Assembly (NCBI GenBank): GCA_964016885.1
Contig: OZ024740.1
Span: 243,536,001 to 243,600,000, forward strand
Source of the DNA: Eledone cirrhosa
Taxonomy: Eukaryota
Length of the DNA stretch: 64,000 nucleotides
Reading direction: 5' to 3'
Part shown: positions 1 to 64,000 of the stretch, piece by piece
Position numbering within the stretch: position 1 is the stretch's first letter
Layout: each line of letters starts with the position of its first letter
Translations under genes and position numbers: made by a program
The notes under the pieces: generated by a model
What the model was told of the DNA's origin: nothing
Databases searched by the model: none
What the model saw: the letters and a program-made list of their open reading frames with translations, nothing else

Positions 1-3000
1 TGGCACCAACATAACTTTACATAGAACGGGGTGGTGTGGATGGGGTGGGGGTGGTGGGACGGGGTGTATTTTGTTAGAGATGCCTACTGGCTGTAGTAGG
101 TTTTACTATGTATTTAGGTAAGGCGGGTCTTCTCTGTTACTGAGTACTGCCAAAGGTCTCGGTCCAGTGACATTGTCTTGGAGAGGTGTAAGTGTGTGAG
201 GTCGGAGTTTATCAGCTCGTCCCAGGTTTTTCTAGGTCTGCCTATTCCGTGGCTACCGTCTATCTTTATTGCCCTGCACTTTGTTATACAGCTATCGACT
301 TTCATGCGCATCACATGTCCATACCAACGTAGCCTTCTCTCGAGTAAACAACATCTGATCCCTCTTATTTCTAATTTTTCCCTTAGTTCGTTTATGCTTT
401 GCCGTTCACGTATATTACTGTTACACATCCAGCGGAGCATGCAAGCTTCGTTCCTCTCTAGTCTGCGTATATCCTCTGCACACAATGCCTAGGTCTCACT
501 GCCATGCAACATTGCTGTTCGTATGCAGGCATCATACAACCTGCCTTTCATTTTTAGGGAGAACCCTTTAGCAGCTAATAGTGGTATAAGCTCTCTGAAC
601 TTTTTCCAACCAGTTCTGACTCTAGCTACTGTACTTTCAGAGCACCCTCCCCCACTGCTGATTTTATCGCCCAGGTAACGGAAGCTGTCCACTATTTCTA
701 TAGAACCCTCTGCGCAATTGAAAGAGCTAGTATTTTGTGGGCACTTGCTGCTACTTATTGCACCAGAGCACCGGCCACATGTAAAATCTATGTTCTTAGT
801 TAGCTTACCGGTGATCCCACTACATCTTTTATGCACCCATACTTTGCATTTGGGACATAAAATGGAGTTTCTACCTACGCCTTTCCTACACACTGAGCAT
901 GGCCATTTCCCAGAAGGGACCGCCGCCTTATTTTCTTTCCTACAAACTAGAACTTTAGTCTTAGCCAGGTTAATTTTAAGTCCTTTTGATTCTAGGCCGT
1001 GCTTCCATGTTTGGAATTTCTTCTCTAGCTCGGCCATTGATTCAGCTATGAGTGTCAGGTCGTCTGCGTATAGGAGTTCCCATGGGCAGCTGGTCTTGAA
1101 CTCCTCTGTTATAGCCTGAAGGGCAATAATAAATAGTAGGGGGCTGAGAACAGAGCCCTGATGGACGCCAACTTTTACGCTAAACTCTTCACTATATTCG
1201 TTGTTAATTCTAACCTTGCTGACTGTTTCTTTATACATGGCTTGTATAGCTCTCACAAGCCATTTGTCAACCCCTAGTTTTCTAAGAGGCCACCAGATAA
1301 TGGAGCGGGGGACTCTGTCGAAGGCTTTCTCCAAGTCGACAAAAGCTAAGTAGAGGGGTTTACCTTTAGCTAGGTACTTCTCCTGTAGTTGTCGTACAAT
1401 GAAAAGAGCGTCTGTGGTACTTTTGCCTGACACAAACCCGAACTGCATTTCATCTAGGTCAATTCTCTCTCTGATTAGTTGCGCTATTACTTTTTCCGTG
1501 ACCTTCATGACCTGGTCGATTAGTTTAATGCCTCTATAGTTACTCCTATCTAGGGCATCTCCTTTACCCTTATAACAGTTAACGATGATGCTGCTATGCC
1601 AGTCCTTCGGAACAACCCCATTCTGTACGACTTGGTTAACTATGCGGGTGACCATGGTGTGTCCCACCGTGCCAGATGCCTTCAGCATCTCAGCAACTAT
1701 TTCTGAAGGCCCAGCCGCCTTACCCGTCTTCATATCCTTGATTGCCTTACTTATTATACTCCCCTCGACTAACACTGCTGGTCCCTCTATTGGGTCGATG
1801 TGGGGGAGACTGTCTTTCTCCCATTTATTCTCCTCATTTAGTAGCCTTTCATAGTGACACTTCCAAGCTACCTTCTTATCAGCGTCGGTGATGGCAAGTA
1901 CGCCGTCATCATTAAGTACACACTTCTCCCCGACAATATCACGGTTTTCCTTGACGCATTGCCTCGCAATCCTGAACACCTCACGTTTTTGGTCCTCGCG
2001 TTGTAGAACATGCTTGAACTTTCTTTCCTCTGCTTCCCTTCTTGCGAAGTACACTTGTCTCCTAGCTTCCCTCCTGGCCACTTGATAGTCTTCTCTACTT
2101 CCCCCATCCCGCCATACTTTCCAAGCCTGCTTTTTGGCCTTAATTGACCCCTCCACCTTACTGTTCCACCACCATGTTACTCTCCTCCTGCCTACAGGCC
2201 TGCTCCAGCCACAGACTTCGTCTGTCGCCATCAGCAGGTTTGCTTTCAGAAATTCCCACTGTCCCTCTATATTGTCCGACTCTAAATGCTCTTCCTTACT
2301 GTCGAAAGCATCAAGTAATATGCTTTGAAATTTATTTCTGGCTGTGGGGTCCTTTAGCTTCCATATTTTTCTCCTGAGGATAGTCCTCTTCTGCTGTCGA
2401 GTACGTCTCGTCCTGACTATGAGGTCGCTAATTATCAGTCTATGTTGGGAGGTGTATTCTTCATGGGGGAGGGATTTAGTGTTTACAACAGACACTCTGT
2501 CACATCTTCTGGTAAGGATATAATCTACCTGGCTTGTGTGTTCCCCGTATCTATAGGTGATCAGGTGATTGTCACGTTTTTTGAAGTTAGTGTTACAGAT
2601 AGTTAGGTTATTTGGGTCACAGAATTCCAGGATTTTGGAGCCTTCCTCATATCTAGTACCAAACCCATAGCCTCCATGGATTTCGTCGTAGCCGTCACAA
2701 TGTTGTCCAACGTGACCATTTAGGTCGCCTGCAATAATTATATAGTCACTGTCGGTTATTTGGGAGGTAGTGAGCATCAGTGTCTCATAGAATCTGTCTT
2801 TTATAGTGCCGGGCAGTCCGGATTGGGGTGCGTACGCAGATATTACTGTCACCGTAGTTCTATTGAGGACAAGTCGTATTTTAATTATTCTGTCGTTCAC
2901 TCTATTTACGTCTATTATCTTATCTGCCCACTTTTCTGCTACCATGATTCCTATTCCACCCAGCCCATCGTCGTTTCCCACCCAGAAAAGCTTACAACAT

Positions 3001-3650
3001 CGTTTTTTACCCTCATTGAATCTAGCAGACCCACCCCTCCACCTGGTCTCTTGAATACAACAAACATCGACCTCCTTACGTTCAAGCATTTCTACAACCT
3101 CGTTAGCGTGACCCTTTAGGGTGCCTACATTTATGGTACCAACTCTGAAGTTTTGGATTGCGTTTGGAGGGTGGGCAGGCGGGGGGAGATGGGGTTATGT
3201 TAGCCGTCCGCGGTCGAAACAAAGAGGAGTGCTCGCATACTCGTCCACGAGGTGAATTTGTCTTTATCTTTGGCATTGTCGCTGAGCGTCCAGATTTTTC
3301 TCTCTCTTCCACTCTCCAGGATTCCGCAGTCCATCCATCCATCCATCATATATCGAAAGGCAACTGGGCAAGCGATAGTATAGGCTCTGGCTTATGATTG
3401 GTCCGCGTAATAATAATGGTGATGCGTGGGGGCTCTGGCTTATGATTGGTCCACGTAATAACAATGGTGGTGCGTGGGGTGTTAGGTAGGTAGCTAGCTG
3501 GAAGGTTAGGATTGTATGAGATCCCCGTGTTTAACAAGCGATTAACAAAAAACAAAAATACAAGATTTGTTCTGTTCAATATGACAAAAACTCCCGTATT
3601 TAACATAAATAACAAAAAATACAGATTTGCTTTAGGAAAACGTTCGCTAC
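1..3650 (-). mobile_element. Near full-length RTE-clade LINE (subfamily A); 3' UTR runs off the window start
   Basis: APE endonuclease motifs (CIQETRW, SAYAPQ, IAGDLNGH, SQHRL), RT motifs (FVDLEKAFD, GVHQGSVLSP, YADD, FRYLG) and RTE C-terminus (RRLRWYGHVMR, GRPRKTW). The 5' boundary is approximate. Confidence 0.95.
114..3089 (-). pseudogene. RTE ORF (EN + RT + PHD-like finger) broken by a premature stop at 489-491
   Basis: ORFs 489..3089 and 114..485 are in the same frame. The 21.9 kb and 39.4 kb copies have TGG (HGSETWAL) where this copy has TAG. Confidence 0.92.
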
Positions 3651-4010
3651 TTTTAGGATTTTGCAAGATTGGATGTTTGGACTAGGTACGAAATTGAAGT
3701 GTGGAGTTGATAGAAAAATGTGTACATTACGATTACATGATATACCATAGGTACACACACACACACACACACACACAGGTTTGTGTGTGTGTGTGTGTGT
3801 GTGTGTGCGTGCCTTGATTTTGGTACAGAAAGAATTTTGTCTCCAGTTTTTATTGCCGGGTCAAAGGCCACTGCTCTTTTCATCAACGTCAAATAACAAT
3901 GCCATATATATATATATGTATATAAATGAAGAGAGAAAGGGGGAGAGACAGGGAGAGTAAGAAATGTGTGTGTCTGTGTGTGTGTGTTTGATACACGTCT
4001 ATCTATCTAA

Positions 4011-4183
4011 TAGGGGGCTCAAACATGCAGCCCGCGAACTACTTTTCTATGGCCCGTGGTAGAACCAATATTTCAGATTCCATTATAACTGGTGAAAATC
4101 ATCACCCACCACCACGTTTGGACCACTATGCCTCTCCTCCAGGATGTAATGGCCCTTTTATGTCCTTGAGTTTGAGACCCCTC
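4011..4183. mobile_element. hAT (Charlie-like) MITE remnant
   Basis: Ends tagggggctcaaac ... gtttgagacccctc resemble CAGGGGTCTCAAAC TIRs; internal ggcccg motifs; right flank ttctagac. Confidence 0.55.
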
Positions 4184-5804
4184 TTCTAGACACACACGCA
4201 GACACACACATATATATATACTTTGCCTTTTTTCTGTCTCTGGACTACGCCCATGCTGGAGCATCACCTTAGTAAGTTATGGGGACGTCAACAAACCAAC
4301 AAGCATTGGTGGGAGGGCAAACACAAACGCAAAGACACACACAGACATATATACATATATACGATGCGATTTTAGTTTCAGTCTATCAAATCCACTCGCA
4401 GGGCTTTGGTTGGCTCAGGCAGTGGGACTGAACCCGGAAATATGTGGTTGGGAAACAAGCTTCTTGTCACACTGCATATATATATATATATATATATATG
4501 GTATTAAATTAACATTGAAAATAAAAACAACAAAGTCAAGTTACTTTATAATTTGTTGTTTTTATTTTCATTGTTAATATAATACCTAATATCTGACTGT
4601 GTATCTAAAGAATTAACTCAGCGAAACACAGAACTTCTCTGTGGATTTTACTGGATTACATTGAGTTCTATCTATGGTACGGACCCTACTACCAGAGGTA
4701 GACCACACTGAAAAGGGAAAAAAAAATATATATATATATATGTGTGTGTATTATATATATATATATATATATATATCTACATACATATATACATACATAC
4801 ATTTACGTGTGTATATAATTATACATTTATATGTTTGTGTATATGCATGCATTTATATTTAAGTGTGTATATGTGACATGCTTTATGTTTTTTTTTTTGG
4901 TAGGAGAGAATTTTGACTCCAGATTTTATTACCTAGGGAGATTAACTACCACTGTTTTTTCAAAGAATGGAAAGCTAATATAAATTTGAAAGGATTTGAC
5001 TTAGTAATATAACTAACTTTCTTATCATAAAGCTGGTGTTTGAAATATAGCTTATTAAAAATTCTTACATGAAAATATGATGGAAGATTTTTAGATAGAT
5101 ATGAACACTTTAAAATAACAATGCTTATCACAGAATAAGGGGTGGTTTGATGCCAAAACGTTGATATAAAATGGTTTGTATTATCAGGAGTTAACATACT
5201 GTTAACACATGTTGACATACATTTTATATAGTGAGCATCAAAACTAATTTGAAATCTTAATCATTCCATGAGGAAAAAAACAATATATCATTGACCTAAC
5301 ATTGTCTTTTCTTTGCCACTTATTTCTTATGAGATTGTTGTTGCTTGCTATACAAAACATGTAAACAACAATTTAACTATTGGTTTTGTATGTGAATGGT
5401 GAAGGGCATCTTTGAATAATTTCCATTTCAGTGAGTTATATATTAAAATATGGATTAATGTCAGTACTTTGATCTTGGTCAATGACACGCATACGTGTGG
5501 GTGTATGTGTGTGTACATGTATGCATGTATATATTATTTGTGTGTGTGTGTATATATATATGCAGACACATATATAGTATGTATAGTGTTACAGATGATA
5601 TCTGTATATGATAATTTATGTTTATAGTGAAGTATGCGTGTGTGTATCTATGGAGGGGGATGTACATAGATTTTGGAGAGAAAGAGCTATATCTTCGCAA
5701 TATAAAACAATTTATACTTTTCCATATTTTTGGTTATTTTCAAAATTAATTGAAACACATAGGCAGTGTTTTTCATTAGAAATATGTTAATTAAAGGTGA
5801 TAAA

Positions 5805-6175
5805 AGCTGATTTTGCCCAATTGCACCTCTCAAAGGCGATGACACAGGACCGAGACTTCTGGCATTACACAGTAATACAGTAGACCTGACTTCACACGGG
5901 TACAAGCTGAAGCTGAAGCTGAAGCATATAGACAGTATGCCCCCAATCCCCTTTCACTATAAAGTGGTTGTGTAGGTGTCACAACAAAAATCACCCAGTC
6001 CACACTGTTAGGCGCCACAGGAGTTAGGAAGGGCATCCAGCTGTAGAAAGCAAGCCAAAATCAGTTCTGTATGAGCAAGACATGGTCACCTGACCTGGCA
6101 TTGCCCACATCAGGACAACCCATCTAACCCATTCTAGCATGGAAGAATGGATGTAAAATAGTGATGATGATGTTG
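5805..6175 (+). mobile_element. RTE subfamily C 3' fragment
   Basis: Matches the reverse complement of 23300-23640; ends ggatgtaaaatagtgatgatgatg. Confidence 0.75.
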
Positions 6176-6211
6176 ATGAAAGGGTTAAATTTATTTTACA
6201 TTTATCATTTA

Positions 6212-7213
6212 CTAGCAGCAGAACCCAGCATTGCCTGGGTAGGTAAAATAGTATCTGCTTTGATGAAAAGGTGTTGATCTTAGCGACTGCTTCTCAATGA
6301 CTCATCTATGGCCACACACAGACCATGCAGGGGAGGGTGGTGGTGACCTCTATCACTGAGAAATGCGGGTGACTGACGAAGGGGCATGCTGGGGGAGGGA
6401 GGTAATGAACTCTAACACTAAGCCAAATTTCCTCACGCTACGTGATTGGAAACCGATGAATTCTCAAATACACAACTAAAAGCTCAGACGACGTCAGTGG
6501 CCATCGTTTTGCCTTTGACCATCTTTAAGATGTGCAATGATAGGTTCTATCGTAGTATAAAAGTTGAACCAAATAAATTGATTTATGTGTGAGGTGGAGC
6601 CGAAGTTTCGAATTTGAACGAAATCGGTTGAAAAATGTGGGAGCTAGAGCCAAAAAGGCGGAAATTTGAGCGAAAAGGTGGTATTTTCGAATATTTAAGC
6701 GGCTGCCATACTGTTCCTGAACAAAAAATCCCAAATGTAAAGCCACTTTAAGACGAGAAATAATCAGATCTAGCGTAGTGTAAAATTTGAACAAAGTAGG
6801 TTGATTAATGTGGGAGCTAGAGCCGAAAAAGTGGAAATTTGAGTCTAAAAGTGGTATGTTTGAATATTTAAGCAGCTGCCACGCCGTCCCTGAACAACAA
6901 ATGCAAAATATAAAGCCGTTGCAGGATGTGCAATGATAAATTATATTTTGCTTTAAAATCTGAATGAAATCGGTGGCAAAATGTGGGAGCTAGAGTCAAA
7001 AATCTTATTTTTTGATACCTAAAAAAAGGTGACCCTCCTATCGATTTTTATCTGCAGAATGACCCCGGAATAAAAAAAAACGATACGCTGATATATAGAA
7101 AACACTCCCGATGACTAATCTATGAGCCTGTAAAGTTTCATGAAAATCGGTCGTAAGATGTAGGCCCCTATAGGTAATACACAGACACATACTTAATTTT
7201 ATATATATACAGA
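6212..7213 (-). mobile_element. Non-autonomous Helitron-like element
   Basis: On the minus strand it starts TC (tctgtatatatataaaa) and ends with hairpin acccaggcaatgctgggt plus CTAG, inserted in A|T. Internal repeats of gaaatcggt...gtgggagctagag. Confidence 0.75.
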
Positions 7214-7820
7214 TTTCTTAATTTCAACATTTTTGTTGTACTTTGCAACCTGGTTACTGACACATTCCCATTTTGTTATACTACTATTTTATTAATAGGT
7301 TTTATCACCATTTTTCATTGTTATGTATATTGTATATGAAGCACATATGGCAGTGTTGGTAAGATGTTTGATTAATTAGCATCCATTTGGTTGTGGATTC
7401 ACTCTTACTGCATAGCGTCTTAGTAAGTGTCACTTGCCATGAGCTTGAGGTGACAGTGTGAGCGGAATTTTGTAGTCAGAAAGTGTGCAAAAGCTCATTG
7501 ATGTGGAAAGTTTACAAATCCAGCACTGTACATGAAAATACACCTCTGTATACTGATGTGAAAATATGTAGGTATCTGGCAAGCTGAAAGAGCCACTGAT
7601 GAAAACAATTCTTTATAATAGTCTATGAAGTTCCGCTTCAGACACAAGTATATAGTTGTTAGATATACATGTGCACACACACATACAAACATACATATAT
7701 ATATGATATATATATATAGTCCTACCCATGCTAGCATGGACGATGGACATTAAACGATGATGATGATATATATATATAAGAATAAAATGGAGGTGTTACA
7801 TATGAGATTTATTGCTCAAC

Positions 7821-7906
7821 CTGATTACAAATGTTTCCCAGGCAGCCGGTGCATGATCTGCGATCATCCCAGACCAGACTCCAAGCCTGCCTGGTCCTCA
7901 GACCAG
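7821..7906 (-). ncRNA. Type I hammerhead ribozyme-like motif with long stem II
   Basis: Minus strand: ctggt CTGAGGA ccaggcag..(long loop)..ctgcctgg GAAA catttg TA atcag. Confidence 0.65.
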
Positions 7907-8493
7907 TGTTAACACAACAAAAATCACATCAAATCTGAAGATGAACCAGCCAGACACAAAGAAGCCTATAATTTATGTGATCACACACATACACACACAC
8001 ATGCATAAAATACCTACGCACACACACTCCCACACATAGAAATTGTACATGTACATACATATACATACATACACACATGTACATATATACATATACATAC
8101 ACACACATGTACATACATATACATACACCCATCCTCACACACACGCATATACCCATAAATACACACACATACATATATATATACATCATAAAAACACACG
8201 CAAAAAATACAAGCGTCTACCCTCAAATTCCTGCAGAAGTACATTGTGAGGGAGGTTATACAGGAATTGAAGTAACCCTTAGGTTCGAAGGGTCAACGTC
8301 AGGTGTGATGTAGTCTGTGACGGCTGCCTGGGAAACATTTGTAACAGAGTTGAGCAATAACTCTCATATGTAACACCTCCACTTTATTCTTATTATATAC
8401 ACTCTGCTCTGCATCGAGTGCTGACATTGGTACTCTCACCAGTTTTCTTCGGACTTAGTAAACCTTTTGCACATATATATATATTTATATATA

Positions 8494-9440
8494 CTAGTGG
8501 CCTCCCAGCCTTTGCCCCGGTCAGTACTCTGCTCAACTCTATTCATAAGGCACCTATTGTCATCTGTCGTAATGTCCATTTTCCTTAAAATAAAAGATGT
8601 TAAAAGGTATTTAAATAGTGCATAACATAATTTTAAAAATTCATTTAGAATATCTAAATACAGAAAGTAATAAAGAAAATAATAGAAAAATGTATTCTAC
8701 GAAAATTATAAAACATTTACAGAATTTCAGTATATACAATGTTTGTAATTTTTTTCTTTGGAGCATATATGAAGAGTTTGTAGCGTCTTCCTACTCTGGA
8801 ATATCCTACATACAATTGATCATGTGAGAAACAGTCCATTTTTAGATGGAGACTGATAACCTGCAGTGTTTGACCATGGGACATGTTGATGGTGATTGCA
8901 TAACTGACTCTCACTGGGAATTGCAATCATTTAAAACAAAAGGGGACATCTATTGGTATTAGTGGCATTCTAGGTATAAATATGATGTCCCCTTATCACA
9001 TCCAGTGAGGATTTTGGCTTTGATAATGTGAGGCTGTAGCTCAGTCACAACCATATGCATCCCATTGCTCAATCTTGGCTGATCCAGGTTTCTGAGAAGC
9101 ATGGTGACTGAGGTCTTCTTCAATTCAAGGTTGTGTGGCAGTATACCAGACAGTTAACAGATTCAACAGGATAATGAATAGCATCGCCCTTGTCGATAAC
9201 TTTGTTGATAGATTTATAGGTCTGGCTACCTCCAGAAATCATTTGTGAGAGATTTTGTTGATGGCATTGACTGTGATGTTTTGTGGGGCAAGGAATCCTT
9301 TCACACAACCACTCCTCATTGGAATGGTGGATTTGGAAATTGGAGAACACTTAATTATTTAAGCTTATAATGCTTTCCACAACAGTACAAAATGATGAAG
9401 GACCTAAGCGTCCTTCAGTATCAAAGGATTGCTTTCCTAT
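8494..9440 (-). mobile_element. Decayed Helitron 3' part with PIF1-like helicase fragment
   Basis: [20 protein letters not shown]...[13 protein letters not shown] (helicase motifs V-VI) and EEWLCER...YKSINKV...HYPVE; 3' hairpin plus CTAG at 8494-8520. Confidence 0.85.
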
Positions 9441-9696
9441 AAATCTAAATGGCTGAGAGATGCTTATTTGTAACTACGAGTGTCCCTCTCCCTTTCCGCC
9501 TCTGTTATTGTCACTAAATAAATCTCTGAGTCTGGGAAAATCCGAGGGTTCTCCCCTCACCTCACCATTATGTTTTCAGAAGAGAAGGCAATTGCCAACA
9601 TCTCAGAGGGCGAATTAGTTGAAAACACAAAAAAACCTAGTTAAAACAATTTCTCCACAATCCCTATAAACACACACACACACACACATATATATA

Positions 9697-10022
9697 TCAT
9701 CATCATCATCATCATCGTTTAACATCCATCTTCCACGCTTGCATGGGTTTGGATGGGAGTTTTCCCACTTGAGGCAAGAGTGGTTGTCTTGCTCGCATAG
9801 GACTGGCTGGCGGGTTTTCTACAGCTGGATGCCCTTCCTAACACCAACCACATTTACAGTGTGGACTGGGAGGTTTTTACCGTGTTACCTACACGGCCAC
9901 ATTACAGCGTGGACTGTGTGTTTTTTTGTCATGACACCTACACGACCTCATTTGTTTCGGACTGGATGTTGTGGTACCAACATAACTTTACATTGAAAGG
10001 GGTGGTGTGGATGGGGTGGGGG
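9697..10022 (-). mobile_element. RTE subfamily A 3' UTR-only fragment
   Basis: Near-identical to 38676-39010; (CAT)n tail. Confidence 0.85.
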
Positions 10023-10036
10023 TATATATATATCAA

Positions 10037-10440
10037 ATAATTGTTTCTACTTTAGGCACAAGGCCAGCAATTACCCAGTGCATTACTGGTACTTTATTTT
10101 ATCGACCCCGTAAGGATGAAAGGCAAAGTTAACCTCGGCGGGATTTGAACTCAGACCATAAAGGGCCGTAACTCTATGCGTCAAAGCATGGCATCCGACC
10201 CTCTACCGATACTGCCAATCCACCGCCCCTTATATATATATATCAAATAATTGTTTCTACTTTAGGCACAAGGCCAGCAATTACCCAGTGTATTACTGGT
10301 GCTTTATTTTATCGACCCCCGTAAGGATGAAAGACAAAGTTAACCTCGGCGGGATTTGAACTCAGAATGGAAAGGGCCATAACTCTATGCTGGAAAGCAT
10401 GGCGTTCGACTCTTTACCGATACTGCCAATCCACCGCCTT
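10037..10440 (-). mobile_element. Two tandem tRNA-derived Meta-domain SINEs
   Basis: Minus strand: A box tggcagtatcgg, B box gttcaaatccc, Meta-like core gcctttcatccttacggggtcgataaaataaagtacc, ATT tail. Confidence 0.8.
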
Positions 10441-11004
10441 ATAGCAAATAATATGCAATAAACAGTTATGGGGAATTAATCCTGTCTTAACTACCATTAT
10501 TTGATTATCACCTACCTGGGATAAACTACTGATGTGAAATGCTTTGGTTCGCTAGGACCTGCTTATCCTCAAAAAGTTACTATGTAACAACTAAGATAAG
10601 CAACACTCTTCTGCAATATATATATATATATACGCACACACACATATATATATATGTTATTTATTTATTAAAACTCTACTTTTTGGTATTGAGTACTCTT
10701 TTCTCTCAACCGTCAACCACATAAGAATATATATATTCAAAATAGGAGGTGCACAGGACAAAGACAATGGAAAAAACAATGGAAAGATGAATGGTCCCAT
10801 CTTCTCAGTCAATATATATAGAGAGAGAGTGATGGAGAGATAAATTGCAAATAAATTTATATGCATAGTTTAATAAATATTCGTTTAGCCTAGCTGTGTT
10901 TTTACTGTCTCTATACACATACAAACATATACACACCTTCAGATGTACACACACACACACAGATGCAGACGCGCACGCACACACACACATGCAAACATAC
11001 ACGC

Positions 11005-11040
<36 letters not shown>

Positions 11041-11329
11041 GGAGAGAGAGAGTGGAGGGTAAGAGAGATAATGAGTTAGAGGGATAAAGAGACGGTGTGG
11101 GGAAGAGAGAAGAACAACAATTAAAATCTAAATGACCACAACCTCAACCCTGTCCTTGACACCACACCTACCCCTGTCCACATAAACCTTGTCTGTCTGT
11201 CTACCATGGCTCAGCTGTAAAAATATTTTCTCTCTTCATTTTGACATACATCAATACAGGACATATAGATTAATGTATTTGAAGTACTGACAATCTAAAC
11301 ATAGATTAATAAACAGATTAATAACAATA

Positions 11330-11590
11330 ATGATAATGGTTTCTACTTTTGGCACAAGGCCAACAATTTTTTTTTTGGGGGGGGGGGGGGTAAAGTCGAT
11401 TAAATTGACCCCCAGTGCATTATTGGTGCTTTATTTATCGACCCTGTAAGGATGAAAGGCTAAGTTAACCTCCGGAATTTGAATTCAGAATGTAAAGGGA
11501 CATAACTATATGCCTTGAAGCATGGTGACTGATAATCTACTAATACTGTTAATAATAATAATTGTTTCTACTTTTGGCACAAGGCCAGCA
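11330..11590 (-). mobile_element. Meta-domain SINE plus a truncated second copy
   Basis: Same family as 10037-10440. Confidence 0.7.
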
Positions 11591-11845
11591 ATTACATTAA
11601 GAAAAACCTTTAGAATGGCACAGGGCATAACATTGTGTGTGTCTGTGTGTGTGTGAGAGAGAGAGAGAGAGAGTTTTGCATATAAACAGGTTTAATAATA
11701 AAGGGAGATAACAATAAAATATTAATAATGAGCATTCCTCAATATGGAGGGGATATCCGAAGGCTACTGATGGGAAAACCCCATAAAACCACAGTTGTTT
11801 TGATCACTAGGGCCAGAGGAAAGTGTTTGTCTTTAGCCCCTTTAA

Positions 11846-12066
11846 CCCTTTAGCATTTAAACAGGCTGAATCCGGCCAGAATTCTCTCATCTCTTTCTGT
11901 TCAAACCAACTATAACCAGCTGCTCATACTTATGTTAAGGTATTGTTCTCAAAATGAATAATACCAAAATCTTGTAGATTCGACATTATGTAAGATAATT
12001 ATGTGAGATAAAGTGTTTACTGTGAAAATACAATTATAAATATAGAGTAATGGAAATGCTAAAGGG
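11846..12066. mobile_element. piggyBac-type MITE
   Basis: TTAA|ccctttagcattt ... aaatgctaaaggg|TTAA. Confidence 0.85.
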
Positions 12067-12714
12067 TTAATTTTTTTAACCTCTAGTGGCACATATCAGA
12101 TTCTTTTACTGGGTTCTCGGCCCTTACCCTCTCCAGAATCTCCCGCATCATCGCCATTGTCCTCTTTCCGACTCTGCCCCCGCAACTCACCCTATACGCA
12201 CATCTCTTAACATGGTTACATGCTCAGTGTTGTTAGGGAATGTTGTCTGGTTTTCTCTGGGTTTGCAAATATAGCATTCACCAACCCAAAACTTTTACCT
12301 CGGGCTATATGGGTTTTGTACTCCAATAGGCAAGCCAAGGCCTTTTGAATTTGGACTCTGTGGCGTGCTCCACTTGGTATGTCTTTACTCCAGTCGTTTG
12401 AGCTTCTGTCGTTTATTTTTTGTGCTGGTTTTACTATTTCTATTTTTTTTCTGTTTTGTGAGTTTTGGGTATTCCATTTTGTTTTGTTTTATTTGTGCTA
12501 TATTGTTGTTGTTGTTGGCAATGGTGGCTGTGTTTGTGATGTCTGTAGTGGTGATAATGAGAGTGGTGGTGGTGGTGATGACATCGCTATTATTTTGGCT
12601 GTTAGTGGGTGTTTGCATCCATTTATAAAATTTTTTTAAATCTTGTGGGCACAAATTTATAATATGCCATAATCCAATTGCAGAGTGGTTCTCAACAGCA
12701 TGTAACCATGTTAA

Positions 12715-12939
12715 GCCTTTAGCATTTAAACCGGCCATATCCGGCCAGAATTCTCTCACCTCTTTCTGTTCAAACAGGCCGTAACTGGTCACTCATACTG
12801 ATGTTAAGGTATTGTTCTCAAAATAAATAACATAAAGATCTCATGGATTTGATATTATGTGACAATTATGTGAGGTAAAGCAACATACTTTACTGCAAAC
12901 ATACAATAGTCTATAAAGAGTAATGTAAATGCTAAAGGG
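12715..12939. mobile_element. piggyBac-type MITE, second copy
   Basis: TTAA|gcctttagcattt ... aaatgctaaaggg|TTAA; homologous to 11846-12066. Confidence 0.85.
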
Positions 12940-13911
12940 TTAAGAGATGTGCATATGAGGTGAGTTGTGGGGACTGAGTTGGAGAGAGGTCAATGGCTAT
13001 GATGCAGGAAATTCTGGAGAGGGCAAGGTCCAAGGAACCAGTAAAAGAATCAGGTATGTGCCCAAATTGGAGAATGGGGCTGTATGGTGTGATACTAGCA
13101 GCTGAGCGATAGGAGTCATTCTGAAAATAGTGGGTGTTGAGATGGAGGACACAGCCTGTCAAGGTAGAATGACTGCTCAATTGGAAATTTATAAATGAAA
13201 ATTTGAATCCTTTTCAAAGGTGTTTCAGTGTATATTGTTACTGCTAACTCTACCATCATCATCATCATCATCATCAGTATCAGCATCAACATCATAACAT
13301 ATGGCAGAAGAGATGTAAATAAACAAAAGGTTCTTTGTAATGAACCTTATATTTTGATTATGATGTATCACAACAGTCAACTACCTTGGTTTCAGGAGAA
13401 TGCTTGATGCTACTGAACTTGCTAGAAACTTGCAACATTTGTATATAATGGAAGAAAGAAGCTCTCTATATATTGCACTTTCTGGATCTCCAAAAATACT
13501 ACAGAGACTACTGGAGGTTCAATACTGCTAGTAGCAGGAATTCTACTAATTCATAGAAACATATTTTCATTGTTCTTTCGTTAAAAGCAGAAATACTTTT
13601 TAAAAACATATCCTCTGTGTCCGACAGTCTGAAAGCAAGAGAATGACCCCTGGTCCTTCTTCTTCTTATGTGATGTCACTTACCCTTCTGCTTCCAGCAA
13701 AACCCTCTCACCCTATGACATCACTGACCTTTAAACATCTGGCAAGGCTTCTAGTCCCACAAAATATTTGGGCCCTTAGCCCAAATATTATGGGGTCTCA
13801 CTTCTTGAGAGCAAAAACAAAAATTATAATAAAACAAGTGTTTTAAATAGTTAAAAATAACAAACTTACAGGATCGAATCTAAAACAACAACTCCACCTC
13901 AGGCAGACAAT

Positions 13912-14329
13912 AATAATTGTTTCTACTTTTGGCACAAGGCCAGTAATAACCCCAGTGTATTACTGGTACTTTATTTTATCGACCCCGTAAGGATGAAAGG
14001 CAAAGTTAACCTCAGCGGGATTTGAACTCAGAATGGCAAGGGCCGTAACTCTATGCGTTAAAGCATGGCGTCCGACCCTCTACCGATACTGTCAATCCAC
14101 CACCCTAATGATTTCTAGTATAGGCACAAGGCCAGTAATTTTTTTGGGGGGGGGATAAAAGTCGATTAAATCGATTCCAGTACGTTACTGGTGCTTTATT
14201 TTATCGACTCCGTAAGGATGAAAGGCAAAGTTAACCTCGGCAGATTTGAACTCAGAACGTAAAGGGCCATAACTCTATGCTGCAAAGTATGGTGTCTGAC
14301 GCTCTATCAATACTGTCAAACCAACGCCC
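13912..14329 (-). mobile_element. Two tandem Meta-domain SINEs
   Basis: Same A/B box and core motifs as 10037-10440. Confidence 0.8.
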
Positions 14330-14331
14330 TT

Positions 14332-14362
<31 letters not shown>

Positions 14363-15918
14363 TAATAATGCTTTCTTTATTAACCACAAGGGTTTACATA
14401 AAGTAGACATTAAGGACAGTACAGGACGGTACAAATGGGCATTTCTGCGTGTAAAAAAAAAAAAAAACAGAGGATGTAACAAAAAATAACAATGAAAAAT
14501 TCCCCAATACGAGGGAGACTTCCGAGGGACATTCGTGGAGAAAGCCATTAAAAAGCCACAGTGACCCTGACCACCAGGGCAAGTGCCCTCTCCCAGTTTT
14601 CCACCTTTAATTTACAGACACATACTCAGAGTAGGCCCATTCACTCGGGCCATTCTTGCCTCTCTCACCCATCTTTCAACAAAATGCTGGGAAGAGAGCA
14701 CTTCCCTCTCTACCCTGATTTTCCTTTTCAAATGAAATTTGAAAAAGTTAATCAGGGCATCACCGAAGAGGTAAGTGCTCGTCTTCAGCCCTTTTGAAAG
14801 TGTCCACCATACTGTCTCTTTCGCCATGGCCACCAGACAGATAAAAACTGCCTGCCCTTCCCGGCTAAAGGAAGAGGGCAGGGCAATCCTCACGATTGAC
14901 TCAGCTAATAGCTGGATCAGTCCTACATGTGACAGCAGGTGTTCGACATAAACTCACAAGTCAGCAATGCTCGGACACTGGATGAGTGTGTGCAGGACGG
15001 TTTTGTTGCCCTGCGCGCATCTCGGACATGCCCAGCTGACGGCACCTCCATGCCTGTAGAATTTATCCAGAACTGGCAAAGCTCCTCGGTAGCACTGCCA
15101 GGCCAGGGATTTCTGGAAGTTGTCCATAGGCCCCGCCTCGAAAGTTCTTCTGAAGAGATTGGCTAGTTGATTTTCGTCGATGCCTAGAGTTTCCCCAAGT
15201 ACGTTGTTGCTCTTCCCCTCCACTAATCCTCTATAGAACGCGAAGGTGGAGTTTCCACCGATCACATTGCCCGATTGGTGGAGGGCTGGAGCGCCTGAAG
15301 ACATCCAGTCTCCAAGCGCTCCCTCTCGGTCTTTGCTTGACCCAGGACTGCAGCTCCGTCAAGGAGACGAGCTGGGGAAAGAGGCGTCTAGCAAACGGCG
15401 ACCACACCTGATCACCGTCGAGGAAGAGGTGGAGATGTCGTAGCCTGAGCGCATGTCTGCACATCATCAGCCACACGGCATGCCCAGCCCTCCACGTAAC
15501 GGGTGTTGACAGCAGATGGACTGTCTGACCATCGGAGCGCGTCCCTTCCACAAAATGCGAAAGAGCAGACACTCCAGCACGGTCAGGCGGTAGTAGATGA
15601 CGGACGCGATGTACGCGTTAGCCACCTCCACTCGACCTTTCAGGGATAGCTTCTTCTCCGCCCATTTCTGGGTGAGAGAAGCCACCCTGCTCGTCACCTC
15701 GTCCCAGTTTTTGTCCGTCTGGAGGTCCGGACCAAACCAGACCCCTAACAATTTAACCAGTCCGTCCGTCCAGCGCCCGACGATGCTGTTGGGCGGCATG
15801 GACCTGCCTCTCCAGGTGCCGAGCTGCAGGCCCACTGACTTTTCCTGGTTGATCATTGCTCCTGTCACCGCTTCGTATTCTCTTAGTGTAGTGCCGATCG
15901 CCTCGATGTGTTTGGCGA
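14332..15918 (-). mobile_element. Tx1/L1-clade LINE, 3' part of ORF2 with (ATT)n tail
   Basis: GAMINQEKS, VKLLGVWFG, LSLKGRVEVANAYIAS, GGLGMP, zinc finger CPRC...LHTLIQCP; aataaa plus ATT repeats at the 3' end. Confidence 0.85.
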
Positions 15919-16021
15919 ATGATAATGTTTTCTACTATAGGCACAAGGCCAGCAATGTGGGGAGAGGGGAAAACTGATTAAATTGACTCCAATGCATTAC
16001 TGGTGCTTTATTTTATCAACA

Positions 16022-16800
16022 ACAATAATAATGATTTCTTTATTATAGGCCACAAGATAGAGGATAATACAGGTCCAGGGGACAGTGGGGGTTTACATAT
16101 ATTTGAGTAAAAATTATAAACAGAAACAATTAACAAAGAATATCAACAACAGAATTCCCCAATAGAGGTGCATACTATCGAGGGGTGACATTAAGAACCC
16201 CACAAATCCCAACCCACCCTCATCTTCAAGAGCACTCTAGGAGGGTGCCCCTCTTTCCCTCCATCCTTCCAGCCTTCCAGATGCATGATCAGAGTGGGCC
16301 CATTCTCACAGGCCATCCTCGCAGCAAAAGTTGGTGGTGACGTTTCCACTGGTGTTGCTGGTGGTGATGGTGCCAATGCTTGTGTTTGTGAGGGTCCCCA
16401 CCCCGGCATTGGCAGCAGTGGAAATTTTTGACCCCTTGCATTTTTTAGCTGAAGGCAGAAGGGTTGCAAGTGAGTTGTTTTGTTGCATATGAAACAGTTT
16501 GGCCTTTTGCCCTGGTCATTAATTGCAGAGCCATCCCGTTTTGGAGACAGATGTGGTCCAGGATTTTTCTCAGGTCCTCAGGCCTGATCTGGAGAAATAT
16601 CTTCAGGTCAACCCCCGACCAGTCCTCCCTGGCTGTTCTGGTTGCCTCAATCAGGACAGTATCTGTCCCCTTCATGATCATGCATCCCAGAAGCACCCAC
16701 AAGTCTAGTCCTGGTGGAATCCTAGGAATGTGGACTCTTGCAGTTCTTTTTTCCATGTGGGAGGGGTACATAATGTAGGCAACTTGTCTAGGAAAGCTAC
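16022..16800 (-). mobile_element. Internally deleted Tx1/L1-type element (ORF1 zinc knuckle joined to the 3' end)
   Basis: GKRPNCFICNKTTHLQPFC (CCHC knuckle, about 16455-16510), then ARMACENGPTL, homologous to the ORF2 end ARMARVNGPTL at 14.6 kb; aataaagaaatc plus ATT tail. Confidence 0.65.
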
Positions 16801-19800
16801 CACTCCAAATAAATTGGTGCGGGGTAGAGAAGTCCCCTAAGTCCAGTAAAAGAACTTCCCTAGTGCTGGTGGCACGAATAAAAACACCCAGTCCATGCTG
16901 TAAAATAGAGGGGTGGATAGGGCCCTTGAGTCCAGTAAGACAACCTCTTTAGTGCTGGTGGCATGAATAAAAGCACCCAGTCCATGCTGTAAAGTGGTGC
17001 TGGTGTTAGGAAGAGCATCCAACCAGTATAATAAATGCCAAAATTATGAGCACAACAAATAAAAATTGCAACAACTGCATCAACAGCAGTAACACTAACC
17101 ATGTTAGGGCTGTGCACGGTAGTGGGGTGGCTGGTGTGGCCATGTGTGAGAACCCCACGACCGTCATCAAGCAATCGCACAACAGGAAAAAGAACGGGAC
17201 GTCGCATCTCAGAGTTGCCACACTAAATGTTGGCACTCTAACATGTAGATCTGGTGAGATAGCGGAGATGCTGAAGAGAAGGCATGTGGATGCGTGCTGT
17301 GTGCAAGAGGTGAGATGGAGAGGTGCCTCTGCAAGACTAATCACAGGCAAACATCGTAGTTATAAGATTTTCTGGGTGGGTAATGATGATGGGTTAGGTG
17401 GAGTGGGCATATTACTGGCTGAGAGATGGATCAATAAGACAATAGAGGTAGTTAGAGTTAGTAATAGAATAATTAAGCTTAGGTTAGTTGTAGGCAGGAG
17501 ACTACTGACAATCATCTCTGCCTATGCTCCCCAGACAGGACTAGGTAAAGAAGAGAAAGACGGCTTTTACGAGCAACTTTTACAGACAGCCTCAATGACA
17601 GAGGACAGAGACATCGTTATGCTAGCAGGAGACTTCAATGGAGATGCTGGACACTCCAGGATGGATACACTGGGGTACATGGTTGGCACGGTTACGGCTC
17701 AAGAAATGAAGAAGGAGTGAGGCTTCTTGAATTTTGTGATGCAAATGCACTAGCCATTTACAACACTAACTTCCAGAAGCCTACCAACCACCTAATAACC
17801 TACAAATCAGGCAAGCATATAAGCCAGATTGACTTCCTGCTAGTTAGACAGCGAGACAGATGGGTGGTGTCAAATACTAAGTCATACCCTGGGGAAGAAT
17901 GTACCCACAGCATAGTTAAGTCGTTAGTGACATCTCAGTAAGCAAGAGAAAGAATGAGACATACAGGAAGGTGTGGAAAAGAAAGGTCTGGAAGCTAAAA
18001 GACCTTTCATTAAAATATAAATTTAGCAAAGCCCTTCAAGATGTATACGACGAAAAAGAAGACGATTTAGAGTTGAATGACGACATAGATGATAACTGGA
18101 ATTTCTTGCGTGACAACTTGTGGTTGGGACAGAGCTTCAACCAGATAGAGAGTGACCTGGTGGTGGAACAGCACGGTAGATAGGGCCATTAGAGATAAAA
18201 CACTGGCATGGAAAGCTTGGAAAAATGGTGGGAGTAGAGACGGATACACAGCCGCTAAGAGAGAAGCTAGGCGTCAGGTGTACTTAGCACGCAGGGAAGC
18301 TGAGAGTAGGAGGTTTGCCAATGTTCTGCGATGGGAAGATCAGAGACGTGCGGTGTTCCGTATTACAAGGCAGTGTGTCAGTGCAAATCAGGATGCTGTT
18401 GGAGATAAGTGTGTCCGGAATGATGCTGGTGTACTTAGTGTCACGAATAATCAAAAGAAGGAGGTCTGGAAATGTCATTATGAGAGACTGATGAATGTAG
18501 AGAACGAATGGGACAGAGAGGAATTACCTCCAGTAGACTTGACAGAGGGACCAGCTATTGAGATTGACAAATATAGGGTACAAGAGGCAATTAAGAAAAA
18601 TGGTAAGGCTGCTGGACCATCAGTGATAGTTGCTGAGATGCTAAAGGCATCAGGAGAAGTAGGCACTAAACTAGTTGCACGCATCATTAATCAAGCTATA
18701 TATATGGTGGTGTCATACCCAAAGACTGGTGCAGCAGTATTCTCATAAATTGCTACAAGGGTAAAGGGGATGCTCTAGAGAGGAGCAATTATAGGGGCAT
18801 AAAGCTGATGGATCAGGTTATGAAAGTGGCAGAAAGAATATTAGTGGAACTGATTAGAGAAAGGGTCAATTTAGATGAGATGCAGTTTAGTTTTGTGCCT
18901 CGGAAAAGTACAACAGATGCCCTCTTCTTAGTGAGGCAACTACAAGAGAGGTTCTTAGAGAAGAATAAGCCACTATACTTAGCTTTTGTTGACCTAGAGA
19001 AGGCCTTTGATAGGGTACCCCAATCTGTCATCTGGTGGTCCCTAAGGAAACTAGGTGTAGAGGAATGGCTTGTGAGGACAGTGCAAGCTATGTACAGGGG
19101 TTCTGTCAGTTAAGTGAGAATAGGAATGGAGTTTAGTGAGGAATTCCAGATACAAGTAGGTGTACATCAAGGTTCTGTCCTCAGCCCACTCTTGTTCATT
19201 ATAGTCCTCCAAGCCATAACAGGAGTTTAAGACTGGATGCCCATGGGAACTTCTCTATGCTGATGATCTGGTTCTTATAGCAGAATCAGTAGAGGAGCTA
19301 GAGAATAAATTCTGGCTATGGAAACAGCAGTTGGAATCAAGAGGCCTGAGAGTGAACATAGCTAAAACAAAAGTGTTGATAAGTAAAAGAGAGGACAATA
19401 CTCTGATTACATCAGGGAAATGGCCATGTTCGATATGTAGGAAAGGAACTGGCATAAATTCCATAAAACGTACGCAGTGCAGATCTTGGGTACACAAGAG
19501 ATGTAGTGGGATAGCAGGCAAACTAACAGTGATAGACACATTTTTCCAATGCAGGTGGGTTCTATAGAAGTGATTGATAGCTTCCAGTACCTAGGTGATC
19601 AGATTAGCATGGGAGGGGAGTATTCCGAGGCCATAGTATCTACAATAAGGACGGGTTGGAACAAGTTTAGGGAGCTGCTTCCTCTGTTGACAAAGAAGGG
19701 TTTCTCCCTGCGTACGAAAGGACGGTTATATGATGCCTGTGTGAGATGCGCGATGCTGCATGGTAGTGAGACATGGGCAGGAACTGCAGAAGATATGCGA

Positions 19801-20161
19801 CGGCTGGAGAGAAATGAAGCAAGTATGCTCCGTTGGATGTGCAATGTCAATGTGCGTGAATGACCAAGCATAGACGAGTTGAGAAAGAAACTGGGTATAA
19901 GAGGGATAAGTTGTGGTGTGCAGGAGAGAAGGTATGGACATGTGATGCGCATGGAGGATGACCGCTGGGTGAAGAATTGCCAGGAAGTCCCAGTGGAGGG
20001 AAGATGCAGTAGACCACAAAAAACATGGGCGGAGGTGGTGAGAGCAAACCTCAGATCACTGAAACTCACGGAGGAGATGACGAAGGACCGTGACAAGTGG
20101 AGAGATGCTGTGCTGAATAGGGCCCGTCCAACTCTTGCATGCAGGGAAAAGTGGACGTAAA

Positions 20162-20197
<36 letters not shown>
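16800..20197 (+). mobile_element. Full-length but frameshifted RTE LINE (subfamily B)
   Basis: EN (LRVATLNVGTL, CVQEVRW, AGDFNG), RT (FVDLEKAFD, YADD), PHD-like segment, short 3' UTR and (GAT)n tail. Confidence 0.93.
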
Positions 20198-20199
<2 letters not shown>

Positions 20200-20769
20200 T
20201 AGAAGCAGAAATAAATGAAAGAGAATAACACATTACAATAACAGTATGTTATTGTAAATCTTAAAAGAAGTAATAACAAAATCAACATTTCAGCCCTAGT
20301 CTTCACTCAGAAAGGAAAAGGCAGAAAAAAAGAATGTATTAGGAGGAGAGGGAAAAGAGATTGGAGGACAAACAAAACAAAAAGGAAAGCGAAAAAAAAA
20401 AGCAGGGAGAAACACATGGGATCAAATGTCAGCTGATGATGATGGATCTTCCATCAGTTTTGACATACAACATTTAGTTGTTCAATCAAGTGAATGTCCA
20501 ACTCATTAAACTGACATGTAAGTGGTTCACTATTCCACAAACACATCTAAACTTAACTGTAATTCCTAAGCAAAACCAATATGACACAATATGTGACAAA
20601 GCTGGACATTTGAATTACAGTATCCTAGCAGGGAAAGTGGATGTTAAAATGACGATGAGGATAATGAAGGCTTGGGTTGACCTGAGGCAGTAGTAAAGAC
20701 ATGCCCATGATGACATACAGAGGGATCAAACCTGGGACCTGCAATAAATCTTCAGGCATGACTTCATCT

Positions 20770-21000
20770 ATCTACATACAAACATACATACAAACATACA
20801 TACATACATGGAAGCATGCATGCATACATACATTCATTTATACATGCAGGCATGCATTCATACATACATACATACATGCATACATGCATGCATGCATACA
20901 TACATTCATACATACATGCAGGCTTGCATATATGCATACATGCATGCATACATACATTCATACATACATGCATGCATGCATGCAAAGATACATACATATA
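20770..21000. repeat. (CATA/CATG)n microsatellite
   Basis: Direct reading. Confidence 0.9.
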
Positions 21001-21066
21001 AGAACTATGAATGGTTCTCAAAATCTATGGTGAATTGTGTGTATGTGTGGCTTCAGGTTTTCATAT

Positions 21067-22008
21067 ATCATCATCATCATCATCATCATCGTTTAACGTC
21101 CCTGTTCCACGCTTGCATGGGTTTGGACGGGGTTTTCCCACTTGAGGCAAGAGTGATTGTCTTGCTCGCATAGGACTGTCTGGCGGGTTTTCTACAGCTG
21201 GATGCCCTTCCTAACACCAACCACATTTACAGTGTGGGGCTGGGAGGTTTTTACCGTGTTGCCTACACGGCCACATTACAGCGTGGACTGTCTGGCGGGT
21301 TTTCTACAGCTGGATGCCCTTCCTAACACCAACCACATTTACAGTGTGGGGCTGGCAGGTTTTTACCGTGTTGCCTACACGGCCACATTACAGCGCGGAC
21401 TGTGTGTTTTTTTGTCGTGACACCTACACGATCTCATTTGTTTCAGCCTGGATGTTGTGGCACCAACATAACTTTACATTGAAAGGGGTGGTGTGGATGG
21501 GGTGGGGTGGTGGGACGGGGGTGTATTTTGTTAGAGATGCCTACTGACTGTAGTAGGTTTTACTTTGTATTTAGGTAAGGCGGGTCTTCTCTATTACTGA
21601 GTAGTGCCAAAGGTCTCGGTCCAGTGACATTGTCTTGGAGAGGTGTAAGTGTGTGAGGTCGGAATTTATCAGCTCGTCCCAGGTTTTTCTGGGTCTGCCT
21701 ACTCCGTAGCTACCGTCTATCTTTATTGCCCTGCACTTTGTTATACAGCTGTCGTCTTTCATGCGCATCACGTGACCATACCAACGTAGCCTTCTCTCGA
21801 GTAAACAACATCTGATCCCTCTTATTTCTAATTTTTTCCTTAGTTCGCTTATGCTTTGCCGTTCACGTATGTTACTATTACACATCCAGCGGAGCATGCA
21901 GGCTTCGTTCCTCTCTAGTCTGCGTATATCCTCTGCACACAATGCCCAGGTCTCACTGCCATGCAACATTGCTGTTCGTATGCAGGCATCATACAACCTG
22001 CCTTTCAT
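21067..22008 (-). mobile_element. 5'-truncated RTE-A with an about 113 bp tandem duplication in its 3' UTR
   Basis: ORF 21571..22008 matches the RTE C-terminus; 21173-21285 is repeated at 21286-21398. Confidence 0.92.
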
Positions 22009-22217
22009 ATATTTAATATAATAATTTCTAATATATAATAATTTCTAATATAGGCACAAGGCCAGGCAATTTGATACTCTATTCTATTGACATTGCAAGG
22101 ATGAAATGCAAAGCTGCTCTTAGCAATATTTGAACATAGGATCATGAATCCTAAAACATAATATTCCTTAAAATAGACACAAAGGTACAAGTTTCAGGGC
22201 TGGTTGTAGTTGATTTA

Positions 22218-22401
22218 TTGTATGTACTCAAATATAAGCCAACCTCCCCCAACCATTATTTTGTCTGAGAAATGGGCAAAAATCCAAAGCCAAGGCAACT
22301 AATCAAAACATTATGTTTAGATAGCGAATATAAGATGACGCCCCATTTTCCCATCAATTTTTTGGACACCTATTCCTCGGCTTATATTCAAATATATACG
22401 G
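22218..22401. mobile_element. Tc1/mariner-pogo type MITE remnant
   Basis: tgtatgtactcaaatataagcc ... ggcttatattcaaatatatacgg|TA inverted ends. Confidence 0.55.
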
Positions 22402-23242
22402 TAATGGCTGTAAGTATTTGACTGGTGCTTATTCTAAGATCGTAAATCGGCGGAGTTATTGGAACATTGGTCAGAATATTTTGTCCCATTTGTTCTTGCT
22501 TTCTGCATTCTGAGTTCAAATCTCACCAATGTCAATTTTGTCTTTCATTCTTTTAAGACTTGGTAAATAAATTACCTATCTATTCCAGTGGATTGCCAGG
22601 ACTGTTATATATTGAATAGGATACCTTGTGGTATCTGTTCAGGCACTTTGCATTCTAAAATTAAATTCTATCTAGAGTTAATCCCCTGACCATGGAACCG
22701 CACTTGATTATGCAAGCTGCAATGAATATCAGAGGATTGTAGCCATTTGCTACTACAGTTGAATGGCAAATTCAACCTTGGGGAGACTTGAACTCAGAAT
22801 ATAAAGAGACATAACTAGACACTGCAAGGTATTTGCTACTGCTGTTTAGAACATCAGATCAACCATGATATTATACTGTAGACCTATGATTAGAGACTTA
22901 TGATTATAGACATATGATCAAAGGTCTTCCACCTATGACAATCCTATTTTTTTTCAAACACACTGTATCTAGAACTATTCATAATTGTCGCCCCACAGCC
23001 AGTCCACCTGGACCGCAGGGTGGCCAGCGCATGGGCCCCCCATTTGCTCACAATAGTGAGAGACAGGTTGAGCAGGAGAGATGGAGGCAGTGACTGGGTG
23101 TTTGGTTCTTTTGTGTTTGAACCTGATGTATATATGTGTATATAAGAGAGAATGAGTCTTTCCCACTATCAGCACAGGCATATATAAACACTCACTAGTA
23201 TTTCTAAGTGTCACCTCTAAGTCCCACAATAGTACTTGGCTG

Positions 23243-24410
23243 ATCATTATCATCATCATCATCATCAGCGTTTTACGTCCGTTCTTCCACGCTAGCATGG
23301 GTTAGACGGGTTGTCCTGTTGTGAGCAGTGTCTGGTCGGCTGACCATGCCTTGCTCATACAGGAACTGATTCTGGCTTGATTTCTACAGCTGGATGCCCT
23401 TCCTAACACCAACCTCATTTACAGTGAGTGCTGGGTGCTTTTTCGTAGCGCCTACACGTCCACTTTACAGTGTGGGCTGGGTGCTTTTCTGCCGTGGCAC
23501 CTCCACGACCACCTTGCGGTGGGGGGTATGGGGCATATTGTCTATATGCTTCAGCTTGTACCCATGGGAGGTCGGGTACTCTGTATTACTGCATGACGCC
23601 AGAAGTCACGGTCGTGTGTCATTGCCTTTGAGAGGTGTAATTGGGTAAGGTCGGCTTTTATCACCTCATCCCAGGTCATCTTGGGTCTCCCCCACTCCGC
23701 GGTTTCCATCAACTTCTAGTGCTCTGCACCTTTTTATGCAGCTGTCATCCTTCATACGCATCACATGTCCATACCAGCGTAACCGCCTCTCCTGCACACA
23801 GCATTTGATTCCTCTTATGCTCAGTCTCTCTCTCAATTCATTTATGCTTTGTCGTTCACATATATTACTGTTACACATCCATCGGAGCATGCAGGCTTCG
23901 TTTCTCTCTAATCTACGTAAGTCTTCCACCTTCAGCGCCCAGGTCTCACTACCATGCAACATTGCTGTTCAGATACACGCATCATACAGTCTGCCTTTCA
24001 TTCTGAGGGAGAAGCCTTTTCCAGCTAGCAGTGGTAGTAGTTCCCTAAACTTCTTCCATCCCGTTCTTACCCTAGTTATTGTACTTTCTGAACACCCACC
24101 TCCGCTGCTAATTCGGTCACCTAGGTAGCAGAAGCTGTCTACTGTTTCTACAGAGCCCTCCCAGAGATTGGTGGTACTTGTTTCCTGTGGCTGTTTGCTG
24201 CTTGCTGTCTCAGCACAGCTGCTGCATGTGAAGCCTACATTCTTAGTTAAGCTTCCTGTGATCCCGCTACATCTCTTGTGTACCCATTGTTTGCATATGG
24301 GGCAGAGAATGGAGTCCCTACCTACACCTTTCCTACATACTGAGCAAGGCCATTTCCCTGAGGGGATCTGGGTTCTGTTTTCTCGTCTACTTACAAGGAC
24401 CTTAGTCTTT
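23243..24410 (-). mobile_element. 5'-truncated RTE subfamily C
   Basis: MLHGSETWALKVEDL...RRLRWYGHVMR; (CAT)n tail. Confidence 0.92.
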
Positions 24411-25194
24411 TGTATATCTATGTATAATCCTAGATGTCAGCAATGATTCAGCAAGCCTATGATCAAAGGTGTACTGTCTATTATGAAGTGTCAAAAGTTT
24501 TGTCGCACTTTGCACAATAACATCGTAATAGATATTTTAGAAATTTTAGTCATGTAAAACACACACGCATACATAGATTTATAATTGTCTCTTGCCTATA
24601 AACAAAAATCAGGCTGTTCTTCTAAGTGTGTGAATTAACTTTCAGAGATTAATTCTTAAATTCTTGAAATCATCTCCACTTTTCTTTGAGAGTCACTAAC
24701 AACAGCCACCATGATTTTGTTTTCTTTCCCCACCTAAAAGGCAAATTTAAATTAAGAAACAATTTTTCAGTACAAGACCCTTTGATTTAATTATCTAAAT
24801 TCATGTTATCGGCTGATTTGAGTTATTACCCATAATTATTTTTTTTAATTATCTAATGTGTCCTTATAGCAGTAAGTTGTGATTTCAGGGAATTATAGTT
24901 GCTATTTCTAGCAAGTTAAATAACCAAAAAGAAAGACTACATCTTTGATGTTACTGTAGGACTACATGATCTAATGTGTTTTGTATTCTACATGGTATGA
25001 TGTGATTTGAGAGAGCCTGGGCTCCTATTTCTAACAGGTCAAGTGAGCATATATTATTACTCTCTCTCTCTCTCCTGTCCCTACTTTCCTACTTTAGCTG
25101 ACATAATACATATATCTATAGAGTTTGTAGAGTAATAATGGTTTCTGATTTAGGCACAAGGCCAACAATTTTGAGGGGAGGTCGTGTGTATACA

Positions 25195-25225
<31 letters not shown>

Positions 25226-25589
25226 CGAAGGAAATGTGATAAGGAACCAGGTGGACCATAACGCACATAACAGTCCAGAATTAGCCGTCGAAACGGCTTG
25301 AGCTCAGCTGTCGGGGTCTTACTGGTTCCTATATATATATATATATATATACAGGTGGGTACAAATACAAGAAAAGAGCTGTGACCACATTCACACACAC
25401 ACACATACACTTTATATGCGGCGATGTAACAATTTGCATGGTTGCCTTCCAAGTAACCGATCCAGGTTCATCTCCCAGCCAATGCAGGTCTTCTTTTTGC
25501 CATCTGGTGCTATTAAGTTAGACATGGGCCAACACTTGCTGAAACCTATCAAAGTTATATGTATATATCTAAAGTCTAAAGTCTGTCTT

Positions 25590-26067
25590 AAGCCAGAAGG
25601 TTCATTTGGCCAGTGCTTATCCCTGTTTCATGGTGTGAAGTGACTGAGTGTACAAGACTTCCTCCTGGACAGGATGCCAGTCCATTGCAGGATTAAACCC
25701 CTAGCTGTTGCTGGTACTCATTTTCAGCTGAGTATACTGGAGCAACGTGAAATGAAGTGTTTTGCTCAAGAACACAACATGCAACCTAGGAATCGAATCC
25801 ATGACACTGATCGTAAGTCCAACACCCTTACCACTAGGACACAGGCCTCCACTATATGTATATATATACACACTTTATATACATGCATATATATATAAGT
25901 GTATGTATGTAATTGTGATGTGTATATATATATATATATATATACATATAGTGGAGGTATGTGTCCTAGTGGTAAGAGTGTTGGACTTACGATCAGTGTC
26001 GTGGGTTCGATTCCTAGGTTACATGTTGTGTTCTTGAGCAAAACACTTCATTTCACGTTGCTCCAGT
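25590..26067. mobile_element. Head-to-head pair of tRNA/CORE-type SINEs
   Basis: A box (cctagtggtaag), B box (ggttcgattcc) and ttgagcaaaacactt core in both orientations. Confidence 0.8.
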
Positions 26068-26149
26068 GGATGCATGTTTGTGTGAGGTGTATGTGTGTGT
26101 ATGTTGTGTGTCAAGTATGTAAGAAATCAGAAATAAAATCATAACAGTA

Positions 26150-26610
26150 TTAGCCACATCCCTAACCTCTACATCACACCATCAGGCGCCTCACCACCCC
26201 ATACCACACATCACATATACTATGCTACCACACACCACACCACAACACTATACAACCACATACCACACCACAACATTACACCATCACTACACTACCACTC
26301 TAAGCCCTAGCATATATTGCACCATACCACCACATTACACTACCACACACCTCAACACACCAACACAAATACATTACACCACATTACATCACACTTCACT
26401 CCTACACCACAATACACCATATGTCATAGCATACCACCACACTAAACACCACTACACCACGCCACACTACACTATACATTATACCCTACCACCAGACCAC
26501 ACTACTCCACACCAAACAGAACACTATACCACACCACACCACAACCTCTACTCCATACCAGCAGGCACCCCATAATACCACCATGTCATTACACCACACT
26601 ACATCACTTA
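26150..26610. repeat. Degenerate (CACCA/CACTA)n low-complexity repeat
   Basis: Direct reading. Confidence 0.85.
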
Positions 26611-26844
26611 TCTTGTTTATTTTAAACCTATTTACTTTAGCTATTTCTCATTATCTGAAAACTAATTAGCTTGCTGTCCACTAACCATTCACCCTCTGGC
26701 CACCACTCCACCCTTACTTTTCCAACCCATCATTACTGACATGATTTGGATATCAAGTTTTGTTATTTATGTGAATCATTTAGATTTTCAATTTACTGTG
26801 GTCTGTTGTTGATAGTAGAGATGGTTGTGATGGTGGTTCTATTA

Positions 26845-27745
26845 TTACCACGATCTGTGGAAACACCTCCTTATCTTTCTATAGTGGGTTAGTGATAGGT
26901 AAAAGCGACAACATTCTTGGGGAAACTCTGGGCATCAACAAAAATCAACTAGCCATTCTTTTCCACAGGATTTTCGGTCCATGGCCTATGGACAACTTCC
27001 AGAAATCCTTGGCCTGGCAGTGCTACGAGGAAGCGTTGCCAGTCTGAGATAAACTGTACAGGCATGGAAGTGCCACCAGCTGGGCATATCCGAGATGCGC
27101 GCAGAGCGATGAAACTGTCATGCAAGCATTCATCAACTGGCTTGTGGGTCTATCTCAAACACCTGCTGTCACAAGTGGAACGTCTCAGACTATCAACTGA
27201 GTCCATTGTTAAAATCACCCCACTGCTCTTCCTTAGCCAAGAAGGGCAGGCTGTCTTTGTCAGTCTGGTGGTCACAATGAAAGAGTTTGTATGGTGAACA
27301 CATCTGAAAGGACTGAAGATGGGCACTTTTCTTTTCGGTGACTCCCTGATTTTGGGTTTCACTTAAAGAGAAAAATCATGGTGGAGAGGGAAGTGCTGCC
27401 TTCAAAGCAATTTTTTGAAAAGTGGGTGAAAGAGGCAAGAATGGCCCGAGTGAATGGGTCTGCTCTGAGACTGTGCCTGTAGATTGAGGGAGGACACCTA
27501 GTAAAGGGCATGTGCCCTGGCAGTCAGGGTGACTGTGGCTTTGTGGGCTTTCTCCATGATGAGTAACCCTCAGCAGCCCCCCCCCCCCCCTATTGGGGAC
27601 ATTTTTTTTTGTTTCTATTTTTTTTTGTTACATCCTTTGTTTTTGTTTTATACTCATTTTTACATGCAGAAACCCACATTGTAGCCCCCCTGTGCTGTCC
27701 TTAATATGTTTTTATATAAACCTTTTGTGGTCAATAAAGAAAACT
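26845..27745 (+). mobile_element. Tx1/L1-clade LINE 3' fragment
   Basis: Homologous to the reverse complement of 14370-15280 (atggacaacttccagaaatccttggcctggcagtgctac, gcaagaatggcccgagtgaatgg). Confidence 0.85.
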
Positions 27746-28041
27746 TTAAAAACAAATAACGAAACGAAATTAAATTTCGTTTCGTTTGTAACTCACTTTT
27801 GTATGACTGACGCTTAAACAATTAAGTTAAAGATGTACATCCATATATGTATACTGAAATACTAGTATGTATATGAATACACACACGTATACATATGTAG
27901 GTGTACCAAGTTTTTTCACTGGTCACTTTACTGTGAGTGGCCAGCTATTCTGTATGTAAACACACAGACAAACCGGTTTTTAGAGTCATACTGGTTTTTG
28001 AGGAAACACCTCTCCTCTATTCTCCAGAAAGCCAGACAAGG

Positions 28042-28086
28042 AATATTGAACTAGTTTCGTTGTTGTTACAACTCATCAGCAATATT
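28042..28086 (-). ncRNA. Minimal type I hammerhead ribozyme
   Basis: aatattg CTGATGA gttg-taacaa-caac GAAA ctag TT caatatt. Confidence 0.85.
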
Positions 28087-28742
28087 TACCTATCTTCCGG
28101 CCTCTCTAGAGAATCGTAAAAGCACATATCGTTATATGCTTTTTCTATGAAAATTAGTAGTGGGCAGACTAATTTGCATAGAGTGTGAGTAAGTACCGGT
28201 TCAACGGAGACGATAAAAACAAATAACGAAACGAAATTAAATTTCGTTTCGTTTGTAACTCACTTTTGTATGACTGACGCTTAAACAATTAAGTTAAAGA
28301 TGTACATCCATATATGTATACTGAAATACTAGTATGTATATGAATACACACACGTATACATATGTAGGTGTACCAAGTTTTTTCACCGGTTTGTCTGTGT
28401 GTTTACATACAGAATAGCTGGCCACTCACAGTAAAGTGACCAGTGAAAAAACTTGGTACACCTACATATGTATACGTGTGTGTATTCATATACATACTAG
28501 TATTTCAGTATACATATATGGATGTACATCTTTAACTTAATTGTTTAAGCGTCAGTCATACAAAAGTGAGTTACAAACGAAACGAAATTTAATTTCGTTT
28601 CGTTATTTGTTTTTATCGTCTCCGTTGAACCGGTACTTACTCACACTCTATGCAAATTAGTCTGCCCACTACTAATTTTCATAGAAAAAGCATATAACGA
28701 TATGTGCTTTTACGATTCTCTAGAGAGGCCGGAAGATAGGTA

Positions 28743-28787
28743 AATATTGCTGATGAGTTGTAACAACAACGAAACTAGTTCAATATT
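28743..28787 (+). ncRNA. Minimal type I hammerhead ribozyme
   Basis: aatattg CTGATGA gttg-taacaa-caac GAAA ctag TT caatatt; perfect 7 bp stem I, palindromic stem III. Confidence 0.85.
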
Positions 28788-29032
28788 CCTTGTCTGGCTT
28801 TCTGGAGAATAGAGGAGAGGTGTTTCCTCAAAAACCAGTATGACTCTAAAAACCGGTTTGTCTGTGTGTTTACATACAGAATAGCTGGCCACTCACAGTA
28901 AAGTGACCAGTGAAAAAACTTGGTACACCTACATATGTATACGTGTGTGTATTCATATACATACTAGTATTTCAGTATACATATATGGATGTACATCTTT
29001 AACTTAATTGTTTAAAGAAAACTTTATTATAT

Positions 29033-29650
29033 TGGATTGGCAGTATCGGTGGAGCATCAAACAACATGCTTCACAGCATATAGTGTTACGGCCCTTTGTC
29101 TTCTGATTTCAAATCCTACTGAAGTTAGCTTTGCCTTTCATCCTTATGGGGTCAATAAAATAAAACACAAGTAATGCACTGGGGTCAATTTAATTGACTT
29201 TCCCTTCCCGCTGAATTGCTGGTCTTGTGCCTATAGTAGAAATCATTATTATTATTGGCGGCGATTTGGCAGTATTGGTAGAGGGTTGGACGCCATGCTT
29301 TCTAGCATAGTTACGTCCTATTACGATCTGAGTTCAAATCCCGTCGAGGTTAACTTTGCCTTTCATTCTTATGGGGTCGATAAAATAAAGTACCAGTAAT
29401 ATACTGGGTAATTGCTGGCCTCGTGCCAAAAGTAGAAACAATTATTGGCAGTATTGGTAGAGGGTCGGACACCATGTTTTTCAGCATAGAGTTACGGCCC
29501 TTTGCTGTCTGAGTTCAAATCCTGCTGAGGTTAACTTTCATCCTTACGGGATTGATAAAATAAAATACCAGTCACGCACTGGGGTTGATTTAATCGATTT
29601 TCCCCTCCCCCAAAATTGCTGGCCTTGAGCCTATATAAGAAACGATTATT
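29033..29650 (+). mobile_element. Three tandem Meta-domain SINEs
   Basis: ttggcagtatcggt...gttcaaatcc...gcctttcatcctta...ggggtcgataaaataaa...tagaaa plus ATT tail, three times. Confidence 0.85.
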
Positions 29651-29928
29651 TTTATTTACCCCTGAGTTAGGAGCCACACTTCACATTGGGTTAAGTAAAT
29701 TTTCATTATTTGTATACTTTATTACCATCTCTGACAATTTGTTCAAGTTTTAAACTTGACAAAAGTTTGGGGCAACTGACCTGCTTCTCACAGGTGGGTC
29801 AGTCATGTTGATATGACACCTTCTTAAGAGGGTGTCATCTTTGTTTAATTTGCTGTTTAAAAACAAACAAAAATTTTGAAAATTATGAACATGAGACAGA
29901 GCAAGGAGAACGCAGGAAAAGGTCTCAT

Positions 29929-29960
<32 letters not shown>

Positions 29961-30354
29961 TCACTGTAACAAACTGAAAATAAATGAGGAAGACAGTGTC
30001 CCATAATATTGACAGATTTTAAACAAAAACAAAACCATATTATTTGAGATAATATAGTTTTAAACACTCAAAAAGATAATGAAAACACAGTCAACATGAA
30101 TAACAACAAAGACCACAGCAACAACAATAACAAAAACAATGACAACAACAACAATAAAAGTGAAAACAAGAACAAAAACAACAGCTGCAATAAAATCAGA
30201 AAAGGCAACAACAATGAAAACAGTGACAACAGCAGCAACAACAACAACAAGTCAACTAGAAAACCAACAAATAATGTCAGCTCTACAAAATCTTTCGCTA
30301 GTGCCATAAAAACTTCTTTCTGGTAGATCACTTTATCTGAAAAGAAAGTAGAAC

Positions 30355-31578
30355 AAGAAAGGGGACTGGTAGAGATGGTCTCATCCTAAACAATTACACC
30401 CCTAGCAAAATGATCCAAAATATGATACATCTTCGGGCCGCCTGGGATCTGGAGGCAGAGTTGTCATGTTGTTCCGGAAACATCTGAATCTTGCAATACA
30501 GACCATCTTCCTGTTCCTGGAGGATAAATCGGTAGTGCTGGATGTGACCAGCAGTGAAGAGCTTGCCTTCAGGCTAGTGGCTGTCTATGCTCTGAGAGGC
30601 ACAGGACAAACTGATTTCTTCCAATGCCTGGAAACCTTTCTAGGAATATCTCACTCTTTAATCTTAGTGGGCAACTGGAATGGTATCTTAGATGCGTGCT
30701 GGGACTGTGTGGGACTAGCTGATAGGAAAGGAAGGTGTAAAAGCCTTTCAATCCTGCTCAGATGCTTCCAACTGTCTGAAAGGTACTGACTTGATTCCCC
30801 AGATGTACCAAAGTAGACAAGCCTAGCATAGGTTATCCATAATTTAAAATAGTCAAATATACAGACCATAAATTGGTGACATGTGTAGTAGATCTAGATA
30901 GGCTCCATTGGCAAGGACCCAATTACCGGAAGCTGAACGCCTCATTCTCAACGTACAAAGCTTACAGAGACCAGATTAGTGAATTAGTTAATCAAGTGTA
31001 GCAATCAACAAGAGGCTGAAAAGAACAGTTAGAGTAGAACTGATATGGTTTAGCAAAGCTGTAGCAATAGTAAAAGCGAGAGTAAAAGGAATGGTAGTTA
31101 AAATATTAGAAGAGGCAATTAGCAAAGACATTGCAGCTGACATTCTTGCAGCGAGATTAACCTTGGACCAACTCTTCAATGCTAAGCTTGAAGGTTGCAT
31201 GGTCAGATCTAAGGCATATATTCTTAGACATGAGGGGACAAAAGCCATTCAATGGGCCCGAGTGTTGGAGGAATGGTGTGACAACAAAGCCACAATCCAA
31301 TCTTTGGCGCACCATGACAGCCGGTGTTTAATCAATCCCTATCAGATGTGCGGCTTTTCAGCAACACTTTGCCCAACTGTTTGGGAGCAGTGGTGGGCTG
31401 GATCGCGAGATGGACTTCATTGTGAAAAGCCAATAACAGCCACTGAAATAAGGGAAGCAATGCCCAGCTGCATGATAGGTAAATCACCCAGTTTGGATGG
31501 TCTACCCTATGAGCTTTATGTTCACATGCCAAACTTGTTTGATGACATCTTGGCAGACATCTACTTCAATTGGCAGCA
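30355..31578 (+). mobile_element. Tx1/L1-clade LINE fragment (endonuclease, linker, start of RT)
   Basis: FRLVAVYA, ILVGNWNGILD, MVRSK, GKSPSLDGLPYELY. Confidence 0.8.
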
Positions 31579-31579
31579 G

Positions 31580-32260
31580 ATCTTCTCCATCAGCACCTCT
31601 TCTCTGGCCTCAGTGTAAGTGGCACAGAGTTCTTCCTTCCTCCCCTCCACATTTTTTCCCTCTCCATAGGATCAGCATAGAGTTGGTCCTTGACAGCTCT
31701 CAGGTGTTCTCTGGCTGCACACACTTTTGTGTTTGCAGAGTTGTTGTCATCCCTCCTCTTCATCTCTCCCCTCAGTACTAGGGCGTCACTTGCTTCTGCC
31801 ACTGCAGTGGTGAAGTACCTGTACCTCCTCTTCACACTCTCCTCAGTCCCCACATTCTATCTCTCCTCTCCAACTCCACATAGAGCACTGAACCTGTTCC
31901 TTACCTCTACTGTGTACCTCTACTGTGTACATCTTCCTTGAAAGCTCCCCAAGTTGTAGATAGCTCTCCGGGGCTAAGCCTTACTCTTTCTTAAACTCAC
32001 TCAGACCTCACTCATAACAAGCTGGTGGTCACAAACCAGTGTACTGAAATAACTAGGGTTCTATGTTCAGAACACTATTTCGCCACTTCCTCCTCACCAG
32101 AATTAAATTAATTTGGGACTTTGTCAGGTGCATATCAGAGATGTAGGTCCACATATTCTCCGGCTTCTTCCTAAACATTACGTTGGTTGCCATCAGGTTT
32201 GCCACCAGCAGGGTGTCTCTCAGTAGTCTACCATTTCAGTACCAGCAAAGTTAGCTGTAC
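31580..32260 (-). mobile_element. Decayed APE-endonuclease fragment of a different RTE-like LINE
   Basis: Minus-strand reading NGRLLRDTLLVANLMATNVMFRKKPENMWTY...SQINLILVRRKWRNSV...DHQLV. Confidence 0.65.
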
Positions 32261-32399
32261 GGAATGATCAGTTCTATTCAGTGGTGAACCACCAAACTTC
32301 AATGAACATATGTATATATATATACGTATTTAAACTGTTATTATTTGTTATATGTTCGTTTAACTTAGAATCTAATCTTTTCAATAATATGGATAAATC

Positions 32400-35300
32400 T
32401 GTCTGACCTTTCTAAAAATAATCTTCTCGTAAACTTTCCTAACCCAACACCCACACACCACCGTTGCTATTTGGTCCAATCATAATTCAGTGGTTTATAG
32501 TATGTTTCTCTTACCAATCTCTATCAAAAAACCACCACCTCGGCTATTACTCCATAAGTTTAGACCTGGTTGCTTTTCGATATGCTAAATGGACTTCACA
32601 ATTTGGAGAGTCTGAACAATCTGAACATTCAATGACAATGTGAAAGATAAAGATAGATTCACCTCCCGCTGCCGGACGAGAATGCAAGGACTCCTCTTTA
32701 TTTCAGACATGGATGGCCAACATAATTACATCCCCCCCCCCCCCCGGCTAGGTGGAGTAGGAATTATGTTAGCAGAAAAATGGGTAGATAAGGTAATTGC
32801 CGTAAATAGTGTGAACGACAGAATAATTAAAATAATTGTTTCTATTTTAGGCACAAGGCCAGCAATTACCCAGTACATTACTGGTACTTTATTTTATCGA
32901 CCCTGTAAGGATGAAAGGCAAAGTTAACCTCGGCAGGATTTGAACTCAGATCATAAAGGGACGTAACTATGCTGGAAAGCATGTCCGACCCTCTACCAAT
33001 ACTGCCAATTCACCATACTAGTCCTAAATAGAACTACTGTGACAATAATATCTGCTTATGCACCCCAATCTGGCCTACCTGGCGTTATAAAAGACAGCTT
33101 CTATGAGTCGCTAATGATCACTACCTTCCAAATAACCATGACTGCATAATTATTGCTGGCGACCTAATTGGTTATGTTGGACAACATTGTGATGGCTATG
33201 ATGGAATCCATGGAGGCTATGGGTTTGGTACTAGAAATGAGGAAGGCTTCAGAATCCTGGAATTACGTGACGCTAATAACCTAACTATCTGTAACACAAA
33301 CTTCAAAAAACAAGACAATCACTTGATCACCTATAGATCAGGGGAACACGCCAGCCAGATAGAGTATATCCTTATTAGAAGACGTGACAGAGTGTCTGTT
33401 GTAAACACTAAATCCTTCCCCTGTGAAGAATGCACCTCCCAACATAGCCTCATAGTTAGTGACCTCATAGTCAGGACTAGACGTACTCGATGACAGAGGA
33501 GGACTACCCTGAGGAGATAAATATCAAAATTGAAGGATCCCACAGCCAGTAACAAATTTAAAAGTATATTCTTGATGCTTTTGACAGTAAGGAAGAGCAA
33601 TTAGAGATGTACAACATACAGGAACAGTAGGAATTTTTGAAAGTTAATCTGCTGAAGGTGACAGATGAAATCTGTGGCTGGAGCAGACCTAAGGCAGGAG
33701 GAGAGTAACTTGGTGGTGGAACAGAAAGGTGGAGGAGACAATCAAGGCCAAAAAGCAGGCTTGGAAAATATGGCAGGATGGAGAAAGTAGAGAACACTAT
33801 CAAGTGGCCAGGAGGGAAGCTAGGAGACAAGTGTACCTTGCAAGAAGGGAAACAGAGGAAAGAAAGTTCAAGCATGTTCTACAAGGACCAAAAACGCGAG
33901 GACCAAAAACGTGAGGTGTTCAGGATTGCAAGACAATGTGTCAAGGAAAACTGTGATATTGTCGGGGAGAAGTGTGTCCGTAATGATGATGGTGTACTTG
34001 CCCTCACTGATACTGATAAGAAGATAGCTTGGAAGTGTCACTACGAGAGACTACTAAATTAGGAGAATAAATGGGAAAAAGATAGTCTGCCCCAAATCGA
34101 TCCAATAGAGGGACCAGCGGTGCAAGTTAAAGGTAGTATAATAAGTAAGGCAATCAAAGATATGAAGACAGGCAAAGCAGCTGGGCCTTTGGAGATAGTT
34201 GCTGAGATGTTGAAAGCATCTGGAATGGTGGGACATACTATAGTCACCCGGATAGTAAACCAAGTAATACAGAATGGAGTCATACCAAATGACTGGTGTA
34301 GCAGCATTATCGTTAACTGCTACAAGGTTAAAGGAGATGCTCTAGATAGGGGAAACTATAGAGGAATTAAGTTAGCTGACCAGGTCATGAAGGTCACAGA
34401 AAGAATTGATCTAGATGAAATGCAGTTTGGGTTTGTGTCAGGTAAAAGTACCACAGATGCTCTTTTCCTTGTACGACAACTACAGGGGAAGTACCTAGCT
34501 AAAAGTAAAGCCCTCTACTTTGCTTTTGTTGACTTGGAGAAAGCCTTTGACAGAGTCCCCTGCTCCATTATCTGGTGGGCTCTTAGAAAACTAGGTGTAG
34601 ATGAATGGCTTGTGAGAGCTATACAAGCCATGTATAAAGAAACAGTCAGCAAGGTTAGAATTAACAACGAATATAGTGAAGAATTTAGCATAAAAGTTGG
34701 TGTTCATCAAGGCTCTGTCCTTAGCCCCCTCCTATTTATTATTGCCCTTCAGGCTATAACAGCGGAGTTTAAGACTGGCTGCCCATGGGAACTTCTAAAC
34801 ACAGGTGATCTAACTCTCATAGCTGAATCTATGGCTGAACTAGAAAAGAAATTCCAAACATGGAAGCATGGCCTAGAATCAAAAGGCCTTAAAGTTAACT
34901 TGTCTAAGACTAAAGTTCTAGTATGTAGAAAGGAAAATAGGGCACAGGTGCCCTCTGGGAAATGGCCATGCTCAGAGTGTAGGAAAGGAGTAGGTAGAAA
35001 CTCCATTTTATGTCCCAAATGCAAACTATGGGTACATAAAAGATGTAGTGGGATCACAGGTAAGCTATCTAAGAACGTAGATTTTATATGTGGCCGATGC
35101 TCAGGTGCAATAATTAGCAAATGCCCACAGGATACTGGCTCCTTCTATTGCCAAGATGGTTCTATAGAAATAGTGGACATTTTCCGTTACCTGGGTAACA
35201 AAATCAGCAGTGGTGGAGGGTACTCTGAAAGTAGAGTAGCTAGAGTCAGAACGGGATGGAAATAGTTCAGAGAGCTTATACTGCTGTTGGCCACAAAAGG

Positions 35301-36121
35301 TTTCTCTCTAAAAATGAAAGGCAGCAATGTTAAACAGCAATGTTACATGGCAGTGAGACATGGGCATTGTGTGCAGAGGACCTGCACAGACTGGAAAGGA
35401 ACGAAGCATGCATGCTCCATTGGATGTGTAATAGTAATATGCGCGAACAACAAAACATAAATGAACTAAGTGAGAAATTAGGAATAAGAGGGATAGAATG
35501 CAGTTTACTTGAGAGAAGACTATGTTGGTATGGTCACGTGATGCGCATGAAAGATGACAGCTGTATAAAAAAGTGCAGGGCGATCAAAATTGATGGAAGT
35601 TACAGAGTAGGTAGACCCAGAAAAACCTGGGACGATTTGATAAATTCCAATCTTACACACTTGCACCTCTCTAAGACAATGTCACTGGACCGTGATCTTT
35701 GGCACCATGCAGTAATACAGAAAACCCGCCTTGCCTATGTACAAAGCGAAACCTACAGTCAGTAGGCACCTCTTAACCAAATATATACCCCTACTCCACC
35801 CTCACACTCCCACTAACACCACCCTTTCTCTGTAAAGTTATGTTGGTACCACAACATCCACTCCTAAATAAATGAGGTTGTGTAAGTGTCACAACGAAAA
35901 AACACACAGTCCACACTGTAATGTGGCCGTGTAGGTAACACGGTAAAAACCTCCTAGTCCACACTGTAAATGTGGTTGGTGTTAGGAAGGGCATCCAGCC
36001 GTAGAAAACCTGCAGACAGTCCTATACAAGTGAGACATGGTCGCCTGACCAATCTTGCCTCAAGTGGGACAATTCCCGTCTAACCCATGCTAGCGTGGAA
36101 GATAAAAGTTAAATGATGATG

Positions 36122-36122
<1 letters not shown>
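32400..36122 (+). mobile_element. Long decayed RTE-A-like LINE with a SINE inserted at 32832-33015
   Basis: 5' region homologous to 3170-3500; ORF pieces 34120..35265 and 35340..35765; A-type 3' UTR. Confidence 0.92.
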
Positions 36123-36156
<34 letters not shown>

Positions 36157-37169
36157 ATAATAGGCATGACTGTTTCGTTAAGGAGTATTTTTTGCTGCCA
36201 CATAGTTTCAGGTTCAGTTCCACTGTGTGGCATCTTGGGCAAGTGTCTCTTACTACAGTGTCTCTTGCTTTATGAGACAAAACGTGTAGAGGCCCATCAT
36301 ATATATATGTATGTGTTTATGTTTGTGTCTTTGTGTTTGTATCATATAAATTTAGTGATTTGACAAAAAGAGATTGATATAATAAGTACCAGACTTGAAA
36401 AAATAAATACTTGGGCTGATATCATTTAATGAATCCTTAATGATATCATGAACTATGTCTGCAATCTAATAGCTAAGACCAGTAAAATAGTGAAAGAATA
36501 TAACAAATATATTTATAGATGCAAAGATATCTACAAACACAAATATAATGACATATTTAACCATGCATACATAAATAAACATACATAGACACATGCATAC
36601 ATACACCTCCACATATTCACTACAGTGATCTATTGATAAAAAATCAATATGATTTGTTTCCAAAGAAAGGCTTCCTGTTGTTGATATAGTTTCAGAAATA
36701 TACAGTATAGATTTATAGATTTATAACACATACAAGGTGTCTCTCTCTCACACACACACGGATATGTGTATATATATATATATATACATACAAACATATG
36801 TATGTATGTATGATCCCATAACTGCTGATAGAGTCACAGGAGCGCCGTATTGACATACAGTGTTTCTTGGGCATCTTAAGCCTGACAGAACCTATCCCAC
36901 TCCAGGCCTGAGTACAGCAGATTTCTTCCAGAGAAAGATAGAAAGTGAAAGAGAGGAAATGAGAAATAGATTTAGAGGAAGAATCGACCCCAGTACTAAA
37001 CTGGTACTTTTTTTTATCGACCTCGAAAGGATGAAAAGCAAAGTTGACCTCAGTGGGATTTGAACTCAACAGAGAGCTGGAATAAATACCATAAAGCATT
37101 CTATCTGACATTCTAACAACTCTGCCAATTTGCCTATATGTATATATATTACAACCAAACTGTTGTGCG

Positions 37170-38080
37170 ATCCTCCTACCCCTAAGCTTTAGGAAAAGAG
37201 AAAGACACTCATGTAAGAACCCTCTCCATCAAGCACAGAATCTCAGATTTGCCACTATAAATGTTGGGACAATGCAAGAGGTAAGATAGAGGGGGTGCTT
37301 TATCCAAATTCATCACAGGCAAAGAAAACCAGTACAAATTCTTCTGGCTGGGTAGCAATTATGGAGTTGGTGAAGTAGGTATACTCCTAGATGAGAGATG
37401 TGTAGACAAGGTAATTGAGGTAGTCAACAACAGCCACTATACTATCCATGAACTCCACAAGCTGGACATACAGAAAAACCACTTTTATGAAGTCCTCTTT
37501 TAGACTACCTCAATAACAAATGACTGTGATCTCACTATGATAACTGGTGACTTCAATGAACATGTTGGAAAACCCCATGATGGATTTCCTGGTGTATATG
37601 GAGGTTTTAGTTATGGTACAAGGAGGGGTCTAAGCTTCTGAAGTTCTGTGATGCTCTCGACCTAACTATCTGCAACACAAACTTTAAGATACCAGTCAGC
37701 CTCCTGATCACTTACCAATCAGGTGGACACACAAGCTAAATAGACTTTGTTCTCACTGGGAAACAAAACAGGCAAATTGTTGTAAATACCTAGTCCTTTC
37801 CTGGTAAGGAATGTACCTCACAACATAGATTAGTTGTCAGTAACCTTGAAATATGGGCTAGGTGGACCAAGAAACTAAAGCCAATCTGGATAAGGAAGAC
37901 ATGGAAGCTGAGAGAATTCTCTGTAGGTAACAAATTTACAGAAATCCTATTTACAGTAAGGAAGGGACATAGAGAAAAATTGGGAATTTCTATGGGACAA
38001 CATGCTAGAAGCCATAAGCCAGGTCTGCAGCTGGAACAAGGTCTTGGCAAGATAGATGGTGATGTGGTGGTGGAATGAAA
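37170..38080 (+). mobile_element. Old RTE endonuclease-region fragment
   Basis: LRFATINVGT, YKFFWLG, GDFNEHVG, ICNTNF, SFPGKECTSQHRLVVS, with frameshifts. Confidence 0.75.
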
Positions 38081-38284
38081 ACATTTACTGACGGGGTAGG
38101 AGTGTCAAATTTACTGACAGGTAGGAGTGTCAAATTTCTTATACATCTTGGATGGACTGGGATTCTGAGGTTCACCTTTGGTGGCTAACTCATCTATACT
38201 GGATGAAATACCCATCAATAGTGAACTGAAAGCCCTAATCTATACTTGATAATATATGATATGTAATATGACAGTCCAAAAGTA

Positions 38285-38470
38285 GGCTGAAAGGTACATA
38301 GGCTGACCAAGATACTCTCATGGAATGACCAAATGAGGTTTAATTTTCAACATAGTCACTGGAAAGAAGTAATGTAGTTACTAATAAGACGAGTTGAATT
38401 TAATGCATAAAAGATTTCATAGCTCTAACATCAACCCTTCATAGTTAGCCTATGAACTTTTCAACTGACC
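38285..38470. mobile_element. Mariner-derived MITE remnant
   Basis: ggctgaaaggtacataggctgac ... gttagcctatgaacttttcaact inverted ends. Confidence 0.45.
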
Positions 38471-38675
38471 CATGTGATTCCGAAGAAGACGGTCTGATTG
38501 AACCTATACATGAGGTCTGATAGTATACAGTTATATAACAGCTATAGATCAGTCAATATGTCAATATGATCAACCCTCCGAAACAATCGTAAAACAATGA
38601 TATGAATAGGTAAAAATAACTTGACTTTGTTGATATTATTTTCATTGTTAAATTAATACCTAATATATACATATA

Positions 38676-41540
38676 TCATCATCATCATCATCATCATCAT
38701 CATCGTTTAACATCCATGTTCCACGCTTGCATGGGTTTGGACGGGAGTTTTCCCACTTGAGGCAAGAGTGGTTGTCTTGCTCGCATAGGACTATGTGGCG
38801 GGTTTTCTACAGCTGGATGCCCTTCCTAACACCAACCACATTTACAGTGTAGACTGGGAGGTTTTTACCGTGTTGCCTACACGGCCACATTACAACGTGG
38901 ACTGTGTGTTTTTTTGTCGTGACACCTACACGATCTCATTTGTTTCGGCCTGGATGTTGTGGCACCAACATAACTTTACATTGAAAGGGGCGGTGTGGAT
39001 GGGGTGGTGGTGGTGGGACGGGGGTGCATTTTGTTAGAGATGCCTACTGACTGTAGTAGGTTTTACTTTGTATTTAGGTAAGGCGGGTCTTCTCTATTAC
39101 TGAGTACCGCCAAAGATCTTGGTCCAGTGACATTGTCTTGGAGAGGTGTAAGTGTGTGAGGTCGGAATTTATCAGGTCGTCCCAGGTTTTTCTGGGTCTG
39201 CCTACTCCGTGGCTACCATCTATCTTTATTGCCCTGCACTTTTTTATACAGCTGTCGTCTTTCATGCACATCACGTGACCATACCAACGTAGCCTTCTCT
39301 TGAGTAAACAACATCTGATCCCTCTTATTTCTAATTTTTCCCTTAGTTTGTTTATGCTTTGCCGTTCACGTATATTACTATTACACATCCAGCGGAGCAT
39401 GCAAGCTTCGTTCCTCTCTAGTCTGCGTATATCCTCTGCACACAATGCCCAGGTCTCACTGCCATGCAACATTGCTGTTCGTATGCAGGCATCATACAAC
39501 CTGCCTTTCATTTTTAGGGAGAACCCTTTAGCGGCTAATAGTGGTATAAGCTCTCTGAACTTTTTCCATCCAGTTCTGACTCTAGCTACTGTACTTTCAG
39601 AGCACCCTCCCCCACTGCTGATTTTGTCACCCAGGTAACGGAAGCTGTCCACTATTTCTATAGAACCCTCTGCGCAATTGAAAGAGCTAGTATTTTGTGG
39701 GCACTTGCTGCTACTTATTGCACCAGAGCACCGGCCACATGTAAAATCTATGTTCTTAGTTAGCTTACCTGTGATCCCACTACATCTTTTATGCACCCAT
39801 ACTTTGCATTTGGGACATAAAATGGAGTTTCTACCTACTCCTTTCCTACACACTGAGCATGGCCATTTCCCGGAAGGGACCGGCGCCTTATTTTCTCTCC
39901 TACAAACTAGAACTTTAGTCTTAGCCAGGTTAATTTTAAGGCCTTTTGATTCTAGGCCGTGCTTCCATGTTTGGAATTTCTTCGCTAGCTCGGCCATTGA
40001 TTCAGCTATGAGCGTTAGATCATCTGCGTATAGGAGTTCCCATGAGCAGCCGGTCTTGAACTCCACTGTTATAGCCTGAAGGGCAATAATAAATAGTAGG
40101 GGGCTAAGAACAGAGCCCAGATGAACACCAACTTTTACGCTAAACTCTTCACTATATTCGTTGTTAATTCTAACCTTGCTGACTGTTTCTTTATACATTG
40201 CTTGTATAGCTCTCACAAGCCATTCGTCAACACCTAGTTTTCTAAGAGCCCACCTTATAATGGACCGGGGGACTCTGTCAAAGGCTTTCTCCAAGTCGAC
40301 AAAAGCTAAGTATAGGGGTTTACTTTTAGCTAGGTCCTTCTCCTGTAGTTGACGTACAATGAAAAGAGCGTCTGTGGTACTTTTGCCTGGCACAAACCCG
40401 AACTGTATTTCATCTAGATCAATTCTCTCTCTGATTAGTTGCGTTATTACTTTTTCCGTGACCTTCATGACCTGGTCGATTAATTTAATGCCTCTATAGT
40501 TACTCCTATCTAGGGCATCTCCTTTACCCTTGTAACAGTTAATGATGATGCTGCTATGCCAGTCCTTCGGAACAACCCCATTCTGTATGACTTGGTTTAC
40601 TATCCGGGTGACCATGGTGTGTCCCACCGTTCCAGAGGCTTTCAGCATCTCAGCAACTATTTCCGAAGGCGCAGCCGCCTTACCCGTCTTCATATCTTTG
40701 ATTGCCTTACTTATTATACTACCTTCGACTAACACTGCTGGTCCCTCTATTGGATCGATGTGGGGTGACTGTCTTTCTCCCATTTATTCTCCTCATTTAG
40801 TAGCCTTTTGTAGTGACACTTCCAAGCTACCTTCTTATCAGCATCAGTGATGGCAAGTACGCCAATCATCATTAAGTACACACTTCTCCCCGACAATATC
40901 ACGGTTTTCCTTGACACATTGCCTAGCAATCCTGAACACCTCACGTTTTTGGTCCTCGCGTTGTAGAACATGCTTGAACTTTCTTTCCTCTGCTTCCCTT
41001 CTTGTGAAGTACACTTGTCTCCTAGCTTCCCTCTTGGCCACTTGATAGCCTTCTCTACTTCCCCCATCCTGCCATACTTTCCAAGCCTGCTTTTTGGCCT
41101 TGATTGACTCCTCCACCTTACTGTTCCACCACCATGTTACTCTCCTCCTGCCTACAGGCCTGCTCCAGCCACAGACTTCGTCTGCCGCCATCAGCAGGTT
41201 TGCTTTCAGGAATTCCCACTGTTCCTCTATATTGTACGACTCTAATTGCTCTTCCTTACTGTCGAAACCATCAAGTAATATGCTTTTAAATTTATTTCTG
41301 GCTGTGGGGTCCTTTAGCTTCCATATTTTTCTCCTGAGGATAGTCCTCTTCTGCTGTCTAGTATGTCTCGTCCTGACTATTAGGTCGCTAATTATCAGTC
41401 TATGCTGGGAGGTGCATTCTTCATGGGGGAGGGATTTAGTGTTTACAACAGACACTCTGTCACGTCTTCTGGCTTGTGTGTTCCCCTGATCTATAGGTGA
41501 TCAGGTGATTGTCTCGTTTTTTGAAGTTAGTGTTACAGAT
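38676..41540 (-). mobile_element. 5'-truncated RTE-A, very similar to the 1-3650 copy
   Basis: ORFs 39074..40783 and 40844..41455; (CAT)n tail. Confidence 0.95.
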
Positions 41541-41764
41541 ATATATATATATAGACTTTAAAAAATCTTCATTGTTTACATTATAGCTAATTACTATTCA
41601 AATACTTGGTTTGCTTTATGCCATAATCATATAGGAATTCTATTATGATACTGTGATATTTTTTTAAAGGACGATCAACTTTCGTCAAATCGGACCGAGG
41701 GAACAATGTTTCCGTTGGTCTTTCCAATTGCTAATACTTTCTATCGGTCGCAACTCCAGGTAGA

Positions 41765-41885
41765 AGGAGCAACGTGAAATAAAGTGTCTTGCTCAAGGAC
41801 ATAACGCATCGCCTGGTCCAGGAATCGAACTCACAACCTTACGATTGCGAATCCAATTCTCTAACCACTCAGCCACATGCCTTCA
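41765..41885 (-). mobile_element. tRNA/CORE-type SINE fragment
   Basis: Minus strand gtggctgagtggttag...gttcgattcc...ttgagcaagacact. Confidence 0.7.
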
Positions 41886-42205
41886 CTGTGATATATTAGA
41901 TGCTAATTGGGCTAGTCTATAGATTGATATACATATTATACACACATATAAATATAATCACTTAATTATATATATATAAATACACATTCATACACAAATA
42001 CATACACGTACATACACAAATACATACTGAGACTTATAACCACTACAATAATGTATTGATCAGAAATCAATATGATTTGTAACATGATCTCGGCAATATA
42101 GATTAACTAACACATATTCACACTCAAAGTCACACATAAGTGTGTATGTGTATGTATATATATGTATATATGTGCATGCATATATGTATGTGTGTGTATA
42201 TATAT

Positions 42206-43326
42206 ATCATCATCATCATCAACATCATTTTACGTCTGCTTTTCCCTGCTTGCAAGGGTGGGATGGGTCCTATTCAACACAGCATCTCTCCACTTGTCAC
42301 GGTCCTTCATCATCTCCTCCGTGAGTTTCAGCGATTTGAGGTCTGCTCTCACTACCTCCGCCCATGTTTTTTGTGGTCTACTTCTACTGCGTCTTCCTTA
42401 TACTGGGATTTCTTGACACTTCTTTACCCAGCGGTCATCCTCCATGCGCATCACATGTCCATACCATCTCAGTCTTCTCTCCTGCACACCACAACTTATC
42501 CCTCTTATACCCACTTTCTTTCTCAACTCGTCTATGCTTAGTCGTTCACGCACATTGACATTGAACATCCAACAGAGCATGCTTGCTTCATTTCTCTCCA
42601 GCCGTCGCATATCCTCTGCAGTTGCTGCCCATGTCTCACTACCACTATCGCGCATCTCACACAGGCATCATATAACCGTCCTTTCATACGCAGGGAGAAA
42701 CCCTTCTTTGTCAACAGAGGAAGCAGCGCCCTAAACTTGTTCCAGCCCGTCCTTATTCTGACCTCAGAACACCCCCTCCCATGCTAATCTGATCACCTAG
42801 GTACCGGAAGCTATCCACCACTTCTATAGAACCCACCTGCATTGGAAAAATGTGTCTATCACTGCGATTACTACTGCCAACTTTCCCTGTACATCTACTG
42901 CATACGTAGTTTTCCCTACCTGTTAGTTTGCCTGCTATCCCACTACATCTCTTGTGTACCCAAGATCTGCATTGCGTACATTTTATGGAATTTATGCCAG
43001 TTCCTTTTCTCCATATCGAACATGGCCATTTCCCTGATGGAATCAGAGTTTTGTCCTCTTTTCTACTCATCAACACTTTTGTCTTAGCTAGGTTCACTCT
43101 CAGTCCTCTTGCTTCCAACTGCTGTTTCCATAGCCAGAATTTATTCTCTAGCTCCTCTACTGATTCTGCTATAAGAACCAGATCATCAGCATAGAGAAGT
43201 TCCCATGGACAGCCAGTCTTAAACTCCTCTGTTATGGCTTGGAGGACTATAATGAACAAGAGCGGGCTGAGGACCGAACCCTGATGTACACCTACTTGTA
43301 TCTGGAATTCCTCACTAAACTCCATA
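42206..43326 (-). mobile_element. 5'-truncated RTE-B
   Basis: ORF 42753..43325 with GVHQGSVLSP and YADD; B-type short tail. Confidence 0.92.
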
Positions 43327-43875
43327 GAGAGAGAGATTTAAATCATTATTCAACAGGGTACTTAATACTTGGGATAGTAGAGTGTAACTATATTAGAGCC
43401 AGGCCACGACGGCTTAGCTCTTGCTAATTTGACAGTCAGTTCCTGACTAGTCTGGAATTAGCTGTTGAAATGGCATACATAATTTTGTTGGGGTATAAAG
43501 CTCAAAAGAATACATCCTAAGTTTAGTTTTTTTAACACAATTTTATTATTGTTAAATGTTACTTAGTGCATATTTATATGTCTATATATATACATAGTTT
43601 ATTGGTGTGTAACATTTGATACTTTGTTCCAGCTACTTGTTATATGTGTATATATATATGTGTATATAAGTATGTATACGTACATACATATATGTATACA
43701 GACGTACAGTAGTGTGTATATATATATACATACATGTACACATATATATATATGTACGTATGGGTTTACCGAACATTTATTATAATGTTCTGTTTGTTTG
43801 TAAACAAAGAGCCTGAATTAAGCCATACAGTGTTCGGCAACCATCGTTGCCCCTTTGTTCAACACTGACAAAGGA

Positions 43876-43918
43876 ACGATGAACTAGTTTCAAGCTTATT
43901 AGCTATCGTCAGCATCGT
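43876..43918 (-). ncRNA. Minimal type I hammerhead ribozyme (GUU site)
   Basis: acgatg CTGACGA tagct-aata-agctt GAAA ctag TT catcgt. Confidence 0.8.
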
Positions 43919-44314
43919 ATACCTTCCTGTCAGAGGATTGAATGTTTGAAAGTATATACTTTCCTTATGCATATTAATGGCTGAGCAGCCTAATTTGCAT
44001 ATCGAGTGAGTTAGTCGGCCGGGCGCACCGAAAACGATAAATGGAAAAGAATGAAACAAAATTTTATTTCTCACTCTTAGTACGGCTGATACTTAAATAT
44101 AAGTATATAAGTATGTATACGTACATACATATATGTATACAGACGTACAGTAGTATGTATATATATATACATACATGCACACATATATATATGTACGTAT
44201 GGGTTTACTGAACATTTATTATAATGTTCGGTTTGTTTGTAAACAAAGAGCCCAAATTAAGCCATACAGTGTTCGGCAACCATCGTTGCCCTTTTGTACA
44301 ACACTGACACAGGA

Positions 44315-44357
44315 ACGATGTACTAGTTTCAAGCTTATTAGCTATCGTCAGCATCGT
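44315..44357 (-). ncRNA. Minimal type I hammerhead ribozyme (GUA site)
   Basis: acgatg CTGACGA tagct-aata-agctt GAAA ctag TA catcgt. Confidence 0.8.
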
Positions 44358-44815
44358 ATACCTTCCTGTCAGATGATTGAACGTTTGAAAGTATATACTT
44401 TCCTTATGCATATTAATGGCTGAGCAGTTCCTTACTGTGGTTACTCCCAATTTAACCTGGGACTCACACACACATATATATGTATATAAAAAAAATATTC
44501 TTATGAAGAATTCGTCTCCTGATGATAAAACTTCAGTTCTTCCAGCAAGGGAACAGACAAAGGTAATGTTTTTGAATGCACAAAGCTGTGGAGGGGAACT
44601 GAAGCTCACAAGAGAACAGACAAAAGCTTCAAAAACATTATTTTTGGGGTTCCCTCGCTGTTTTAGTTTGGATTGCCTCGAGAGTGTAACCTTATTATAT
44701 AATGAAGCTGTCTGATGAGATCATGATACTGGTTACGTAAAATCACATGGCCACTGTCAACATTGAAAAATATATCACAGACTTTTTAACATCCACAACA
44801 ACTTTGCAGTTTTCT

Positions 44816-44894
<79 letters not shown>

Positions 44895-44901
44895 CCTCTC
44901 T

Positions 44902-44942
<41 letters not shown>

Positions 44943-44943
<1 letters not shown>

Positions 44944-45120
44944 GAGGTGGTATCGAAAGGTTTCCGAACTAGTTATGTTTAAAATATACTAATATATTTA
45001 CCTAAGATTTAACGTCATCTCCTTCAAAATAGTGACTTTGTGCATCAATGCACTGGTTCTAGCATTCCTGCCACTTTTAGAATCCGACCTGGAAGTTGTT
45101 TTCTGTAAGCGAGTCGAGGG
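44943..45120. mobile_element. Mariner-like terminal fragment inserted in (TA)n
   Basis: TA|cgaggtggtatcgaaaggtttccgaac resembles a mariner TIR. Confidence 0.5.
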
Positions 45121-45234
45121 AAAACATTCTGCATGATGAGTGTGTGTGTGTGTGTGTGTATCATCATCATCAATTAGTATCCGTATAAATGATAGTGATG
45201 ATTATACACACACACACACACACACAAATATATA

Positions 45235-47880
45235 GATATAATCATCGTTATCATTTATATAGACATTATCAAGACCAGCAATTATCCCAGTAAAGTACCA
45301 GTAATGTACTGTGATAATTGCTGGCCTTGTGCCAAAAGTAGAAACAATTTATACAGACATTATATGATGATGATGATACACATACGCAAACATATTATGC
45401 TGAATGCTCTCCAAAGGTATTTCCCCTTTGCTCACTGACACACACACACACACATACAAATACACACACACAACCACACACATGTTAGCTAATCTAAATA
45501 TATATACTGTCCAGGCATTCAGATCATTTTCTAACTATATCGAAGCCGGAAGTGTATCCTTTTCAAACAAATCATGGCAATTTCTGATCAATACCTCATT
45601 GTAGTGAAAATATGTGTGTGTGTGTAAGTATTTGTGAATGTATACATGTGTGTGTATATATATATGTATGTAGATATCAATGAACTCACAATTAAAAGAA
45701 ACCCACCAGTCTACTGTAAGCACTCTCCCTGAAGGTAACCCAGCTAGGAGGTTGAAATCACAATTAGACATCATGGAGAGCAATTCTGCAGAGGGGAAGC
45801 ATGGACTGTTTAAGCCACAGTGAAGGTAACCTGTCCAGGGTAGTAATAACTCTGAAAAACAATTTACATTGCTGTAGATTTTGCCATCCACTGTGAAAGT
45901 AATCTATATAGATGCACAGTAACTCTGGTTACAAGGAAAGGGGGGGAGGAGATGTGGATTCTGCAAATCACAGTGAATGTAAACAAAACTCAAACTTTTA
46001 AAAATAATCCAGATTTAGAGGACAAATCTAAAAATGATTTCTAATTTAGGTACAATGCCAACATTTTGTGAAGAAGGGAAAGTTGATTATACCGACACTA
46101 GTACTTTACTGGTACTTATTGGAAAGATAAAAGGCTAGGAAAACAGCAAATCTGAATCATCATCATCATCATCATCACCGTTTTACGTCAGTTCTTCCAC
46201 ACTAGCATGGGTTAGACGGGTTGTCCTGTTGTGTGCAGTGTCTGGTCGGCTGACCATGCCTTGCTTATACAGGAACTGATCTGGCTTGATTTCTACAGCT
46301 GGATGCCCTTCCTAACACCAACCTCATTTACAGTGAGTGCTGGGTGCTTTTTCGTGGCACCTACACGTCCACTTTACAGTGTGGGCTGGGTGCTTTTTTG
46401 CCGTGGCACCTCCATGACTACCTTGCGGTGGGGGTGTGGGGGCATATTGTTTATATGCTTCAGCATGTACCCATGGGAGGTCGGGTACTCTGTATTACTG
46501 CGTGACGCCAGAAGTCACGGTCGTGTGTCATTGTCTTTGAGAGGTGTAATTGGGTAAGGTCAGCTTTTATCACCTCATCCCAGGTCATCTTGGGTCTCCC
46601 CACTCCGCGGTTTCCATCAACTTCTAGTGCTCTGCACCTTTTTATGCAGCTGTCATCCTTCATGCGCATCACATGTCCATACCAGCGTAACCGCCTCTCC
46701 TGCACACAGCATTTGATTCCTCTTATGCTCAGTCTCTCTCTCAATTCATTTATGCTTTGTCGTTCACGTATATTACTGTTACACATCCATCGGAGCATGC
46801 AGGCTTCGTTTCTCTCTAATCTACGTAAGTCTTCCACCTTCAGCGCCCAGGTCTCACTACCATGCAACATCGCTGTTCAGATACACGCATCATACAGTCT
46901 GCCTTTCATTCTGAGGGAGAAGCCTTTTGCAGCTAGCAGTGGTAGTAGTTCCCTAAACTTCTTCCATCCCGTTCTTACCCTAGTTATTGTACTTTCTGAA
47001 CACCCACCTCCATTGCTAATTCGGTCACCTAGGTAGCAGAAGCTGTCTACTGTTTCTACAGGGCCCTCCCAGAGATTGGTGGTACTTGTTTCCTGTGGCT
47101 GTTTGCTGCTTGCTGTTTCAGCACAGCTGCTGCATGTGAATCCTACATTCTTAATTAAGCTTCCTGAGATCCCGCTACATCTCTTGTGTACCCATTGTTT
47201 GCATTTGGGGCAGAGAATGGAGTTCCTACATACTGAGCAAGGCCATTTCCCTGAGGGGATCTGGGTTCTGTTTTCTCGTCTACTTACAAGGACCTTAGTC
47301 TTTGTCATGTTGACTTTGAGACCCTTTCTCTCTAGTCCCTGCTTCCAGGTTTGGAATTTATTCTCTAGTTCTATCATAGATTCAGCTATGAGTGCGAGGT
47401 CATCAGCATACAGAAGTTCCCATGGGCATCCGGTCTTAAATTCCTCCGTTATTGCCTGCAGGACTATGATGAACAGGAGAGGGCTAAGAACAGAGCCCTG
47501 GTGGACCCCAACCTGTACGCTAAATTCCTCGCTATACTCATTGCTAATCCTAACTTTGCTGACTGCTCCCCTATACATGGCTTGTACCGCTTTCACAAGC
47601 CATTCATCTACTCCTAGTTTTCGAATGGAAAGTGATATAGTATAGAGGGAATACAATCCTGCAAGACAACCTCTCTAGTGCTGGTGGTATATTAAAAAAT
47701 TTATAGCATTTAAAATGTTCCAACAATAAGTGAATGGCCTCTCAATATTTGAGGTTAGAGTGTAAATTATTATGTCTAAATGTACACCTCACCACATATA
47801 TATATATATATATATGCACACATACATGTGTGACTTTGAGAGTGAATGAGTGTGGAAAATGAATGTTATATGGTGATGAT
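45235..47880. repeat. Left arm of an inverted segmental duplication (partner 58275-61625)
   Basis: 45480-46157 and 47623-47875 are reverse complements of about 60770-61440 and 58455-58772. Confidence 0.9.
46158..47622 (-). mobile_element. 5'-truncated RTE-C with GAAT target duplication
   Basis: ORFs 46877..47656 and 46460..46870; gaat at 46154 and 47623; empty site at about 58700. Confidence 0.93.
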
Positions 47881-48532
47881 GATATATATGAAAAGCACTC
47901 ACTGTAAATGTAGTTGGTGCTATGAAGGGCATCCATCCGTAGTAAACCAGTCAGAAACAGTCTTATATGAGCGAGACATGGTCACCCGATCCAACTTGCC
48001 TTTAAATAGGACAAACCCGTCTAACCCATGCTAGCATGGAAGATGGACGTTAAATGTTGATGATGAAGATGATGATATATATGTTAAATAAATAAATGTG
48101 CATACCCCTAAATATATATATATATTAATAAAGCTGACGGCCGTATGTATGTAACACACTTTTCGCCAAATGGCTGGACCAAACGGCACCAAATTTGCAC
48201 CATAGATGTAACATTTTCCAAATAAGAAAGTGAGGATATTTTTGTCTACTAAATTTTAAAAGATTAAAGATATTTTATTGTTTATTTAAATTTAAATATT
48301 CACTTCTTTAAATGTTTCAAATGTTAACACTTCCGGTTAGCGATCACTTGTACAACATTCCTCTCTCTTTCTTAGTCTGTCTTTTTTTATAGATACATAG
48401 CTATAACGTCACGCCCTTATATAATGTCTCTGTATGTCTAGCTGTCTGCACTATGAAAACCATTCTGTACATCGACTTCGCTATCTGTGTGTGTGTGTAT
48501 ATATGTATATAGAGTGTGTATATATGTATATA

Positions 48533-48596
<64 letters not shown>

Positions 48597-49049
48597 TTAG
48601 TATCATAAATAAGAGACAGTTTAATTTGTGCATTTTATTACACCATTCCTTTATACATATATATACGTATATATACATACATAAACATGTTATTGACAGT
48701 TGTATAAAACAGAAGTATAATTGTTTCTACTTTTGGCACAAGGCCAGCAATTACGCCACTACATTACTGGTACTTTATTATATATAACTTCAAAGTAATC
48801 CAACTTATTTTACAAACGGAGTAAAGAAATATATTCTGGATGCAATCCCACAGACCTTCCTTTATTATAGTTAAGATATATATAATACGACATTCCTCTC
48901 TCTTTCTTACTCTGTCTTTTTAGATAGATACATAGCTATAACGTCGCACCCTTATAATATCTCTCTGTCTGGCTGCCTGTCTGCATTGACTTCGCTTCTA
49001 ACCAACTTTTAATTAATTATATATATATATATATAATTATATATTCGTG

Positions 49050-50595
49050 TACATATTTTCAACTGTAATACTGTACTATATATTTTCAACAGTAATACTA
49101 TACTATATATTTTCAACAGTAGTACTGTACTATACCTTTTCAACAGTAATACTGTACTACATATTTACAACAGTAATACTATACTATACTATACATTTTC
49201 AACAGTAATACTGTACTACACTATATATTTTAAACAGTAAGTAATACTGTACTATATATTTTCAACATTAATACTATACTATATATTTTCAACAGTAATA
49301 CTATCTATATATATAAAACTGTGTGTGTGTGAGTTTGAATCCCTAAAACTCGAGAAGCACCCAACCGACTGTTTTCAAACTTTACACATGTAATACTTAT
49401 GTTTCAGGGAGTGTTCTGAGCAAAATGTTTTTCGAATTTTCAATGCCCTAGGGATCGCATTAGGCGACTTAGCGATCTCTCTCTATAATTCTTAGTCTTT
49501 TTAGATAGATACATACATATAACGTCGCGCCCTTATAATATATGTCTGTGTGTCTGGCTGTCTGCATTACGTCACTTCCCTGAGGATGTCTGTCTGTGTG
49601 TATGTGTGTGTCTCTGATTTTGAATCCCTAAAACTCGAGAAGTACCCAACCGACTTTTTTCAAACTTTACATGTGTATTACTTAACTTTTTGATCCCCTA
49701 GGGCCTGCATTAGGTGAAAAACTGCGTTTTTTTCAGTTTTTTAGAGGATTTTTGAGGCGTTACGTCAGACCGATTTCCTTGAAATTGTAACTATGTATTA
49801 GTCAGTCTCTTCTTCATACCGTGAGCAAAGAAAATCCAACTTTTTTATGGCCTAGGGCCCGCATTAGGTGAACAACTTCATATTTTTTTAGCTTTTTAGG
49901 GAATTTTTGAGGCGTTACGTCGAGCCGATTTTCCCGAAATTTCAAGGCATATTATGCACATAAAAAAATTAATTTTATTGATCCCCTAGGGCCCGCATTA
50001 GGTGAAAACCTGCATTTTCCTTGCTTCATCAAGGAAAATCTTAAAGATTATCCAGCCATCAGAGTATTCGGTTTATTTTCTTTACATATTGTCCAGCCAT
50101 GTAGTTTTTCCACGATTAGGTCTGTTGGTGAGCCACGTTCCAAAATACTTTATCCCGGGTACCACTGCTAGTACTATATTTTTCAACACTGATACTATAC
50201 TATACTATATATTTTCAACAGTAATACTATACTATATATTTTCAACTGTAATACTGTACTATACTATATATTTTCAACAGTAATACTACACTATATGTTT
50301 TCAACAGTAATATTATACTATATATTTTCAAAAGTAATACTGTACTATACTATATATTTTCAACAGTAATACTGTACTATATATTTTCAATAGTAATACT
50401 ATACTATATATTTTCAACAGTAATACTGTACTATATATTTTCAACAGTAATACTATACTATATATTTTCAACAGTAATACTGTACTATATATTTTCAACA
50501 GTAATACTATACTATATATTTTCAACAGTAATACTACACTATATATTTTCAACAGTAATACTATACTATATATTTTCAACAGTAATACTATACTA
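49050..50595. repeat. About 27 bp minisatellite (tatattttcaacagtaatact[ag]tacta)n, split by the Helitron
   Basis: Arrays at 49050-49303 and 50172-50595. Confidence 0.9.
49304..50171 (+). mobile_element. Non-autonomous Helitron inserted in the minisatellite
   Basis: A|TCtatatatataaaa ... ccgggtaccactgCTAG|T; removing it restores the repeat unit. Confidence 0.75.
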
Positions 50596-51754
50596 CACAG
50601 ACGGCTTATCGTCTGTTTATCCAAGCGAAGCTAGGTACGTCAGCTATATATATATTTCTGGATGCCGTAGAACATGCCAATGGAAGCCGGGCGCCAGCCG
50701 AACGGGCCAGCTAGTATATATATATATAAAAATAACAATATATGAGGTTATAGTGTAATACCTCACTATTTTCATTGATAAGATAAGATAAGCTCAATAT
50801 ACTTTACAGCCCCCTCTGTTCTTCAGGAGAGAAAAGAAAACTGGATGAATAAAGGGCAGTTCCAGTAGCAGAGCATTTACAATTCAAATTTTAAGAAAAC
50901 CAAGCATAGTATTATTATTATTTATTCATACATCTCTTTGGACATTTCAGCGCAGCTAGGATATTGCATTTATTTGTGGAAAGAATTGGATATTACCAAT
51001 TAATTATTTACTCCATTATGGCTGCTTTATTCAGACTGTATCTCCTCAGGAAATATATATAATAAAATGACAATAAAAAGAGCTCAGTAGCTCAACATCA
51101 TTAGCTAGACATATGTGGCACCTCAAAGAGACCAATATAGAAAACTCAATGAAATGGAAGAAATTAAAAGCCGCCTATTCATACAAACCAGGAAGAAAAA
51201 ATGTCTCATGGAATTTTTATATATCTCAAAGTCTAAACAGAACATTCTCAACAGAAAGTTTGAAATTCTCTCTACATACCTACACAAATGCTCACAATCA
51301 TTCTATTATACTAAATTTTAGAAAACTTAACTATCTAAATCAATACTAGCCTTCAATTGATAACACATAAAACATCAAAAGTAATTAATACCCATAATTA
51401 CATTACAAATTAAAATCAACAAGAGAAATACTTATACTCATCTATTAATACTTTAGGTTAAACATAAGTGTAAATCTGAGTGGGAGAGTATGTATTTGTA
51501 CACATATGTGAATCTGTGTGTATATATACATATTTATGGTTTTTGCACATATGTATGTATAAGGGTATAAATGGACTATTCGCACACCTTTTACACTTCC
51601 CATTCTTGCATTTTCTCTATATACAGACCTAACCCAATTCATTTTGTCCCTTTGTGTATGTGTAAACATATATGTATAAATGTATAAAGGAAAATGTTGT
51701 ATGTTTACATATATGGTTTTCATACACATGGGTATATGTGTGTTTGTATACATA

Positions 51755-53250
51755 TCATGATCATCACCATCATTTTACGTCCGCTTTTCCCTGCTTGCAA
51801 GGGTGGATCAGGTCCTCTTCAGCACAGCATCTCTCCATTCGTCACAGTCCCTCAACATCTCCTCTGTGAGTTTCAGTGATCTGAGGTCAGCTCTCACCAC
51901 CTCCACCCATGTTTTTTGTGGTCTTCCTCTACTGTATCTTCCTTCCACAGGAATTTCTTGGCACTTCTTTACCCAGCGTTCATCTTCCATGCGCATCACA
52001 TGGCTATACCAAGACAGTCTTCTCTCCTGCACACTACAGTTTATCCCTCTTATATGCAGTTTCACTCTCAACTCATCTAAGCTTGATTGTTCACGCACAT
52101 TGACATTGCACATCCATCAGAGCATGTTTGCTTCATTTCTCTCCAGCTGTCGCCTCTACTGTCTCTTCCTTCCACAGGGATTTCTTGGCACTTCTTTACC
52201 CAGCGCTCATCTTCCATGCGCATCACATGTCCATACCAACACAGTCTTCTCTCCCGTACACTACAGTTTATCCCTCTTATATGCAGTTTCACTCTCAACT
52301 CATCTAAGCTTGGTTGTTCACACACATTGACATTGCACATCCATCAGAGCATGCTTGCTTCATTACTCTCCAGCTGTCGCATATCCTCTGCAGTTGCTGC
52401 CCATGTCTCACTACCATGCAGCATCGCACATCTCACACAGGCATCATATAACCGACCTTTCATTCGTAAGGAGAAACCCTTCTTTGTCAACAGAGGAAGC
52501 TGCTCCCTAAACTTCTTCTATCCAGTCCTTATTCTAGATACTATGGCCTCGGAGCATCCTCCTCCCTTGGTAATCTGATCACCTAGTTATCAGAAGCTAT
52601 CAACTACTTCTATAGATCCTACCAGCATTTGAAAAATGTGTCTATCACTGACACTTCTACTATCAAATTTCCCTGAACATCTACCACATATGAAGTTTCC
52701 CTTCTTGTTAGTTTGCCTGCTATCCCACTACACCTCTTGTGTACCCAAGATCTGCATTTTGTACATTCTATAGAGTTTATGCCAATTCCTTTTCTACATA
52801 TTGAACATGGCCATTTCCCTGATGGAATCAGAATTTTGTCCTCTTTCCTACTTATCAACACCTTAGTCTTAGCTAGGTTCACTCCCAGTCCACTTGATTT
52901 CAACTGCTGTTTCCATAGCTGGAATTTATTCTCTAGCTCCACTACTGATTCTGCTATAAGTACCAGATCGTCAGCGGAGGGAAGTTCCCATGGGTAATCA
53001 GTCTTAAATTCCCCTGTTATGGCTTGGAGAACTATAATGAATAAGTGTTGCCTGAGGACCAATGAACTCCTACTTGTATCAGGAATTCCTCACTAAACTC
53101 CATTCTTACTCTCACTTTACTGACAGCTCCTCTGTACATAGCTTACACTGTCCTCACAAGCCATTCCTCTACATCTAGTTTCTTTAGGGACCACCAGATG
53201 ACAGATTGGGGTACTCTATCAAAGGCCTTCCCTAGGTCAACAAAAGCTAA
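51755..53250 (-). mobile_element. 5'-truncated RTE-B-like copy with an about 220 bp internal duplication
   Basis: ORFs 51808..52113 and 52077..52340 repeat the same C-terminal segment. Confidence 0.9.
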
Positions 53251-53492
53251 ATATATGTTTTAAAATATATTTTAACATGTATCCTGATATGTTTTAACAT
53301 GTAGACTCTCAGACACAAGTCTACATGTTAAAACATATCTGAGAAGCTTCCGATTCCAGAGTCGGGTTTGATCATTAATAGATCGTTCCTCGGGTTGATC
53401 GACAGCGAAACTTATGTAATTATGTATGTATATGATGCAACACTGATTCTTTGTTCCCTTATATATTAATACTATATATTATACTATATATA

Positions 53493-53823
53493 GGCACATG
53501 GCTTAGTGGTTAGAGCATTGGCCTTGCAATCGAAAGATTGTGAGTTCAATTCTCAGACCAGGTGATGTGTTGTTTCCTTGAGCAAGACACTTTATTTCAC
53601 ATTGCTCCAGTTTACTCAGCTGTAGAAATGAGATGATAGGGACTGGGGTCCATATCATTCCACTGTAAAGTGGACGTGTAGATGCCACGGCAAAAAAGCA
53701 CCCAGCACTCACTGTAAATGAGGTTGGTGTTAGGAAGGAAATCAAGCCAGAATCAGTTCCCGTCACACCCTTGCAAGCAGGGAAAAAGCGGACGTAAAAT
53801 GAAATGATGATGATGATGATGAT
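53493..53823 (+). mobile_element. Composite SINE: tRNA/CORE head plus RTE-derived tail
   Basis: tggcttagtggttag...gttcaattc...ttgagcaagacact, then RTE-C-type UTR module and RTE-B-type 3' end with (GAT)n. Confidence 0.6.
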
Positions 53824-53834
53824 ATATATATATA

Positions 53835-56427
53835 TTATTCAAAATATTAACAAATGAAAAATATTCTCATAATCAAAATATATAGATCCTACCTGCATTT
53901 GATAGGTACTGTGTTGTTTTTTTCAGTACGTCCTCATCAGACAAAATATATGATTTGATATATGACATACTGCTTGATTATTCAATTCCAGTATTGGCAG
54001 TGATTTATTTCATCAAATCTCAATGTTTATATACCACAAATAATATGATAAACTTAAAGAAGAAAAGGACGTAGAGCAAATTAGAGATATGAGAGAGGGT
54101 GTAGAGAAGAGGAAAGGCAAGAAAAAAAATACACACATAAATAGATAAATGAATAAAAAATAAAAAATAAAAGGATGAATGAGTAAAAGAAATATATAAA
54201 AAAGAAAAGAGGAATAACGACAAAAGAGGGAAGGTGTGGGGAAAGTAAAGAGAACAGAGGGGGGTAAAGAAAACAGAAAAATAAGGGAACATCAAATAGA
54301 TGGGGATAGAGAAAAAAACCGTTGTTTTCAAATGCTAGATCAAATAGGACATCCAATCACTTCACATAATCAATTGGATATCTTTTGTATTTGATTATGC
54401 TTTAGCTAATTATATTTATATATTATATCAAAATTAATCAGTATAGATTACTTTCTATAGCAATCACATATATAGTTTAAATAAAAATTTATATAGTTTA
54501 ATTTAACTCATTATAGATTATTATTTTTAATTTTAAGGTAAGATATTCTATAAATATTTTGTTACAACTTTAAAAGAAATTAATCTTTAAAGCGTATTAA
54601 AATAATTATTAAATATGTATTAAAATCTAATACCATGCATATATCACCATCAATACATATAATATATTTAGATCATTTATTACCCAAATTATTTTATTTA
54701 ATTAGGATATTCTCTTTATAAATTTTTTACTATTCTTTAATTTTCATTTAATTCCTAGGATTAAACTGCAGTTACATTTACTCTCAAAAGTTTTATTTCA
54801 TTAATTTAATGAAAGGTTATATTTACTTCTGTATTTTCTTATTTTTATATATAGTTTCATTTTAATGATAGTCTATATATTATTAATCTACATATTTCAT
54901 ATCTAATATAATTTAGCAAGCTAGTCAAAAAGAAAAGAATTTTTACGGACAATGTAAACAAAAAGAAGATAACTCATTCACCATATACATACATTTATAA
55001 CATTTCTCTACTCCCGCGTTCCGCGATATTTCGAAAACCATAAATCATCTATTGTCTAGTTAAATATTGAACTGTCCTAATCAAAACATAGGATAACGAG
55101 ACTCTTAATGAAATGATTCTAATACATATAAATATCAATAAATTATTACCACAATAAGGCAAAAACTTATATATATATTAAATTATTAATTGTTAATATT
55201 TTTTCGAAACTTGTACATTGCCTGGAAATTTTTACCTATTTTATGGTGACAACTACTAAATAATTCATTTTTTTGTTGTTGTTGATTAAATTGTCATAAT
55301 TTGTAATTATCTGTAGAGTCTCAAGGTTACAAAGATTGCAATTTTGCGAAATAGTTGAGTTCAGATAGGGGGTAGCATTCTTTAATTTTGTCCAACAGAT
55401 GGAATATTTAATATTATTGTCCTTTAAAGACCATATTAATTGTGAAAGTGAAGTTGAAAATTTCTTAGTTGGTTTACTGAAAGAGTGTCTATGATTATAC
55501 CAACGTTCCTTAAATTTAGATGAAGTGGCACCAATGTAGTTATATATATTATTATTTGTCTTAATGGTACATTTATATACTAGATTCTTGTCAAGGCAAT
55601 TATTTTGTAAAGGACATTCGGACTTCTTTCTACAATTACATTTCTTCTCAATGTTATTTACAGACCTTAAACTATTCCCATTATTATTTAAAGGTGTTCC
55701 ACTATTATTCATGTTTAAACTATTATTATTGTTATTCCCATTAACTAATGTATTGTTATTATTATTGATATTATGAGTTCAAATCCCACCGAGGTTGACT
55801 TTGCCTTTCATCCTTACGGGGTCGATAAAATAAAGTACCAGTAATGCACTGGGTAATTTGCTGGCCTTGTGCCTAAAATAGAAACAATTATTATTGATAT
55901 TATTGCTAATTATAGGTTGGTTCAAATTAAGATTTTTACTATTTATTTTTTTATATATTTCTTTTACTCATTCATCCTTTTATTTTTTTATTTTTTATTC
56001 ATTTATCTATTTATGTATGTATTTATTTATGTTTTTCTTGCCTTTCCTCTTCTCTACACCCTCTCTCATATCTCTAATTTGCTCTACGTCCTTTTCTTCT
56101 TTAAGTTTATCATATTATTTGTGGTATATAAACATTGAGATTTGATGAAATAAATCACTGCCAATACTGGAATTGAATAATCAAGATCGTAGCGGTATGT
56201 CATATATCAAATCATATATTTTGTCTGATGAGGACGTACTGAAAAAAACAACACAGTACCTTTGAAATATATAAAATAAAGTATATATTTTGATTATGAG
56301 AATATTTTTCATTTGTTAATATTTTGAATAATATTAAAAATGCCAGGAAAACCTATCAGTTGAGTGCTTCTAATCTATTGTAAAATTGTATTCATTGAGT
56401 AATCAACGAACTATACTAATCTTTGGT

Positions 56428-56430
<3 letters not shown>
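53835..56430 (-). mobile_element. 5'-truncated Penelope-like element (Naiad-like) with inverted pseudo-LTR
   Basis: GIY-YIG ORF inside; 53835-54203 is inverted at about 55948-56333; Meta SINE inserted at 55773-55893. Confidence 0.8.
55190..55712 (-). pseudogene. PLE GIY-YIG endonuclease domain
   Basis: CNCRKKSECPLQNNCL-x-NLVYKC...YIGAT...FKERWYNH...CNLCNLE; after a frameshift in an A-run it continues NELFSSCHH. Confidence 0.85.
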
Positions 56431-56459
<29 letters not shown>

Positions 56460-57312
56460 AATGATCTTTTCACACACTTTATATAAGAACTTACCCCAGT
56501 CATTTATTCCCTTCATTGTATCTGTATATTTTTGTAGTTTATTTCTATTTTCTTCTTTTCCTTTCCTTTTTCTTTATCTTTTTCTTTTTTCGTTTTCCTT
56601 TTATTTCTCTCTCTATTTTTTTCTCTATATTTCTTCTCTCTCTATATTTTTCTCTATATATATTTATGAAAAATTTGGGACCCCAATGGCTGAGCCCCTG
56701 CTGTTTTAACAGCTAGATCCGCTTCCATTCTGATATATATACATATTTCTCTATTTCTTCTTTTTCTATATTTCCTTCGCTCTATACTTGTTCTTTTCTC
56801 TGTATTTTATATATTTTATTGTTTTTATTGTTTTATTTTATATGTTTTAATATATATTTCTTATATATGTATATGGTATCAATAATAATATTTATATATA
56901 TATGTATATAAGTAAGTATATGGATAATTTTATAGGGGTATGTTTATATTTCTGTCATATTCTTTATATATATCCTATATAAGTCATATATGTGTGGGTG
57001 TATACATATATACTTATATAAGAAAAGTTCCAAATATTTCTATGGATAAATTTGGAAAGTTGAAAATCTACCTTCTAAAACATATATATGGGACCATTAT
57101 AGTCATTTCTAATGTTTTGTATTTGTTCTGATTTATCTATAGACACATTAATATAACTCTAACTAAATATATACTAAATCATATCAAACATTAGTTTTTT
57201 TGTAAATATTCCTTAAAATAATAAGTGTGAAACAATATATGAACATTTATGAAAATACTTGATAAACACTGTAAAGATATTTAGATAAGGAACCTTAAAT
57301 AAACTGATATAT

Positions 57313-58045
57313 ATCATCATCATCATCATCGTTTAACGTCCATCTTCCACGCTAGCATGGGTTTAGACGGGAATTGTCCCACTTGAGGCAAGATTGGTCG
57401 TCTCGCTTGTATGGGACTGTCTGGCAAGTTTTCTACAGCTGGATGCCCTTCCTAACACCAACCACGTTTTCAGTGTGGACTGGGAGGTTTTTACCGTGTT
57501 ACCTACACGGCCACATTACAGCGTGGACTGTGTGTTTTTTTGTTGCGACACCTACACGACCTCATTTATGTAGGACGGGATGTTGTGGTACCAACATAAC
57601 TTTACAGAGAAAGGGGTGGTATTGACGGGGGTGGGGAGTTGGGGTAGAGGGAGGAGGTGTATATTTGATTAAGAGGTGCCTACTGACTGTAGGTTTCGCT
57701 TTGTACTTAGGCAAGGCGGGTTTTCTGTATTACTGCATGGCGCCAAAGATCTCGGTCCAGTGACATTGTTTTAGAGAGGTGTAAGGTCGGAATTTATCAA
57801 ATCGTCCCAGGTTTTTCTGGGTCTGCCTACTCCGTCAATTTTGATCACCCTGCACTTTTTTATACAGCTGTCGTCTTTCATGCGCATCACGTGGCCATAC
57901 CAACATAGTCTTCTCTCGAGTAAACAGCATCTGATCCCTCTTATTCCTAATTTCTCACTTAGTTCATTTATGCTTTGCTGTTCACGTATATTACTATTAC
58001 ACATCCTACGGAGCATGCATGCTTCATTCCTCTCCAGTTTGTGCA
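57313..58045 (-). mobile_element. 5'-truncated RTE-A-like copy
   Basis: ORF 57771..58046; (CAT)n tail. Confidence 0.9.
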
Positions 58046-58118
58046 TATATATATATATATATATAGTGAAAGAGTTAAGAATAACATGGTCAGCTGTACA
58101 AAAAGGGTTTTATTTACA

Positions 58119-58225
58119 GTATTAACAATTGTTTCATTGAGCAGGTGAGTCTAAAGGCCGCTGATCACTCAAAATTGTGTCACTCCGCCTTAAATACAGT
58201 GTGTGTCCCTGATCAAATCATCGGA

Positions 58226-58229
<4 letters not shown>
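58119..58229 (-). ncRNA. Hammerhead-like motif with long stem II and one core mutation
   Basis: gtatt CCGATGA tttga..(long insert)..tcaat GAAA caattg TT aatac. Confidence 0.5.
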
Positions 58230-58269
<40 letters not shown>

Positions 58270-58772
58270 ATATATATTATCATGACCATTCATTTTCCAC
58301 ACTCATTCACTCTCAAAGTCACACATGTATATATACATATATATATGTGGTGAGGTGTACATTCAGACAATAATTTACACTCTCACCTCAAGTATTGAAA
58401 GGTCATTCACTTATTGTTTGAACATTTTAATGCTATACATTTTTTATGCTATACATTCTATAACATTCATTTTTCACACTCATTCACTCTCAAAGTCACA
58501 CATGTATGTGTGCATATATATATATATGTGGTGAGGTGTACATTTAGACATAATAATTTACACTCTTACCTCAAATATTGAGAGGTCATTCACTTATTGT
58601 TGGAACATTTTAAATGCTATACATTTTTTTATATACCACCAGCACTAGAGAGGTTGTCTTGCAGGACTGTATTCCCTCTATACTATATCACTTTCCATTC
58701 AGATTTGCTGTTTTCCTAGCCTTTTATCTTTCCAATAAGTACCAGTAAAGTACTAGTGTCGGTATAATCAAC

Positions 58773-60769
58773 TGTAACGGTTGTCTCCCTTGTTTGGATT
58801 AACATCTAGACGGCAAGTAGAACCCTTTCTGTAACTTCCGGTCAGAACCCTATAAAACTAACAACTTTAAGTTCTCACTCTCTCATTTGGCTCTACCTCT
58901 CATTTGGCCTTCCGGCGCCTGGCTGGCCTTAGCCAGGCGTCCTCTGCCAGCCGCGTTTGCCTGGCAATCAAAACGGTAACGACTAACTTTGTTTCATTCT
59001 ATCATCTATTTCTTTGACATGTCAACTATACTATCTACCATTGTTAATTAAATATTATACACACAAACCATGTCTCATTTTGTTACATTCATGCAACCCA
59101 GTACTCTCGCTATATTGGTAACCCTGATGTGATACGAACACGCAGCCGTTCATCGCTATAAGTGGTCACCCCAAAAAAAGAAAAAAATAGCAGATTCTGG
59201 GGTTGTGTGAGTAACATTACGAATACACAGCAAATTTATCGACAAACTATGAAAATACTCAAACGCACACACGCACATGTGGAATTCGCGTTCAGACAGA
59301 CTTTTTCTCTCACGCATCAACTAACTGTCGCATTTCACGATATATATATATATATATGTTTCTTGTTTCTTACAACGAACTCTTTCAAAACAAAAAAAAA
59401 GAAATTTGATATTTTTTAAAAAACATTTCAACGGGAACATTTATTTTCGATGAACCATTGCCTTTTTTTTTTTTCATCGTTTTCTTCATCGTTCAAGTTT
59501 TTTTTTTCCAAAGTTCACACCAATAATTATGCTGAGTGAAGCATTTCTTTTTCATCATTGTCACTTTCACACTTGCACTATCATTTTCTCGCGCGTTAGA
59601 AATACTATTTTTTCAACCTTCCTTATCCTTGTATTGGCGCGTGTAGGCAGCACAAATTCTCGACTCACGGAGATAGCCGCACGCCAGAGATAACGTTTCT
59701 CGCCAAGGATTCTTCAGCCTTAAGCTATATTCTCCTATTTGCCGGTTTAAAATTTACCACGTAAATTTGCCGTTGAAAACTGCGCATTTATTCAGAATGC
59801 TTATTTCTTTGGTCGCTGCCTCTTGACCCTTCCGGGTCAACGCATTCTCAACATCGACCATCAACTTCGGCTGCTATTTCTAGCACTTTGCGCAACCCAT
59901 TTTTTCTGAAAAAATTTTTTTTTACTGTGAATTTAAACACCGAATACGCTCACTCAGCGAGACAGCAGCAACAGCAACAGCAATACAGCAGCAACAGCAA
60001 CAGCAATACATCAACACAGCTTCACCAACAACCAAAGCCAGAGAATTTATTTTTGCAGCACTCTCCCTGTGAGAAAATCCATTCGGAGGTTGGAAATTTC
60101 ACGATATACCACAGAACAGAAACCACCTGCATTCATTCTCTGGAACACACTTTCTTTCCTGCTGTCATGTGATTGCACACCTGTGAACTATATTTTGTAC
60201 ATTTGAACTTTGAGCCCTTCTCTTACTTTATTACATTGTATCTTTGGGTGATGGATAGATAGATGTCCAGTCGTTCTCTGGCCAAGAGCGGTTGGCTACC
60301 TTGATATCTATCATTGATTTTTGCAAACATTCTTTTGTCGTAATTTTCATGCCTGTTACAACATTCTCGCCAACTTGCTACATATTTTCATTTCGATTTT
60401 TATATCCTAAAATTCTGGCGGGAGGTTATGTAGCGGTTGTCTCCCTTGTTTGGATTAACATCTAGACGGCAAGTAGAACCCTTTCTGTAACTTCCGGTCA
60501 GAACCCTATAAAACTAACAACTTTAAGTTCTCACTCTCTCATTTGGCTCTGCCTCTCATTTGGCCTTCCGGCGCCTGGCTGGCCTTAGCCAGGCGTCCTC
60601 TGCCAGTCGCGTTTGCCTGGCAATCAAAACGGTAACGACTAACTTTGTTTCATTCTATCATCTATTTCTTTGACATGTCAACTATACTATCTACCATTGT
60701 TAATTAAATATTATACACACAAACAATGTATTCCTTGTTACATTCATACAACCCAGTACTTTCGCTACA
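58773..60769 (+). mobile_element. Non-autonomous LTR retrotransposon (Gypsy-like by its 4 bp TSD)
   Basis: LTRs 58773-59114 and 60429-60769 (TG...CA, about 340 bp, highly similar); TSD CAAC; PBS at 59116; purine tract tggcgggaggtta before the 3' LTR; no gag/pol recognised. Confidence 0.92.
59116..59147 (+). other. tRNA-Trp primer-binding site, extended
   Basis: tggtaaccctgatgtgatacgaacacgcagcc resembles the complement of the eukaryotic tRNA-Trp 3' end (TGGTGACCCCGACGTGAT..GAACACGCAACC, recalled). Confidence 0.75.
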
Positions 60770-61626
60770 CAACTTTCCCTTCTTCACAAAATGTTGGCAT
60801 TGTACCTAAATTAGAAATCATTTTTAGATTTGTCCCCTAAATCTGGATTATTTTTAAAAGTTTGAGTTTTGTTTACATTCACTGTGATTTGCAGAATCCA
60901 CATCTCCTCCCCCCCTTTCCTTGTAGCCAGAGTTACTGTGCATCTATATAGATTACTTTCACAGTGGATGGGAAAATCTACAGCAATGTAAATTGTTTTT
61001 CAGAGTTATTACTACCCTGGACAGGTTACCTTCACTGTGGCTTAAACAGTCCATGCTTCCCCTCTGCAGAATTGCTCTCCATGATGTCTAATTGTGATTT
61101 CAACCTCCTAGCTGGGTTACCTTCAGGGAGAGTGCTTACAGTAGACTGGTGGGTTTCTTTTTAATTGTGAGTTCATTGATATCTACATACATATATACAT
61201 ATATACATGTCCCACCCTTGCAAGCAGGGAAAAGCGGACATAAAATGATGATGATGATGATGATGACATGTATACATTCACAAATACTTACATACACACA
61301 CATATTTTCACTACAATGAGGTATTGATCAGAAATTGCCATGATTTGTTTGAAAAGGATACACTTCCGGCTTCGATATAGTTAGAAAAATGATCTGAATG
61401 CCTGGACAGTATATATATTTAGATTAGCTAACATGTGCAAATAGAAATATGTACTCACAAAAATGTATGAATACGTATACATGAGCATGTGTGTGTGTCT
61501 TACTGGGTAGAGGGAAACTACCTTGGGAGAGCATTCTGCATTATGTGTGTGTGTGTGTATCATGATCATCATTATCATGATCATTTAATGTCTTTTTAAA
61601 TGATAGTGATGATGATGATATATATA

Positions 61627-61727
61627 CAGGGTGTCCCAAAATAATGTATACACATTTCAACAGCATTCTAATGAATATTACCTGTACAACTAATCAAAGT
61701 GTATATACATTTTTGGGGGACACCCTG
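61627..61727. mobile_element. About 100 bp Tc1/mariner MITE
   Basis: TA|cagggtgtcccaaaataatgtatacac ... gtgtatatacatttttgggggacaccctg. Confidence 0.75.
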
Positions 61728-61769
61728 TGTGTATATATATATATTTATATATATATATATATATATACT

Positions 61770-62643
61770 TCATTTTTGTATTTCTTTTGCAAGATTTCTT
61801 ATCTGAAAACCTGTGTTGAAACAGATATTGTTATACTTTGGGAGGATCATGCTGCCAATAAAAACACACGCACCCGTTTATTTTCACTTCAATTTATTAC
61901 AAGTATCAAGTTGGTTGGTTTAATAACCGGATAGTTGTTTATTTATTGTCAAAGCTCTATCGTCACACATTCTGTAACCTCCTCAGTGACTAATTTGTTA
62001 TTTTGTGTTGCTCCTTTGTGTCCTACACCATCTTGTTTTTGTGTGCTGTGTACTTGGTTTACACATGTGTGTGTTTTTATTTATTTATTTGTATGTTTAT
62101 TTACTTGTCACTAGTTATGTTTTCTGTTTAATTCTGGTTGGAGTTCATTTATGTTTGTCACATCTGTAATCTGTCGGAGCTTTGTGTCTGTTCTGTGTAT
62201 GGATATCATTTTTATCTCGAGGTTATCTAGTGTGCCCCCATGTTCCATTCTGGCATGTTGGTGGAGTACTGATGAGTTTTTCTCATCTTAGAGTTCACAC
62301 TAGTGTTCTTTTATCCTTTCTCCTATGCTATGAGCCGTCTCACCTGTATATAGTATTCCTATTCCTACACTGTCCCTCCATACATCTTATGCTATATACT
62401 ACGTTTCTAGCAATAAATACCTGAATGTAATATCCATCAATGCAAACCCCAGAGGCAAACTAGCTTACAGATTTAGAAGGGCTCTAGATAAACTAGAATT
62501 AAATATTAAGATAGTTGAAAGATCAGATATTCCCATAAAAGCCTTAATTAGTAGAACATATCCTTTTGATAAAAAGCCCTGCACTGATATGAAATGTATA
62601 GTCTGCAAATTAAGCCCACAAATTAACTGCAAAACTAGGAACG
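61770..62643 (-). mobile_element. Penelope-like element fragment with GIY-YIG, hammerhead remnant and inverted 5' segment
   Basis: Minus: RNVVYSIRC...YTGETAHSIGERIKEH...KLRQIT...PELNRK. Plus 62411-62643: IKIVERS...YPFDKKPCTDMKCIVC...NCKTRN. Confidence 0.8.
61948..61990 (-). ncRNA. Degenerate hammerhead in a PLE pseudo-LTR
   Basis: gtca CTGAGGA g-gttaca-gaatg-tgtgac GATA gagc TT tgac (GAAA changed to GATA). Confidence 0.55.
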
Positions 62644-62673
62644 CTGCAAAGCATTTTGTCCAACACTACTGAT

Positions 62674-62712
62674 ACTGCTTCTTGGCCTTTTGGCTAAGAT
62701 CAAAATGTAGTA
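62674..62712 (+). pseudogene. U2: 5' fragment (about 39 nt) of U2 snRNA
   Basis: actgcttcttggccttttggctaagatcaaaatgtagta versus U2 AUCGCUUCUCGGCCUUUUGGCUAAGAUCAAGUGUAGUA. Confidence 0.85.
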
Positions 62713-63693
62713 CCCTCATAATAATAATTATTTCTACGTTTTGCACAAGGCCAGCAATTACCCAGTGCATTACTGGTACTTTATTTTATTGATCCCGTAA
62801 GGATGAAAGGCAAAGTTAACCTCGGCGGGATTTGAACTCATATATAATAATGATTTCTAATTAAATCACAAGGTCAGCAATTTGGGGAAAAGGGAAAGTC
62901 GATTGAATCAACCCCAGAAGGATGAAAAGGGAAATTTGACCTCAGTGAGATTTAATGTTAGAACTTAAAAAGTTAGAATAAATACTGCAAGACATTTTGT
63001 CTGATATTTAAATGGTTCTGCCAATCCAGTCATAATAGTTATAATAATTTCTGGGATAAGCCATTTTCAGGGATGCTTTTGTCAATTAAATCAACCTCTG
63101 TAATTGACTGCTACTTTATTTTATCACCCCACAATGATTAATAGTCAAGCAGGCCTCAACAGGATCTGAACTGAGAGCATAAAGAACAAGACCATATCTG
63201 CAAGGAATTTTATCTGATGCTTTAACAATTCTGTTGATGAGTATAATACAATGGGCAGGATACAACAGAGGCAGGAATCACAACATAAAAACAGTAATAG
63301 AAAAACAATAGTAAAGACAAGAGATAACAAAATAGCAAATAAGTGCAATTAATTTCACAACCACATGGCTTCAGATTCAGTCCCACTGTGTGGCATCCTG
63401 GGCTAGTGTCTTCTATTAAAGCCTGTCTTATGTGTGTGTGTGTGTGTATGTGTGTGTTTATGTTGACACTACTTAACAACAAGATAAGAACCAGACTTAC
63501 AAATATGTACTAAACAAATCCTTCAAGATGGAGCCCCAATGACTGAAACCAGAAAATGAATAAAAGAAAAAAGGATAACAAAAAAATGTTTCCTTTCTCC
63601 CCCAATAGGAGGTGAACATCTACCTAGGACCAATCAAGTTAGTGACTGAAATATTTTTTCTAGTTTCAGGTATATCACATCAACAAAACCAGC

Positions 63694-63901
63694 ATGTTTG
63701 GAGCAAAACCCTTCTATGGCAATGAGGAAAACAAATGGGGATGGCTGCTGGTAATGGCAGCATTCTTCAACCAAATGATTGCTGTTGGTGGGGGTTTCTC
63801 TCTTGGTATTTACCATCTAGAATTTAGGAAGTACTTCAAAGGAACTTCAGCTGAAGTCTCACTAGTCAGTTCCATTTGTATTGGAAGTCTTATGGGTGCT
63901 G
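63694..63901 (+). CDS. N-terminal coding exon of a monocarboxylate transporter (SLC16/MCT family, MFS)
   Basis: MFGAKPFYGNEENKWGWLLVMAAFFNQMIAVGGGFSLGIYHLEFRKYFKGTSAEVSLVSSICIGSLMGA-G: WGW motif plus TM1 and TM2; acceptor tttcag before 63670; phase-1 donor G|gtaagt at 63901. Confidence 0.85.
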
Positions 63902-64000
63902 GTAAGTTGCATTTTTATACCAACCTTTTTATTTTACTTTTTTTCATTATTTCTTTCTTTTCTTCTTTCTTCTTCTCCTCCTACTTCTCTCCATCTATTC

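Follow-up and report, generated by a model that had tools for sequence, protein, structure and literature searches.

Animal non-LTR retrozymes have already been linked in print to Penelope-like elements (PLEs). The 2020 papers drew this link from co-occurrence (PMC7229834, PMC7761336), and 10.64898/2026.07.22.740005 added a Xenopus phylogeny without settling the mechanism or, with it, the identity of the mobilizing retrotransposon. A typical Penelope insertion consists of direct repeats with an adjacent inverted copy in head-to-head arrangement, an overlap or palindrome at the junction, an optional tail and a duplication of 8-10 bp (PMC3846280), and the PLE insertion anatomy given in PMC8557442 is comparable, with a tail of 30-40 nt. 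According to PMC11167929, the PLE protein, for which a dimer is predicted, cuts and extends both target strands in AT-rich DNA. Synthesis has two internal start sites, both in an AC-rich stem-loop that lies downstream of the hammerhead, and the segment between these sites is the tail. Regarding the ribozymes, the canonical metazoan hammerhead has a helix I of 6 bp, a helix II of 4 bp and a helix III of 1-2 bp with a palindromic loop (PMC4209133), whereas the minimal PLE hammerhead has no helix III, a long helix II and a short helix I, and metazoan pseudo-LTRs (pLTRs) carry minimal ones (PMC4209133, PMC7761336).

Within the 64-kb stretch of DNA analysed here (the window), one locus combines features of both systems. 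The locus probably represents a single, young insertion of an animal non-LTR hammerhead retrozyme, whose 467-bp unit has no ORF and was likely copied in trans by a Penelope-like protein. Judged from its sequence, the element is best classified as a new non-LTR retrozyme within a known class, and it would work like animal retrozymes, with the testable structural features present except for two consecutive ribozymes on one strand. The features of the locus and its surroundings are as follows.

26900..27748, plus strand: decayed LINE 3' end, its A-rich end being the insertion target (75% match to a second copy at 15214-14366; frame broken)
27735..27748, no strand: left target-site duplication TAAAGAAAACTTTA, with 5-bp inverted ends TAAAG/CTTTA around AAAA; its last 2 nt double as element end
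27747..27813, minus strand: 67-nt 'tail', at the left end only, with a 14-bp perfect hairpin (27758-27786) followed by a ribozyme-strand U-run at the element end
27747..28213, minus strand: complete 467-bp unit, ribozyme strand leftward (period analysis; joint 28213->27747 present in three of the four runs compared)
28022..28111, minus strand: type I hammerhead of the left arm, mirror of the plus copy; minus-strand cut predicted 3' of 28049
28214..28390, minus strand: upstream copy, 5'-truncated, 177 nt, which makes the left arm's partial tandem
28390 to 27747, minus strand: left copy as a whole, 644 nt or 1.38 units (the 177-nt truncated copy, then the full unit)
28385..28390, no strand: head-to-head junction ACCGGT, a 6-bp palindrome
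28385..28615, plus strand: upstream copy of the right arm, 5'-truncated, ending at hairpin and U-run; holds the 56-nt spacer
28616..29015, plus strand: right-arm unit, ending 67 nt short, no tail
28385..29015, plus strand: right copy as a whole, 631 nt or 1.35 units
28650..28697, plus strand: octamer ATGCAAAT at 28650-28657 and a TATA-like motif, TATAA, at 28693-28697, both shortly before the ribozyme and both retained by the sister family
28718..28807, plus strand: type I hammerhead of the right arm (Rfam, folding)
29013..29026, no strand: right target-site duplication TAAAGAAAACTTTA; its first 3 nt double as element end
43653..44427, minus strand: sister retrozyme family, older; 441-bp period, 1.76 units, two tandem hammerheads, copies 95% identical
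489-3194 (minus), 34063-35265 (plus), 39074-40783 (minus), 42753-43337 (minus), 46877-47674 (minus) and 52619-53089 (minus): LINE copies with reverse transcriptase (RT) and PHD finger

The sequence-only reading had described mismatch-free arms of 573 bp around a 56-bp spacer with partial tandems of 467 bp on both strands, and sequence comparison confirmed all of this. The left arm (27814-28386) is the perfect reverse complement of the right arm (28443-29015) over 573 nt, or over 577 nt when one mismatch is allowed, and the period of 467 holds on the left (27747-27923 equals 28214-28390 at 176/177 positions) and on the right (28385-28548 equals 28852-29015 at 164/164). The unmirrored spacer of 56 nt (28387-28442) is plain unit sequence belonging to the plus-strand copy. 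On the ribozyme strand, both copies point outward from the junction, where the left copy reads ACTGGT and the right copy ACCGGT, a microhomology of 5/6, and the whole head-to-head insertion spans 1.27 kb. The left copy ends in TTTTTA, just past the 14-bp perfect hairpin, while the right copy stops 67 nt earlier in the unit, which leaves the tail at the left end alone. At 28576-28615 (plus strand) and in the mirror copies, the perfect 14-bp hairpin and the U-run behind it resemble a terminator by score (2 found versus 0.2 expected), and the left element end coincides exactly with such a hairpin and U-run.

The same reading had found no credible ORF, and this was borne out: the longest wholly internal stop-to-stop frame is 62 aa, and seven scanned frames of the element gave no Pfam match. 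The unit contains no LTR, PBS or PPT (PBS and PPT judged by eye), and ARAGORN found no tRNA genes in the 64-kb window. The window element is not an autonomous PLE.

The 14-bp duplication proposed to flank the element is present at both ends, 9 of its 14 bases (27738-27746) being unambiguously duplicated and the remainder also serving as element ends. As a control, a 14-mer was shared at the same spacing by 4 of 1160 position pairs in this repeat-rich window. The target is the 3' end of a LINE, which we take to be L1/Tx1-like. Since the paralogous copy of this LINE ends in the same AATAAAGAAA, the duplicated TAAAGAAAACTTTA is target-derived. Its boundaries, TAAAG and CTTTA, mean that both target strands end in CTTTA-3', and the two element ends have 2 and 3 nt in common with these target strand ends.

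Other repeats surround the insertion. A SINE-like repeat of ~200 bp, presumably octopus-like, lies to its right in three tandem copies (29037-29656) and recurs at ~15 other places with 75-90% identity; ARAGORN gave no tRNA match for it, and it stands close behind each of the two LINE 3' end copies (26900-27748 and 15214-14366). Degenerate simple repeats, (CACCA)n-like and (CAA)n-like, occupy 26150-26610 and 30080-30260. The window also has six copies of a LINE with a PHD finger that stands behind the RT domain or splits it (Pfam). A protein search with a window LINE returned relatives of 45-74% identity, many with RT and PHD in marine data, and the named animal ones came from marine invertebrates.

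Comparison with EN+ PLEs of the Penelope/Poseidon type, such as Pen2a of A. vaga (PMC3846280) and PAc (PMC11167929), revealed the same combination of a partial tandem with an adjacent inverted, 5'-truncated, head-to-head copy. A one-sided tail, a duplication of 9-14 bp in AT-rich DNA, an overlap or palindrome at the junction and ends downstream of the hammerhead are likewise common to both. The suggested Penelope-like anatomy is thereby supported, as the one-sided tail, the target-derived quasi-palindromic duplication and the 5/6 junction microhomology make up the insertion footprint of Penelope. Unlike these PLEs, the element has no RT/GIY-YIG ORF and its hammerhead is canonical instead of minimal; its tail at this one locus is 67 nt versus 30-40 nt there (PMC8557442), and the distances from its ends to the cut site are 235 and 302 nt versus ~90 nt there. 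Non-autonomous PLEs of Chlamys, e.g., MRC1, are similarly non-coding, multicopy, head to tail and ascribed to PLE machinery, but they are algal and belong to an N-terminal-EN clade without canonical hammerheads (PMC8557442).

Rfam Hammerhead_HH9 (RF02275) matched both ribozymes, at 28732-28803 (plus strand) and 28026-28097 (minus strand), with 37.7 bits and an E value of 2.7e-7, which lies below the gathering score of 52. In the right hammerhead, helix I (28744-49/28781-86) comprises 6 bp continued by a bulge and an outer stem, the core CUGAUGA occupies 28750-56, and helix II (28757-60/28767-70) has 4 bp closed by the loop UAACAA. GAAA follows at 28771-74, and helix III is the 2-bp AC-UA-GU, from the palindrome ACUAGU, with a predicted cut after U28780, where GUU ends. 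The extended stem I folds at -34.5 kcal/mol (z -5.6; 0/200 shuffles as low), and the type I descriptor hit four sites in the window and none in any of 30 shuffled windows. Folded as a circle, the unit reaches -146.5 kcal/mol (z -6.9, 0/40 shuffles) and leaves the hammerhead free. MicroRNA profile matches were far below threshold and tracked TA-rich hairpins.

Consequently, the 'minimal type I hammerhead' of the sequence-only reading stands as a type I ribozyme, one per arm, with a palindromic helix III and an extended stem I, but not as minimal (helices I, II and III of 6, 4 and 2 bp). The predicted ribozyme is, by its helix lengths, of the canonical metazoan type and not of the minimal PLE type, which favors a retrozyme over a pseudo-LTR. 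That the element is 'active' can apply to the family only, because with one ribozyme per strand the window copy cannot release a monomer and is a product, not a source. In a read-through transcript of this copy, both ribozymes would be base-paired to their complements within a hairpin of 573 bp.

Further evidence on the ribozyme came from an older sister family 15 kb from the 467-bp element, colinear with the unit and 66% identical to it over 241 nt. A BLAST of the element against the window matched only itself and this family, which likewise forms an ORF-free tandem. Between the two families both sides changed in 6 of 15 pairs (compensatory) and 95.6% of cells pair (2/500 shuffles), in a set of three sequences, two of them independent, from which the structure itself was drawn. 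The sister ribozymes have GUU and GUA triplets and a U-U at the base of helix II, and they were absent from the Rfam matches at E 0.05; the copy at 43653-44427 showed no inversion and no duplication of at least 8 nt. Within the 467-bp family, none of 12 variants found in the hairpin in the run data falls in the conserved core, and one turns GUU into GUC. Pairing is kept in 8 of the 10 stem variants, in two of these through a U-A to A-U swap, and broken in the other 2. These comparisons support structural selection on the hammerhead.

The octamer/TATA block kept in both families presumably has a promoter role, a guess we base on snRNA-type promoters, and newt satellite 2 has an octamer-type promoter. 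The octamer matches the window five times versus 5.3 expected, three of the five lying within the two retrozyme families, and as a promoter element it is a guess to be taken as a lead only. The scarcity of U-runs on the ribozyme strand, considered as a sign of Pol III transcription, was not significant (84/300 and 166/300 shuffles).

In order to place the locus among other copies, public sequence runs were compared over 26650-28213, that is, the left flank and one unit, in four runs (X1, X4, X12 and X21). The flank contigs of X1 equal the window at a depth of ~10 with no substitution. Over the unit, the summed depth in X1 rises to 2.9-5.9 x 10^5, a sum over contigs that is not a copy number, and many unit variants are present. 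These depths point to a very abundant 467-bp family. In X4 and X12, the unit is a single contig (497 and 496 nt, respectively) that closes on itself from 28213 to 27747 with no ORF attached; the head-to-tail joint is therefore the common context, with no ORF branching off. This suggests arrays of the 467-bp family elsewhere. The self-closing, ORF-less contigs and the depth in X1 favor the independent spread of the unit, which the earlier reading had assumed. One X4 contig (record 21), aligned to 27994-28130 over the ribozyme hairpin only, represents a more diverged subfamily with 15 differences in 136 nt.

The runs also bear on the age of the insertion. One X1 contig (record 6, depth 10.7) is identical to the flank up to 27748, where the duplication ends, and its next 36 letters do not belong to the element, which makes it a probable empty allele. 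The record comes from the matches listed, besides which there are at least 3139 further contig pieces, and the occupied allele may also be present in X1. Together with the insertion anatomy, the run comparison upholds the view of a young non-coding retroelement insertion. Position 27901 is G in all four window copies and A in 98.7% of the X1 depth, and position 28012 is C in both window copies and T in 99.6%. The uniformity of these variants across the copies indicates a single template, or else a single homogeneous source, for the entire insert.

The unit was found in 20 public runs that bear 17 different labels of organism or sample type (A-P plus a single wastewater metagenome), none of them an RNA run, so that they have no bearing on expression. 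No horizontal transfer among the labelled organisms is claimed, on the evidence of three of the 20 unit-bearing runs and of X21. On the unit, X4 has a depth of 11-15 and X12 of 4.5; of the LINE parts, just the most abundant are represented in these two runs, by short pieces and at a ratio similar to that in X1. The raw reads of X21 (1938 million letters), which bears the same organism label as X6, one of the 20 runs, contain no read on the unit. These ratios and the absence from X21 fit trace carry-over of a very abundant repeat, which best explains the labels. Metagenome contigs searched with two patterns gave no match to the unit; among viral loci, 29 fitted a loose pattern, of which none passed the stem test or matched the unit by BLAST.

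Set against animal non-LTR retrozymes (PMC7229834; 10.64898/2026.07.22.740005), the unit is similarly ORF-free and tandem, with a canonical type I hammerhead and a GC content of 36% (0.355). Its duplication is longer than those of plant retrozymes, and its predicted circle is strongly self-paired with the ribozyme free, again as in PMC7229834. Helix III resembles that of axolotl HHR_Amex1, and the U-U of the sister family is as in HHR_Amex2 (PMC7229834). At 467 bp the unit is just above the 150-450 bp of PMC7229834 and within the 51-972 bp of 10.64898/2026.07.22.740005. The latter uses two consecutive ribozymes as a criterion; the sister family has two in tandem (43653-44427), whereas the window copy has one per strand, which counts against activity of this copy but not against its place in the retrozyme family. 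The multicopy feature of retrozymes may be reflected in the high depth and many variants of X1 and, at this single locus, in one duplication and the probable empty allele. The accessible retrozyme texts mention neither an inverted head-to-head arrangement nor a tail, and the word 'inverted' occurs 0 times in PMC7229834. Newt satellite 2 and the hammerhead satellites of schistosomes, to which we liken the unit by description, are also tandem repeats whose weak-helix-III hammerheads cleave as dimers (PMC7229834), but they occur in other hosts, and the copy here is a dispersed insertion with intact ends.

The proposed route of insertion builds on what was established directly: the unit, the predicted ribozyme fold, covariation, tandem closure, high abundance, the duplication, the tail and the inversion junction. 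Transcripts of tandem copies elsewhere would be cleaved by the hammerhead, which probably acts as a dimer via the palindromic ACUAGU of helix III, and would be ligated into 467-nt circles. A dimeric PLE protein with RT and GIY-YIG would then nick the AT-rich quasi-palindromic site on both strands, leaving a CTTTA-3' end at each nick. Each nick would prime cDNA on ribozyme-strand RNA at one of two starts, 67 nt apart, that flank an AC-rich hairpin; two such starts account for a tail on one end only. Each cDNA would exceed one unit (1.38 and 1.35), passing an intact ribozyme, which implies a circle or an uncut multimer as template. Finally, the two cDNA ends would anneal at ACYGGT and be repaired. 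Among the 25 window ORFs scanned, none has GIY-YIG as expected of a helper PLE, and six have RVT_1. The circle step is the weakest part of this route, because only one of nine predicted Xenopus retrozyme dimers cleaved in vitro (10.64898/2026.07.22.740005) and because ribozyme cleavage of PAc, an anole PLE, was dispensable for insertion in vitro (PMC11167929).

The same element could also have been inverted by another route, in which one cDNA or an antisense template folds back and primes itself at the ACCGGT palindrome, in place of two target-primed cDNAs. Such self-priming on an antisense template has been proposed for PLEs with junction palindromes (PMC3846280), and it would directly explain the perfect identity of the arms. 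Yet the 56 nt at 28387-28442 of the right arm extend beyond the junction end of the left copy, so that plain fold-back would need a template jump, and the CTTTA ends of both target strands, with their 2-3 nt of priming homology, speak for two target-primed cDNAs. We regard fold-back as unlikely, while giving it some weight.

Considering that the footprint is that of PLE insertions (PMC8557442, PMC3846280), the unit might be merely the pseudo-LTR of a coding PLE and the locus a heavily 5'-truncated, pLTR-only insertion. Opposite-strand hammerhead pairs 100-700 bp apart are known for truncated PLEs (PMC4209133), and Xenopus retrozymes are sister to pLTRs (10.64898/2026.07.22.740005). What renders this reading improbable is that the unit repeats head to tail without an ORF on both strands, forms an unbranched cycle in X4 and X12, has a sister family that is an ORF-free tandem too, and carries a canonical hammerhead where metazoan pLTRs have minimal ones. 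Moreover, the pLTR and tail of the PLEs characterized in PMC11167929 and PMC3846280 include the ORF start, and no such frame is evident here.

Mobilization of a retrozyme RNA by an APE-type LINE, with ordinary twin priming producing the inversion and the 14-bp duplication, appears very unlikely. L1 twin priming with junction microhomology is known, LINE ORFs bearing an RT are common in the window (the RVT_1 matches above), and the left end lies at a U-run in the fashion of a SINE. Nevertheless, the element has no poly(A) or simple-repeat tail and, by BLAST, no 3' end in common with the window LINEs. L1 twin priming inverts part of a single pass, but here each arm is longer than one unit and the two are duplicates of the same sequence. 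The one-sided tail is, in addition, described as unique to PLEs (PMC11167929).

That the palindrome is an assembly or chimeric-read artefact of an ordinary tandem repeat, as the perfect identity of the arms, the trouble such structures cause in assemblies (PMC8557442) and the position of the junction (28385-28390) outside the run comparison of 26650-28213 might suggest, is most improbable, given that the symmetry ends exactly at the duplicated target with unmirrored flanks, that the ends differ by a defined tail, that the junction has 5/6 microhomology and that the probable empty allele departs from the element at the last base of the duplication.

Returning to the retrozyme insertion copied by a Penelope-like protein, our analysis suggests that this element likely reveals which enzyme copies animal retrozymes. 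The papers searched on octopus hammerhead ribozymes and Penelope contain no report of such an element in their accessible text, and cephalopod retrozymes may be listed in the supplement of PMC7229834. The repeat annotation of O. vulgaris assigns 6.83% to Penelope-like elements, and ribozymes are mentioned 0 times in its text and supplement (PMC13282606). Evidence for the retrozyme-PLE link in the form of an insertion footprint was likewise not found in the accessible portions of the literature searched. New here are the Penelope footprint on a retrozyme, a 66%-identical sister family with six compensatory pairs, an abundant self-closing unit and a probable empty allele. As the element class is already known, the surprise is moderate and the mechanistic detail moderately valuable. 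A young copy with intact ends is, in any case, a different kind of evidence, and its footprint leads to predictions of the exact start and nick sites and of a binding hairpin, all testable with a purified PLE protein like that of PMC11167929.

More tentatively, the insertion may preserve the moment at which a dimeric Penelope-like protein copied a retrozyme circle, working simultaneously from the two nicks of a symmetric target. The hairpin that separates the starts would then be a cis-signal recruiting the helper, and the octamer/TATA block and the hairpin-U5 end would be the element's own promoter and terminator. If this possible, still doubtful reading is true, it would provide the helper-identifying motif and the promoter that are missing according to the retrozyme literature (PMC7761336), in a family that could number tens of thousands of copies while remaining polymorphic.

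Follow-up and report, generated by a model that had tools for sequence, protein, structure and literature searches.

Within a 64,000-nucleotide stretch of the Eledone cirrhosa genome (hereafter the window; contig OZ024740.1, positions 243,536,001 to 243,600,000), a short insertion on the minus strand carries two hammerhead ribozyme motifs in tandem. The question it raises is whether such a locus is itself the template of a monomeric or circular RNA, as an earlier note on this DNA proposed, or one copy of a repeat family with a life cycle of its own. Our reading, held with reasonable confidence, is that the locus is a 1.77-unit copy of a high-copy non-coding hammerhead repeat, likely a non-LTR retrozyme, likely mobilised by Penelope-like elements (PLEs) and likely transcribed from its own U6-like module. 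The locus is ordinary; the U6-type module, at the level of the family, would be the new trait.

Structure of the locus and its hammerheads

The insertion spans 43652-44428 and consists of approximately 1.77 units of a repeat labelled family A, with a 5′-truncated unit followed by one complete unit of 439 nt (Table 1). Its direct copies, 43652-43988 and 44093-44427, are identical at 319 of 335 aligned bases (95%) with a single 2-nt indel, and the 104 bases separating them are the single-copy remainder of the unit. The tandem unit of about 439 bp with two hammerheads described in the earlier note is thus borne out by two direct copies whose cores lie exactly 439 nt apart; of the extent given there, 43662..44427, the tandem stands but the real start is some 10 bases further left. 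The upstream copy breaks off just past the position of an octamer block described below, and the extra sequence at this 5′ junction has a core 14-mer with no other occurrence in the window or in the other loci examined. The flanks are microsatellite, and no target-site duplication is visible by eye.

Stop-free frames across the unit have no coding appearance, and there is no protein-coding open reading frame (ORF). The predicted monomer folds more stably than all 100 shuffled sequences (z −6.8), a TA-rich hairpin accounting for part of this stability. The hallmarks of non-LTR retrozymes at the sequence level, namely consecutive units of 150-450 bp, a type I hammerhead in each, GC below 50% and a self-paired monomer, are all present.

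Table 1 Features of the locus, of the rest of the window and of related loci. Positions are those of the window, except where a locus label and contig are given.
Feature	Position	Strand	Remarks
Upstream, 5′-truncated copy	44093..44427	−	TATA-like block 44398-44391 kept, octamer block lost
Hammerhead 1, type I	44303..44372	−	C3 at 44351; cleavage triplet GUA; cleavage predicted between 44321 and 44320
Hammerhead 2	43864..43933	−	C3 at 43912; cleavage triplet GUU; cleavage predicted between 43882 and 43881
Predicted 439-nt monomer between both predicted cuts	43882..44320	−	35% GC, circle fold with 63% of bases paired
Segment equivalent to the optional ~57-nt 3′ tail of other copies	44031..44092	−	contains all T4 runs of the unit
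Octamer block ATGCAAATTAG	43990..44000	−	identical to the host U6 gene block at −77
TATA-like block GTATATAC	43952..43959	−	host −31 rule predicts a start close to 43928, 16 nt ahead of the core
38-nt extra sequence at 5′ junction	44429..44466		core 14-mer unique within the window and the loci examined
Family B element	27814-29015		577-nt perfect inverted repeat; octamer blocks at 28650 (+) and 28179 (−), hammerhead cores at 28750 (+) and 28079 (−), G-C at the base of stem II
LINE with RVT_1 and PHD-like finger	39074-40783	−
Related LINE copies	~100-2700, 21500-24400, 33100-35750, 42250-43340, 46400-47700, 51800-53250
27-bp minisatellite arrays	49053-49312 and 50197-50595		similar array in L091
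Hydra-type 713-aa PLE family	L119, L122 (G000:C1:244612770-244616483; C3:235111676-235115389)
Family C sites	L202, L203, L204 (G000:C1:1269926, 12257207, 12257500, 17037516)		stem III palindrome AUGCAU, same module

In both copies the minus strand reads stem I acgatg/catcgt, CUGACGA, stem II U-agcu-aaua-agcu-U and GAAA-CUAG-U-H, with stem I continuing outward across internal loops. This is a type I core, with CUGANGA, GAAA and NUH, three helices and the open end on stem I. All motifs that the earlier note listed (stem I, CUGACGA, stem II and GAAA-CUAG) are found in each copy, together with the difference it saw at the cleavage base, GUA in one and GUU in the other. Scanning the window on both strands for the motif gives five hammerhead-like matches, at 44351 (−), 43912 (−), 28750 (+), 28079 (−) and 56225, the last of them weak, with long and seemingly unpaired stems II and III. 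The Rfam hammerhead families have no match at the locus, either at the gathering score or at E values up to 10, and we infer that the Rfam models miss this minimal hammerhead variant. Matches to Rfam miRNA and snoRNA families were discarded, being below the gathering score and with alignments that track the TA-rich part. Elsewhere in the window are a LINE, which we take to be RTE-like, with related copies, and minisatellite arrays.

Two further hammerhead families, B and C, occur in the same genome and allow the fold to be compared. Across 11 sequences (eight of family A, one of B and two of C) the core is invariant save for position 7. The 14 named hammerhead pairs are paired in 94% of cells and show two-sided change in 10 cases, a result matched by none of 500 shuffles, the covariation lying mostly between families and so representing few independent events. 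Stem III is palindromic yet variable: families A and B have ACUAGU, family C has AUGCAU, and the hammerhead of a PLE has AGUACU. Pairing of two such palindromes into a dimeric active fold, suggested in the earlier note, gains support from the predicted energies of the natural two-copy transcript: −152.3 kcal/mol as a double hammerhead and −135.9 kcal/mol as two monomeric folds, a gain of 16 kcal/mol, with a free optimum of −154.0 kcal/mol. The monomeric active fold lies 7-8 kcal/mol above its optimum.

The G10.1-C11.1 pair that closes stem II, highly conserved in hammerheads (PMC4209133), is absent in family A; a U-U takes its place in 55 of 56 distinct copies (79 before duplicate removal) and is therefore fixed in the family. 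The cleavage triplets of these copies, GUA and GUU, stand at 28:28, a ratio biased by the choice of 30 loci for their resemblance to the GUU copy. With U-U at 10.1-11.1 and a stem III of 1 bp, a ribozyme that once worked might now be blocked, leaving a catalytically dead satellite that spreads without cleavage; the conservation of the lost pair and the missing Rfam match would fit, as would the inactivity of eight of nine predicted Xenopus dimers in vitro, one having cleaved (preprint 10.64898/2026.07.22.740005). PLE hammerheads cleave poorly in vitro as well (PMC4209133). However, the axolotl hammerhead HHR_Amex2 has the same U-U in stem II and cleaves, at 22% for the monomer and more for the dimer (PMC7229834), the core does not vary among A, B and C while their stems show compensatory changes, and the near identity of copies reported below speaks for recent spread. 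We regard a dead satellite as very improbable.

Copies, insertion shapes and Penelope-like elements

The 3.0-Gb genome contains 40,322 exact matches to the hammerhead core pattern, families A and B pooled, while a reversed control gives only 6, so the motif is not due to chance. A 241-base query returns 3,022 candidates, the best of 40 scored being 96-97% alike, and the family has therefore spread recently. The insertion at 43652-44428 is an ordinary copy, one of tens of thousands dispersed through the genome.

The shapes of these copies are those of a particular class of retroelement. Among the 30 closest loci, the 3′ end falls near unit position 335 in 18, extends as a tail to 365-395 in 9 and lies elsewhere in 3, so that 27 stop at one of two fixed 3′ positions, with variable 5′ ends. 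An inverted copy is present in 18 of the 30, and a TA-rich 3′ flank likewise in 18 by a crude test that is negative for the locus itself. Arrays of 31 units (family B, period 466) and 7 units (family A, period 422-426) are found, with inverted copies adjoining both. PLE insertions are described as partial tandems with an inverted 5′ copy, an optional tail and (TA)n targets (PMC8557442), and each of these features is found in the repeat copies. The family B element in the window is, judging by its arrangement, a PLE-type inverted insertion (Table 1). Tandem hammerhead units, a huge family, no ORF and PLE-type insertion shapes uphold the retrozyme reading of the earlier note, and the repeat is very probably a retrozyme-type element.

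Candidate partners are plentiful. The genome has 10,595 GIY-YIG candidates, and ORFs with RVT_1 and GIY-YIG are present. A young Hydra-type family has long, near-identical ORFs of 713 aa; the protein is not recognised by Pfam and carries the motifs RW, DKT, CxCX5C, CxxC and CxH of the Hydra clade, as listed in PMC8557442. The terminal repeat of this family has, by eye, a hammerhead-like fold in which CAGAAGA replaces CUGANGA. A Neptune-like PLE (L090, L094, L095, L098 and L105) has in its 3′ region a minimal hammerhead in which stem II again ends in U-U and stem III is the palindrome AGUACU; CCAAT- and TATA-like motifs, and not the octamer, stand before it. PLE fragments adjoin several hammerhead loci, but across TA repeats; since PLEs and hammerhead repeats both target (TA)n, we give this adjacency no weight as evidence.

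The pseudo-LTRs of Hydra- and Neptune-clade PLEs resemble the repeat closely, with the same partial tandem, inverted 5′-truncated copy, optional 3′ tail and (TA)n targets, and with a minimal hammerhead with palindromic stem III (PMC8557442, PMC4209133). The copies could accordingly be pseudo-LTRs, solo or in tandem, that an autonomous PLE has shed, amplified within PLE transcripts and by tandem expansion at the DNA level with no circular stage. Such an origin would account for insertion shapes identical to those of PLEs and for the hammerhead of the same build, U-U and palindromic stem III included, in the Neptune-like PLE, and it has a parallel in Xenopus, where 24 of 57 retrozyme families match known transposable elements, nearly all of them PLE termini (preprint 10.64898/2026.07.22.740005). 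In contrast to a pseudo-LTR, the Eledone unit has neither an RT nor a GIY-YIG ORF and no sequence in common with the terminal repeats sampled: no terminal repeat resembling it occurs in 95 PLE loci (45 GIY-YIG and 50 Hydra-type, the latter from two families of 30 and 20 loci), a part of the PLE families among many thousands of loci. No ORF runs into the family A unit in 60 hammerhead loci, and the neighbouring PLE fragments are set apart by the TA repeats. Nor was the octamer module found in two sets of PLE 3′ regions, those of 20 loci from the second Hydra-type family and those of the hammerhead-bearing Neptune-like family. On the PLE families sampled, a shed pseudo-LTR is, in our estimate, a rather improbable source, and we retain the retrozyme.

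With the non-LTR retrozymes of mussel, coral and axolotl (PMC7229834, preprint 10.64898/2026.07.22.740005), the repeat shares tandem units of 150-450 bp, GC below 50%, one type I hammerhead per unit, the lack of an ORF, a self-paired monomer and a genome that holds PLEs. It differs from the descriptions in these sources in that its unit of 439 nt falls at the upper end of the size range and its copies have clear PLE-type inverted partners and 3′ tails. A further difference is a host U6-type module, retrozymes seeming to lack promoters according to the review PMC7761336.

A U6-like module before the hammerhead

In families A and B the block ATGCAAATTAG is followed after 29-30 nt by G(T/C)ATATA, the module beginning 88-100 nt before the hammerhead core. 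Three U6 types, the best U6atac and the only RNase MRP gene carry a relaxed form of the motif, composed after viewing the host genes, with the octamer block at −76 to −78 and TATA at −31; this form is absent from 8 of 8 U1/U2 loci, from the one RNase P gene and from two other U6 loci. On inspection, 7 of 27 U6 matches and 1 of 6 U6atac matches have the module; we take the remainder for pseudogenes or disrupted copies. Several copies of a tandem U6 array (L142, L143 and L145-L148; G000:C19:31.79-31.83 Mb) are altered upstream of the TATA block, this region being replaced by a common interspersed repeat. The host U1 and U2 genes often have a TATA-like block near −31, and the RNase P RNA gene (L189, G000:C24:12936134), which lacks the U6-type module, has a U1/U2-like TCAG element upstream.

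The strict module pattern has 26,931 matches genome-wide and 9 in the control. Of the first 100 matches listed, 95 are family A or B by eye, four are new sequence and one is something else. Among 30 hammerheads taken without selection, 22 keep the octamer, some of these lying in one array. Searching by the module alone led to the third hammerhead family, C, of about 330 nt, and thereby acted as a forward test: a hammerhead core is found at +99 in all four sites, from three loci. The body of family C resembles A and B no more than shuffled sequence does (8/200 and 30/200), whereas A and B are weakly homologous in both spacer and body (2/200 and 1/200 shuffles). One module site outside the three families (L205, G000:C1:5415183) has a TATA block and two octamer blocks at a distance of 52 nt from each other, but neither a hammerhead nor an identified RNA gene downstream. 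At another locus (L134:993-1260, minus strand), two family C fragments ending at the TATA block lie in TA repeats and directly precede a 5′-truncated Hydra-type PLE, an arrangement that could reflect a template switch or insertion into a TATA run.

Applying the −31 rule of the host genes places the predicted starts 16 (A), 29 (B) and 26 (C) nt before the core, at or within the 5′ arm of stem I. In family A, T4 runs occur only just before the next putative promoter (in 44031..44092, starting at 44061, 44048 and 44034 on the minus strand), and these are possible Pol III stop signals. Family C has T6 there, and family B has T5 there and elsewhere, runs that would limit Pol III read-through. Measured against a type 3 Pol III promoter, both blocks are as in the host U6 and MRP genes, and the spacing differs: 29-31 nt between octamer and TATA in the repeats against 34-36 nt in the host genes, about 5 nt short. 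A TCAG element of U1/U2 type stands 25 nt before TATA in family A, as in one U1 gene, and is absent from B and C.

The shared blocks may serve another purpose. The repeat may have no promoter and be transcribed by host read-through only, the octamer and TATA blocks being RNA hairpin signals for the PLE protein or an inherited remnant. The short spacer suits this reading, as do the weak homology of A and B and the statement in PMC7761336 that retrozymes seem to harbour no promoters; furthermore, the octamer arm forms a hairpin in A, B and C, and so do the TATA blocks. Against this reading, the 5′ octamer arm is unchanged to the letter and matches the block of the host U6 and MRP genes, while its partner arm differs between families, and the two-block pattern is expected by chance only nine times per genome. 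We consider a promoterless retrozyme unlikely, though not strongly so. For the retrozyme with a module of its own, the chances that the module works as a promoter appear evenly balanced from the sequence evidence.

Small-RNA-gene promoters have precedents in hammerhead repeats. Newt satellite 2 has an octamer plus a proximal sequence element (PSE), and the schistosome satellite promoter is of the A/B-box type. Both satellites, newt satellite 2 with an snRNA-type Pol II promoter and schistosome Sm-alpha with a Pol III promoter, are hammerhead repeats with such a promoter inside the repeat, according to work cited in PMC2220036. Unlike these, the Eledone module matches U6, U6atac and MRP (type 3 Pol III) rather than U1 and U2, and it occurs in three families. 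In the mostly non-subscription literature searched, Repbase and Dfam lying outside it, we found no published description of a cephalopod retrozyme or of a U6-type promoter in a retrozyme, and the part of the PMC4209133 supplement that was searched has no cephalopod entry.

Proposed cycle and implications

The module bears directly on whether the locus is a template. The proposal in the earlier note that it serves as one fares poorly: it is a single insertion among tens of thousands, and its sole intact module (44000) lies between the hammerheads. With the upstream octamer lost, a 439-nt product requires read-through from outside, and the locus is therefore probably an offspring of the cycle and not the source of a circle; that 43652-44428 is an active source seems improbable. 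Since the genome itself already contains the junction, short reads from circRNA-seq would look alike for a circle and for tandem read-through.

The cycle that we propose would run in arrays. The module would initiate a transcript just 5′ of a hammerhead, and some transcripts would pass the weak T4 runs into the next unit. There, the palindromic ACUAGU stem III would pair two hammerheads so that a 439-nt monomer is cut out, which a host ligase, for example RtcB, could circularise. A Penelope-type RT/GIY-YIG protein would then nick (TA)n DNA and copy the circle more than once round, yielding insertions of 1.x to about 30 units, 5′-truncated and often with an inverted partner. This outline follows the published retrozyme model, as set out in the discussion of PMC7229834. 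What we would add is the inheritance of the promoter: by cutting and closing, the circle would carry the promoter of the next unit, so that a promoter upstream of the start would be preserved through RNA. The alternative readings overlap in part with one another. The complete proposal, a retrozyme with its own promoter and the full cycle, we advance tentatively, at somewhat less than even confidence.

At the level of the families, the module suggests a start site, a polymerase and a purpose. Fixed at 88-100 nt before the hammerhead and like that of host U6 genes, it points to where transcription may begin, to which polymerase may be responsible and to two short blocks that may direct it. A module common to three families and to the host U6 and MRP promoters would explain how the repeats get transcribed, and it suggests what the ribozyme may be for, namely to keep a promoter that lies upstream within the RNA that is copied. 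The shapes of the insertions, being of PLE type, in turn support Penelope mobilisation in an invertebrate, a matter that preprint 10.64898/2026.07.22.740005 states was not examined there. The family-level result touches two points left open in PMC7761336, the transcription of animal retrozymes and the element that mobilises them.

It is conceivable, if somewhat short of probable, that the three families took over a host U6-type promoter, with the ribozyme and the circle carrying this external promoter through RNA. The repeats would then be, with the same tentativeness, Pol III retroposons that promote themselves, pass through circular RNA and ride on Hydra- or Neptune-type PLEs. A promoter outside the transcribed sequence is lost when an ordinary SINE-like transcript passes through RNA; retrozymes could keep it, if the takeover is real.

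Follow-up and report, generated by a model that had tools for sequence, protein, structure and literature searches.

The window analysed here, meaning the whole stretch of 64,000 nucleotides of Eledone cirrhosa DNA, lies on contig C1 of the 3.0 Gb genome that was searched and carries two insertions of hammerhead-bearing tandem repeats, near 28 kb and near 44 kb, in a neighbourhood of RTE-type LINE open reading frames (ORFs) and SINE-like repeats, the latter presumably resembling octopus SINEs. The 44 kb insertion (family A) consists of a single arm that is 5′-truncated at 44427 and whose 3′ end, at the "short" site, runs into a TA tract, and the 28 kb insertion (family B) consists of two head-to-head arms that overlap by 6 nt at their joint (Table 1). 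All motifs named in a preliminary description of this DNA are found at the positions and in the order given there. Hammerheads with GAAA-CUAG-UH are indeed present, although the strand on which that description read them was wrong: three cores of the form CUGAnGA...GAAA-CUAG-UH are read on the minus strand, and one inverted copy is read on the plus strand. The motifs gtgagt-ag, acgataaa, ATTTGCAT and the remainder are therefore antisense to the ribozyme RNA. The hammerheads are of type I, their helix III being the palindrome ACUAGU, and their core nucleotides are intact in sequence; a mismatch is found at the base of stem II in family A and in a third family, C, located elsewhere. Type I hammerheads with a palindromic helix III are reported, in the available parts of two papers, to work as dimers (PMC4209133; PMC7229834). 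The Rfam model HH9 matches both family B hammerheads in the window, 28026-28097(-) and 28732-28803(+), with 37.7 bits where its gathering score is 52, and the 44 kb hammerheads have no match in Rfam. Matches to Rfam microRNAs in the window were rejected as TA/CA artefacts, and the top spurious ones originate from a long inverted repeat around a TA tract at 25769-26034, a MITE-like or fold-back insertion. Furthermore, a lone minimal hammerhead core, unlike those of A or B, is observed at 59695-59717 (-) and is probably the end of another Penelope-like element (PLE).

Table 1. Positions in the window of the two insertions and of their structural features.
Feature	Coordinates	Strand	Details
Family A insertion (44 kb unit)	43653..44427	-	single arm, 1.76 units of ~440 nt
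Family A helix P5 with type I hammerhead	43858..43942	-	core C 43912; palindromic ACUAGU stem III; U-U at stem II base; predicted cut after 43882, triplet GUU
Second family A hammerhead	44297..44381 (outer coordinates approximate)	-	core C 44351; predicted cut after 44321, triplet GUA
Family A multibranch domain	43821..44087	-	closed by P1 (44080-44087 with 43821-43828); contains P2, P3, P4, P5 with hammerhead, P6
Family A helix P2 (GUGAG with CUCAC)	44006..44074	-	loop contains the "long" 3′-end site at ~44037 (acgataaa of the preliminary description)
Family A helix P3	43966..44001	-	5′ strand UAUGCAAAUUAG
Family A "tail"	44037..44093	-	57 nt; short site (44094/44093, cttaaa of the preliminary description) to long site
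Family B insertion, left arm	27747..28390	-	1.38 units of 467 nt; 3′ end at long (tail) site
Family B insertion, right arm	28385..29015	+	1.35 units; 3′ end at short site
Family B type I hammerhead	28026..28097	-	core C 28079; G-C at stem II base; predicted cut after 28049, GUU
Inverted family B hammerhead	28732..28803	+	core C 28750; predicted cut after 28780
Family B multibranch domain	27984..28275	-	closed by P1 (28268-28275 with 27984-27991)
Family B helix P3	28145-28181	-	
Family B "tail"	28214..28281	-	68 nt; 73 nt to alternative short end
Left target-site duplication, family B insertion	27735..27748	+	14 nt including bases common to element ends
Right target-site duplication, family B insertion	29013..29026	+	

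The hammerhead strand folds alike in both units (z -5.1 and -8.2). The closing helix P1 is followed by P2 (GUGAG/CUCAC with two inner hairpins), P3, P4, P5 and P6, of which P5 is long and ends in the hammerhead, and two or three further hairpins follow P6. The fold closes over the whole unit, and circular MFE structures of the hammerhead strand yield z values from -6.6 to -12.1; in folding, family A shows no preference between the strands (z -6.6 and -6.7), and B prefers the hammerhead strand. Most MFE structures contain stems I and II, L251 being an exception, and helices P1, P2, P3, P4, I and II are kept in all eight representatives of the subfamilies A1, A2, C, B1, B2 and B3. The proposal that structure is kept while sequence drifts is supported at 42 named pairs: in the two window units 26 pairs are identical, 10 are changed in compensation on both sides, 3 are changed on one side and 3 are broken, and the third family covaries again. 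P2 and P3 are invariant rather than covarying, and stem I, earlier regarded as entirely different between the units, has an AGGUA / UUCCU part common to both. Across 14 sequences, 94.5% of cells at these 42 pairs can pair, compared with 32-45% when the partners are slid by 1-3 columns; measures counting pairs or pair types do not beat shuffles (191/500 and 480/500), because few independent lineages contribute, and on these few lineages the apparent covariation rests. The suggestion that a weak stem II gives short arrays was rejected, because family C, with U-U, forms arrays of 3.9 and 6.7 units. A covariance model, proposed in the preliminary description as a check, was built with 143 positions and run on 24 sequence sources. 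In the window, the model matched only the four known hammerhead units; elsewhere, it matched a weak, decayed relative (L091:5000-5207, 37 bits), in which P3-like hairpins recur beside a P4-like one and the hammerhead core is altered; it is possibly a fourth, older family.

The splice-site-like and octamer motifs both fall within this fold. GTGAG and CTCAC, previously considered possible intron relics, are found on both strands because they pair as the two strands of helix P2, and a plus-strand acceptor is present in A only. The hammerhead strand offers a GUGAG...CUCAC...UAG donor-branch-AG string without a pyrimidine tract, and a search for the spliced-junction pattern gave 0 genomic matches; as PLEs retain introns, this null result carries little weight. 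An intron relic is not supported, given P2 pairing, an acceptor that is not conserved in B and the null junction search. The 5′ strand of P3 is common to families A, B and C and includes the octamer-like ATGCAAAT. This motif is retained throughout the families, including those with a different partner strand, so that a role at the DNA level is possible.

Genome-wide, the shared P2/P3 motif has 24,449 exact matches (control 0). The units are 430-485 nt in length with one hammerhead each, occur as dimers to 31-mers, and are circularly permutable and not LTR-flanked; no meaningful ORF was found in units or between them. Family A, with subfamilies A1 and A2, yielded 4228 first-look candidates, the best of the 40 scored showing 94-96% identity. 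In family B, subfamily B1 is represented by 70 candidates (37 scored, 99-100% identity) with arrays of up to 13.6 units per arm; being ~100% identical genome-wide, this subfamily therefore moved very recently. The 4191 further hammerhead matches (control 0) are mostly B2 and B3, which are respectively 96-97% and 87-88% identical to B1 and whose longest array has 31 units. Family C shows 81-83% identity to A and 60% to B; it keeps the fold, with P1 changed again on both sides and the 3′ side of P3 B-like. Both A and B are present in contigs of four organisms, three at low depth. Among pattern searches for additional families, one returned almost only A, another only A and B variants, and a third 15 matches, comprising 9 B variants and 6 unrelated single hammerheads. 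Single hammerheads with CUAG stem III in unrelated contexts are observed at L286, L289, L290, L291, L293 and L294, those at L290 and L291 forming one small family.

Nearly all insertion sites are (TA)n, and 5′ ends vary. The 3′ ends lie at two homologous places, just before P1 (cttaaa, the short site) and inside the P2 loop (acgataaa, the long site), which are 57 nt apart in A and 68-73 nt apart in B. Two arms are present at 16 of the 21 B1 loci, and all 16 combine one long with one short end, three of the long ends stopping 2-15 nt early. The same combination is found in 16/16 two-armed insertions of B2/B3, drawn from 23 stretches (two from one array), the remainder being single-armed or incomplete within the stretch; the rule thus holds in 32/32 two-armed B insertions, with scattered joint positions. 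An automatic tally of 58 family A loci left 36 unclassified and 9 one-ended, and 12 of the 13 clean two-armed loci have a long and a short end. Family C uses the same two sites, and contigs of an independent run have loose ends into (TA)n at them as well. Target-site duplications are of 14 nt at the window insertion and of 9 nt at L127, and at (TA)n sites they are unreadable. A 31-unit B2 array (G000:C1:5738093-5752750; L201-L230) has a long arm ending at the short site and a 0.74-unit inverted arm at the long site. A family B insertion elsewhere (L326; G000:C1:52500-60000) contains a 1040-aa RTE LINE ORF between its arms, suggesting recent RTE activity; the 5 kb gap was considered as a PLE partner, which was ruled out, as it is this RTE LINE. 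An inverted 5′-truncated arm and a tail on one end are described as a PLE signature (in the available parts of PMC8557442 and PMC3846280), and in vitro the tail corresponds to the stretch between two internal start sites of reverse transcriptase (RT), both target strands being nicked and extended (PMC11167929, as far as its text was available). The earlier notion of a non-coding retroelement is supported by this PLE insertion anatomy. The scars, through tail, inverted arm and TA target, tie retrozyme arrays to Penelope-type integration and place two likely reverse-transcription start sites to the base.

Linkage to PLE ORFs, which the preliminary description proposed to check, is not seen, as no RT plus GIY-YIG ORF lies inside the examined insertions. 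The anatomy favours the Hydra clade as candidate helper, and anatomy is the sole basis for naming a helper, since the PLE families sampled yielded no autonomous element with an end homologous to A or B: the chances that it belongs to this clade seem about even, Neptune is a less probable source, and any other clade is less probable still. An old PLE fragment at 55.2-55.8 kb of the window has a CxCX5C linker, a mark of the Hydra clade according to the available part of PMC8557442. In this old Hydra-clade insertion (~53835-56425), the minus arm ends at the short site; it contains a GIY-YIG fragment (55236-55778), 1.3 kb of 3′ region and, at 53940, a hammerhead. The inverted plus arm, which has its hammerhead at ~56225, ends at the long site, and a SINE piece lies near the joint. 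Its relatives (57,806 candidates) have (TA)n targets, two 3′ ends and inverted arms. Moreover, a very young Hydra family (951 candidates; 40 scored, 99-100%) has a 4.2 kb unit with an RT ORF, and at L322 (G000:C6:43508600-43514300) and L302-L321 its 85-nt tail lies directly before the ORF start; a protein search with the Hydra ORF gave relatives of ≤45% identity. The Neptune-type family, assigned to its clade from a CxxxxCxxC linker, has 22,768 candidates with 0.6% mean difference among the 30 best matches, (TA)n targets and one 3′ end in 10/10 copies. Its copies at L161-L200 are C-rich, with a ~4.7 kb unit, ORFs over 820 aa and a minimal hammerhead, and some Neptune-type copies have, ~45 nt before their own 3′ end, a 10-nt motif also present at the family A long end. 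The termini of the sampled Hydra and Neptune families show no homology to A or B, the best Hydra match being 11 nt (E 0.12), and the covariance model has no match at either set of termini; the window Hydra-type, young Hydra and young Neptune families were therefore each rejected as homologous helpers. Young candidate helper PLEs thus exist in the genome beside the recently moved subfamily.

The units of A and B are ~60% identical, with a core identity of 58-63% depending on the aligner, and BLAST of unit against unit gives 68% over 257 columns, part of the TA tract included. So low a core identity would fit a convergence of the two families on a common hammerhead and low-complexity DNA, as would the TA/CA tract, which can form a long hairpin in B and C and whose A-B score of 61 is indistinguishable from that of other TA tracts (up to 60 for 9 unrelated ones in the window); as proof of homology this tract was rejected. 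Convergence is nevertheless scarcely credible, since the segment upstream of the hammerhead, which contains neither hammerhead nor TA tract, has a local alignment score of 52, whereas none of 1000 dinucleotide shuffles exceeded 27, since the helix order and both 3′-end positions are identical in A and B, and since family C joins an A-like 5′ side to a B-like 3′ side of P3. The segment downstream of the hammerhead is weak, with 58/1000 shuffles scoring as high in local and 3/1000 in global alignment. Because the upstream segment exceeds 1000 shuffles, the likeness extends beyond the hammerhead core and low-complexity tracts, to which the preliminary description had allowed that it might be limited. 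Together with the fold and 3′-end sites of family C, the upstream score largely refutes convergence. Common descent of A and B with conserved structure is supported by the pair changes between the two units and by the renewed covariation in C. The units might also be 5′-truncated terminal repeats (pLTRs) of an unsampled autonomous PLE rather than independent elements, given that the tail and inverted-arm anatomy is as in autonomous PLEs and that the inspected sites are a few hundred of >24,000. This is improbable when set against up to 31 units in direct succession with no ORF between them, a fold that closes over the whole unit, the unrelated RTE LINE in the one wide gap checked (L326) and the lack of covariance-model matches at Hydra or Neptune termini.

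The form of the RNA template is a separate matter. A private variant is present in every covering unit at 6/21 B1 loci and 12/17 B2/B3 loci, mostly on both arms, which suggests repeated copying of a single monomer, as expected of a circle, and a circle is the template that we somewhat favour. Such locus-wide variants would equally be expected if a uniform donor array had served as source of a linear transcript. The same elements could have been copied from linear multimeric transcripts while arrays grew locally by unequal crossover, circles being absent or by-products, a view discussed in the available text of bioRxiv 10.64898/2026.07.22.740005. In the 31-unit and 15-unit arrays, the two longest, variants common to scattered units and an adjacent duplicated 5-nt deletion indicate later unequal exchange; the pattern in the 31-unit array, with a similar one in L261, agrees with linear transcripts, as do mixed units in L115 and L116. 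Mixed units (also in L125 and L126) and scattered variants need local recombination or multimer templates. Moreover, hammerhead cleavage was dispensable for insertion in the one PLE tested in vitro, a Poseidon element whose hammerhead mutants still insert (PMC11167929, in its available part). A new mutation in a multimer donor would, however, give mixed daughters, yet the 6/21 and 12/17 loci are uniform, and local crossover leaves it unexplained that both arms are multimers and that each has a fixed 3′ end of its own; linear transcripts as the principal template are accordingly considered unlikely.

The units are very probably related PLE-mobilised retrozymes, to judge from their sequences. 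More fully, A and B are two kindred families of tandem repeats that code for no protein, carry hammerheads and keep a common branched fold; with the PLE marks of their insertions, they are probably non-autonomous retrozymes copied by a borrowed Penelope-type enzyme. In the life cycle envisaged, an array would be transcribed on the hammerhead strand, and neighbouring hammerheads, pairing through their palindromic ACUAGU, would release monomers for closure into circles, presumably by a host ligase. The PLE protein would bind the P1/P2 region, and its GIY-YIG domain would nick both strands of a TA-rich site. Each nick would prime a cDNA that begins at one of the two internal start sites, so that only one arm would carry the tail; copying would proceed round the monomer over varying lengths, and joining of the cDNAs at short homologies would give head-to-head multimer arms. 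Unequal exchange would then likely extend or mix long arrays further. We tentatively propose that a dimer of the PLE-type enzyme nicks both strands of the TA site, primes each at a different start site on one circular RNA, rolls round it and writes two multimer arms per event, and that P1-P2-P3 serves as a cis-acting handle, lasting through drift to 60% identity, for an enzyme without sequence kinship. If this is true, these elements preserve a trace of that half of the retrozyme life cycle which has been missing. They also provide a concrete substrate for in vitro work on circle-templated retrotransposition and show which RNA helices such a parasite must keep.

On its sequence features, the lineage belongs to the animal non-LTR retrozymes, a known class, and appears to be a new family within it. 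The preliminary description had called it possibly undescribed: no description of the lineage, or of such arm anatomy in retrozymes, was found in the openly accessible literature, whereas the class itself was already known (PMC7229834; bioRxiv 10.64898/2026.07.22.740005); the family may already figure in repeat databases as an unnamed repeat. The bioRxiv study argues that the retrozyme class derives from PLE termini and sampled 35 species, no mollusc being named in the available portion of its text (bioRxiv 10.64898/2026.07.22.740005). In Xenopus, 24/57 families match known repeats, and 21/22 matched repeats are PLEs (bioRxiv 10.64898/2026.07.22.740005, available part). Mobilisation by PLEs via circular RNA is a hypothesis in both sources as far as they were available, the latter discussing local array growth instead (PMC7229834; bioRxiv 10.64898/2026.07.22.740005). 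Cephalopod Penelope elements are mentioned in PMC8967140, with no ribozyme in the part available.

Compared with animal non-LTR retrozymes, A, B and C agree in having no coding capacity, a stable self-paired fold in which the hammerhead can form and, where it can be read (the window B insertion and L127), a target-site duplication of >4 bp, and their units of 430-485 nt stand at the upper end of the size range in the available accounts. Head-to-head multimer arms, two fixed 3′ ends, (TA)n targeting and a cross-family fold at 60% identity are not described for these retrozymes in the accessible parts of PMC7229834 and bioRxiv 10.64898/2026.07.22.740005. Dimeric type I hammerheads and circles are reported in PMC7229834 and PMC4209133; circles and cleavage have been demonstrated for animal retrozymes, whereas A, B and C are known from sequence. 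Xenopus retrozymes partly match PLE repeats, whereas no parent was found for A, B or C. With the pLTRs of endonuclease-bearing PLEs they share partial tandems, an inverted 5′-truncated arm, a one-end tail, AT-rich or (TA)n targets and short target duplications, as far as described in the available parts of PMC8557442, PMC3846280 and PMC11167929. They differ from these PLEs in that they are without an ORF, that their tail measures 57-73 nt rather than the 30-40 nt usually quoted in the parts available, that the hammerhead is located ~240 nt upstream of the first 3′-end site and that the arms are multimers. The Hydra-clade PLEs of this genome (window 55.2-55.8 kb; L322, L324) resemble A and B in (TA)n target, head-to-head arms and hammerhead, and have two 3′ ends, 85 nt apart, with one family as young as B1 (99-100%), but show no significant match of terminus sequence or structure to A or B and have another stem III sequence. 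Finally, the dimeric type I hammerheads of newt and axolotl (Rfam clan CL00010) differ from those described here in that B scores 37.7 with HH9, below 52, A has no Rfam match, and activity is predicted. In the available parts of PMC7229834 and PMC4209133, these hammerheads, like those of A and B, have a minimal helix III with a palindromic loop needing a second copy, and the U-U at the helix II base of axolotl HHR_Amex2 is also present in A1 and C.
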